Shown here piece by piece: positions 1 to 64,000 of a stretch of DNA of 64,000 nt. Each line of letters opens with the position of its first letter. Position 1 is the first letter of the stretch. A model generated the notes under the pieces. That model had not been told where the DNA came from. It ran no database searches and saw only the letters and a program-made list of their open reading frames with translations. The DNA is from Anthoceros angustus. Its lineage: Eukaryota; Plantae; Anthocerotophyta. The DNA is taken from assembly GCA_010909165.1 (NCBI GenBank), contig MU008178.1, positions 942,369-1,006,368 of the forward strand, given 5' to 3'. Position numbers and translations under genes: made by a program.

Positions 1-3000
1 GCAAAGGTTTCCTGGTTTTTCGGGTAGCCAGAAATACTTATATCCCCCTCAATATAACCTCCAGTTTTCCGTCCTGCCAGAACGTCCATCAAAGTAGTTT
101 TTCCAGCACCACTGACACCAACCAGTGCAGTAAGCACACCGGGCCTGAAGGCACCACTGACTTCATGAAGAAGCTGAAGCCTGTCTTCAGTGACACCTTG
201 TTGTTTCATTTCCTGCAGTCCAATCATGTTCAGCATGTTCCAAAGCGTAAGCATTTGAGATCATGAAATCCTGCACACAAAGCTCAGCGGCAAAGCCAAA
301 TGACTTACCAGGGGCATGTCCACAAAATAGCTCAACTTATGGAAAGCTATTGCAAGCGGCTGGAAAGGCAAAACCATTCCTCTCTTTGGAGCCAAGCCTG
401 TTGCCTCAGCAATTGCATCAAGGCGGTCTGATGCTGCAGTTGACACACTAGAACGCCTGATGGCGGCATCATTTCCTGTGTCATGGAAGTTGAGGCTGAG
501 TAACACAGCACCACGATCTAGCAACGACATCACCACCTCAAAGACAGTTCACTTACCATTCACATGCTCAGACAGCGATATTCTGTGCTCAGGTATTTCA
601 ATATTGGGCAATTCTCCGCCAGTCAGGTTTGCTCGTTTCTCCTCAAGCACCTCTTCGGAAATGATTGCTTGAGGCTTCCCCAGGGCTGTATATCAACCAC
701 AAATGGATCGAAGTTAAGTACATGGCAACAAAGTAGCGCACATTTTTAACCTGTAACCAAATGTGTTGTCAAACGCACACATATGAATACTTACGGTTCA
801 AGTAAGTGAGTGCCCAAATGAACAAGACGTTGAAGAAGACCATAAAACCAATGAGAGCACAAACTCCCGTCCAATACCAACTACTTTCTGCAAAGATCCC
901 ACGGCTCTTGAGGACGTGTATGCCAACTGTGGACCCATTGTATGGCTGCAATTTACAAGAGCAGCTTAGGTGAGTCCATGGGTCCAAGGAACTCCCAGAG
1001 AGGGGAAGCGAAGTTGAGACACAAGAGTTCATGCCTTACCGTCTGCCAGCGTGGTGCAAAAAACTCGTTCACAGCCACAGCATTTTGGCCATAAGTTAGA
1101 GGAGAGATCCAATATCCCCAGATCCACCATGGATGGATGTTTTCTGTGAGCATAATACACGTCAGGTCACTGCATGAACTCTACAAATCATCTCAAGGAG
1201 AACAGAATCAAAATAAGACACCCAACCCACTCTGTACCTCTGGATACGATGAAACCACCCAGGACAAAGACGACCAGGAGCGCAAATGAGCCCCATGTGT
1301 TTGCAATGATCATGGTGCGACCCATGGAAGCAATAAATCGGAAAAGCCCTAGCGACATTTGATGAACCCAGAAAAATAGGAACCATTGGCGGAAGAACCT
1401 GCGGATGCACCACAGCACATGCAAGAGATGAAAGTAGTCAGAGAGCAGCGTCTGGAGGGACGTGTAGGGAAACTTGCGAAAGTTGGGCGCAACATACCTT
1501 GTTGCTTCAGGTGCATATCCGATGGTGTAGTAGGTTAGAATGATCCAAATGGTCGACTCGAAAGCCGAAAGGGGAACCTTCAGAAGGAAGGCAGGCAGCC
1601 CAAAAGCCCAAGCGGGATAAAGGTACAAGTCTCTTTGCTTGAAAAAGACAGGGAGCCTGACAATGGTCATCGATAGTTCCGCAAAGCCATTGAACATGAC
1701 GTTAATCAAGCCAAAAAACAGAGCCCCCATGTAAAGGTTTCCATCATCCACATTCCTGTGATGCATCTCTGTCCGAAGGAAAACCGTGACAGTAATGGTG
1801 GCCACAATAGATATCTGCCACAACCGAGTGCCAGCAGTGAGGTCAGGGATGCAAAATGGATAGAACCCTTCGTCAAATGCTACTCGACTGATGAGAAGGA
1901 CTTGCCTACCTGGACTGTCTTGAAGACATATATAAAGGAGTTGCGCTTCACCAGAAGCGCCTCCCTGTCCAAGCAGGCCTTGAACAGTTCCCAATTGTTC
2001 AGGGCATATTTCTGCTTGACCAAAGCAGCAGGGTGGCTTCTGGTTTTGTCATAGGAAACCTCCATTTCCTCTTGCAACCTCTGTCCGACATGGAACTTCC
2101 TGAAAGCAGCTGCAAACTCTTTCACGGACACGTAGACATAGGGTTTGCTTTTGTCAGCCCAGTACTGCTGTTGATCCTTCCTGGAGGTGACCTGTATGCA
2201 AAGGAAAGATTGTAGGTGCAAAGCAGGATTGTGAAGGAAGAGAACGGAGCGGGGTCCATGACCCGGGCTGCATTTCTAGGCATTCGCGAAGTGGACGGAA
2301 AGAATGGACAGGATTTACCTCCTGCAGGAAGTCTGCCACTCCCTTCCTGTCCGGACACTTGAAACCCGTTGCCTCGAAGAAGTCGAGGACCAAATCACAG
2401 GGTCCGTGGTAGACGACATATCCCTCAGACAGAAGTATGAGATCATCGAACAATTCAAAGGTCTCTGGAGCAGGCTGAAGCAGAGACACCACCATGGTCC
2501 CATTGTAAAAGTGCACGAATTGGCGCAGGCACTTGACGATCTGGAAAGTGGTGGAACTATCCAGCCCAGTTGAGATCTCGTCCATAAACATGGCCCTGGC
2601 AGGGCCCACTGTCATTTCCCCTGTAATAAAAACATGGAAGCTTTGAGCAGGAGGCCACAGTAGGAGCTGAAAGAATGTCAAGAACTGGAAAGTAGCAAGA
2701 GGAGCCAACCAGTAGTGACACGTTTCCGCTGGCCTCCCGAGATTCCCCTTCTCATCTCATCTCCGACTAGGGTATCCGCACAGATGTCGAGCCCCAGAAT
2801 CTGTGGCCCGATGCATGTAAGTGTGAGGCCATTGCCAATTCACACAGGAAGAGGGAGGCGCAAGAGGCGAGGCGGTGTGGTGCTGTACCTTGAGAATGTA
2901 GTCCGTGACAACACTGGTTTCCTGACCTTGTACGGCCGCGGCCTGGTTGGGCAAGGCAAAAAGAAGAGAAGGATTAGAGGGTCCAGACAGGAGGAACCCG

Positions 3001-4443
3001 CAACGAGCTGGGAAAATGGCAAGCAGCACACCTTCATAAAGGCGTCCACGGTCGCATCCGGCTTGATGCCTTGCTCCTTCTCTCGTCTCGAAAGCTCCAC
3101 GAGCAAGTCTGCAAGAAAGGCGGCAGCAGGCATTTGTACGAAGTTGAGAGAAGGAGAAGCTTGACGAATGTCCAAAAGAAATTGGAGAGAGGGAGAGAGG
3201 GACGTGATGTCGGGTACCGTATCTGGAGCCGACACCCTGACATCGGCCGTAGAAATCTAGAGTCTCTCTGACAGTCATCTCCCCGATCTGCAAATCATGC
3301 TGACTGATGTACGCAGAGGTTCTCTGCGGGACAAATTCGTTCAACTGGTGGCCGTTGTATGTCACTACCCCGTCCGTCTGCATTGAACCATTGGACGGGA
3401 GGGAGTTAAGACCAAGGGAAGGGAGCGGAGTGTGACAGTTGTACCGATGCAGTTCCTGTGACTGTTGAATACCTTAAGGTCGTCATCCAGCTTCCCGGAG
3501 AGAGCCTTGAGGAAGGTGGTTTTCCCGGCGTTAGGTGGCCCCAGAAGCAACGTCATCCTGCAGGCAGTGCAGATTTAGCGGATGGATGGAGCAGCGGCAG
3601 ACGAGAGCAGAGCCGACGGAAGGACTAGATACCTGGCTGGCTTGATAACCCCGGAAACTTCCTGCAAAATGTGCAGAGTCCGCTTCTTGGCAGGCGACAA
3701 GCCCACCATCCCCAGAACATCCTGCAGCAATGGGAATTCATTCCGTCACGCCGGCGCTGTTGCAGCTACGCTGGTGGAGAGAGGTTGGCAGGAAGTGGAG
3801 CAGGAATTTGGTACCTCGAGGACGTTGACGACGTAGTTGAGGAGGGTGGGCAGCGCCCGCTGCCCCACGTACACGTTGGCCTCCACATTCAAGTTCTCGT
3901 AGCGCACCTCGATGGTGGGCAGCTCGATGCCGACTCTGGAGGAGGGAGCGAAGGAGCAGGTGCATGAACTGCTGTTAGGAAGCGGAGGAGGAGGAGAAGG
4001 AAGGGAAGGGGAGAGAAGAGAAGAGAAGAGAAGAGGAAAGGAGAGGAAAACAAAAAAAGAAAAAAAAGGAGGGAATTGGGAAGGGGAACTAACAAGTCCA
4101 GCCTCTCCCGCACGTTCTTGAGGAAGCGCTCATTGTCCTCCTCCGTGACCTGCAGCAGCTTGTCGATGAGGGCCTGGCGGTCCTGCGTCCCGAGCTTGGT
4201 GACATCAATCTCCTCGTGCAGGACGTTGCCGTCATGCACGTTCTTGATGATGGCGGTGCGAATGCGGTCGTAGGTGGGCAGCTTCTCGAGCGCGGCCCAG
4301 CGCAGCGCCTCCTCATCGTCCGCCTCCTGGCGGCCGGTGGAGGAGCGGGAGAAGACGGTGTCCCCAGCCCAGCCGCCGGAGTAGCGCCCGCTGATCCTGC
4401 CGGAGCGGAACACCTCGCCGTCCAGCGGCACGGAGGCGGCCAT
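1..4443 (-). CDS. ABCG: Full-size ABCG (PDR-type) ABC transporter, multi-exon; 3' part lies beyond the window start
   Basis: Exon translations give [19 protein letters not shown], Walker [13 protein letters not shown], signature [28 protein letters not shown]1 [16 protein letters not shown] and [13 protein letters not shown]2 starts near the left edge ([37 protein letters not shown]). GT-AG introns. Confidence 0.96.
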
Positions 4444-6754
4444 CCCGCCTGCGCCCTATCTCAGCAGCAGCACCCGGCGGCCTTGGTTGCGCAATGCCGG
4501 GCCGGTACCGAGACAGAGACCGAGACCGAGAGCGGGCGTGGTGGAAGACGCAGCGGGCCGCGCAGCGACCAGCATCAATCCGCCCTTCCTGCCTTCTCCA
4601 AATCACAACCCACGAATAACTCCGGGGCTTGCTCGCAAGCCACCAGCAATTGTTCCCCTTGCTCCCGCTGCAGCTGTAGCTGCAGCTGCGGGTGCGAGGT
4701 GGGCAGTGGGTGACGATGAATTGCGCCGGCCCGGCGTCACGTGAGCGCCAAGGCCCCCCTGCCTCCCCTCTCCTCTGCCGAGAGCTCCCGGCGGTCCCTC
4801 CGAGCAGCGGGAGTGGCAATGGAGGGGAGAGCGTTGCGTTGCCTTCGTGGGGCTCTTGTTCCGTCCCCGTGGCTGGGTGCTGGGTGGGTTCCCTACAGGA
4901 TGCGGGACCTGCTTCATATATAACGGGTCTGTACTTACTCCGGGCTACCCGGAAGGAAGGCGCCCGGATGGGATCCACGTTCCCGGAGGGTACCTGGTGA
5001 AGGTGGGGGACCCCTTCAGGGCTGTGGCCTATGGCAGGCCCAGCTGTGGTTCTAGAAGGGCAGGCATCGCCCGACACGTGGCCTAACTCGTCCACCCTAC
5101 GATTGACCCATAAGGCTGGGGCTGCGGCTGGGGCTGCGGCTGGCTGCGGATTGGAATTTGGAACTCCCCGTTTGGAAGCTCATGGAAGCGCTGCATGCTG
5201 TACTGCTGTACGGGCCTCCCAACTCCAACCCAACGGCAACCGCAACGGCCAGAGGTGGGAGCGTGTGGGAAACGACTTCGACTTCGACTTCCACTTCCAC
5301 TTCCACTTCGTGCCCTTTCCCTCCTTCCCTCTGCTGTTTGGAAAACGGGTGCAAACAAACAGACGAGAGACAAGACGGAGACCAGCAGCAGACGGGCACC
5401 GGCACCGGCAGTGCCGGTCGTCACCACCCGCGACTTGACTTGTGTCGGTATGGAGACGCCAATCTCGCTGCCGGTCACCCATCCTTTGACCCATCCGCTC
5501 CCGGCTCCCGGCTCCCGGCTCCCGGCGTGGCAGCCCAACAGCCTTCTTCCCTTCCTCGCCATCCGGATTTTCGTCAGTTTTCCAACTCCTGTGCCCGTCG
5601 CGCTCGCCACGCAGGAGCCACGAAGCCATCCCCAGGTTGCGCGAGCCATTCCGGAGCCCTTCCTCCGCAAACCCCTTCCCCTTCCGCCCATTCTTGCTTG
5701 TTGCTTACGCTCCACGAGACTCACTGCACTGCACGTTTTTAGTGCACACTTTTAGCGCACATTTCTAGTGCACACGCATCTCTGGTGGACACTTTTACTG
5801 CACATTTGAAAGAGATTGACAAAACTGCCGGGGAACCATTGTGTCGGACCACTCGCACCATATTTGTAAGTGATGAACCCTTCGACGAGTCGCCATGTTG
5901 TTCTTTCTCCGGTGTTCTTGAGAAAAGGCTATGTGTACCTCTTACTCTCCTTATCTTGTTCTTTCCGTGGTGTCTTGAAAAAGACTATGTTTACTTCTGG
6001 TACTATACCAAAGATATAAAAATAATATTTTATAATTATGCTTGAATAAATACATAAGTTGTGAGGTTCGGAGTGAGTCCATATCCTCCATGACCAAAGG
6101 AATCGGGAAGGATTGGAATTTTATCCAAGGCAAGGCAAAGTGGGATATGATATGCTCTAGGTATGTTGTACACATGTACAATGTATTTACATGTGGATAT
6201 ATATATACAAAATATGGACCTGGAGAAAATGGCATGTAACTTTGGTGCTATGTTCGTATGTATGGATGTCCTGCCACGGCGGGGAGACAGCCCTGCGAAG
6301 ATGCGGCAGTTTGCGCAGGTCAGGGCCCGGCAACATAGGCATCAGATTCCAGCTCCGCATGGCTGGGGCCAGAGTCTGGGAGGTTGCGCACAGGCCGTGC
6401 AAGTGAAGCCGGTCAGATATGACTAAGAAATTGCGAGTTGGGAGCCGCCTCAAAGCTTGCCCTCCACACAAGTATGTACGATCGACCTTCCACAAGCTTC
6501 CAATAACTTGTGATTCTGGGCTGAATTTGGGTTTCGTCAATTCAATGACAGCCGACAGGCAAGTGCAAGCATGTACCCGCCCTGCCCCACCGAGTTCCAC
6601 CTCGCATGACAGTATCAACAACCAGGCAGGCCGGCACCGGACTAGACTAATAATGACGTGCGCCACCAACAACCTTCGTGACGCACATCGCAGCCAAGGG
6701 TTAAGCGTCCAGCCTGCCTAACACCGTCACTGCACGTTCGTGCCAACCAAGTAC

Positions 6755-6860
6755 AGAAACAAGAACAAGTGTATCATAGTCCACTTGGATGGAATTTCTC
6801 CTATCATGGGACTGGGTACTTGGCTACTAAGGGCATCCACTCCCTCTAGGCACCTCATCT
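6755..6860 (-). mobile_element. Diverged 3' end of a dispersed non-LTR-like repeat family
   Basis: TGTATCATAGTCCACTTGGA...TCATGGGACT.GGTACTT...AAGGGCATCCAC matches 63891-64000 and the reverse complement of 43400-43520. Confidence 0.55.
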
Positions 6861-7045
6861 CAGTACCGATCGAAACGCAGGAAGTACATAAATATTCCGC
6901 CTGTTGCTTCGCCATGACCATCAAAAGCATCCTGTGACGGCCCTGATGCATTGGAGTAAGCACCGCGCTTGTACAACTCCACTAGATTTTGCCTGATCTC
7001 AAGTACACCTCGTTACCGCCTAGACTGTGAAACCCAGACATGAGA

Positions 7046-10000
7046 TTATCCACGTTCTCGTTCCCGGGTCTCATTCCAATCAGCAGCCTGCATTCACCGC
7101 AGTAAAAGTAAAGCGCTCAGCATGACGAACAAGAGAGCTGAGATGCAGTGACGGGGGAGGTGACAAGCATGCACCTCCACCAGGCCATTCCTGTCGCTGT
7201 CAAACATGCGGAATAACAGGTCCAGCTCCCTCTGCGCACCAAACACACCCAGCCAGACATGTTTCAGCCAATCACCGGGCAGTGCAGTGGCTCTCATCAC
7301 CTTTCTCAGGGGCCGGAGAGAACATGTCTTACTTTGCGCATGAACCGGGAAGCCGGATGATCACGAATTATGCGACGGAACTCCTCTGGGGACACCGGTC
7401 TACCAGCGACTGACAACCCACAAGCCCAGCTCAAGCTACCACCGTCTCATTGCCATAATTCACGCAATACCCACGACGCACAAACACACACCTCCACGAG
7501 CTATCGACTGGAAGATCTCATCGATGTCGTCCAAGTTCTTGAGGAGGTCACGCAAAGCCGACAGTTCCTGAACGCGGAACATGTCTCGTTGTCAACCCAG
7601 CTTATGCGAAATAGCCCAAACACTGCTTACTACCGTACCTGTTTGCGCTTGATGTCAGCAAACTTGGGCAAAAAACGGTAGATGAAAACCAGGCCCACGC
7701 AAACTGTCAACGATGCCGTCGCAGCAATTCCCAACACCGCGTAGAAGACATCTGGATGGGCTTCCAACCCACTGACGGCAACCACAATGTCCACATCAAT
7801 ACCTTCACACAAATTTGTGAGATAAATAAGACAGGCAAAGGCTGCCAGTTTCATAGCCACACACCATTACCTTATAAGATTCATGCCGAAGAAGTTGGCG
7901 GGAACCGTTGCACTGCACACATCACTCCTTCAAATGCCAAATTCCTGAAAGAACATGCATGCATACTAGTCCAACAAAACTACTATGCTTCCAACAAACA
8001 AACATGCACAACAGCCAATAGGGAATCGCCACATACACAGCCAATGACACAGTTGCAATGCTTATCATCAAATTCATCCTCATGATGCGGTTGCGGGTTG
8101 CATCCAATCCCAGCTCCCAAACCTGTGATCAAAAGATATTATCCGCATGCCACTATACAAACCGTTGTATACAGTGCTGTAAAACAGTTGTCTGAAAACC
8201 TATTGAGCAACATACCTCTACAGCGGCATCCATATCCTTCTTTAGCTCTTCCAGAACACCCCCAGCATCATCAATCTGTTGTCAGAACGGACTTAATGGA
8301 CAAAGCCCGGGAGACTGTTTTCCCCCAATCTACCAAACCAAACACTGTAACTTTTGTGAATTACCTCTCGCAAGTAGGTAATAAGCATATCGGCAGCTGC
8401 CTGTCGTATCTTTCTCTCGTGGCCCTCACGCTCCTCTAAAGTCGCCATGTTGGCCATCTCTGCAACATTTTGCACCCGCGTCTTTTCAGTAAACGTTTCT
8501 CAACACAACTGGTTATGTCTTCACAATTACGTTTCTCTTGCAGTTCCAGCCATCCAGGACAAGCTGAGAATGGTACCTGGCCCTGGAACGGAACACAAGG
8601 CCTCCAGAATGTCATCGCTGCTTAGGACCTGGTACATGACACACAGGGTACCTCAGGGTCAGCAACACAGTAAACAGGTGTCAACGCCACAACGCTGACA
8701 GGGTTTGAATATCCAGGATGAGAGCTAACGCCTCTTCATGAACTAGGAACCACAAGTCTCAACTACTAGGTTGACCTGGTCCATGGCATCGTGGATGTCT
8801 CGCACATCATGCTCCACCTCCGTAATCGCACGCTTCAGTGGAAGCAACCTCTGCAGCCTGCAATCAGGTCCGGGAACTCATCATTGGTTAACAGGAATTA
8901 CGACATTCAGAACAAATAATGGTCTACCTTCCTGACTTGGGAGTTTGCAGGCATGCAGTCCAATTGACATTACCCGCCCATGTTGACATCATTCGTGAGC
9001 TCCTCAAGCATTTTCTCCCCGACAACCTTCAGTCTTTCAACATACAAGACATCAACACAAACACACACAAAATGACACAGATGAGTGGAGGGATCAAGCA
9101 GTTTTCCAGGCTTACCTTTCCACCTTTTGGTGAAAGTATTTGCTGGTCTCTTCTAGTAGGCATTCAATGATCCTGAGGTGGAACGGCATTGGCTCCAATG
9201 GTGCAGGAGGCATAACGTTGGCCTGCTCTGCAATGACTGAGGCAAAGGCTTGTTTTGCTCTGCACAAACATCCCACCAAGATTATGTACAAGCACTGGGG
9301 CATTTCTCCAGGTCTGTAATGTCCAATGTCCATAACCATCCACCACCTCAAGCAGTTGATCGCACCTTTCCAGTGTTTCAGGATTCCGTAGCTGTGTCTC
9401 GAGGTCTGCACCGTCCGACAAAATGGGATTCAATCCTCGAAACTTTGAGGTACTGCTAACACGAACATTTTGTGTCACCTTTTCCACTAAAAAACCCTAA
9501 AGACTTGCAAGCTATGCTACTGTCTAGCCTTGAGATCACAGTTGATGCCACCTACATGTGTTACTCAGTATCGATAGAAGATGACAACGAAAGAAAGAAA
9601 GAAAGAACGAAAGACCTCTGCAACAAGCTACCAACCACACTGATTTTATGTCAAGAAGTACCGGGGTCGAGATGCATCGAACAGCAAGGCATGGTCCCGA
9701 CTAACTAGAGCCCTGACGTTCTCCAGCCTCATAATCACCTGGGTTTCACGGCACCACCATCAGTGCAAGCGCGGTCACATCACAAACAATTAACCTCTGC
9801 AACAGATCAACAAACAGGCCACCTTGAAGTTCTGTACTGCAATGGTAGCACGCTTCGGGATGAACGAACTGCTGACCAGCAAATCCAAGTCTCGGGGATG
9901 AATGCCCTGCACAAGGCGTGGGTCAGCTATGCCGAGAGAGAAGGGAAAACGAACCAGTCCTTTGTCATCTTATGTGATGAATTACCAGATCTACAGAGCT

Positions 10001-10504
10001 GACAAGTCGTGGATTGCAACTGCCGTTGCTGTCGATGTCTATCACGGAATATTTGGTGCCCACGTCCAATAGAGTGTGCTCGAAGTCGTTGAGCTTTTTC
10101 TTGCGTTCCCCATTTTGTTCGTCATCATCCTCTCCGCCCGATCTGTCGTTGCTCATCCAGCGTCTCGGGATGGACACAGGCGTTTGTCCATGTGCCTTCT
10201 CCGCAATTCGCAAGACATAGTGCACTGTTCCAAAAACACTTCGTCCAGCTCCTGGAAAAGCTGGAGCAGCATCCTTCAGCAGAGTGTAGTCAGCTGAGAT
10301 ACAACCTGAACTCTGACTAGGCCAGAACGACGCCCTCTCGTGCGCCCAGCGGTCCTGAGTGTAACATGTAAGGCATCTCGACGCTGAGCCAGGTTGCTGT
10401 CTTCTGCCAACGGAGAAGAGTTCCTCGGGATTGCACCATGACAGGAGCCTCAACGCACGCAAACTTCTGCCACTACGAGCCTTCTCACGCAACACGGATC
10501 TCAT
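7046..10504 (-). CDS. MRS2: MRS2/CorA-family Mg2+ channel with probable N-terminal organellar transit peptide and C-terminal EF-hand extension, multi-exon
   Basis: Exons give GIHPRDLDLL, PMPFHLRIIECLLEE, LQRLLPLKR, LDATRNRIMRMNL, the signature ANFFGMNL (~7873-7905) and TM2. Four further in-frame exons follow (7567-7492, 7409-7333, 7231-7175, 7087-7046), ending in TAA. N-terminus is Arg/Ser-rich. Confidence 0.9.
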
Positions 10505-10739
10505 CGTCGCAGAAACTGTCTGCCAAAAACTCGTGCCTCATGACAAGCTTGCACCCACAAACAGCGCATCCGAGAACTTGAGGATTTCGCACACCGGCCC
10601 GAAACGACCTCCAACTGCCGAGGGCATCTCGCTGATGCGATCCGACCAGGACGGAAGACTCACCCGTCCCGGCGAACTCTGCTCCAAGGTCTCGCTAATC
10701 GAAGACGGACTGGCGCACCAATGGATGGTTGCTACTGGC

Positions 10740-13259
10740 CTAAGCGTATTCCCCGGAGCCAGCTAATTGATTGACCGTCCGATAGACACGGAACCCTCGA
10801 AGCTCGTCCAGTAGAAGGGTGTGCGTAGTACGCCAAGCACGACAAGCGTTATGGAGGCCTGGAAAGTGGAAGAAGACGACCAACTGGACACAGTTGTACC
10901 ACAGAAATCTCTGCACCCCGCTTTCATGAGCCCATTGAAAGGGCCTGAACAGGAACATGTAAAAGGTGGCAACATTCAGAACCATGAAAGCTGCTCCCAT
11001 GAGGAAGTACGCCAAGCCTCCCCACCTCTTTCCTGCATGGGTGTGCAGGAAAGCTATGTAGAAAGGGACAGTAAAGTATCTGAACTCTACCAGAGGGGCA
11101 GGAATCAGGGCCGCTGCCACTCCTAGAACGAAGACCAGAACCCATAGTCTGCTCTTCGTCTTCCCTGCAGCACAAGAGAGAATATAAGGAACCGCATCTC
11201 AGAAAAAGCTCCTTTCAGCTGATTCGATTTGCGCCAGCTTACCAAGGTGATGGGTGATGGCACTCCACGACAAGACGTAGGCAGGAATCAACAGATACTT
11301 GACACTCCAGTGTGCGCCAAACAACTTCTTCCATATGTAAAAGGTGTAGTGCCGATTGTCAGCCAATAGATATGGATGTGCATAGCTGCAGAGAAAAAGT
11401 GACACCCAGTATTAACTAGAGCAGCTGAGCCCTACCATTCTACCTGCCCCAACTGCAAAAACGTGATGCAGGAAGGTGATCAAAGGTTACGTGAAGAAGT
11501 GAACCGAACACAAGGCTGCAACACATGCCAAAGTGCAACAAAAATAGGACTTGCTGCTCCATCCATGCTTCAGTCCTCCCGGAAAGAGAATGTATACAGG
11601 TGTAAGAACCGTTGCTGTCATCAGGCCAAAATACAGGAGCTGTGGGAAGTGCGGTGATACTTTGTGAGCTTCTTTTGCACCTGCAAAATGACAGAAGATC
11701 GGTTACTGTGCTGCAAGAGTAAAGCAAGACCCCGAAGGTGTCCAGGGTTTAACAATCTAGCCAAGAGTACAGACAGCCCCCACCAGGACACTTACCAACA
11801 ACAATGCCTCCATTATAGATGACATATACTATGAAGGATGCTATGACGGCCACCAGTGGAAAGAAGTTCAGAAAGACTTCGTTCCTCTTCAGCCATGTTA
11901 GCCGTGCCATACACCATGCCTCCAAGACTAACTCTGCAAGAAAATGAGTGTTCAAGGGACTTGCAAAGATCCAGTTTTTGAGTTGACCAATACGAGTGTT
12001 ACCCACCTTCAACTTCTCTGGCCAAGCTCTTTTCAGAAATTGCGTGCACCACAAACTGGCCTGATGAGGACAATGAAACCTTTGACTCAAGTGATTCTGC
12101 TCTTCTTCTTCTCAATCTGGCAGAGGCTACGGGGACATTCAACACGCTGGGCAGGGGCTCAATGCTGGGAACCACCTCGCCTTCCGCCTTTGCAGTTGGT
12201 GAGATATCAAGCATGTCTAGCAGACCCGTACAAGTTGCAAATACTACCCAGACAACATTTGTTTGTCTAAATATAATGGCAATGGCTCCAAGCTGCACAA
12301 GCCACTGGACTCTTTAGTCACTGCAGAGCAAAGGAGACACCACACGATTACAGCTGCACAAGTCATGCCACTCTTCTCTCCTCTAGCACAGAACTAACCT
12401 CCATGGAAATCATGGTGGAGGGGATAGCAACTCCAGACCACCCACCAGCGCACTGACCCAAAACGATCTTCGAAGAGAAGCCAAGTACATGGCCATAACA
12501 GCGGTGGTCGAGCCAACATCAGTGTAGTACAGGAACATGAAGAACCACTGGAGAGGATATAACGCCATCACCACAGCTTTCGCAGATGCTCTCCAACTAC
12601 ATATTCCAGGTTCAATCTGCTTTACAATCTTCTGGAATAGAATACAGCAAACCAAACCTAGAAGAACATTCACTGAGCGAAGCACAGCTGAAGAACACAG
12701 TGCCGGCAAATTCACAGCCATATTCGTCCACCAAGCCAGAGGCAGAACAGTTGCTGCGAATCCCAAGGAGAAAATGTACCTGCTAGAGGACACCCTCATT
12801 AACAAGCAATCCTGGAGACTCCGAGCAGAACAATTACTAAGATAATCACATAATTTTACAAGAGAGTGGTAGAGGGGAATACAAGCCAGGGAAGGTGGTG
12901 ATCATGGGATCCCAGCTCCAAATTTCCCCCCTACAATACCGCTGCGCTTGCGGAATATGGAAAATTTCGTCCTGTGAAGCACCAACCACTTGTCAGAGTG
13001 ATCCTAAACCACTAGGGAAGCTCCTCCAAGTTGCAAAGAGCTCGTAAGTCGTAACTAACAGATGGCAGCAAAATCAAAAGATGGCGGCGAAATCGTTGTT
13101 CGAAACTGTTTCACGAACCATGTACGGCTCTGGGACGACAAGGTTGACAAGCACGGCGGGTACCAAACAGACAACAACAGGCACCAGGATCAGCGCGAAG
13201 GCTGCAATCCATGAACGATGCGATGGACCAATCCTGCACGCATCCCTCATCATTTTCAT
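10740..13259 (-). CDS. ALG10: Dol-P-Glc:Glc2Man9GlcNAc2-PP-Dol alpha-1,2-glucosyltransferase (ALG10/DIE2), multi-exon; 3' end uncertain
   Basis: [93 protein letters not shown]...QRFLW. Confidence 0.93.
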
Positions 13260-13348
13260 CGGATCGGAAGCTGGTGCTCACTGCTCCATAGTCTGCTTCT
13301 CGCGCTGCCTTCTTACACGGGTTAAGGGTTTGAGTGAACAAGTAAAAA

Positions 13349-13706
13349 CATCTTCTTTCTCTTATCTGCTTTACGTTTTCCAAAGCCCTTGACAAGCAAA
13401 TAAGGATGGAGGTCTTAGCGTCAGCAAGCCGATCAAGGCTGCAGTGAGAAAGGCTTGACGAATGAAGGCAAAGACGTAAAAGCATAGTTGGCAAAAACAA
13501 CTATAAGCCCTTTCTTCTCGTCGCCCCATTCTCTTGGATTTATAGCGAAAAGAAAGCGCGTCATCAATGGCCGGTGTGCCATGTGGGTCAAGAGCTTTGG
13601 TTTCTGGTTGACGTCATGAATACTCGTAGATGGAGAAACAAGTAGCGCATCCTTATCTCCTTGTCAAGGGCTTTGGACAACGTAAAGCAGATCAGAGAAA
13701 GTGATG
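13349..13706. repeat. ~60-bp imperfect inverted repeat pair (MITE/foldback-like) just upstream of ALG10
   Basis: 13349-13408 CATCTTCTTTCTCTTATCTGCTTTACGTTTTCCAAAGCCCTTGACAAGCAAATAAGGATG is near reverse-complementary to 13648-13706. Confidence 0.75.
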
Positions 13707-13911
13707 CAGTCAAGCTACCCGCACTAGTCTCGTCTCATATTTTAGCAGCTCTTTGTGATAAATAAGGATGCAAATAAGGGACATCACCAGGGAACCACCC
13801 TCTGGCGGGCGGCATAATAATGACATCTGCCTATATGCCACTGATTGCTTTCTCAGATCATCATAGAATAGAGTGAAGAGTTCAGACCTTCGCGAAGTGT
13901 TCTGTTCATCG

Positions 13912-14300
13912 ATAGAAGAAGAAGAAGAATTTTATTTAAGTCCATGAAGAAGAATTTTATTTAAGTCCACTGAGGACGGAGTTCCGTCATGGGATTGAAA
14001 TATGATAACTACATAGATTATAGTAAAATAGTCTGGACTAATGTAAAGGTAAAATTTAAACAAGACAAATAATCTTCAATCAATCAACAATCTCAATGAA
14101 ATTGCATGAACGAGGGCCAAACACCACCAATTCATCCCCACAACAGAAAGCCACTTGACCTGCAGCATGAGTTACTCTGAAAGCGGGTAACTTCTCCTTC
14201 TTAGTCTTCCATTGCAATGGTGTAAGATCCTTATTGATATATAACTGAGTTGTCCGTAACATAGACCTAGCCTTCATAACCTGGAGGCTTCTTGATTGTT
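13912..14300 (-). mobile_element. Non-LTR retroelement remnant: ORF1-like C-terminal fragment followed by 3' stem-loop and (TTC)n tail
   Basis: ORF 14277-14080 (KARSMLRTTQLYINKDLTPLQWKTKKEKLP...GDELVVFG) resembles LINE ORF1 C-termini. Downstream on the same strand is CCCATGACGGAACTCCGTCCTCAGTGGACTTAAATAAAATTCTTCTTC. Confidence 0.6.
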
Positions 14301-14444
14301 ATGCCGCCAGGAGGTGATGTGGTAAATCAAGATCTATCACTTACCATATCGTATGTGACAAAAAAATTCTCACTCTCATCGTACACCTCTCCGCATCATC
14401 CGCTCCATAATGTGGAGCGTGGGCGACCACCACGCTTGAATCAC

Positions 14445-14663
14445 TTACCAGGTGGCAGCAAATCAAAAGATGGCAGCCAAATCGTTGCTCGAAACTATTG
14501 CATGAACCATGTAAGGATCTGGGACGACAAGGTTGATAAGCACGGCGAGTACTAAACAGACAGCGACCACAAGCACCAGGATCAGCGCGAAGGCTGCAAT
14601 CCATGAATGGCATAATGGATCAATGGTGCACGCATCCCTCATGATTGCCATTAAGTGGGGCAT
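14445..14663 (-). pseudogene. Duplicated copy of ALG10 exon 1 plus start of intron 1 (gene fragment or alternative first exon)
   Basis: [45 protein letters not shown]|GT aligns with [44 protein letters not shown]|GT at 13055-13256. Confidence 0.85.
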
Positions 14664-15801
14664 TGCTATTCAAGTCAAGGGATCCCGAAAAAGTTACCAC
14701 CTCGTCATGTGTCAAAATTTAAACTCCGATATATAAGGTTTGCTAGACGTTTGAGCCATGGGTACAAAGCTTAATTTGAGGCATGGACCGTTCTCTAAAA
14801 AATGTAATAATCTGGACTTTGTAACACTCATACGATTACACTTGGTGTTCCGTTTTGGCAGGATTATGTGACATACAATGTAATACCTTTAGGTTCAATT
14901 TCCAAGCTTGTTCCATCACAAAACTGTGACAAAATGCTAGACACTACAATCCACAGCCATAAAAAATGTTATATTCTATGTGATAAGGCTCCCCTTTTCG
15001 ATTAGTGTTCATAAAACTAGAATTAAATTCTACACGTTACAATACCCACACTAGAGTGCATTGTGGTTGCCAAACTGGCATTGTAACCGTGAAATCTTGC
15101 GACTTTAAATCACCTATTGTATTTTGGAATTGTCACCTCCTATCTTTTATTATAATGTGTTTACTTCTAGTAGTATGTTACCATGTACCTCTCAACTCAA
15201 CATAAGGTCTCACCGGAACCATGGCATGAAAATATGGATATACTTAGAAGCTTAGTTCTACCCATTCTTGTTTCAATCCCACCCTTTCACGAACCCTTGT
15301 AGCCTAGTCCAGGGTCCTTCAGCTAGAATTTCTGAAATTCCCACCTTCACTCTTCTTCCAGCGTGGGGCGTAGGAAGGCAAACACACAACCCAGCTCCCA
15401 TCACGATGATCAGCAATGCATCATGGAAGCTCTAAAGACGCACCTCAATCTTTGAGCATCTGGGAAGGAGAAATTGTTTGGAATTGATCAGTAATTTAAC
15501 ATGATCAATGTTGGAAATTGATGAAAACCAACGCTTGTAGCACCTTCATAGCCAGTGAGGAGACAAAATCTATAAGGGTGCAAGATATTAGGCGTATCAT
15601 TCACAATCCACCATGCAGATTAGCAACACGTGCAGAAGCTCAAGAGGCCGAAGGGAGCCGAACCATCATCGCACGAATTGTGAACACCTCTAGATGGCAT
15701 GGATATACAAGCAAATAGTAGGGTGCAATGTCCATTGATGGAATCACACATAGGCAATCCTGTGGTCATGTGTGCGGTAGGTTCTGGATCGTTTTCCATA
15801 G

Positions 15802-18121
<2,320 letters not shown>

Positions 18122-19154
18122 ACCAGTAATTACTTAGCTTTTGTCCAAAAATTTTAAATTATATTTGATTAAATAAATAGAAACAAGTTGGAGATGAAAT
18201 AATGTTTTTGAATGCTAATTATTTTTTAATTTATTGAAAAATATTATGTGTACCTATTAAGCATTTAAGTTACTTCTAGATAACTGTCAATGTCATGGCG
18301 TCCGGACATGTTGTAGACAGTTGCTTTCAGTACTCACCACTTCCTAAGCTAACCAACCTCTTTTCACTAGACAACAAAAGTCGTCTCCACTTTTCATGTG
18401 AAGAGTACAAACCAAAACACCTTCCTCTCATTTCATGTGAAGCTACCACAAACCAAACCATAAAATTCTTCTATATCAAATGCTCATGAAATTTTATAGT
18501 CCCTTCTATATTTTAGGTGGTACAAGTGATGTATTTTCAGCAAATTAGACGTAGTCAAGGTGATTAACAAAGTAAACTCTTCTTTCAAAGCGTGCTTCTC
18601 AGCATGTACAGACGTGAAAACATTTTGCTCGCCACAACTTGTAAGAAATATTTGATAAACGTTAGAAACAAAAGATTTTTTACGACTACCAGAGACACTC
18701 ATGGATTTGATGGACCATGCATTTCAAATGAACCTCTCTTGGCTTGTAAGTATGATATTATAGTAAAACATCTTATAGAATATGTTTGCTTTTTCCTGAG
18801 ACTATTTTTATAGCATACACTAAACTGGGCTTGCACAAGTTCAATTGTTGATCTAAAAATTGGTGTATGTGAATTTACGTAGCTTCTATATGAACAAAAC
18901 ATCATACTCAATAACTTTCTAATCCAGGTAATAGCAAGGCTTTGACAATTGGATGTGACAGCCTGAGGTTCTTGACTGCAGAGAAGAGATACCTTGCCAG
19001 GTTATCAATTTTTGTCAATGTATATAAGTATGAAAGCTGAAAATTTATATAATTAATATGAAAAATATATATCTAAATCATTGAGGCTTTTTGTTACAAA
19101 ACAAATCAAACAGTGTGCTCATAATATTGCTGTATGTTTGTTTAGAAGGCAAAA

Positions 19155-21816
19155 ATGGAAGTTTCCAATCCAGCAAATGAAACATTAGACGCTCTTATTC
19201 AAGTTGTAGATAATAACAATATTATTATCACTTCATGTGTGTCTTCTCCTCACACCCCAAGTAGTAGCCTCAATTTGAAAAAGAATAAAACAACTTGCAA
19301 TATCACAACAGTACGTGCCAGTCCTCAATTGAAAAATAGTAAAGAAGAGGTTCAGCTGACTACAAACGATTGGCTGCAAAAACCTCCTTCTCTTGTCGTG
19401 CAAGTTGAGAATGAGGAATCCAAAATCACAATGGACACTGAGAGAGTCAATGACTCCACTAGTAATGATGATATTCCAACTATTGTAGATGGACTGAATA
19501 CAAACAAGACTGCCAATATTTTAGTATTACGTCAAAATGCATTCAATGATACACCCAATAGCTCTACAAATATTCTTCCAAGCTCTTTTTGTGGATTTCA
19601 TAACTCTTCAGTGACACACATCGGACGTTCTTCTAAAGTTGATGGAATGCCCCTTCCTAGTACCATGAGTAGTATTACAAAGAGGAATGGTCTGCTTATT
19701 CACAATACAAACTCAAATGGTATTTTTAAGACAAACAATGGTGCTATATTTAATAATGTGGGACTTATGAATAATAGTTGTTGTAACACAAGAGGTCCTT
19801 TAACGTTCAATGGCACAAGTATTGATTGTAGCTCTTTGAGTATGATAAACTCAAGTGTAATAGAACTAACTACCAATGCCTCTACTCTAGCCTGTCAGAC
19901 CAACTCTAGGAGTGGCACTAACCTTACTTGTCCGTTAATTAATATTCCATGTTCAGGAATTGCTATTCCAAGTCCTATGATTAATGTGCCAAAGAAAAGA
20001 AGTAGAAGCGCTCCTTGGACGGTGACAGAGATGCTAACTTTGATAGATGCAAAGAAAGAAGAGAGAGAGAGATGTTATTTGTATAAGGCTTCCGGAGTGA
20101 AGCTCCCAGCAGCTGAAAAATGGCGTATTGTAGCTATGCATATGGAATCAAAAGATATGGGAAGGAGTGGAAGCCAGTGTCAGGATAAATGGGAGAATAT
20201 GATGAAGGACTACAAAGCAGTAAGAGAGTGGCAATTTGTTGGGCCTTTGGGATCACCTGATGGTGCACCTGGGTCCACAAAGAACTACTTCAAGGAAATG
20301 ACTAATAAGGAGAGAAAAGATGCTAGCTTGCCACCTCAAATGGACGAAATAGTTTTTTTCTCACTACATGCTATTCAAAATGAGAAGGAGGAGAAAAGAG
20401 AAAGAGCACGTCGTAAAGTTTCAGATCAATATAGAGTCCATGTAAGTGAGCAATGTATAAGTAGTGTTCATCATCAACAATCCTTGAACAGTAATATCAA
20501 AATGAGGGGTGCTGGTGAAACTTTTATCAAGGACAGAGTTGTACATCCTCAATGCTTCTTGAAAGACTACCGAAATGGTGTATCTCATTTCAAAGAACAC
20601 GTTCATAGTGTTGATCATTCCACTACTGTAAGGGAGTGTTTGGGAGCTACACAAGACTCAATCATGAAAGAGAGAGTTCAAGATGGAGATTCACATTGTG
20701 AAAAGGAACATCTAGGGCATGAATTAAATTACAATGGTAAAGACTGTGGAAGCCGTTGTTACAATCTAGCAAGTCAAGAATTTTCTTCAAACTTTATGGA
20801 TGCTTTGGGTGGATATCATAGTCAAAGAACAGAAACTGCTAAGGAGCTTGTAATTCATGATAGGGACCATTTTGTAACTAGAAATGATAATCAGGTATTC
20901 AATAAAGAGAGAGTTTTGAATAATTTTGGAATTTTGAGTAAAGACTCTGAAAATATGATACATCATTGTAAACATGATATAACAAAAGATTATCAAAGGG
21001 AGGATCACTTCGTTAAAGAATTGAGGGATGAATTGCTTATGAATCATAGAACAACATGTCGAGAACAAGACTCAGGGGACATTGGCCCCAATCACAATGC
21101 AGATTCAACATCCCCTACTGTTGATGGAAATATATTGCAACACCATAAAGTAGAAAATAGTATGAGTATTGAGAAACTAGATATAGATCAAGCTCATATA
21201 AATGGAGGTGATTTAGACGAGTTTACAATGGATACAGATTCAGACAATGGTGGGAAAACAAGAAAAAAGAAGAAATCAATGTCTTCCAATGGTAATATAG
21301 TATTAAATGAAGCCCAAATTGGATATCTTTGTGTTTAAAAGTATAAATACATGATGAAATATTTACTCAAAGAGTCTAATTCTATTTGAATCAATATAAA
21401 TTAAGATGTTGGATTTCCTCTTTAAGAGAATCACCAACGATCAGCCCATCTATAAGTAGTACAATATGAATTTGTACAACAAACTGTAATGATGGTTTGC
21501 GATTGTGAATACTATTATAATTTATATAAATTCAGGTGTTGTAGGCGGAATGGCAGATCAGCAAGATGGATCCGGCATCGGGCCTATTGGACTACGCCCT
21601 AGTTTGGAGAGCCCTATAGTCTTAGACGATTTCATGAATGCAATTAATAAAGAGGCGTCTACATTGTCCTTGAAAGAAGTCATTGATTGTTTCATGAAAG
21701 TCGTGGAAAGAAATGGCAAACAACATGAAGCTGATAAGTTTAGAGATACATCAGCACTTGTCCAAGTTCTAGTTGTCTTGGCTGATGCCGTCAAAACCAT
21801 TGCTGAAAGATTGTAG
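19155..21816 (+). CDS. Trihelix (Myb/SANT-like) transcription factor, SH4/ASR3-like; 2 coding exons (19155-21291, 21536-21816)
   Basis: WTVTEMLTLIDAK...KWRIVA...RSGSQCQDKWENMMKDYKAVREW...YFKEMTNKERKDASLP is the trihelix core. The C-terminal LVQVLVVLADAVKTIAERL matches the SH4-clade terminal helix. The GT-AG intron keeps frame. Confidence 0.85.
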
Positions 21817-22394
21817 ACAATAGGGTGTTAAGTTGGTGAATTCAACATTTTTTAGAGTGATTATTTTCTACATGATATTTTTGACATGGATTATCTATTT
21901 AATTATTTTATTTATACCAAAAACATTCTTTCAGAGAAAACGTTTCCCTAACTTCCATATCATAATCAAAGTATTATGATTCATCAAATCGGTTTTAAAG
22001 TGGGTCTAACACAATGAACTATTCACACCAAAAATAGATTATCATGTATAGGTTTATACATATGGAAGATAGATGATAATTGAATACTAGTCCATATATT
22101 ACTAAATTTCATTTTTATTATATTAATTATTGAAATGGTTATTCATAGTACCAAATTTAGATGTGTTTGGTCTCTTTTCACTATGTTTTAAGTGTAGAGG
22201 GATCACCTATCCCAGTTGATTACATAGAGGCTCCTCCTTTCTCTTTGTTTATTATTTATTTATTTTTGAAAAGTAATAAAATTAAAATTATTGATAATAA
22301 TATATTAGCAAGTCCAAAACACTAAGACCTATATCAATAAAAATAAAAAAAATTGAAAAACATTGTATCAAGAGATGTTTGTATCTTGTTCAAG

Positions 22395-23693
22395 ATGGAT
22401 GATTGGGAGAAAAATTTTGACCTACAACATAATCAAGATGAGAGGTTGCGTACTCGCTCCTTTAGTGAATTGGAAACAAGCGAGGCCCAAGTACCAGAAA
22501 TTGAACCAAATGGATGCATGGAAGATAGTGCCACAATGGGTCAAACATTGTTTAGAACAATTAAAAATAGAAAGTTGTGGAACATAAAATCTGAAGAAAG
22601 AGGGATAGGGGAAAATTCTGGTGTAAGTCTACTCCAAGAATCTGGTGAAACTGGTTGCCGTAAAAAATCAATGTGGAATATGATGAAAAGTGGATATGCT
22701 TTAGTGGACTTTAATGCTCTTCCTGAATATCTAAAAGATAATGAATACATTTTAAAGTACTACAGAGCAGATTGGCCTATTAAGCAAACTCTTTGGAGCA
22801 TCTTTAGCGTCCATAATGAAACTCTGAATATTTGGACACATCTTATCGGATTTCTTTTTTTCCTAGGATTGACTGTGTATACATCATATAAACTTCCTAA
22901 AGTGAAAGAGCTGCCTATAAGTTTTAGAAATCTACTATCTATATCAGATATTATGAATTTCACAAAGGTGCATTTCAAGTTTTCTTTTCCCTACATCTCA
23001 AATTTTCATATTCCTCACATATTGTTAAAATGCTTGTTCACGGGATCACTTTCCAACACTCCAAATGAACAATGTATTTTGAAACCGACCCCGCGATGGC
23101 CAATTTATGTATTTTTAGGAGGGGCTATGCTTTGCCTTTTGACAAGTAGCACCTGTCATTTATTATCCTGTCATTCATGTCGTCTTTCAACTTTACTATG
23201 GAGACTAGACTATGCGGGGATAACTACGATGATTGCTACTTCATATTTTCCTCCTGTATATTATACTTTTTTATGTAAACCATTTTGGAGATACTTCTAT
23301 CTCATAGCAGTCACTATAATAGGAATGGTGACTGTTTCAATTTCTCTTATCCCAGCTTTTCAAACAAGAAGTTTTCGAAAAATTCGAGCGTTACTATTTT
23401 TTGGAATGGGTATATTTGGAGTCATCCCAGGAGCTCATAAACTTGTGACATTCTGGAATGATCCCATGTGCTTGGATACACTTGCTCAGGAGCTTATTAT
23501 GGGTTGTTACTACATCTTAGGCACGGTGTTTTATGCCGCTAGAATTCCCGAGAGATGGAAGCCGGGGTTGTTTGATATAGCTGGCCACAGTCATCAGATA
23601 TTTCATGTGCTGGTCATTGCCGGGGCATATACTCACTACAAATCGGGTTTGATATACCTAGCGTGGCGTGATTCGAACGGCTGTGAATCGTAG
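22395..23693 (+). CDS. HHP: Heptahelical PAQR/AdipoR-like (HHP) membrane protein, intronless
   Basis: PEYLKDNEYI, SIFSVHNETLNIWTH, SSTCHLLSCHS, RLDYAGI and RIPERWKPGLFDIAGHSHQIFHVLV in one continuous ORF. First ATG at 22395. Confidence 0.92.
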   Translation: MDDWEKNFDLQHNQDERLRTRSFSELETSEAQVPEIEPNGCMEDSATMGQTLFRTIKNRKLWNIKSEERGIGENSGVSLLQESGETGCRKKSMWNMMKSGYALVDFNALPEYLKDNEYILKYYRADWPIKQTLWSIFSVHNETLNIWTHLIGFLFFLGLTVYTSYKLPKVKELPISFRNLLSISDIMNFTKVHFKFSFPYISNFHIPHILLKCLFTGSLSNTPNEQCILKPTPRWPIYVFLGGAMLCLLTSSTCHLLSCHSCRLSTLLWRLDYAGITTMIATSYFPPVYYTFLCKPFWRYFYLIAVTIIGMVTVSISLIPAFQTRSFRKIRALLFFGMGIFGVIPGAHKLVTFWNDPMCLDTLAQELIMGCYYILGTVFYAARIPERWKPGLFDIAGHSHQIFHVLVIAGAYTHYKSGLIYLAWRDSNGCES

Positions 23694-25453
23694 TATCACA
23701 GAAGATACAGAATCCTCCATCTCCATAACAAGCGTGGATCGGTGCTAAGTATCTACCACCGTCCAATTTTTGATCCAACGAGTACAGAAATAATCGTTTT
23801 AGAATCTGGCTCAAATTCTGGATCCGGGATCTGCGATTTGCAAGATATCCTTTTGAGAGCGAAGTCGGGTCTGAGGACCGTCTTACAAAAAGAACAGTGA
23901 GACCCACGATTGCTATCCTGAGAATCTTGCAGGATGAGCTGAGTACTGTTGCTATGCTAGGCCAAAATGTCTGAGCGAGAAAGCAGAGGACAAGAATCCA
24001 AAAAGATTACCTTGGAAGCTGTTGCACATTTGCCTAATGCTGCTGCACGATATGACTTGAGGGAACGTATGACGAGAAGCCTGGGGGAAGTCATGGAGGA
24101 CGAGAATCCAACTACATTACCTCGGAGGTTGTACGACGAGAAGCCTAAGGAAGCCGCTGACCATGATGATCAATTAGATACTCCTCAATAACCATACCCG
24201 GCACCTTCAATGGGCAGTAGTCGTCCATGCCGAGGAAACTGTTGGTGCATCCCCATTCATCCTGAAGGGGGCTTCCCGGAGCTGCAATCTGGACGATGGA
24301 GGCACATGTGACTCATGAGCAGGCAGGGAGAGGAGGCTCTAGGTTGCGGGAGACGGAGGGGGAGTAGCCTGTCGTGTTCCCGTCGCTATAATCATGGGTA
24401 GCAAGCGATGCTCCTTAACAAATGAAGCTTGGGCATTTGCGAGCAGACATAAGACTGTTGCTGAAAGTGCAAGCCCAGCGGTTGAAGCAAGAGGGCATAA
24501 TTGCGTGACAGTGGGAGGTAGCCGTAAGCTATGTGTAGGTTCCGGGACTCGTCGGATCTGAGAGGATCATAATGACCTAATCTGAGAGCCACCGCAGCAG
24601 CTCCTCGCGCCCTGAAAGCATGCATACCTGCGCAGCTTCACAACTTAGTACTCCCGCTCCGACTGCTTCATCGTCCAGAGCGCCCGCCGATTTTGGGATC
24701 AGACGGCGAGCCTTGGCTTCCTGCTCAGCTTCCTCCTCTTAAACTTCTTAAAACTCCAAGAAGTAGATGCGGCCTCAACTGTAACTGTGCCTGGTCTAGC
24801 CCTGCTCTGCCACGCAACAGAGAGATCCTTCAAAATAGAACCCCTCCTCCTTCACTGCACTCCGTCATGGTTCTAAAAGGAATTGCGACAACATCCTTCC
24901 TGTTCATAAAAACACCTTGGAGTCTTTCGCATTTGCGGAACTAGCTGACCTTGCTACAATATCCTTCGGTCCAGAATTGCCACCCACCACGCTCACGGGG
25001 GGTGTGGTGTTTGCAATGGGATAGAAGCAAAATGGGTATATGCTACTCGGCGCGCCGGTGGGGATGTGTTGTTTGCGATGGGAAGCAAGGTGGCTCATAC
25101 ATCAATTATACCTATCTTACAATTATAATAATGAGAGTTTATTTTTTAATAATGAGAATTATTTTATTTAAATAAGAGTTTAAAATAGATAAACCTTTAG
25201 AAAATCTCATAAAATTGGAATGATATAGAGAAATTAGTATGGCCCTACACAAAAATGACAGACACACATCGAGAAATCGTCCAAATTTTTAAAAGTCCAC
25301 TCGTGAAAGAGTGACATCGAGACATAAGTCCATTGGAACTCACAAACAAGTGTTGATTACTACCCTTAGGATGAGGTACCCACGAGGCTGTTTGATGGCC
25401 TACTAGGCCACCTAGTGGTACAACGCCATTAGGGGCCGCCACGTGTAAAAAGG

Positions 25454-25847
25454 CATTACGATTGGAACCGGCCATCCGTGAATGCAATCAGCGCTCAACA
25501 GACCGAAGAGGAGCCTTGCTATGGATGCATAGCCAGCTGCCATGAAGAAGACTGACAGCCCGTTTTCTCCCCGTTTACAATACCTAATCGAGTAATATGA
25601 TGTAGATCGTATCCATATCCCGTAAATGCCTGATTAATATGTAAGATAAATAGTAGAAATACAGTTATAGATTAGGATACGTTCTGGAAATCGTGCGAGA
25701 ATGCTGTTAGAATAGTTCCGTATGGATCTTGGAACAAGACCGCGACCACATGGCCTGTATAAGAGTGATTACGAAGAGAAAGCGAACAACTATGTCCAGA
25801 AGTTGCGCGCGAGGGTTGCACCTGGATCATAAGATGACTGCATGACA
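25454..25847 (+). repeat. 5' LTR
   Basis: Matches the ends of 31742-32224; ends TGACA just before the PBS. Confidence 0.85.
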
Positions 25848-28800
25848 TTTGGTATCAGAGCGTGAGAATCCTACACAGACCAATGGGAGAAGGGCTGAAT
25901 GCAAGGAACTTCTTACAAGCAATGAACCAATAGACATGAGCAATTAGCTCTCCCAAGACGGAGTGGAGAGGGAGATCACCAGCAGCAGTAGCAGCCATGA
26001 AGGCATGCAGCTGGTGGAGGGGATTGGTAATCGACTGCGCCAGAGGGCCCATAAACCTCCAGCAGGCACATCCCGAGGCCGGCCTACAAACCTGCAAGTT
26101 CGTGGGCAGGCACCCGCAGAGGCAAGTGTTGAGCCAGGCGTCGGAAGAAGGTCGCCGACCGCATCAATGTAGAGACCCGTGAGCTCTCAGAATAGGAGCT
26201 GGAATGCCAAGGGCCACTCACAGGCGCAGATGAATTGACCCTAGTCCACTATTCTAGTGAACCAGTCACCTGAGGATACTGATTCACTAGAATTTGCGAG
26301 GACGACCTCGCAAACGGCCGGCGAATTCCGACGCGACTCCTGCATCATAATGCACAGCTACCGGTTAGAATCATGCAACAAGTAACAACGACATAGCGCA
26401 AGACATAGGTAAGAGAATTGCAGATCTGGAGCGAGTGCTAGACATCAATTTGGAGACCATCACTGGACAAGCACACAAGCTGGGAGGAGTGGAGGCAAGC
26501 TAGAAGGAACTTGATTCTTTGTGCCGTGACAACCAGAGGAAGCTGGAATAGCAACTTGCCGGAGTACTCCAGCTCTTGGAACAATCCACACCTAGCCAAT
26601 CCGATTCAGAACCGGACAGGATGGCCGCCAACTGTAGCAACTCCAAACCAGCCATCAGTTCCGGATCAACCTAGGTCCACACCAAGATCAAAATGGAAGG
26701 ACGATGAGGAGGGGAGAGCCTCACCTGTGCAGCCCAATTCATCGGGAAGGAGTTGAGAAGAAGATTCGCTAAAGAAATTGATTGTCGAGTTGCTTCTAGA
26801 GGAAAAGGACAACAAGGACATCCGAGCATCAGCGAGTTGCCTCCAACTCATGAGATACGAGAATTGGGAGCAGCACAAAGCAAAGATGGACTCTGATTTG
26901 GTTGAAGCAAAAGAGCAACACTTTAAACCTTATCCTCAGCTGGACCAATCGTTGCATCGGAAGATCAAAACTACTACCTTCGACGGGGTTGCCAAAGATT
27001 TGCAAGGAGTATATGATTGGTTAGACAAGATGGAGAAATACCTGATGGCGAGTAAGAAGGATGACCAACAGAGAAGTCAATTTTGCGTATGTCGTTGGAA
27101 GGCTACGCATATCGCTGGTGGAAGCAGAGGGAACAGCAAGTAGATCTGGGCATGGAGACTACTATCTACACAGGCGGTTTTCAGTGTTCTTGAGCAATTC
27201 CTCCACTGAATCTGTGAGACTTGTATCAACAATTCAGAAAGATTTACCAATAGGGCTCCATTCAAGAATATTGCGACACGTATTTACAGCTCACCCTAGA
27301 TCTACCCCGGCCGGATGAAAAACAAAAGGTGGAGAAATTCATTGACGTTTCGAGATGAGAGTCGATGTCAACCAAACGAATCCAACCAGACTTGTTGATG
27401 CAATGAGGGCCGCCATGAACTATGGCCGGAACAAATATAAACATCTCCGGTCAAGTAGTTCCTCGAAGCAGAAATGAGGAAAAACAGCATATGAAGTAGG
27501 TAAGAAACCTACTTTTAGGATTCTGTCTGATGGTGAAAAAGAGGAGTATAAGAATGTTAGAAAGTGCTTCACTTGTGCTGCCCAGGATCATGGGTCCAGA
27601 AACTGCCCCCATAGAAAGGACTTCATTGCATGGTTGAAGGAGACCGACAACACCACCCAGCCTAGGAACAACTCCATCTTATCTGCACCCCGCAGCAATC
27701 ATTCAGTCACTATTGAAGAGGTAGGACCTGCTAGTAAAACTCCAACAACCCAGTAATGGTTATTGCTTGGTGGTAGCTTGTAGCAAAAATCATGTCCCCA
27801 TCAAGTTCAAGGTGTTGCTGGTAGAAGAACAGGCCACGGCCCTGCTTGATTCAAGAGTGAGTCATCACTACATCTCCGAATCAGCAGCAACATGGGCAAG
27901 CTTACTCATCCAAGACTCTGGTCAGACTTCTACCGTTATCACAACATTAGGTCAGAAGGACACCAGTGTAGAGAAGTGGGCTGAAGCAATGATTACCTTC
28001 CCTGGAGGGTTTACATAACAGTTGAGGCTGATCGTAATCCCAAGTCTGGCCCATGATGTGATAGTAGGTAAACCTTGGCTAGCATCTCATTCTCAACAAC
28101 TAGAAATAGATTGGTTTAGAAATGTGGTCGACCTGCATGTCAACAATCAGAAATATGTGTTAGAGGGGGAAACTTACCTCCCAGACAAGCAATTGTTTGT
28201 AGTATCTTCTCTACATAAAGCCGTTGCGAGAGGCAGTTTCCTGTATGTAGCAAAGTTGAAGAAAGTGACTCCCCTAGAAGGCACTGCGAAATCTCGAGCT
28301 CAAACCCAACGGCAGGCAGAGAAGCTACTGCCACAGGTGATGAAGCAGCTGCTGGCAGAATTCGAAGACTTGTTTGCAAATCCTACAAAGCTTCCACCCA
28401 GGAGGGCTGTGGATCACAATACAGAGCTTCTCCCGGGTCACAAACTTGTCAACCAACAACCATACAGGACATCAGTGATAGAGAACGAAGAGATCAAAAG
28501 GCAAGTAGATGCATTTCTAGACCAAGGCTTTGTTAGACCTTCCATCTCATCTTTTAGAGCACCAGTTTTGTTGGTGGCCAAACCAAATGGAAATTGACGC
28601 CTCTGTATTGATTACAAGGGACTGAACTGGGCCATGATCCGGAATTGCCCCATATTGATGAGATATTGGATTAGCCACGTGGATCAAAGTAGTTCACAGT
28701 TGCTTGCGAAGGTTAAAGCATTCATAGAGTAAGATTGCCTGGCCCCCCACGAATGCCCTAAAGCAGTCAGCAAGCAAGGACTTCCAGCTTGATGAAATAT

Positions 28801-31741
28801 TGGATTAGCCACGTGGATCAAAGTAGTTCCTCGAGAATTTGAATACTAGGCAACGACGTGGTCGAGTATCTCGTTGATTTTGACTTTGAGATGAAGTAGG
28901 TAAACCTTGGCTAGCATCTCAAGTGAAGACAATCGAGCATTCCACGATGAAATAGCCAAGCAAGCTTTTGAGTTGCTAAAGGTTTGGCGTCACTACCTCC
29001 TTGGCCAGCGATTTGTGGTACACACGATCACCACTCCCTCCAAAGATTTTTGGATTCAAACCTAAGACATGGGTTAGTTTTACCATGCGCACCATTTGAG
29101 CCATGGGTTGGTTTTGAATAAACACTCATGATAAGGAAATGTTAGTGATCATCCATGCCCTAAAGCAAGGACTTCGACTTGATGAAATAGCCAAGCAAGC
29201 TTTTGAGTTGCTAAAGGTTTGGCGTCACTACCTCCTTGGCCAGCGATTTGTGGTACACACGATCACCACTCCCTCCAAAGATTTTTGGATTCAAACCTAA
29301 GACATGGGTTAAAGCATTCATAGAGTAAGATTGCCCGCCCACGAATGCCCTAAAGGTTTGGCGTCACTACCTCCTTGGCCAGCGATTTGTGGTACACACG
29401 ATCACCACTCCCTCCAAAGATTTTTGGATTCAAACCTAAGACATGGGTTAGAAGTTGCCAGACTTGTTTGCAAATCCTACAAAGCTTCCACCGGGAGGCA
29501 TGGATCACAATCTGAGCTTCTCCGGTCAAGTAGTTCCTCAAGCAAGCTTTTGAGTTGCTAAAGCGGACTGACGGTGGCCCGGTGCTCATGATGGCTAACC
29601 CCAAGGGCACCCTACTCTGATCCGCGGATGGAGTTCAAATGAACTCACGTCTAGATGTAACTACTACTGGGGAGGAAGATTTTTGGATTCAAACCTAAGA
29701 CATGGGTTAGTTTTACCATGCGCACCATTTGAGCCATGGGTTGGTTTTTGAATAAACACTCATGATCACCATGGGCTCGTTCTTGGATCCGAACCTTTTT
29801 TTGTTTAGCGAATTCAGAGACTTTATATACATTTCAAAGTATATGATGCTTCAGACTTTGCCCTCGGAGCTATCCTTTCACGGCAGGGCAAGGTCATTGC
29901 TTATGATTCACAAAAATTGCAAGCTGCTCAAGTCAACTACGCTGTGCATGATAAGGAAATGTTAGTGATCATCCATGCCCTAAAGGTTTGGCGTCACTAC
30001 CTCCTTGGCCAGCGATTTGTGGTACACACTGATCACCACTCCCTCCAGCATTTTTTTCCTCAGTAGAATTTGAATACTAGGCAACGTACGTGGTCAGAGT
30101 ATCTCGTTGATTTTGACTTTGAGATGAAGTACCTTGTGGGATCTTCCAATTCTTTCGCGGACGCCCTAAGCAGGAGGGCTCAGACTCTCATGACATCTCA
30201 AGTGAAGACAATCAGAGCATTCCACGTAGCAGTCCCGGATGTCCCCCACCAATACCAAATTTACCAGCAATTAGTCCACGATGCAACTGAAGGAATACCA
30301 ACAACTTTGATGCAGACTTACCAGCTCAAGGAGGCATGTGTGTACAAGAAGGGCAAACTAGTGATTCCATAGCATCTGAAGGACATCCAGCCAGGTTTTC
30401 TCCATGACGTGCATGACTCACCCGTATCAAGACACCTAAGAATTGATAAAACCTATGCTCGTGTCAAGACACACTTCAATTGGGAAGGTGTGAAAGAAGA
30501 CTATATCCAGTGGGTTAGAAGTTGCCAGACTTGTCAGCAAGCCAAACCTGAACACTAGAAGACCTCGGGCTTGCTCCAGCCCTTACAAGTGCTAGAAAGT
30601 CGGTTCTAATCCATTTCTATGGATTTTGTTAGGGCCCTTCCCTGCACCCGCGCAGGTAAGGATAGCATCTGGGTGGTGATAGAAAGGCTATCAAAATGCT
30701 GCCACTTCATTCCTATCAATGCCAACATTACCGCCTCCAAGTTGGCCAACCTGTTTATCAAGGAAATTTTCAGGTTGCATGGCTGCCCTCAAGACATTAT
30801 TTCTGATCGCGACCCCAAGTTCATAGCCGAATTTTGGAGAACCTTCATATAAACTTTGGGCATCCGGCAGAGTTTGTCCTCCACATGCCATCCAGAGTCC
30901 GATGGTCAGACAGAATGACAAATCTAAGTGGGTGAGGACATGTTGAGACACTACACTCATGATAAGCAAGGCAAGTGGGAGGAGCCTTGACCTCTTCTAG
31001 AATATGCTTATAACAATTTGAAACATGCCGTTATGGGAGTGTCTCCCTTCAAGTTTGTTATATGGCGAAACCCCCACCACCACCAGGACTGTGGCCAGCC
31101 TGCAACTATCGGTGGAGAAGTACATCAGAAGTTGCAGAAGATGTTTGGCACGAGCTGCAGCAAGCCAAACAAAAATTATTATCACCCCAGAACTGTGCTC
31201 GCCAATCCAGAAACAAGCATTGACGAGAGATCACCTATGAGGTGGGCCAGTTTGTCTGGCTACGCATCAAACCGCACATGTATCCGTCTTTGGTGCATGT
31301 CAAAAACAAGGTTGCATATCGCTTTGCAAGACCTTTCCGGATCACCAGCAAGATCAATGCTGTGGTATATCACCTCGGGCTCCCCCCGGACTGGAAGATG
31401 TGCCGAACATTCATGTCAGCATGTTCAAACCAGTGGTATAGCGCAGCCCCGACCTCACAGATCCATCACCCGCGACGCCCACACCAACACCTGCACATAG
31501 CACCGGCGAGCCAACACCATCCTCAACCTAGCAATTATGGCCACAGATGCAACAATCACAGCGTGCCTCTATCGCCCAACTAGACGGGATCTTCCAAGTT
31601 CGAGTCCGCCAGCTGTGGAAAAGATCTGTCCAAGATTTTTTAGTGGGCTGGAGCCAAGAATCCAATTCCTCTGCCACATGGGAGCCAGAAGAATTTTGCC
31701 GCAGGTTTCCTTCCCTACAGGCCTTTTGAAGTGGGGGAGTA

Positions 31742-32224
31742 TGCTACGAATGCAGGAACCGGCCATCCGTGCGTGCAATCAACACTCAATAGACCAAGCA
31801 TGAGCCTGGCTATGGATGCAGTAGATCTTACGAATGTATCTCTTGTTATTATCAAAATCATAATTAAAAATAAATAAAATGATGTAGATAGATATACATG
31901 TGCCTATTAAAATCAACTACGTATATGATAAGGCTACCTATGAATAAAATGAGTGGTATAAATTCATTGTAAATCAATTTTACTAGTTAGCTTTTGATGA
32001 AACTTTGTTTATGCATGAAGACGAGTTAGGTGCTTGCATATGAAAATACATACTTGTTAGAGTAGTTCCGCGCAAATCTTGTAACGAGACCGCGACCACA
32101 TGGCCTGTATAAGAGTGATTACGAAGAGAAAATGGACAGGCATTCCTTGAAGCTCATTCACAGAAGCCATGACCAGAAGTTGTGCACGAGGGTTGCATCT
32201 AGATCATAAGATGGCTGCGTGACA
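31742..32224 (+). repeat. 3' LTR, interior replaced by a mosaic of nearby sequence
   Basis: TG start after the PPT, TGACA end, terminal segments match the 5' LTR. Confidence 0.82.
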
Positions 32225-32506
32225 GAAGGGGTCGAGTGTTGGGACTGCATGTTGTAAGAGCCCTACGAATAAGGGCTACCTATGAATAAAATGAGTGGTA
32301 TAAATTCATTGTAAATCAATTTTACTAGTTAGCTTTTGATGAAACTTTGTTTATGCATGAAGACGAGTTAGGTGCTTGCATATGAAAATACATACTTGCT
32401 TAGAGGAAATGATAGTTTATCATTTCCTTGATGTTAAAGGTTTTACAAATATTGTGCTTAAGATAAACATTGTGGTTAGGATTAGACTAATGCACCTGTG
32501 TAACCC

Positions 32507-32603
32507 TCTTAGTGGACAACTCATACACAGACATCGAGAACACTATGCAAGACATCTTAGTGGACAACTCATACACAGACATCGAGAACACTATGCAAGA
32601 CAT
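32507..32603. repeat. 48-bp tandem duplication (2 copies)
   Basis: CTTAGTGGACAACTCATACACAGACATCGAGAACACTATGCAAGACAT x2. Confidence 0.9.
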
Positions 32604-33408
32604 ATGTAGTTGCATTCTTGTGTGCCTATTGCCTCCAAAAGGCACAACTTGGAAGCCAGTTCCAATGCCCATTGAGGCCAGCACTATCATTGTGGTTCTT
32701 TATGTTAGTTTTGGAAAGTTACAATCCCTTTGAATGCATATCAGCAAATGAGTGTACCTCAATTGCCTCAAACTATTAGAATTCACGGAGAATTCAAGTC
32801 ACACGATAAATGATTCAATCTAGAAAATGACTATCAAATAGGTAATGGAATTACCGAATGTATCTCTTGTTATTATCAAAATCATAATTAAAAATAAATA
32901 AAATGATGTAGATAGATATACATGTGCCTATTAAAATCAACTACGTATATGATAAGGCTATAGTGATTGATGGAATGGACCTAAAGTTTTTATTCCCTAA
33001 TGAGACCACTTTGTGGGATCTCCCTACTAATCTGTAGTTACATGAGCGAATTGATGGGTATGAAAGAGTCGGAAATCTAAAAGGCCCGTCGCGAGGCCTG
33101 ACGAGGGTTGTCGTGCTCTATGGCAGGCGTGGGTGCTGAAAGCTGTTGCACCTGTTTGATTGCGTCCTACCGTCCTCCACGGTCCAATCACTCCGGAGCC
33201 TCACATGGTGCGTTGCACTCTTGCGTTGCTTCCAAATTTTGTGCTTTACCTGAATCGCGATTGTCTCGCGGGTGTGGGGCCTGGTATGACATGGGCCTCG
33301 CAAAACGCCGGAGAACAGTGCAAGCAGGCATAGAGCTGGTTACCAGCGGCAATCGATGAATGCACAGTCGTGGCGTGAAGCAAGAGGCGACTCGGCAGAC
33401 CAGCTATC

Positions 33409-36400
33409 ATGGGAGTCAGTCGCATCGCACTTGTTGGGATGGAGTGCAAGTTCCTCACGGACGATTGCGTGAAGGAGTTCAAGGCATCCAACAGTCCCCG
33501 AAAGCTTCAGCTGACTGTGCCTCCTGCTCGATTTGTATACGAGCTTTGCTGGACAGTAGTGAGAATCCCTGTGCCCTTGTCCACTTTCAAAGCTGCCATC
33601 ATTCCGTAGTCTGGATGGTGTCAACACCTAATGCAGCCGAGGTTTGCTGAGTAAGGTCTTCATGGCTCACAGGTCCGAGGAGAATTGCCCTCATCAAAAT
33701 GTCGACTGGCTCTGGATGCAGTAGATCTTACGAATGTGAGCGTAAGGGATGACACTGCATCGCTTCTTGCTGACACCATTGCTCACATGGGTCAGGAGGT
33801 CAGTGTTTCTTGACAAAATTGATGAGGTTTTCCTTTGCACAGCCATCTGGCTTTTGTGATGGAACTGATGGACTGTATTGTTAATGCAGCTTGTGCAGGC
33901 TGGGGATCTGAGAAATCGATTGATTGAGCTGGTGAGGAACGATTTGATGTTCATTCAAGTTCCTCCTGGTTTTTGCAAGTTTTTAGAGCGTTTGATCAGT
34001 AAGGCAAGGATTCTTCTCTTATCTAAGCTTGTATGTTTCCAGGCTAAGTGGCTTGTGGACGCTTCTCTGCTTCCTGTTCGGCTTCTCCAGGAGCGGTGTG
34101 AGGTGACTTGTCTGGCACACGACTTCAGCAGTTCTTTCTCTGGTGCTCGCAACTTGTAGAGCTGTTGTTGATTGGGGATTGGGAGGGGGGGGGCGTTGTG
34201 CTTTTCTGTGAGCAGGCAGAATTTCTGTACGAGGCTGAAATGATCAAAATCAAAGCACCTGATATGAAAGCAAAGGAGGTTGGATATTTTTTGTAACAGA
34301 TTACGTGCACTTTGCTTGCTCAAGGAGTTTATGCATTTTGACTTCTTGCATGCCCTTGTTTAAAGGTTCGAGTGAATACTAGATTGCTCTACCAGCAAAC
34401 CAAATTCAATCTTTTGCGTGAAGAGAGTGAAGGCTACGCAAAGCTGGTAATTCCATCTCCACCGCTGTCTTGAGGACTTGGAGTAGAATGGAATGGCAGT
34501 TAAGCTTTTCTTGCTGTGAAAATCACAGATAACTCTGCTCACTCAAGGGGGTCCTGATGGGTTAACTTCAAAGACAGCTCCTACTGTGATTAGCACTATC
34601 AAGGTGAGTGCAGTTGTTCAATTTCTTTTGTGGCCTCTCCTTTTGTTGGTCTGTATATAACCCGATTGGCACTCATGCCTGATATTGTGGGTGTGCAGTC
34701 CTTGATTGGCCATTTTGACCTGGATCCAAACCGTGTCTTCGATATTGTGAGTTGGTGAACTCGAACTTGGAGACTGCATATGCAGTTATTTTGGCAGTAA
34801 TATCTTGTGTATTGCTGGATCTCAAGAGTGTAACTTTTGGTCAGGTGTTCTAAGACACGCCCTCTCAACCTTTCAGGTGTTGGAGTGTTTTGAGTTGCAG
34901 CCAGACAATGACGCCTTTCTTGAACTCATTCCCCTCTTTCCGAAGGTAATTCTGTGGTTCTTTCTTCAGCAGTTGCAAACTCCTTATTGCTTCGACTATT
35001 TGTAAGCAAGTAATTTGTTGGTAACACCACCGCGATAGGAATGTGCCAAAGATGCAACTAACCCATACTTTTGATGGATTTTACAGTCTCACATCTCCCA
35101 CATCCTTGGGTTCAAGTTCCAGTTCTATAAGCGTCCAGAAGTTGAGGGCCCTGTGCCGGATGGATTGTTCAGGCTGGCAGCAACCCTTGTCAAGGAGAAG
35201 TTCATAGATCTGGATAGCATGTAGGTCTTAAAGTAGTCCGTACATGGAAACAGGGAGAGCTGTATGGTCTTTGTATTGAGTGGAGTGCTGAGATGTCTTG
35301 TTACGTGCTCATTAGATATGCCCATTTGCTACCCAACGATGAAGAGGCTTTTGAACAGTATGAGGAAACATCGAAGAAGCGTATGGAGGAGGTAAGCCAT
35401 CTCATTTGGCCAGGGTTTTTCATCATGCTTGTGTGATAGTCAGCTTGCTTACCATTTCCATGTTGTGTACAGGCCAATAAGATAGGGAAAATAAATCTGG
35501 CAGCTATTGGGCGGGACTTGATGGAGGAGGAGAAAGCAGGTGATGTCACAATTGACTTGTATGCTGCATTAGACATGGACCAGGAGGCAGTTGCAGAGCG
35601 AGCCCAAGAACTACTACTCAACCAGAAATTAGGGCTTCTCAAAGGATTCCTTTGTGTTGACGACTGGTATGTAGCTGGAGATTTAAAATTTGTTTTTGAG
35701 AGTATTATTCCAGTTGCTCAATGACGGAATTTGGTTGGTTCCACTTGGGAGTTTCACAGTGTTTGAGCTAGCTAGCTGAATCCAGTGCCCAATAGAATAG
35801 CGTGGTGTCCTGCATGCCAGTGTGTTGATTTGCTTGCCGTTGGCAGGGCCGATGCTTATGTTTTGTTTGAGAGGTTGGCTCGTCTCAACCCTGTGGCTCA
35901 CCCTACAATTTCTGCTGGGATTCTGAGGTATCTTTGTTAAGCTTGACTAGCTCTAGCATATTGGGTCTTTTAGTTTGTCAAAAAATGCTGACAGGATACT
36001 GACGGATGAGGATGCTGACGGAGAACTGACAGGATACCCCTATGGAATTGACCAGGGCCATTGAGAAGGCAATAGCTCCTTATTGTCCTACCCCAGTCAA
36101 GGGTTCTTTTACAGGGAAGTCTACTGGCTATGCAAATTCAAATGGAAATGTTGATGTGAGGAGGAGGGGTCCATTGAATATCGGCAAGGAAGTCTTCCAG
36201 ATGCTATCCTGTATTGGTGCCTACCTTCATCGAGATGCAATTTTGCTGCAAAAAGTAAGTCTTTGTAGCTATTGTGGTGGAGGATTACCCTGGTCCACTT
36301 AATAACTTTGGCTGTCATTGCTTTGACCAGGTTTGTCGTGTGCTAAGAGCATACTACTCTGCAGCTCTGGCTGCTGTTCAACTTTATATTCCAAGTGCGA

Positions 36401-39400
36401 ATGTGAATGAAAGTGGAGACATGGAGCGGAAACGACTAGCATTGAAGGAGGCTAGAATCAGAGTTGAAGAAGCACTAGGCTCTTGTCTTCTTCCGTCTCT
36501 GCAGCTAGTGCCAGCAAACCCAGCAGTTGGGCTGGAAATTTGGGAAGTTATGAGTCTTCTACCATATGAGGTCAGATAAATGCTGCAGGAGGCATAAACC
36601 TCTGTTCTCAGCATCTTTCAGAAGGCATCAGGTGAAAGTTTGGACTTGGTTTCCACATAATCCTCACTCTTTGTTTTTAGGTCCGTTATCGACTTTATGG
36701 TGAGTGGGAGAAAGAGGATGAACAAACACCTATGCTGCTGGCTGCAAGACAGACTGCTCGGGTGTGTTTCTACATGAGGAGCAGACGCTTTGCATGATTT
36801 CAGTCATGAGTTGTGAGTTCAAGTATTGCTTCACTAGTGCTAGTCTGGATGTTCACCTCTAGTTTGGCTGGGAATTATGCTGACACGTTGTATGTGATGG
36901 CATGGGCTCATATAAGCTTGATACTAGGCGAATTCTTAAAAGGCTTGCCAAAGAAAATTTGAAGCAGTTGGGACGTATGGTTGCAAAAATTGCTCATGCA
37001 AATCCGATGACTGTTCTTAGGACAATTGTCCACCAGGTGAGAGCTTTGTACAGAGGTCCTAGTTGAAGGAATTAGGACTCATGTCATGACTGACTGATTT
37101 TCTCACATTGTCCTCTTTCTGATGCAGATAGAAGCCTACAAAGATATGATAGCTCCAGTAGTTGATGCGTTTAAATTCTTAACCCAGGTTTGCTTCTTCA
37201 CGGTTGTCCAAGTTGTTCGCGATTGCTGAATCAGGCCTCATAGTAAGTCAACCCAACAAAATACATTGCTGGTGGCAGGCAGCTGATCTTTTTTCTTGGT
37301 CTGTTGCAGCTGGAGTATGATATCTTGGAATATGTTGTTATTGAACGTTTGGTACAAGCAGGCCGTGAAAAAATTAAGGAGGATGGTCTGAATGTTTCTG
37401 ACTGGCTTCAGTCTCTTGCCTCGTTTTGGGGTCATCTGTGAGTTTCTGGGTCCTGTAATCCTTGTGCCCGATTACCATAAAGACAGCAATGTTATTTTGG
37501 ATGTTCTCTGAACAAAGCTGTTTGGTGTGCTTTATGAACAGGTGCAAAAAGTACCCGTCAATGGAGTTGAGGGGTCTATTTCAGTATCTTGTGAATCAGT
37601 TGAAGAAGGGAGAGGGGGTTGAACTTGTTCTTTTGCAGGTAATCCTTGATCTCATGGTGTGCTCCTTGTTGAGTAAGGACTTGGCAGTAACCTTAAGTTG
37701 AGAACTTGAAGTTTTTGAAAGCATGTCAGTGATCCGTTGTGCTATTCCGGGATACAGGAGCTTATTCAGCAAATGGCAAGTGTGGAGTTTACAGAGAATA
37801 TGACTGAGGACCAACTTGAGGCAATAGCTGGTGGCGAGGCTTTGCGGTATCAAGCTACTGCATTTGGTGTCACTCGAAACAATAAAGTGATCAATCATTC
37901 ATAACCAATGCATGCTTAAAATTTTGAGCCTTGACTACGTGAAATTTTGATTGTGCTAGTTTGTGCTGCTGGTTTCATGTGACATGTGTGTGTTTCTGCT
38001 CTGTCATTGTCCTGAACATGAGTTGGTTACTTATCCTACAGGCACTGTTGAAGTCAACTAATAGGTTAAGGGATTCTTTGCTCTCGAAAGAAGAACCGAA
38101 ACTGGCAGTGCCTCTGCTGTTGCTAATAGCACAGCACAGAACAATGTAAGTGATTGCCTGCACAACCTAGTTTTGCTGATCTGATTGGTGTTGATGCCAG
38201 GAAGTGTCTAATGCAACCCAATCTTTCAGAGTTGTTGTGAATGCGGATGTGCCTCATATAAAGATGGTCAGTGAGCAGTACGACCGGTGCCATGGTATTC
38301 TTCTCCAATACGTTGAATTTTTGACTAGTGCAGTCACTCCAGTAACATCATATGCACAGCTCATCCCCACATTGGATGACCTGGTGCACAAGTATCATAT
38401 CGAACCAGAGGTATGTGTTAGAGGAAAGCATTTTGCTGTTTCCCCTCGTAAAGGTGATTGCTGGTGTGATACAAAGGCTTCATGTGGAATTGCAGGTTGC
38501 TTTCCTTGTTTATCGACCCATTATGCGCCTATTCAAACCAAGCAAAAATTCTAGCATGGCATGGCCTTCAGATACATCTAAGGCGTCTTTGGATCTTGAG
38601 AAGGAACAATCTGGGGATGCTTTGGTTAGCAAGGATTTGGTTCTTGATCTTGGGCCACATAAGAAGACCATCACGTAACTACTTTTGCACAAGCTGTTTG
38701 TGTATTTTTGGCTGCACCGTAAATTTGTTTTACTGGGAGTCAATGCATGAGTTGTCACAAACACAGTTTGGAGGTCAACAAAACGAGTTTAGCTTCCATG
38801 TTGGTGCCTACTTGCAACAAAACGGAGTTCTTCTGACAAGCTATTGACCCTCGTATCTGGTTTGGTTGCTCCGCAGTTGGTCAGAACTTATCGGAACAGT
38901 TCATTCCATGTTACCTGTCAAAGCATGGAACAGTCTTTCACCAGAGCTGTATGCAACTTTTTGGGGGCTTACTCTGCATGACCTATATGTTCCTCAAAAG
39001 CGGTATGAAGCCGAAATTGCAAAGCAGCGCGCTGCTTTGAAAGTTCTGGAAGAGAATTCCGACAACTCAAATTCTGCTGTTGTGAGAAGGAAGAAGGAGA
39101 AAGAGAAAATACAGGAGATTCTGGATAGGCTGAAAGCAGAGTCTGTGAAGCAAGAGCAGAACATGGCATCTGTACATGAGAGAATGCTCTTAGAGAAAGA
39201 TTCTTGGCTGACGTCTTGTCCTGATTCATTGAAAATCAACATGGAGTTCTTGCAACGCTGCATCTTTCCTCGATGTGTGTTTAGCATGATGGATGCAGTA
39301 TATTGTGCCAGATTTGTTTACAAGCTCCATTCTATGGAAACCCCATTTTTCAACACAGTTAAACACATTGATGTTCTCATCTGTAAGACTCTCCAACCAA

Positions 39401-42400
39401 TGATTTCTTCCTGCACTGAATTCGAAGCAGGCAGGCTGGGGAGGTTTTTGTATGAGACTCTGAAAATGGCGTACTACTGGAAGGTAATACTTCCAGAAGG
39501 GCAAGTTTTGCCAGCATTCCTGAACCGTTCTTCAGCTGCTATGACCTAGGTAGAGCTTTTTCTCGACTGACATCTATGTGATGTGGGCATATTGCAGAGC
39601 TCTGAAGCAATATATGACCAAGAGTGTGGAAACAAACCTGGTTTTGCAGTACTTTACCGAGATCCAAACAGTGCAAGGGTGACCTATGCGCAATACATCA
39701 GGGTGGGTGTGATTCAATCTGTATGGTTCAGCACAGTTTGAATTACTCCACCCTGCACTGGTGTCATTATGTTGCTTCTTGTGGACCTTGATAGTCATAT
39801 AAGGTTGTGATATTCTGATGCCTCAGGTTCACTGGAAGTGGAGCTCACGCCTCACGAAGCTACTTATCCAGTGTCTAGAGTCAATGGAATACATGGAAAT
39901 TCGGAATGCTCTGACCGTTCTGACTAAAATATCCAGTGTGTTTCCGGTGATGAAGAAGAGTGGTCTCAACATTGAGAGAAGGGTTGGTATCTCCCGAAGT
40001 AACTTCCTTTCAGCTGGATCGTACCCTTGCTCCTGATTCTGAACCCCGTTTATTATGCGTGAGCAGGTCAGTAAAATTAAGGGAGATGAAAGAGAGGATT
40101 TGAAGGTTCTTGCCATAGGGGTCACAGCAGCTCTTGCAACACGCAAGGTTTGAACTCCACTGGAAAACCTCACACTTCTCTCTTTTGAAGTTCGCCTTTG
40201 TTGTTTACTGATGGATGCTTGTTCCAGAACGCATGGGTCTCAGAGGAAGATTTCGGGATGGGTTACATCGATATCAAGACAAATGCTTCACCTGCCAAAG
40301 GCCTGGTGGCAAACACTGCACCTCCAAGCTCGTCAATAACTCCTGGGCCATCGCCATTAGCAGGAACAAGCACCACTTCTGGAGTTGAGCTGTCAAACAC
40401 AATATCTATGCCCTCTGCAGAACTGGCTTCAGAGGATGCTCCTCCAGAACCTACTCCTGGCAGGCCAGACATACCAGCGGCTTCGTTTAAGTCAGACCTG
40501 CCCCGCTCGACATCAGCACCCTCTAAGCCGTCATCAGTGATTGGTGAAACAAAGGCCTCGTCAGGCTTGGTATCTCCTGCAGCTCCTTCAGCTTCCAAAG
40601 CTCCTTCTGCAAGCTCTCTCAGGGCTGGTGCTGAGGGAGTTGTGAGGGCAGGTCCTCCACCGGCTCATGGTGGGAAAGGGGAGGAGCCCATCAGACAGGC
40701 CATCAAAGGGACCCCGGAAACTGAGGTACCCGTTCATTTTATGAAAGTGGATTTCAGTATCAGGTGTAAAATCGGACTAGAAAGCCGGTAGCCTCGTGCA
40801 CGGAGTGCGTGTGGTAAGGCTCCTCGTTTGGTCATATGTTGGCCTGATCTCGTTTTCATATGGCAGGTTCGTTCTCAGGTTCGACGATCGTCTCAGGCTA
40901 CTAATGCCTCCCCACATGGGGTAGGCGGGAGAGCAATCAAATCTGAGCTTTCGAAACAGGAGGCTGCAACTTCCACTTCTGAAGGGGCTTCTTTCGTCCT
41001 TGCACAAGTGGCAGGTGACAGAGACCCTGCAGTGCGTTCTCTGGACCAGGTCCGAAGAGCGGCTGGAACCTCAGCAACCAGTAATGGCGCTTCGAATGTG
41101 GCTATTGCAACTGTCAAAGCCCCAAGTGTGTTACCCAGAAGTGGGTCTGACAGAGGAGCGCAAGAATCGTTTGGGAGATCCAGTCGGGTGCCAGGTGAAC
41201 ATATTTCCAGGTCTGAATCTGTGGTGAAAGGAGATGTTGGAGGTAGTAGACTGACAGATGGTAAGGGGGTTGTCGATCGGGAAAGGTTTGATGGACACGA
41301 TCTAGGCCGTAGTCATACTCCGTCAAAATCACCTGCACGGAGGGAGGAAAATTCTAGAGTTACAGATGAATTGGGGAAGGACAGGGCAGGGAAGCGTGCA
41401 GTCGTATCGGAGGAAGCTGAACGGTTGAACAAGCGCAGGAAAGGGGAGGTGGGTGATGGTGAGATGCGATTGTCAGACAGGGAAAGAGGTTCAGAGAGAA
41501 TGGTTGAGGCACAAAGATCAGTTGAGCGTGATAGGTTAGGCTATGAGGAAAGGTCATTTGATCGGTTAAGGGATGAAAGGCCAAGGGACAGGTCTTTAGA
41601 GCGGGCTAGGGATAGGGTAGCGGAAAGATTTGAGAGGGATTATAGAGGTTTAGATCGTTCCGTGGATAAATTAGATAGGGATAGAGGTGATGACCATGTG
41701 GAGCGGTTAAGAGACAGGTCCACAGAAAGATTTGGCGGAGACAGGGGGCTTGAGAGGTCTGCAGAGCGGGGTCTCGATCGAGGTGTTGATAGGCTTAGGG
41801 ATGAGAGGGTAAAAGATGAGAGGACGAGGATGAGATTATCCAGTGACCAACCCCTCATTAATGACCGCTACACTCCGTCATACTCTGTGGCCAGTATTGC
41901 TCCTCCACACCCGTCGCCCGTCCTTTCCCACATTGGGCCCCTCTCACTTTCTGGGAATCGGGCTGACGATGATATGGAGCGCAGGATGAGAAGTTTGCAG
42001 AGAATGTCACCATCGAGAGAAGATAAGAGGAGAGCAGATGAAAGTCTACGTGTGCAGAGAATGTCTCCGTCCAGAGACGACAAGAGGAGAGTAGATGAGA
42101 GTCTGCTGATGGCTATCGATGAATCCAAGAGGCGAAGGGAAGAGGAATTAAGGGACCGAAAACGAGACGACAGGGAATTGGTGGTGAAGGTATGCAAATA
42201 GGTCGCACTTGGTGGGTTGACTTTGTGTTCGGACGTGTGCAAGCGTGACAGGTTTGCTGTGTTATGTGAATACTGTGCAGTCCGAGAAAGAGAGGGAGCG
42301 AGAGAAAGAAAAGGCACTTCTTCTGAAAGAGGAGGCAGACGGAGCGTCAAAACGCAGAAGATTGAAGCGAGGGGACATTGCATCAACAGATGTTCCTCCC

Positions 42401-42743
42401 AGCTTCGGGCCACCACCAGGACCAGTCTCTGCGTCAGTTCCACAAGTGTATGACGGGAGGGACCGAGAACGGAAAGGTGGCGGCATGCCACGAAATATTT
42501 ATATGGAGGAGGCAGCGTACGAGAAAGGGCTAAGTGGGCGGGGCCACAGTAAGGAGGGCGGGGCGAAGCTCGGCAGGCGGGAACATGAGTATCCTTGGTG
42601 GTTGTGATTTGGTTTGACCGGTGTTGGCTGGCATTTGACGATGAATCTCCCTTAACAAGAAGCATAGACTGTTTGACAGGGATTGGGAGGAAGATAAGAG
42701 ACAACAAAGAGGTGACATGAAGCGGCGGCACCATCGGAAATAG
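33409..42743 (+). CDS. THO2: THO complex subunit 2 (THO/TREX), many exons
   Basis: [104 protein letters not shown], then an R/D/E-rich tail ending [10 protein letters not shown]...KRRHHRK*. Confidence 0.96.
42589..42667 (+). other. U12-type (minor spliceosome) GT-AG intron, last intron of THO2
   Basis: 5' site GTATCCTT, branch point TCCCTTAAC at 42648-42656, AG 11 nt later with no polypyrimidine tract. Splicing restores the frame [14 protein letters not shown]. Confidence 0.9.
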
Positions 42744-43321
42744 CAGCATTGAATGAGGGACTGGTCAGTCGTCGATACGGCTCTAGATGCCATTTGTACT
42801 TGTTTGAAAGGGGTTGCGTAGCCTGGTTTGCCGCGACGCACGTGTTTTGTGCGCATGCTGAGCATCAATCCACGCCGCCAGCTGGCAGCTTCTACCAGGG
42901 TGCCCCTCTCCCGGCCCTTGGACACTGGTTCCGTAGCGAAGAACACGTAGGTTCATAAGCTTATGTATGTATTAGGAAACGGACGCGCGAAGGGGTGGCA
43001 GTCGAGGCCGAGGCCGAGGCCGAGACCATTCTAGGCGGGTCTGGGCGCCCGTTCCCTTCCCTGGCGCACGAGTCTGGAGTTGAGACTCGCCGCAAGGGGC
43101 CGAGACGCGCCAAGACTCGACTACAGACCTCTGTTAGGAATTAAGGAGTTGATGTTCGATGCACCAACTTATAAGTCTTTTTCTCTCACTATGGTGAATA
43201 AAAGAAAGTAATAAAACGTATGTTCTACATCTATTCGCTTTACCTTTTCTACTTACTAGCAGTAACTTTTTATCAGCCCTCTTCAACAGCCCTTCAGCAT
43301 TCTTATAAATGTGTCCCTTCA

Positions 43322-43383
43322 GCGTTCTTATAAATGTGTGTCCAAATGGCTTAGGCCAAATGGACACACATTTATAAGAACGC
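43322..43383. repeat. Perfect 23-bp inverted repeat (hairpin) with 16-nt loop
   Basis: GCGTTCTTATAAATGTGTGTCCA ... TGGACACACATTTATAAGAACGC. Confidence 0.9.
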
Positions 43384-43399
43384 CGTGATTAAGCATCCT

Positions 43400-43736
43400 C
43401 AGCTTAGAGGTACTTAGATGGGGTGGATGCCCTTGGTGCAAGTAGCTTAGGCACATCATGGTACAAGTTGTTAAGTACCAAGTCCCATGACGGAAATCCG
43501 TCCTTAGTGGACTTAAATAAAATTCTTCTTCTTCTTCTTCCTTCCGAAGAGCCCTTCCCAAGAGGTAGAGCATATCCTAGTAATATTCCCCCTGGTACAC
43601 ATGGTACAAAGTTGTTAAGTACCAAGTCTCATGACAGAAATCCGTCCTTAGTGGACTTAAATAAAATTCTTCTTCTTCTTCTTCCTTCTCAAGAGCCCTT
43701 CCCAAGAGGTAGAGCATATCCTAGTAATATTCCCCC
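43400..43736 (+). mobile_element. Non-LTR-like 3' end (stem-loop + AATAAA + (TTC)n), tandemly duplicated with its flank (~143-bp period)
   Basis: CATGGTACAAGTTGTTAAGTACCAAGTCCCATGACGGAAATCCGTCCTTAGTGGACTTAAATAAAATTCTTCTTC... occurs twice. Confidence 0.7.
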
Positions 43737-43916
43737 AGCATGGACGGAGTGTACATAGGTGAATTTGGTGTGTTACTAGGTCCTGCCTTGTCTTTAGAAA
43801 AATAGTTATATGGTTTAGACAGGAAAATAAGCATCTCCAAGATCTTATCAGAGTGACAAATGTTACAATCAATATATATATTCAAAATATATATTTGAAT
43901 TCTAATCAACTAACCT

Positions 43917-44015
43917 CAAAGAGAATAATTCCGTTGGACCCTCTGATAACTATTGACCAAAGTACAAAGAGAATAATTCCGTTGGACCCTCTGATAACTA
44001 TTGACCAAAGTACAA
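43917..44015. repeat. ~48-bp tandem duplication (2 copies)
   Basis: CAAAGAGAATAATTCCGTTGGACCCTCTGATAACTATTGACCAAAGTA x2. Confidence 0.9.
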
Positions 44016-44067
44016 ACAACTTAATCGCTAACCTCTATTTCTAGTCGAAGTTGATCTTATTTTCTAT

Positions 44068-44415
44068 ATATCTGTTTGATAAGGTTTAAACAAGTTCTGT
44101 GGAGGTTTCCAACACTCAGGAAATGATATTTGTTTGATAAGGTTTAAACAATTGCTATGGAGGTTTCCAATACTCTGGAAATGATATCTGTTTGATAAGG
44201 TTTAAACAAGTGCTGTGGAGGTTTCCAACACTTTGGAAATGATATCTGTTTGATAAGGTTTAAACAAGTGTTGTGGAGGTTTCCAACTCTCTGGAAATGA
44301 TATCTGTTTGATAAGGTTTAAACCAGTGCTATGAAGGTTTCCAACACTCTGGAAATGATATCTGTTTGATAAGGTTTAAACAAGTGCTGTGGAGGTTTCC
44401 AACACTCTGGAAATG
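44068..44415. repeat. 58-bp minisatellite, 6 copies
   Basis: Consensus ATATCTGTTTGATAAGGTTTAAACAAGTGCTGTGGAGGTTTCCAACACTCTGGAAATG, starting at 44068, 44126, 44184, 44242, 44300 and 44358. Confidence 0.95.
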
Positions 44416-44682
44416 TGATTGCAAGTTCTAGAAAAAAAAAAATCTATGATAATTTAAAACTTCTCTATACAAAACCTTGATATAGAAAAAAAAATGTCCG
44501 TCCCCTCTGTTCTCTTTGGTATGCCATACCGGATCACTCATAAGAGCCAATAAATCTATGGTTTTCAGCTCTTATTTAGAATTGTAGTCGATATTTCTGA
44601 AATATCACAAAATTAAATTCAAAAAACAATGATACTAAATTAAAACTAATGAAAAAGAAACAAATATATGGATAACTTATAC

Positions 44683-45630
44683 ATCTAAATCTCCTAATAT
44701 TCCTGCAGTGTTGGAGTGGCCCCATCTTCCTTCAGGATTTGCCCCGCCTGGTTTTGAATATTCTGTTCCCAAATTGGAACATATTTATTCTTGAAATCTT
44801 GGAATAGTTCAGGATATTGGTAGTTTTCCATCCATTTGCCGAATTCAGATAATTCTAGCTAAGGACTATATGTTGGTACTTGAGCATTAAGCTCTTCTAT
44901 TTTCCTCTTCCCCTTTTCATCCTACAAAGCCCTGGAAAACAAGTTAGGTAAAACAAAAAGTCACCTTAAACTGATCCAAAGTAATATTTGCCCAACCTGA
45001 TTGAAGCAGCCTCAATTGTCGATTTTCTCATTAATGTGTTGTATTTTATTCTAGATTTTCTTTGCCACAGCCGCTTGCTCACCAAAATGTATTAGAACTG
45101 TATTTATTACTATGATATTTTAAAAATAATAAAAAATAGTTTGATGATAAATACCTCTAATAATTATTGAATAAAAATTTGTTGCCCATTGAAATTGTTG
45201 ACGACGGTCAAAGTCTCCAACTCTAACTGAGCTGTTGTGCAAAGGCTTTTCTCAATATCTTGTTAAATAGAAAATGATTAGATATGATGCAGAACTCCAG
45301 AGGAAAAAAATTACAGCATAACAAAAAGCAATAAAAGTTCCTTTTACCTTCTTTATTTTGTTGAGTTGAGTGGGCATCTCGCAAAGGAGCTGCAGGTCTT
45401 GTTTGTGCCTGGATAAGAATATAGTATGTTATGAAACAACTAAAAGGGACACGTATTATTAGTCATTTGCCAAAGGGAACACAAAACCAAAAAGCCATTT
45501 CCACTAAGAAGAAAACCTTTCTCAATGATTGTATGTATTTCTAAGAGTGGAAGGTCAAACTCTGGTATGACGCCATATCTTGGATCCCCATGGTTGAAAA
45601 TAGTTTTGTCTGTGCTCGTTGCACATAATT
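44683..45630 (-). pseudogene. Possible decayed multi-exon gene of unknown family
   Basis: Exon-like blocks, mostly AG/GT-bounded, with near-open frames broken by TAG/TGA, e.g. KRKIEELNAQVPTYSP*LELSEFGKWMENYQYPELFQDFKNKYVPIWEQN. Confidence 0.4.
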
Positions 45631-46277
45631 GTAATCGTTTTTTGCAAGTAAACAATAATATCATGGGCAATATCTCTCACTTAAACAACTAGTATGGACA
45701 AGAGAAAATGGAGAAACTCAATTTGCCTATTAACAACCCAAGAAAAAATGTAAGTCATTTTATAATGCATTGTTTGGGTCATGTTTTTCTATGTTTCGTC
45801 AGGACTAAAAAAAAAATGTTGTTTGTGTATATCAAGCATGGTATGCCAAATCTTGAGTATCCAAAGTGATGTCATCCCGATTTATGAAGACTATGGTAGA
45901 AGAGGCTGGTCTTGATGGATATTACATCAACAATTAAGAGATGTCACGTCACTATGATAACACGACATGCCCATCCATTTGGCATGGCATTCCACAGTCA
46001 GTATCATCAACACGCATTCCGAACACTTACACTAATGCACACTCCAACTCAGCTGTCCAGCTCTAGCTCAGCTGTCCACCTCGGCCAATTAATGCAAGAA
46101 ATACAAGAATAGTTGGCAAGCCCCTTAGAAGGTCTCAAGGGCAAGGTCACTGTGGAATCTTTTACGGTTTGAAAAACAATCATTGTGCTTAATCACTCAT
46201 TGTCAAAAACCCTCGTGGGTTAAGGATTTCAGGGCTAGTCATTCCATTTTATCAATAATCTCAGGACAGCCGAGAAT

Positions 46278-46785
46278 ATGGACCTCAAATGTCCAAACTC
46301 GTACAAGATAAAGACAGAGATTCATGAGGGTAGGAGGTCTATAGACAGCATTTGCACAAGGTGCGGTCTAGTGTTAGAAGAACGTTGTCTCGACGAAACC
46401 TTGGAATATAGGAAGTTCGATAGTGATACCGAGCACAAGGAAAGGAGCATGTGGGACGTCCTATGTACACGGATGACTTGCTCGACCATGCAAGCCTAAC
46501 CACTTGCATCCACACTGCAGGCGCAAAGGAAAAATGGGTTGCATCCACAATGCGGAACGTGAATGCACAGGTTCCCAATCATGACGGCGGCTTGATATTT
46601 GCTTTTGATAGGATTTCAGAGCTCGCAGAAAGAATGAGAATTGTGCACGACACGCAGGTATTGGCAAGTTCCTTGTACAAGAAGTTGATGGGCTTGGGAA
46701 AAGGGAGTTGTGAAGAGACATGTGTGGCTGCTGCAATATACATGGCTTGTAAAGAAGAAGGGACTCCTCGGTCAATTAATGCAAG
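46278..46785 (+). pseudogene. Intronless, frameshifted, truncated TFIIB-like pseudogene
   Basis: Zn ribbon CPNS...ICTRCGLVLEERCLDETLEYRKF, a frameshift near 46450, then VGRP...AFDRISELAERM...AAAIYMACKEEGTPRS. The second cyclin repeat is absent. Confidence 0.82.
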
Positions 46786-46989
46786 AAATCTAGGAGGCTT
46801 TGGGTACTCGTAGCTATAGCCTTGACCTGGGGGTTGTTACGAAGTTGGTGGACCTCCGAGAAATGGAGGCCATGCATGACAAGCCGCGTACTCGAGGAAA
46901 TCCGCCGTGCACGTCCAAAGTTGTCCGGCCCTAGTATTTTGCAGCGCGGTTTTGTTCGAGGCTCGAAATGTGTAAGGAAAGTGCGAGAG

Positions 46990-47250
46990 TTGTCTTTCAA
47001 GCTCTGAGTGCGACGGAGGGATGCGCAATTGCGAAGGTTCAAAAGTACTTATCGATGCAGGAAGGTGACCCATTCATCCCCCTTGCCATCGAGACCCATA
47101 GGGCCATGGGCAAGGATTTCTCCAAGTTCATCAAAGCCTATACCAGGGCTTACCTGTGTGGTTGCTTTCTTCAAGCAATGGATGTCGATCGCCTTGTAGA
47201 GGGCGTTGCCATTTTATTGTATTGTATTGTATTGTATTATATTATATATA
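46990..47250 (+). mobile_element. Possible 3' remnant of a restriction-endonuclease-type (CRE/R2-like) non-LTR retrotransposon
   Basis: AIAKVQKYLSMQEGDPFIPLAIETHRAMG resembles the K..KY...F.P.A.ET.G motif, followed by an (ATTGT)n tail. Confidence 0.5.
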
Positions 47251-48177
47251 CTGGATCTGCATGAATATTACTTAATAGAAGTTATTTTATTGCTAGATTA
47301 GCGATGGTGATGGAATTCCTTTGATATTTGGAAAATCAATATTTATCCTACTATATTATAATTTATCTATGGTGTTTTAAATTTTGTATGCTATTCACCT
47401 GGCTATCTAATTTTTATCCTCATATTCCGATCTTGACTTGCATAGTAAAATACTTTCATCCATCTTTACGTAACTGTTTCATATTTTCTACTCTATTATA
47501 ATGAATTTCTACGCTCTTAATAAAACTAAGTATCGATTGATAACTTTCTCTCTCTTCGTTTTACCTTCACCATCCCGCAAAAAAACCGTGGAAGAAAGAG
47601 GAGGGCATCGCGTGGAGAGGTTGGCCTGGGCCTGGGCCTGGGCCTGCTACGGAGTGGTGAGTGGAGGAGGCCGGGGTCGGGTTTCATAATAATGGGACTG
47701 AATTGTTTGATTATTTAGTGTACCTGTCCACTGCGCACTGGCCTGGTTTTGGGTAGCTAGGCAGCACGAGCGAAAGTGGCATTCCAAGTCCCCTTCGTGT
47801 CAGAGTGTGCTGCAGGAACAGCGGAATCGTCCGCGCTGTTTCTGGCGAAGCCTCCTCACTGACGGATGAATTGTTTACGGAGTGTCTGAGGCCATGAGAA
47901 AGGCTGATCCCGATCTCTCCCCGTACTAGAGTAGTCTAGTCTATTTATAGCTATCTCCCGCGGAAGCTTGCGTGCTTGCGTGCTTGCTCATTGTGGAGTG
48001 GCTGTCGAAGCAGCTCAAAATGCATGTCCCGGGCCCGTGGCTGCATCGTGCCCATGGCCCCGCTCGAATGAAACTTGACATGTTTGTGGGGGAGTAGTTG
48101 CGCACACAAGGCAACCGTGTCGACAATCGCGAATCGCGAGTCGCGAATTGTGAATTGCAGCAGTCGGTGGGCGTCGA

Positions 48178-51100
48178 ATGGGGCCTGGTATCGAAGTGCC
48201 TCTGGCGGAGCAGGAGCGGGAGCCGGAGAAGCATCCGGATGGCTCTGCCACGGAAATGCCAGTGGGCAGCGGGCGCTTCTCCCGGGAGCTGAGCCGAAGG
48301 CGGTCGCTGGAGCTGAGCCTGGCCAGCAGCCTGAGCAAGCGCGGGTGGACGGTCCCGGACAACGTGTTCGCGCGGGAGTTCGATGCCCGCAACGAGCAGG
48401 ACGGGGCCGGGGACGACGAGCAGGCGCTCACGTGGGCCGCCATCCAGAGGCTGCCCACCTACAGCCGCCTGCGCACCACGGTGCTGGTCACCGCGTCCGA
48501 GAGCGGCCGCAGAACGCTGCACCAGCAGGTGGATGTCACCAAGCTGGGCTTCCAGGAGCGCCAGCGCCTCATCGACAAGCTCCTGGCCGTGGCCCACGAC
48601 GACAATGAGGCCTTCCTCAAGAAGCTGCGAGCTCGGATCGACAAGTAACGCCCTTTACTGCTTGCAATGCGCACAATTCCTTCACGCTCCCCTCGCTCGC
48701 CCGCGGCAAAGGGAAGGAACGTCTGTCAATGATTTGTGTTGCTTGGCTTCTGCTTCTGCCTCTGCTTGGGCAGGGTCGGCATCAAGGTGCCCACGGTGGA
48801 GGTGCGCTACCAGAATCTGTCCGTGGAGGGAGACACCTTCGTCGGGGACCGCAATCTGCCCACGCTTCTCAACACCGCGCGCACCATACTTGAGGCTGCG
48901 CTGCCGGCTGTCGGGATCCCATTGACAAGGAAAGTAGTGCATCCCATTCTCAAAGACGTGAGCGGCATCGTGGAGCCCGGCAGGTGGGTCATCAATTCTT
49001 GCCCACTGTCGCGGGCCTTGCTCTCAAACGATATCGCTTCCTGCAATTTCATCCTCACCATTCGGACCTTTGCTTGTGTCTCGTCTCGCCAGAATGACTC
49101 TGTTACTCGGCCCACCTGCTTCTGGGAAGACGTCCTTGCTGCTTGCTCTCGCTGGAAGACTCACCTCCGACTTACGGGTAAAACTTGCTTTGTCGTCCTT
49201 CAATTTTGCTGGCTTCTCACACATCCCTTCATCAACTGGTGTCCAACAACCACCTCCCGCAATTCAGGTTAAGGGCAAGGTGACATACAACGGAAAGGAC
49301 TTCACTCACTTCGTTCCTCAGAAGACCTCAGCTTACATAGGCCAGACCGACCTCCATACGCCAGAGATGACAGTGCGAGAAACCCTCGACTTCTCGGCCT
49401 GGTGTCAAGGCGTTGGGACCAGATATGGTGAGATTCAACTTTCCCAAGCTACTCACCAGCTCCTCCCTGTGCAACCGTTTCTTTCAGTGTACTTTATTTT
49501 TTGGAGCTAACAAAGCTGGATCCTACAACTTCATCATCTTATATGTCTTTGGACGTCAGAGATGCTTTCGGAGCTGATCCGACGGGAAAAGGAAGCTGCC
49601 ATTTTACCAGAGGCAGACATTGACTTGTACATGAAGGTCAGTCCTGGAGGACAGCTTCTATTCACTTTCAACCTGATAAAGCCTCCATCTTTTGCAACTA
49701 GTTCTGTTAGTGGGAGCAAGCTAGGAATGGATCACTTTCTGCCTGCTTCTGTACTATCAGCTGACACGGCTGGCAATTCGTTTTACAGGCTACCGCAATT
49801 GAAGGAGTGAAAAGCAGTCTTGTTACCGACTATACATTGAAGGTGAGCAATAATGCTTTCAAGACAAGAGCTTTCGTTGTTGCGCGGCTACCCTCCGAGC
49901 TTCCCTTCATCACGAGCGACTTCACGAGTCATTTGTCTTTGCAGATTCTGGGGCTAGATATCTGTGCAGATATCATGGTTGGAGACAACATGCAGAGAGG
50001 TATCTCGGGCGGGCAGAAGAAACGAGTGACTACTGGTAAAAGAATCATGCTGAATATCCTTATAAGCATAAGTCGTGGCTCATGGATCATAGGATTGTGT
50101 TCATCGATTCGACGAACCATTCAACTTCTTGAAATGTCCAGGAGAAATGATTGTCGGTCCTACCAAAACATTGTTCATGGACGAAATCTCGAATGGCCTG
50201 GACAGCTCAACAACCTTTCACATTGTGAGATGCCTTCGTCAATTTGTACATGTGCTGGACAGCACCATTGTTATCTCGCTGCTGCAGCCAGCCCCAGAGA
50301 CTTATGACCTGTTCGACGACATCATCCTTCTTTCAGAGGGCCAGATCGTGTATCACGGTCCTTGCGAACATGTTTTACCTTTTTTTGAGGAGTGTGGCTT
50401 CAGGTGTCCTGAGCGGAAGGGCACTGCCGACTTCTTGCAGGAGGTAAGAGCCTGCAGATGAAAGCAAGTTTTGAACTGTGCGTTGCATCAGAACAGTCCA
50501 GGTTCGGACGTCCTGCTCAACGTGTGCGCCTTCATGACTTGTAGGTGATCTCGAAGAAAGATCAGTACCAGTACTGGTATGACGACCAGCGGCCCTATCA
50601 GTATGTCACGCTGACAGATTTCGCAAACAAGTTCAAAGAATTCCACGTGGGGCAACGAGTAGCAGCTCGGCTGGGGACCAATTTTGACAAAGCAGCTAGT
50701 CACCCGGCTGCCCTTGCTTCGGATAAGTATAGCATCTCCAAACTGGGGCTTCTGAAAGCAAACTGGGAGAGGGAATGGCTCCTCATGAAACGAAACGCCC
50801 TGGTGTACAGGATTAAGGCCACCCAGGTGGGAATTCTTGTTTCTCAATTTTGGTGATCCGTGCGTATGGGCTACTGATGATGGGACAATTGGTTTTTACA
50901 TCAGCTGAAAGTTAACGATCTATTGTGGATGGCAGTTAGGAATCGTAGCGGTCGTTGCTGGAACAGTCTTCTTCAGGACTCGCCTGCACTATGACAACGC
51001 AAAGGACGGCCAGATATACATTCTTGCCTTGTTCTACGGCCTCGTGGTGATCATGTTCAATGGGTTTGCTGAGCTTAACCTTACCATACAAAGACTGCCT

Positions 51101-54100
51101 GTGTTCTTCAAGCAGCGCGACCTGCAATTGTATCCCGCTTGGGCATATGCGATTCCGGCCATAGTACTCAAGATCCCCATATCCTTCCTTGAGTCGTTTG
51201 TCTTCACGGCTATCACCTACTTCCTTGTGGGCTATGCACCCGAAGCTAGCAGGTACTTCTCGTTGCATTATGTTTGTTGCAGGATTCTCATTCTCCTCAT
51301 CTGTTTTGGGCGTTGCTTTTAACGAGTCCAATTTCTGTGGGTATGTTGCAGGTTTTTCAGACAGTTTCTCATCTATTTCTTGGAACATCTGACAGCAGCA
51401 GCAATTTTTCGTGGAATAGCTGCTCTTTCTCGAAGTATGGTTGTTGCTAGTACTGCAGGCTCGGGGGCCTTACTTATCGCCCTTGTTTGCGGAGGATTCC
51501 TCATTCCCAGACGTATGTGCATATAACTTTTACATCATGGATTCTGTGGGCGATGTACTAAGCCATTCCTATAGATGAAGTTTGCTCTCAAACATCGATT
51601 GCTCACTTATCCTTCGGGTTCCATGTGTGTGTGTGTGTCATGTTGCACAGCCAATATACCTCACTGGTGGATTTGGGCATACTGGGCTTCCCCTCTTTCA
51701 TACGTCGAGATTGCTCTTTCGGTCAATGAGATGCTGGCGCCAAGATGGATGAAGAGAATTATCACACCGGTGTGTACTTGCTGTTTCAAGTGTACCCGAG
51801 TGATAAAGCCAGTCCAGCTTGAAGCATGGTGTGAATGTATTGGTTGTTGCAGCTAACAGTGCAGTGTTGTGTTCAAACTAGCAGGCCGGAGAGACGAAGC
51901 CCCTTGGAGTCTACTTACTGGAAAGTCGTGGGCTGTTCTCCGACAAGTCCTGGTACTGGATCTCAGTTGGTGCTCTCATTGGTTTCATCATCTTGCTCAA
52001 CATTGTTTACATCTTTGCACTCACCTATCTGAACCGTACGTGTGATTCCGTCCGCAAATGGCAATTGGATTAATTGCAAGCTCAACATAGTGTGGATTCG
52101 GTCGTGTGCTCCTGGATCTGCTAGTGATTTTTTGTCCTTTGTCAGCAGCAATCAACAAACCACAGGCTATAATATCGAAGGAAGAACATGCAAAGACGGA
52201 GTTGTCTTCCAAGAATGAAAATGGAGCTGGTATTTTTCCTAGTCCTACACTAAGCTTGACGTTCTTAATCGTTGAGTACGGTCACTGAATCCTGGTCACC
52301 AAACATGTCTTGCAGGGAAGCTTTCCAGGAGGGATGTGGAGATAGTAGCATCGAAGTCAGCGTCGTCCAACAACGGAGATACTGTCTTGGAGGCTGCTGC
52401 GATCGCACAGAAAAAAGGAATGATCTTGCCTTTCATTCCATTGGGTCTATCTTTCGACAATGTTGGCTACTCCGTAGACATGCCGCCGGTATCTTCCCAT
52501 CTACGATGTTTGAAGCTAATTTGTGTCGGTGCACGTACGTTTGTGGCGGCACGCTTGCCGCATGACGGAGTTGGTAGACTGATAGCTCATCCTCCTTGTC
52601 GTATTTGCTGCAGGAAATGAAGGCACAGGGCATTGATGAGGACAGACTACAACTTCTTCGCAACGTGTCAGGAGCGTTCAGGCCTGGCATACTGACAGCG
52701 CTCGTAGGAGTGAGTGGAGCTGGGAAGACCACTCTAATGGATGTGCTGGCAGGAAGGAAAACAGGGGGATATGTTGAAGGAGACATTCGCATATCAGGAT
52801 TCCCGAAGAAGCAGGAAACGTTCGCACGGATATCCGGATATTGTGAGCAAAATGACATCCATTCTCCTCAAGTTACAGTGTATGAATCGCTGCTCTTTTC
52901 CGCCTGGCTTCGACTTTCTCATGACGTTCCCCAAGCGACTAAAATGGTGAGTTGCAAGCATCTTGGGAGTCTGTTAGCTCGTGTGGCAGCGTCAAATCCT
53001 CGAATGTTACTATATCCCGTCATTAGCGTTACGAGCAGGCGTGCTATTTGTCTCTGTTGAGTGGAAGTAACTGCTAGGTTTGTGGTGAGTTCTTAGCAAC
53101 GAATTGCTGGTTGCTGAATCCCTTCAGGTCTTTGTGGAGGAGGTTATGGGGTTGGTGGAACTCGCGCCATTGCGAAATGCACTGGTGGGTCTCCCCGGAG
53201 TGTCTGGGTTATCGACAGAGCAGAGAAAAAGGCTGACGATTGCAGTGGAGCTTGTAGCAAATCCTTCCATCATCTTCATGGATGAGCCTACATCTGGTTT
53301 GGATGCCAGAGCAGCAGCTATAGTGATGCGGGCTGTCCGTAACACAGTGGACACTGGAAGGACTGTCGTTTGCACCATCCACCAACCCAGCATCGATATT
53401 TTTGAATCATTTGATGAGGTAAAGTCTTCGAACTTTCTCTCCGACTATTCATCGCATGAGGGGCGGGTGAACTAGGAAGTTAGTTCCCTCTCTTCTCTGA
53501 GGGACTCACTGTGTAATTTCATGCATGCAGCTCATGCTCTTGAAGCGTGGGGGTCAAGTGATCTATGCAGGGCCACTGGGACGACATTCCGATAAGCTCA
53601 TTGAGTACTTTGAAGTAGGTGTTGACCACTAATTGTCGTGTACGGTTCTGATCTTTGGTGTGCATGCTAATGACCTTTCCCCCAAATTTCTACCTGCTCA
53701 GGCTGTTCCAGGAGTGCCAAAAATGAAAGAAGGAGTGAATCCCTCCACCTGGATGCTGGAAATCTCCTCAATTGTTTCTGAGGGTCGACTAGGAGTGGAC
53801 TTCGCTGAGATCTATGCAAACTCAACACTGCATCAGTACGTTGTTTAACCCTCAGCTTGAAGGGGACTGCGTCCATTTGCTTTAGTGTTGGTGACATGCA
53901 TGTGATGATTAGCTTAGATACTGAGGTGCAGAGTGGCTGGGCTACAGGCAGAACAAGGCTTTAATCAAGGAATGGAGCGTGCCTGGCGAAGGTGCCCAAG
54001 ATCTTTATTTTCCTACGGAGTATAGTCAGCCATTCCTGGTGCAGATGCATGCCTGCTTGTGGAAGCAGATGTGGTCATACTGGCGCAGCCCTGGATACAA

Positions 54101-55192
54101 TCTCGTCCGATTCAGTTTCACATCTTTTGCAACACTGGTGTTGGGCTCGTTATTTTGGAGAGCGGGCCGGTCAATGTAAGCCTGCTAAGTGTGGCAAGTC
54201 AGACAGAGGTCTCGGTGTTTTCGTGCCGCAGATAATGAGAAAAAGTAACATGTGGGAACAGGCATGTCTGACGAATCTGGTTGTTGGATGCTTTAGACAA
54301 ACACAGCAGGACCTTTACAACGTCATGGGTTCCATGTACGGTGGCACTATGTTCATGGGCATCAACAACTCTATGAGTGTGCAGCCCGCGGTTTCAGTGG
54401 AGCGCACTGTGTTCTACCGTGAACGCGGCGCTGGACTCTACTCTCCCTTGGCGTATGCCCTTTCCCAGGTATAAATTATGGCATGTCATCTTGCTTCCTG
54501 ATCCTGAGTCTTCTGGGTGTAAGTGGAGTTGGGAAAAATAACTGTGTCCTGCCCTATTCGTTCTCTATCAATCAGGTGATCATCGAAATCCCGTATGTGC
54601 TGTTCCAAACAACGGTGCATGTCTTGATAGCCTACGCCTTGATTGGGTACGACTGGGATCCAGCCAAGTTCTTTTGGTACTTCTACATCGCATTCTGCAC
54701 TTTCCTATACTTCACATTCTACGGCATGACGGCGGTGGCCCTGACCCCAAACCTTCAACTGTCCAACATACTTTCCTCTGCCTTCTACTTCATCTTCAAT
54801 CTCTTCTCCGGCTTCATCATTCCCAGACCGGTAAGTTGCTAACCCTCCTCGCACGTAAGCTGAAAATTTGGATGGAATTATGCCCAAGACACTGACCAAT
54901 TCGTTGCCACGCACAGCGCATCCCACCGTGGTGGATCTGGGCGTACTGGATCTGTCCAGTAGGATGGACCGTCACGGGGCTCTTGACGTCGCAGTATGCA
55001 GACTTGGAGACGAAAATCACTTTGGTTGGTGGAGAGCTGCAATCGGTAACAGTGAAGCAGTTCTTGAAAACCAACTTCGGGTATACAACTTCGTTACTGC
55101 CTGCCGTAGGCGTGGTCATCACCCTCTTCCCACTCCTATTTGCAAGCCTGTTCATCTTGGGCACCAAGAAGCTGAATTTCCAACGGCGATAA
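48178..55192 (+). CDS. ABCG: Full-size ABCG (PDR-type) ABC transporter, multi-exon, apparently complete
   Basis: [108 protein letters not shown], ending KKLNFQRR*. Confidence 0.97.
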
Positions 55193-55502
55193 GGCAGCAA
55201 ACGCCTTCGTCTGCGTACCGTAAGGTGTGTATAACGCATGTAAGATATTTGAAAAGGTCTCGAGATGCGCATCCAAAGGACTTGTGCTAGCTGGACCGAG
55301 GTGACTGCAGTACCCCAAACCCGAAACCGCTGGGAAATATTCCTTTTACATCATCTGTCGCCGTGCCGTGCACGAAAGTTAAGGAACTGTAACGAGTGGA
55401 ATATGAGTATGAACATGGTCTCTTCCCGGCTGTCTCTTCCCTTCGAGCTCATTCTTCGCCTCATTCTGCAATCCGGCTAGAGGCGAGAATTGTTCCAGTC
55501 AT

Positions 55503-55635
55503 AAATGGGTCCATTCCTGATTGGGGGAGTGTGCGGAAGGGAAACTACGAGAGGCGAGACATGTTTGAATGGGTCCATCCCTGATTGAAGGAGTGTGCTG
55601 ACGGGAGAGGCGAGACTCGTTTGAATGGGTCCACC
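55503..55635. repeat. Short degenerate tandem repeat (~55-63 bp, ~2.2 copies) between the ABCG paralogs
   Basis: AATGGGTCCA..CCTGATTG..GGAGTGTGC...GAGAGGCGAGAC..GTTTG repeated. Confidence 0.7.
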
Positions 55636-56435
55636 TCCACCCCTCGCCTACCGACGCACGAGCCTGGAGTCGGCCCCTGGACCCTAGGCCGGGATGAACT
55701 GTTCCGTTCGGCGTTTGACCTTGGGCCCAAACGGAAACCGATGACCGGCAGATTGGCGGTTAGCGTTGACTGTGCATTAGGCAAGGCAAGGTCCATGCAA
55801 ATGATGCTGACGGGCCAGTCGGTGGAGCCCACATGAAGATAAACTTGGTATGCTTGGCCTGGTCCGTCGGGAGGTTCTTAGAGTTTGTAGGGCCCCAACA
55901 GCTCCAAGCCTTGACTCCCCAGCTGATACACACAGTACACAGTCAGCCCCTTTGCTAAAAATACGCGATCTTTTATGCCTATATGAAATTGGCACTGCAA
56001 GTTGCCAGCAACGGACAAAATGGCCTGCCAAATCCACCGAATAAGGTTATATTTGGTGTTGCCTCGACCTCGATCTCGGGTCTGCTGAAACTCCATGTGA
56101 GCTGGCCAGTTCAAGCCTTCGGGACGAGCAACTGTAAAACCTTCTCTCTCGCCGCGTAATGGCGGCCTGCACGTTGCAGCCATAGCATCGCCCCGGGGGC
56201 CAGCGGGCCAGAGGCACACCGCCGGGAGGGAGGGAGGATTCCCAGCCCGCTTTGGTCCATTTCATTGCTCCCCTGGGGAGAGGAAGGAAGGAAGGGAGGA
56301 GGGGAAGCCGCGCCTGGAGAGAGGTTCCGGCGGGGGGGGGGAGGATTTTTGTTCCGTTTTGTTCCATTTCATTCCGCCTCGGGGGAAGGGGATCGCGGTG
56401 CGAGTGTGAGTGTGAGTGTGAGTGCAGGCGCAGCG

Positions 56436-59400
56436 ATGGCGGATCCGGGAGATGGGATCGAGGAGCGGGACGAGGAGACTCCTCTCCCCTTCTCGGGGCC
56501 CTTCGGGTCTGCTGCTCTCCGCAGTCGCAGCCGCGCTGCCGGCAGCAAGTCGGGCAGATCGAGGTCGAGGGGGTCCAGGCGGATGACGCTGGAGCGGAGC
56601 CTGACGGCGCTCGCCAGCTTCGGGGGGAGCAGCTGGGCGGGCGCGGACAACAATTTCGGGGAGGCGGAGGGGAGGAGAGATGTGGAGCGGGACGACGAGG
56701 AGGCGCTCAGGTGGGCTGCTCTCCAGCGGCTGCCCACCTACGATCGCATCCGGACCTCCGTCGTCGCCACCGCGTCCAAGAGCGGCAGGAAGACGTTCTA
56801 CGAGCAGGTGGATGTGACTAAGCTCGGATTCGAGGACCGCCGGCGGCTCATCGACAAGCTGCTCGCCGTCGCGCAGGATGACAACGAGGCCTTCCTCCAG
56901 AAGCTGCGGTCTCGGATCGACAAGTGACGTCCGGAACCGGAACCGGGAATTCTAGATCTGTATTTCGCGGTGTTGGGCATCTGTCGGGAACTCACACTAG
57001 TACTGCTGCCTTGGGGTTGGGTGGGGCAGGGTCGGGATCCGAGTGCCCACTGTGGAAGTGCGGTATGAACACTTGTCGGTGGAGGGAGATGTGTTTGTGG
57101 GGAACCGGAATCTGCCCACCCTTCTCAACACTATGCGGACCATTTTGGAGGTGTGTGCGCAAGCTTGCTTCCTCCCCGCAGCTAGTGAGGACAGGGATCC
57201 CGCACAGCCCACCATTTCCTTAACCGTGGATTGCGCGCAATGCAGGGTGCGCTCCAAGTGGTGGGGCTTTCCCGTTCCAAGAAGAGGAAGCTTCGCATTC
57301 TCAAAGACGTTAGCGGCATTCTGGAACCTGGCCGGTGGGTGAATGTCATCATGCCTGGCAGTCCTGAGTGTCTGTGGAAATCACCTCCTGCGCGCCTTGA
57401 CAGACCTTTGTTTTCATTTCTGCGCAGAATTGCTCTGTTGCTAGGGCCACCTGCGTCTGGAAAGTCATCCTTTCTGCTTGCACTTGCTGCGAGATTAAGC
57501 CCCAGCCTGAGGGTAACTTTGTCTTGCTTATTCACCACAGACACTGTACTCGTACTGGGTGCACCCATATCCCTTGGCTCTAGGTATGGGGCCGTATCTG
57601 AAATCGTGTGTCTACACGCACGTCAACGACTTCTCAGGTTCAGGGCAAGGTGACATACAACGGAACTGACTTCTCCCAGTTCGTTCCTCAGAAGACCTCA
57701 GCTTACATAGGTCAGACCGACCTCCATATTGCAGACATGACTGTGCGAGAAACCCTCGACTTCTCAGCCTGGTGTCAAGGTGTTGGGTCTAAATATGGTG
57801 AGTCTCCAAGATTAGGCTACAGGGCTCCGCAATCCTTTTGCTTCTTCTCGGTGTCATGGATTTCTGGGAGGGGATCATCGTTTGACTGCCCATGTATGGC
57901 AGTAGATAATTATCTCCTTTGCAAACAGGGATTCTTACCGAGCTTCTCCGGAAGGAGAAAGAAGCAGGCATTCTGCCAGAAGACGCAGACGTTGACTTGT
58001 ACCTGAAGGTCAGTCTTGGTGCACTGGTTACAGTTTGAACAGGTTGAGCCTGAAGTACGGTTATTTTCAGACAGTAGCACTGTGGGGGCAAGGATTGAAA
58101 GACTCCCTTCTGCCTAACACCGCCTGATCCTGTCCGGCTTGTAGGCTACTGCAATTGAAGGAGTCAAAAGTAGTATTATTACGGACTACACTCTAAAGGT
58201 AAGTAATGTTTTTCTCTCATTCACTGCTATCTGTCTTCTAAGGTTTGCTTCATGCGCCCCTCATTGTCTTGTGCAGATTCTGGGGCTCGATATCTGTGCA
58301 GATATCATGATTGGAGACAACCTGAAGAGAGGAATCTCTGGCGGGCAGAAGAAACGAGTCACTACTGGTACAGATGAATTATGATGAGCCTATTTACAAG
58401 CAGAAGTGGTGGGTCATGGATCACAGGACTATCTGACACCTACTCGACTGACAATCCAACTTCTTGCAATGTTCAGGAGAAATGATTGTCGGCCCTACCA
58501 AAACACTGTTTATGGATGAGATATCAACTGGCCTGGACAGCTCAACAACCTTTCAGATTGTGAAATGCCTTCAGCAATTTGTGCACATTTTGAACGCCAC
58601 TGTTGTTATATCTCTGTTACAGCCACCCCCAGAGACTTACGAGTTGTTTGACGACATCATCCTTCTCGCAGAGGGCCTGATTGTTTATCACGGTCCTCGT
58701 GAACATGTCCTGCCTTTCTTTGAGCACTGCGGCTTCAGGTGTCCCAAGAGGAAGGGCGTTGCCGACTTCTTGCAGGAGGTAGATTGTGCTCCTGACGAAA
58801 TCGTCTCTTACTGGAGGTCTTCACACCACAGCAGCCCAGATTCTACAACTACTTGCACGTGCATGACTTGCAGGTGATCTCGAAGAAAGACCAACAGCAG
58901 TATTGGTACAGCGAGCGGCGACCTTATCATTATGTCTCAGCGAAGGCGTTTGGGGAGAAGTTTAAGCAGTACCACGTGGGTCGAGGACTAGCAGCTCGGC
59001 TGGATAACAGATTTGAAAATCCAGTCAGTGGTCTGCCTGCACTTGCTGTGGAGAAGTACAGCATCTCCAAGTGGGAGCTCCTGAAAGCAAATTGGAAGAA
59101 GGAATGGCTCCTGATGAAGCGAAGTGGAGTAGTGTACGTGGTGAAGGGCATGCAGGTGGGTATTCATTCTTTGCAGTGCTGGTGAGGCCATTGGTGTGAT
59201 GATTGATCATGGATTCTCGCATCTTAGGAAGATGGATAAACCTTGTAGATCATGGGTCGCAGATATTTATTGTAGCGATCGTCACTGGAACGGTCTTCAC
59301 CAGAACTCGCATGAATCCTGACAACGTATTAGACGGCCAAATATACCTTCTTGCATTGTTCTATGGCCTCGTGGTTGTCATGTTCAATGGGACAGCTGAG

Positions 59401-62400
59401 GTTTCCCTTACCATGGCCCGACTTCCAGTCTTTTTCAAGCAACGTGACCTCAAATTGTATCCTGCTTGGGCGTATGCGATTCCTTCCATTATACTCAGGA
59501 TCCCTCTGTCTCTGCTTGAGTCTTTTTTGTTCACAGCGATCACCTACTTCCTCGTGGGCTATTCACCTGAAGCCAGCCGGTACTGCTGAGATTCTAGTTC
59601 GTTACAGGATCTTCGTTCTCTGATCTTTTCGGGGCGTTGCTTGTAACGGGTTCATGTCTGTGGTTTGCATACAGGTTCTTCAAGCAGTTTCTCGCTTTCT
59701 TCTTAGAGCATACGACATCTGCGTCAGTTTTCCGTTCAGTAGCCGCTCTTTCTCGAAGTATGGTTGTGGCTAATACTGCAGGCTTTGTGGCGTTAATGGT
59801 AATTCTTACCTGCGGAGGATTCATCATTCCCAGACGTACGTGTATAATAAGCTCAAATTTATGAATGCTTTCCGCAACGGACTAAGCTTTTGGTTGGAAG
59901 CTCACTCTGACCAATTACTCACGTTGTTTGTCGGGGTTCCGAATGTGTGTCATGTTGTACAGCGAATATACCTCACTGGTGGATTTGGGCCTACTGGTGT
60001 TCCCCTCTTGCATATGTTGAGACTGCCCTGTCGGTCAATGAGCTGCTGTCACCACAATGGATGAAAAGAAATGCGACAACGGTGTGTGATTGGGTTTTAA
60101 ATGCACCTGAGCAATCAAGACAATCTCTCTTGCAGCATGATGCGAAATGTTGATGTTGTGCAGCTAACAGTACTGTGTTGTTCAAACCACCAGGCCGCTG
60201 GAGAGACGAAGCCCCTTGGAGTGGTTTTACTGGAGAGTCGTGGGCTTTGGTCCAAAGAGTACTGGTACTGGATCTCAGTTGGTGCTCTTCTTGGTTTCAT
60301 CATCTTTTTCAACACGGTGTACACGCTTGCACTCACCTATCTGCACCGTAAGTGTGATTCCTTTCGGAAAGTTCACTTGAGATCACCTAGCAATACTCAG
60401 TATTGTAAGCTCAACATAGTCTACGTTTGTCGTGTGCTCTGCATCTGCCAGTTAACATTTGTTTCTTTCCGACAGCGCTCAACAAAACACAGGCTACAAT
60501 ATCGGAGGAGGAGGAGGATGACCGTGAAAGTCCAGACCTATCAGATTCGGAGGTCCCTCTTGCGAATGGAGCTGGTACTTTCTTGGGTCCTTCATGAAGC
60601 TTTTGTGCTTATTCACGGAGCAAGATTGACTGTTATCCTGGCCACTTCATTCTTGCAGGTCTGTTTCCAAGCGACAAAGTGGAGAGGTCAACATCCAAGT
60701 CAGCGCCTTTGCACAAGCGAGATACTGTCTTGGAGGCTGCTGCCCTTGCCCAGACGCAAGGGCAGGTCTTGCCATTCACACCATTGGCCATGTCTTTCGA
60801 CAGTATTTGCTATTCTGTAGATATGCCACCGGTATGGACCAATTACCATGGTTGAGCTGACTATTCTGTGAAACTACTGCAGCATGGTCATCTTTGCATT
60901 GTCATATCTGCTGCAGGAAATGAGACAACAGGGCATCAACGAGGACACACTGGAACTTCTTCACGATATTAATGGAGCTTTTAGGCCTGGCACTTTGACT
61001 GCGCTGATGGGAGTAAGTGGAGCTGGGAAGACCACCCTGATGGATGTGCTGGCGGGGAGGAAAACAGGGGGATATATTGATGGAGAAATTCGCATATCAG
61101 GATTTGTCAAGAACCAGGACACCTTTGCACGGGTATCCGGATATTGTGAGCAATTTGACATACATTCTCCTCAGGTTACAGTTCATGAGTCACTGATCTT
61201 TTCCGCCTGGCTTCGCCTCGCTCATGACATCCCTCATGAAACCAAATCGGTGAGTTTGTACACGTATCTCGGAGTCTTTGGTATCTCATGGGGCAAGACT
61301 CGGAGTCCTATCTTGTTCCATTGCAGGACGAGTTACCACATGATGAGGAATTTAGTTCCGTGCCCTGAAGTTGATGTGCATGATGTTGTTTCCTAGTTGT
61401 CTCGTTGCCCCTTGGGTCGTGGAGTAACCTCCCTAGTACAAACTATGACAGAAAAGTACTGCCTGAAGAATTAAGCTCGTTGCTGCATGCCTTTCAGGCT
61501 TTCGTAGAAGAGGTTATGGAGTTGGTAGAGCTCACACCATTGCGAGATGCGCTGGTGGGTCTCCCTGGAGTGTCTGGATTGTCGACAGAGCAGAGGAAGA
61601 GGTTGACGATTGCAGTGGAGCTCGTAGCAAACCCTGCCATCATCTTCATGGATGAGCCTACGTCTGGTCTGGATGCCAGAGCAGCAGCTGTGGTTATGCG
61701 TGCAGTCCGCAATACTGTTGACACTGGAAGGACTGTGGTTTGTACCATCCACCAACCCAGCATTGATATTTTTGAAGCATTTGACGAGGTAAACTTCCCC
61801 TCTTTGAACCTCCCCTCTGTGCTGCATTAGGGGAGCGTGCCTAGAATTTCCGGGAGTAACGTTCTCTTCGTGATATTCATGCACTGTCTTTGGATTACAT
61901 TTTGAGTTGATTGCTTTCTCATGTTTATGCAGCTCTTGCTCTTGAAGCGTGGGGGTCATGTGATATATGGAGGGCCACTGGGTCGTAATTCTGAGAAGCT
62001 CATTGAGTACTTTGAAGTAGGTTTTGACAATGAGCTCGAGTGACCACTATCGAATTTGTCTGGTATGCTTTTGATGGGCCTTTAAATTACCTGTACCTGT
62101 CTGTGCGCAATTCCTGCTCAGGCAATTCCAGGAGTTGCGAAAATGAAAGAGGGAACGAATCCCGCGACCTGGATGCTGGAAGTCAGTTCACTTGCTGCTG
62201 AGGGTGCCTTAGGAGTGGACTTTGCCGAGATCTACGAAAGATCATCACTGTACAAGTACGTAACCATGATTCAGCTTGAAGGCCTTCGATCCTTGGTGAT
62301 GTTCCTCCCTTCGGCTTAGAAGGCGTGACATGCTTGGAATGCCTAGCTGATACTGAGGTGAGTGGCTGGGCTACAGGCAAACCGAGGAACTGGTTAAGAA

Positions 62401-63688
62401 ATTGAGCGTGCCCCCACAAGGTGCCCAGGATCTCTACTTTCCAACAAGATACAGTCTGCCCTTCCTTGAGCAACTGCATGCCTGCTTGTGGAAGCAGATG
62501 TGGTCGTACTGGCGCAGCCCTGGCTATAATCTCGCGCGATTTGCTTTCACATTTTTCGCATCAGTACTGTTGGGCACAATCTTCTTGCAAGTGGGCAAGA
62601 CTATGTGAGCTATCTGACTGTCTTCCACTTCAAGCAGGAAACTTGCTGGATCAACTAGTACTGTCGGATCATGCTGTTGGATGAAGACAACTATTCGTCT
62701 GTATATGTGTGTGAAAAGTATGGCTGCCGACACTGACCATGTCGTCCCATGCTTCAGAGAGACACAGCAGGACCTTCTCAACGTCATGGGTGCCATCTTC
62801 GGAGGCACGACGTTCATGGGGATCAACAACGCTCTGAGCGTGCAACCACAGGTCTCAGTGGAGCGGTCCGTGTTCTACCGCGAACGTGGAGCTGGACTCT
62901 TCTCTCCCATGGCATATGCGCTTTCCCAGGTAATACATTCTCCGCTAATGCTTTGTAAGCATCCCCGTCGACATCGCTGAGTTTGTCCCAAATTGGGCTT
63001 AGCCGAAACGTCACAGCTCCAGCTCCCACTACGTTCTGTGATGTTTCCAGGTGCTCATCGAGATTCCATTCATCATGTACCAGTCCGTGTCTCATACTGT
63101 GATCGCCTACTCTTTGATTGGGTACTTCTGGGAGCCAGCTAAGTTCTTATGGTACCTGTACATCTCATTCTGCACCTTCATGTCATTCACATTTTACGGC
63201 ATGATGATGGTCGCCATCACTCCAAACCTTCAACTGGCCGCCATTGTGTCATCGTCCTTCTACTTCATCTTCAATCTCTTCTCAGGCTTCATCATTCCCA
63301 GACCGGTAAGTTGCTGACCCTGCCCGTATCGTTCCGCGAACACACTTGGCACAGTTCACTCTGATAGCACTCTGACGATAAGTGCAGATCATGTCTAACA
63401 AACTCCGTGGCCACGCAGAAAATCCCACCATGGTGGATCTGGCTGTACTGGATCTGTCCGACGGGATGGACAGTTACGGGGCTCTTCACTTCGCAGTATT
63501 CAGACGTGGGGAAGAACGTGACCTTGCCTACTGGAGGGCAAATTCCAGTGAATAAGTTTCTGAAGGACAGGTTCGGATTCGAGAGATCGTTCCTACCCGT
63601 CGTGGGCATCGTGGTGTTCGCCTTCCCCGTGTTATTTGCTTCTCTGTTTCTGTTTGCCACCAAGAAGATTAACTTCCAACGGCGATAA
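56436..63688 (+). CDS. ABCG: Full-size ABCG (PDR-type) ABC transporter, tandem paralog, apparently complete
   Basis: [45 protein letters not shown]2 motifs, ending KKINFQRR*. Exon structure is colinear with the upstream copy. Confidence 0.97.
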
Positions 63689-63879
63689 GCTGCCTACCGC
63701 AAGTGATATGCGAGTGCATCCTAGTATGTAATATGTGAAGATATTGTATTCCTGAACTTGCTGTGTGTCCTTTCCAAGCTCGTCGATCTCATACAAAAAA
63801 GGGTGGCTTCCACTCTCCGGGGTATCCTTCTTCTAGAGTCCCACCAGTTCGTACTAAAAGCAAGCCGATCTGACCTGTA

Positions 63880-64000
63880 GAATAAGAAGGAATGTATCAT
63901 AGTCCACTTGGACGGAGTGTCATGGGACTTGGTACTTCTAACAGCTTGCACGATGTGCTTAAGCCACTTTCACCAAGAGCGTCCACTTCTTGAGGCACCC
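63880..64000 (-). mobile_element. Diverged copy of the same non-LTR-like 3' end, runs off the window
   Basis: AGTCCACTTGGACGGAGTGTCATGGGACTTGGTACTTCTAACAGCTTGCACGATGTGCTTAAG matches the reverse complement of 43420-43510. Confidence 0.65.

Follow-up and report, generated by a model that had tools for sequence, protein, structure and literature searches.

In Anthoceros angustus, a channel gene of the MRS2/CorA family continues in frame past its second transmembrane helix (TM2) into a C-terminal pair of EF-hands, and this fusion is old and not peculiar to the A. angustus genome. It was found in a 64,000-nucleotide stretch of contig MU008178.1, called the window here, to which all gene coordinates refer. 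The EF-hand fusion is an ancient, real variant of a known channel family and is apparently undescribed; a literature search that covered few subscription papers found no paper describing or testing an MRS2/CorA EF-hand fusion. What is already known is the channel family itself, the clade (through its Marchantia orthologue) in one phylogeny, and automatic Pfam EF-hand tags on some members. The reading favored here, at a probability of about 0.5, is that the protein is an organellar, probably mitochondrial Mg2+ channel in which the second EF-hand senses matrix Ca2+ and tunes gating.

Gene structure and transcript support

The gene lies on the minus strand at 7046-10504 and has 17 coding exons that encode 590 aa without an internal stop; all of its introns are GT-AG and measure 71-209 nt. 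The model rests on frame, GT-AG introns and contig joints. Its exon set was defined from joints in transcript-like contigs of the same organism and three related organisms, where the RNA status of the four runs is a guess and the contigs themselves are without introns. The window gene was queried exon by exon and its joined translation was compared only locally with fetched proteins, while structure models and profile searches used natural orthologues rather than the window protein.

Exon 1 (9986-10504; frame and joints) encodes an Arg/Ser-rich, putatively presequence-like N-terminus, a variable linker and the start of the alpha/beta domain. Exons 2 (9823-9906) and 3 (9662-9738), both placed by frame and alignment to human MRS2, carry HPRDL with R178 (human R116) and E207 (human E138), respectively. 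Frame and joints support exon 4 (9366-9452), which is a variable insert, exon 5 (9116-9259), which holds the PFHLRIIE helix and belongs to the helical domain, and exon 8 (8577-8628); exon 6 (8974-9033) was placed by frame, and exon 7 (8776-8857) by frame and an alignment in which E337 and D341 correspond to human E243 and D247. The stalk helix begins in exon 9 (8365-8459; frame, joints and orthologue model), E410 (human E312) lies in exon 10 (8216-8275; frame, joints and alignment), and exon 11 (8037-8122; alignment) contains the pore rings D427, R430, M434 and N437 (human D329, R332, M336 and N339) together with TM1. The GMN selectivity motif at 7887-7879 falls within exon 12, which is only 42 nt long (7871-7912; frame and joints), and exon 13 (7639-7771; frame, joints and orthologue model) encodes the loop, TM2 and the basic start of the TM2 extension. 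A contig joint sets the start of the TM2 exon at 7771, which corrects the longer ORF that starts near 7800.

Four exons make up the tail. Exon 14 (7492-7567; joints, conservation and orthologue model) encodes a conserved acidic linker helix (LRDLL..DD.D.I) and the entering helix of pseudo-EF-hand 1, and exon 15 (7333-7409; joints, tail profile and orthologue model) the ligand-less loop and exiting helix of EF-hand 1. Frame and joints define exon 16 (7175-7231), with the entering helix of EF-hand 2 and loop positions 1-9 (loop from 7201), and exon 17 (7046-7087), with loop positions 10-12 (Asp12 at 7081-7079), the exiting helix and the stop. The tail introns of 71, 82, 101 and 87 nt are GT-AG with phases 0, 1, 0 and 0; these exons, phases and the encoded peptide had been predicted and are confirmed by frame and contig joints. 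A transcript check of the four junctions had also been proposed, and in transcript-like contigs the joints are present in the same organism and in two to three relatives: all four tail junctions occur in a same-organism contig (run X1) whose listed pieces are free of mismatches, the 7231/7333 junction is also found in two of the three related organisms, and the other three junctions in every one of them.

A transcript-like contig reaches beyond exon 1 to about 10708, and the start of the MRS2 transcript falls at about 10708-10806. Very close upstream, on the same strand, is the 3' end of a DIE2/ALG10 glucosyltransferase gene (10743-11600, minus). In X1 the 3' UTR of the MRS2 gene runs to about 6526, and relatives differ here. 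Many loose ends of unrelated contigs from all four runs fall at 6780-6880 and suggest that this part of the 3' UTR contains a short, dispersed repeat. From 4443 downward, also on the minus strand, is the start of a PDR/ABCG-type ABC transporter-like gene with a GPPNAGKTT motif; Pfam on the first exon alone of this gene gave no confirmation.

In all four runs there are contigs that retain intron 11 (7913-8036), and the sole contig of organism B retains it too. No spliced joint was found for it among the contig rows listed, and contigs break at both intron ends. This intron adjoins the 42-nt GMN exon, has a purine-rich acceptor and is also present in Diphasiastrum. Read-through leads to a stop after 486 aa, upstream of the GMN motif, TM2 and the EF-hands, and its retention is possibly a case of conserved unproductive splicing. 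Retention of intron 13 (7568-7638) would give a tail-less channel through a stop two codons past exon 13; the one loose end within this intron (run X7) may be pre-mRNA noise.

Channel core and EF-hand tail

Window hydropathy and the AF2 and Foldseek results for Diphasiastrum give an N-terminal alpha/beta/alpha domain, a long stalk helix and two C-terminal TM helices. The best Foldseek matches of the AF2 model of the Diphasiastrum orthologue (pLDDT 79) are human and Chaetomium Mrs2. In the family profile, the region as far as TM2 aligns with human MRS2 (E 4e-46) and Chaetomium Mrs2 (2e-37), and the part past TM2 aligns with EF-hand proteins. Pfam MRS2-like (PF22099) is above its gathering score in orthologues 50-55% identical to the window model; searches with single window exons gave no match to it. 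The GMN motif, at aa 458-460, is invariant in all 31 members. In alignment, the window protein retains the equivalents of human pore residues D329, R332, M336, N339 and T346 as well as the interfacial site-3 acids E138, E243, D247 and E312 (window E207, E337, D341 and E410). Most of these residues are strongly conserved in the clade, with M336 and T346 variable. The retention of GMN and of the pore and interfacial residues makes a functional divalent-cation (Mg2+) channel likely. The partner of human R116, E291, and most acids of the second soluble site (site 2) are absent from the window protein. The N-termini of members are Arg-rich and acid-poor.

The tail of about 85 aa after TM2 consists of an acidic helix and two EF-hands, the first a pseudo-EF-hand and the second near-canonical. 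The claim that an MRS2/CorA channel is fused to a degenerate and a canonical EF-hand is borne out by the frame, by the fit of the EF-hand 2 loop (about aa 569-581) to PROSITE PS00018 and by the match of the tail profile to two consecutive calmodulin EF-hands (E 2e-10); MICU2 and NCL-type clusters were also among the tail matches. The Diphasiastrum orthologue clears Pfam EF-hand cut-offs, and Pfam on single window exons gave weak EF-hand matches for exon 16 only. In the Diphasiastrum AF2 model, TM2 runs as one helix into R-x-x-D-L-x-x-L-R-D-L-L, which is followed by two helix-loop-helix units. The helices are also present in a tail-only model (pLDDT 69), and fold searches with this tail-only model returned no clear EF-hand match. 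The position of the tail on the side of the soluble domain, part of the original prediction, is supported by the report that the C-terminus of MRS2 TM2 lies in the matrix (bioRxiv 2023.08.12.553106).

EF-hand 1 has no ligands at positions 1, 3 and 5 in any land-plant member. In EF-hand 2, ligands 1, 3, 5 and 12 are intact in 23 of the 31 members, and Glu is found at position 9 in 26 and at position 12 in 27 of them. The EF-hand 2 region is 47-65% identical to land-plant orthologues and TM2 14-42%. Gly6 of the loop is replaced by Arg in half of the land-plant sequences, and several trebouxiophyte members have lost the loop ligands and kept the tail; Picochlorum-type sequences have ligand-less loops. 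The best-conserved tail residues are those of the acidic linker helix and not those of the loop, as R505, D508, L512, D514, L516, H518, D520 and D523 are kept in 30-33 of 35 members. Judged by these residues, EF-hand 1 would be structural and EF-hand 2 is a predicted Ca2+ binder in most members. Asp in place of Glu at EF-hand position 12 lowers the preference for Ca2+, and Asp12 in the window gene probably weakens it here. However, Asp12 is nearly private to the window gene and not a family trait; position 12 is Glu in all ten land-plant orthologues. This undercuts the earlier argument that Asp12 marks a mixed Mg2+/Ca2+ sensor.

Distribution and age of the fusion

A DNA pattern of the GMN region matched metagenome loci with the same tail, and profiles from these gave the remaining members. 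The same pattern had no match in viral contigs and, in GTDB, found tail-less bacterial proteins with the exception of one eukaryote-like fragment (L144). Among the exon searches, exon 1 had no homologue, exon 5 found nothing in the Atlas and metagenomes, and the TM2 exon found repeat-rich junk only among 1.84 billion representatives.

Algal members come from Chlorella, Micractinium, Auxenochlorella, Picochlorum, Helicosporidium, Bryopsis, Caulerpa, Monoraphidium and Klebsormidium, and land-plant members from Marchantia, Physcomitrium (two genes), Diphasiastrum, Ceratopteris, Adiantum, and fern-like and moss-like transcripts. Identity to the window model is 49-55% among the land-plant members, and the tail is present in every one that was aligned. 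A profile made from chlorophyte tails only scored the window tail at 51 bits, compared with at most 8.5 for shuffles, and a homologous tail is also found in a long-branched eukaryotic protein (P0011, 47 bits). Proteins from the haptophyte side carry a tail that is about as long, and in one of them the loop is canonical; homology is not claimed for the tails of P0055 and P0075, whose scores with the green tail profile equal or barely exceed those of shuffles. In the Atlas, models of MRS2 clusters from diatoms and haptophytes can be aligned over the tail region. All of these observations are leads only.

Gene structures agree across this range. Diphasiastrum has 15 of 16 intron positions and phases in common with the window gene, including all four tail introns, and Klebsormidium has seven of eight introns in common with it, three of them in the tail. 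Fern transcript contigs encode the full fusion, and the Marchantia orthologue is a single intronless ORF with the tail (L156/L157, 2001-3830). Because Diphasiastrum and the window gene have 16 introns and Klebsormidium has 8, the intronless state of the Marchantia gene suggests replacement by a processed copy. In a channel-core tree of this clade and bacteria, built without human, yeast or angiosperm MRS2 and not resolved at its base, the window gene groups with Diphasiastrum, ferns and one other transcript (support 98/91). Taken with the intron match, this placement suggests an affinity to vascular seed-free plants, probably lycophytes.

The original prediction also raised the possibility of a lineage missing from seed plants. 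Its positive side holds, as seed-free plants and algae carry the tail. No seed-plant member was found among the best 8000 candidates in each profile search, limited searches that missed paralogues too. Such an absence is weak on its own, and it agrees with the description of plant MRS2 'Clade III' by Ishfaq et al. 2021 (PMC8733655) as a clade of genes with 6-18 exons from which angiosperms are missing. Mapoly0032s0166, listed there as MpMRS2, is the Marchantia orthologue P0063.

Proposed mechanism, alternatives and known systems

Starting from the splicing, architecture, conservation and residue identities observed, a scheme can be proposed for pentamer formation, location, ion binding, coupling and gating direction. 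The protein would belong to an old clade of the green lineage and act as a pentameric MRS2-type Mg2+ channel, with the mitochondrial inner membrane as its most likely location. TM2 would extend as a helix to the EF-hand pair on the matrix side, and five such pairs would therefore ring the neck of the funnel. EF-hand 1 would have a structural role and EF-hand 2 would take up matrix Ca2+ in most members, with the Ca2+-driven change relayed through the TM2 extension and acidic helix until it reaches the stalk and Arg/Asp gate. The analogy with human MRS2 gives a very slight lean toward Ca2+ closing rather than opening the channel. The wider proposal is that Ca2+ directly gates a mitochondrial Mrs2 of green algae and seed-free plants through the channel's own EF-hand, that this Mrs2 links matrix Ca2+ to Mg2+ uptake, and that it was lost towards flowering plants and may occur in haptophytes and diatoms. 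This proposal is tentative, with a somewhat less than even chance of being right.

In the best-surviving alternative, the EF-hand fold of the tail serves as a structural clamp or as a module for binding a partner; the acidic helix would pack on the stalk or a partner, with metal binding either vestigial or constitutive. The main evidence for this is that some trebouxiophytes, with ligand-less Picochlorum-type loops, kept the tail and that the linker helix is its most conserved part, above some loop ligands; the lack of ligands in EF-hand 1 points the same way. However, across the range from chlorophytes to ferns, most members have retained acidic or amide residues at loop positions 1, 3, 5, 9 and 12. 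This pattern suggests that metal binding is under selection, and a solely structural tail is considered unlikely, if still a serious contender.

It is improbable that the tail instead works in feedback, sensing Mg2+ (or both Mg2+ and Ca2+) and closing the channel at high matrix Mg2+. Asp12 in the window gene would fit such a sensor, and the prevalent Glu9 is reminiscent of the mixed Mg2+/Ca2+ site of parvalbumin. Additionally, since the human site-2 acids and E291 are not retained, another feedback element could be needed. However, Glu12 throughout the land-plant orthologues argues against this idea, and the interfacial site-3 residues are still there.

The same sensor-channel could reside in the chloroplast envelope or another membrane instead of mitochondria. 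A review places plant MRS2/MGT proteins in many membranes, and Chlamydomonas Cre50.g761497, listed in the 'MRS2' set of PMC8733655, is described in another paper as an MGT10 homologue needed for photosynthesis. However, the same table has separate MGT10 genes for Marchantia and Physcomitrium, the pore-side sequence is like that of human and fungal Mrs2, and the N-termini are Arg-rich, all of which makes a non-mitochondrial location very doubtful. Finally, that the fusion is a gene-model artefact with transcripts ending after TM2 is scarcely credible, as the intron 13 stop and the X7 loose end in that intron stand against spliced joints in four runs, the intronless Marchantia ORF, full-length fern transcript contigs and common tail introns, and the joints, the Marchantia ORF and the fern contigs rule out a tail-less transcript as the main form.

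The gating of CorA-fold channels is by cations bound between soluble domains, and to our knowledge direct Ca2+ gating by a fused EF-hand has not been described for any of them. If the preferred reading of Ca2+ sensing by EF-hand 2 is true, gating by a channel's own fused EF-hand would be a new regulatory mode for CorA-fold channels. It would also bear on plant mitochondrial Mg2+ uptake, for which one review names only the anther-specific MGT5 of Arabidopsis. Human MRS2 is inactivated by Ca2+, this inactivation persists after mutation of interfacial site 3, and its sensor has not yet been found (bioRxiv 2023.08.12.553106). The EF-hand clade therefore makes the question testable, as its channels carry a candidate Ca2+ sensor that is discrete, can be deleted and comes in Glu12, Asp12 and ligand-less natural variants, and Marchantia, which is genetically tractable, has an intronless member.

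Human MRS2 (8TS1/8TUL/8IP3) and Chaetomium Mrs2 (8Q8P) have the same fold, two-TM topology and GMN motif as the window clade and share with it the D329/R332/N339 pore rings and site-3 acids. They differ in that profile matches to them stop at or just past TM2 with no EF-hand match, and the R116-E291 bridge and soluble site-2 acids of human MRS2 are not retained in the window protein. Angiosperm MRS2/MGT1-10 and Chlamydomonas MRS4 belong to the same superfamily and share Mg2+ transport and GMN, but they are other clades, set apart here by their descriptions, in which no EF-hand is mentioned. For Clade III, which is linked to the window clade by table naming, PMC8733655 never mentions an EF-hand and tests no member. 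Bacterial CorA and the FGMNLxSGLE-type bacterial proteins share fold and GMN with the window clade, but in the bacterial GMN-channel ORFs listed for the GMN-region pattern, about 40-70 aa follow GMN and show no EF pattern. The small CorA-like proteins with FGMNLxSGLE, found in cyanobacteria, Planctomycetota, Bacteroidota and others, have the loop motif of the window clade and are tail-less. EF-hand modules attached or bound to a transport protein are found in TPK1, TPC1, NCL, LETM1, aralar/citrin and MICU1/2 on MCU. However, those pores are unrelated, whereas in the window clade the EF-hand pair follows TM2 of a CorA-fold channel.
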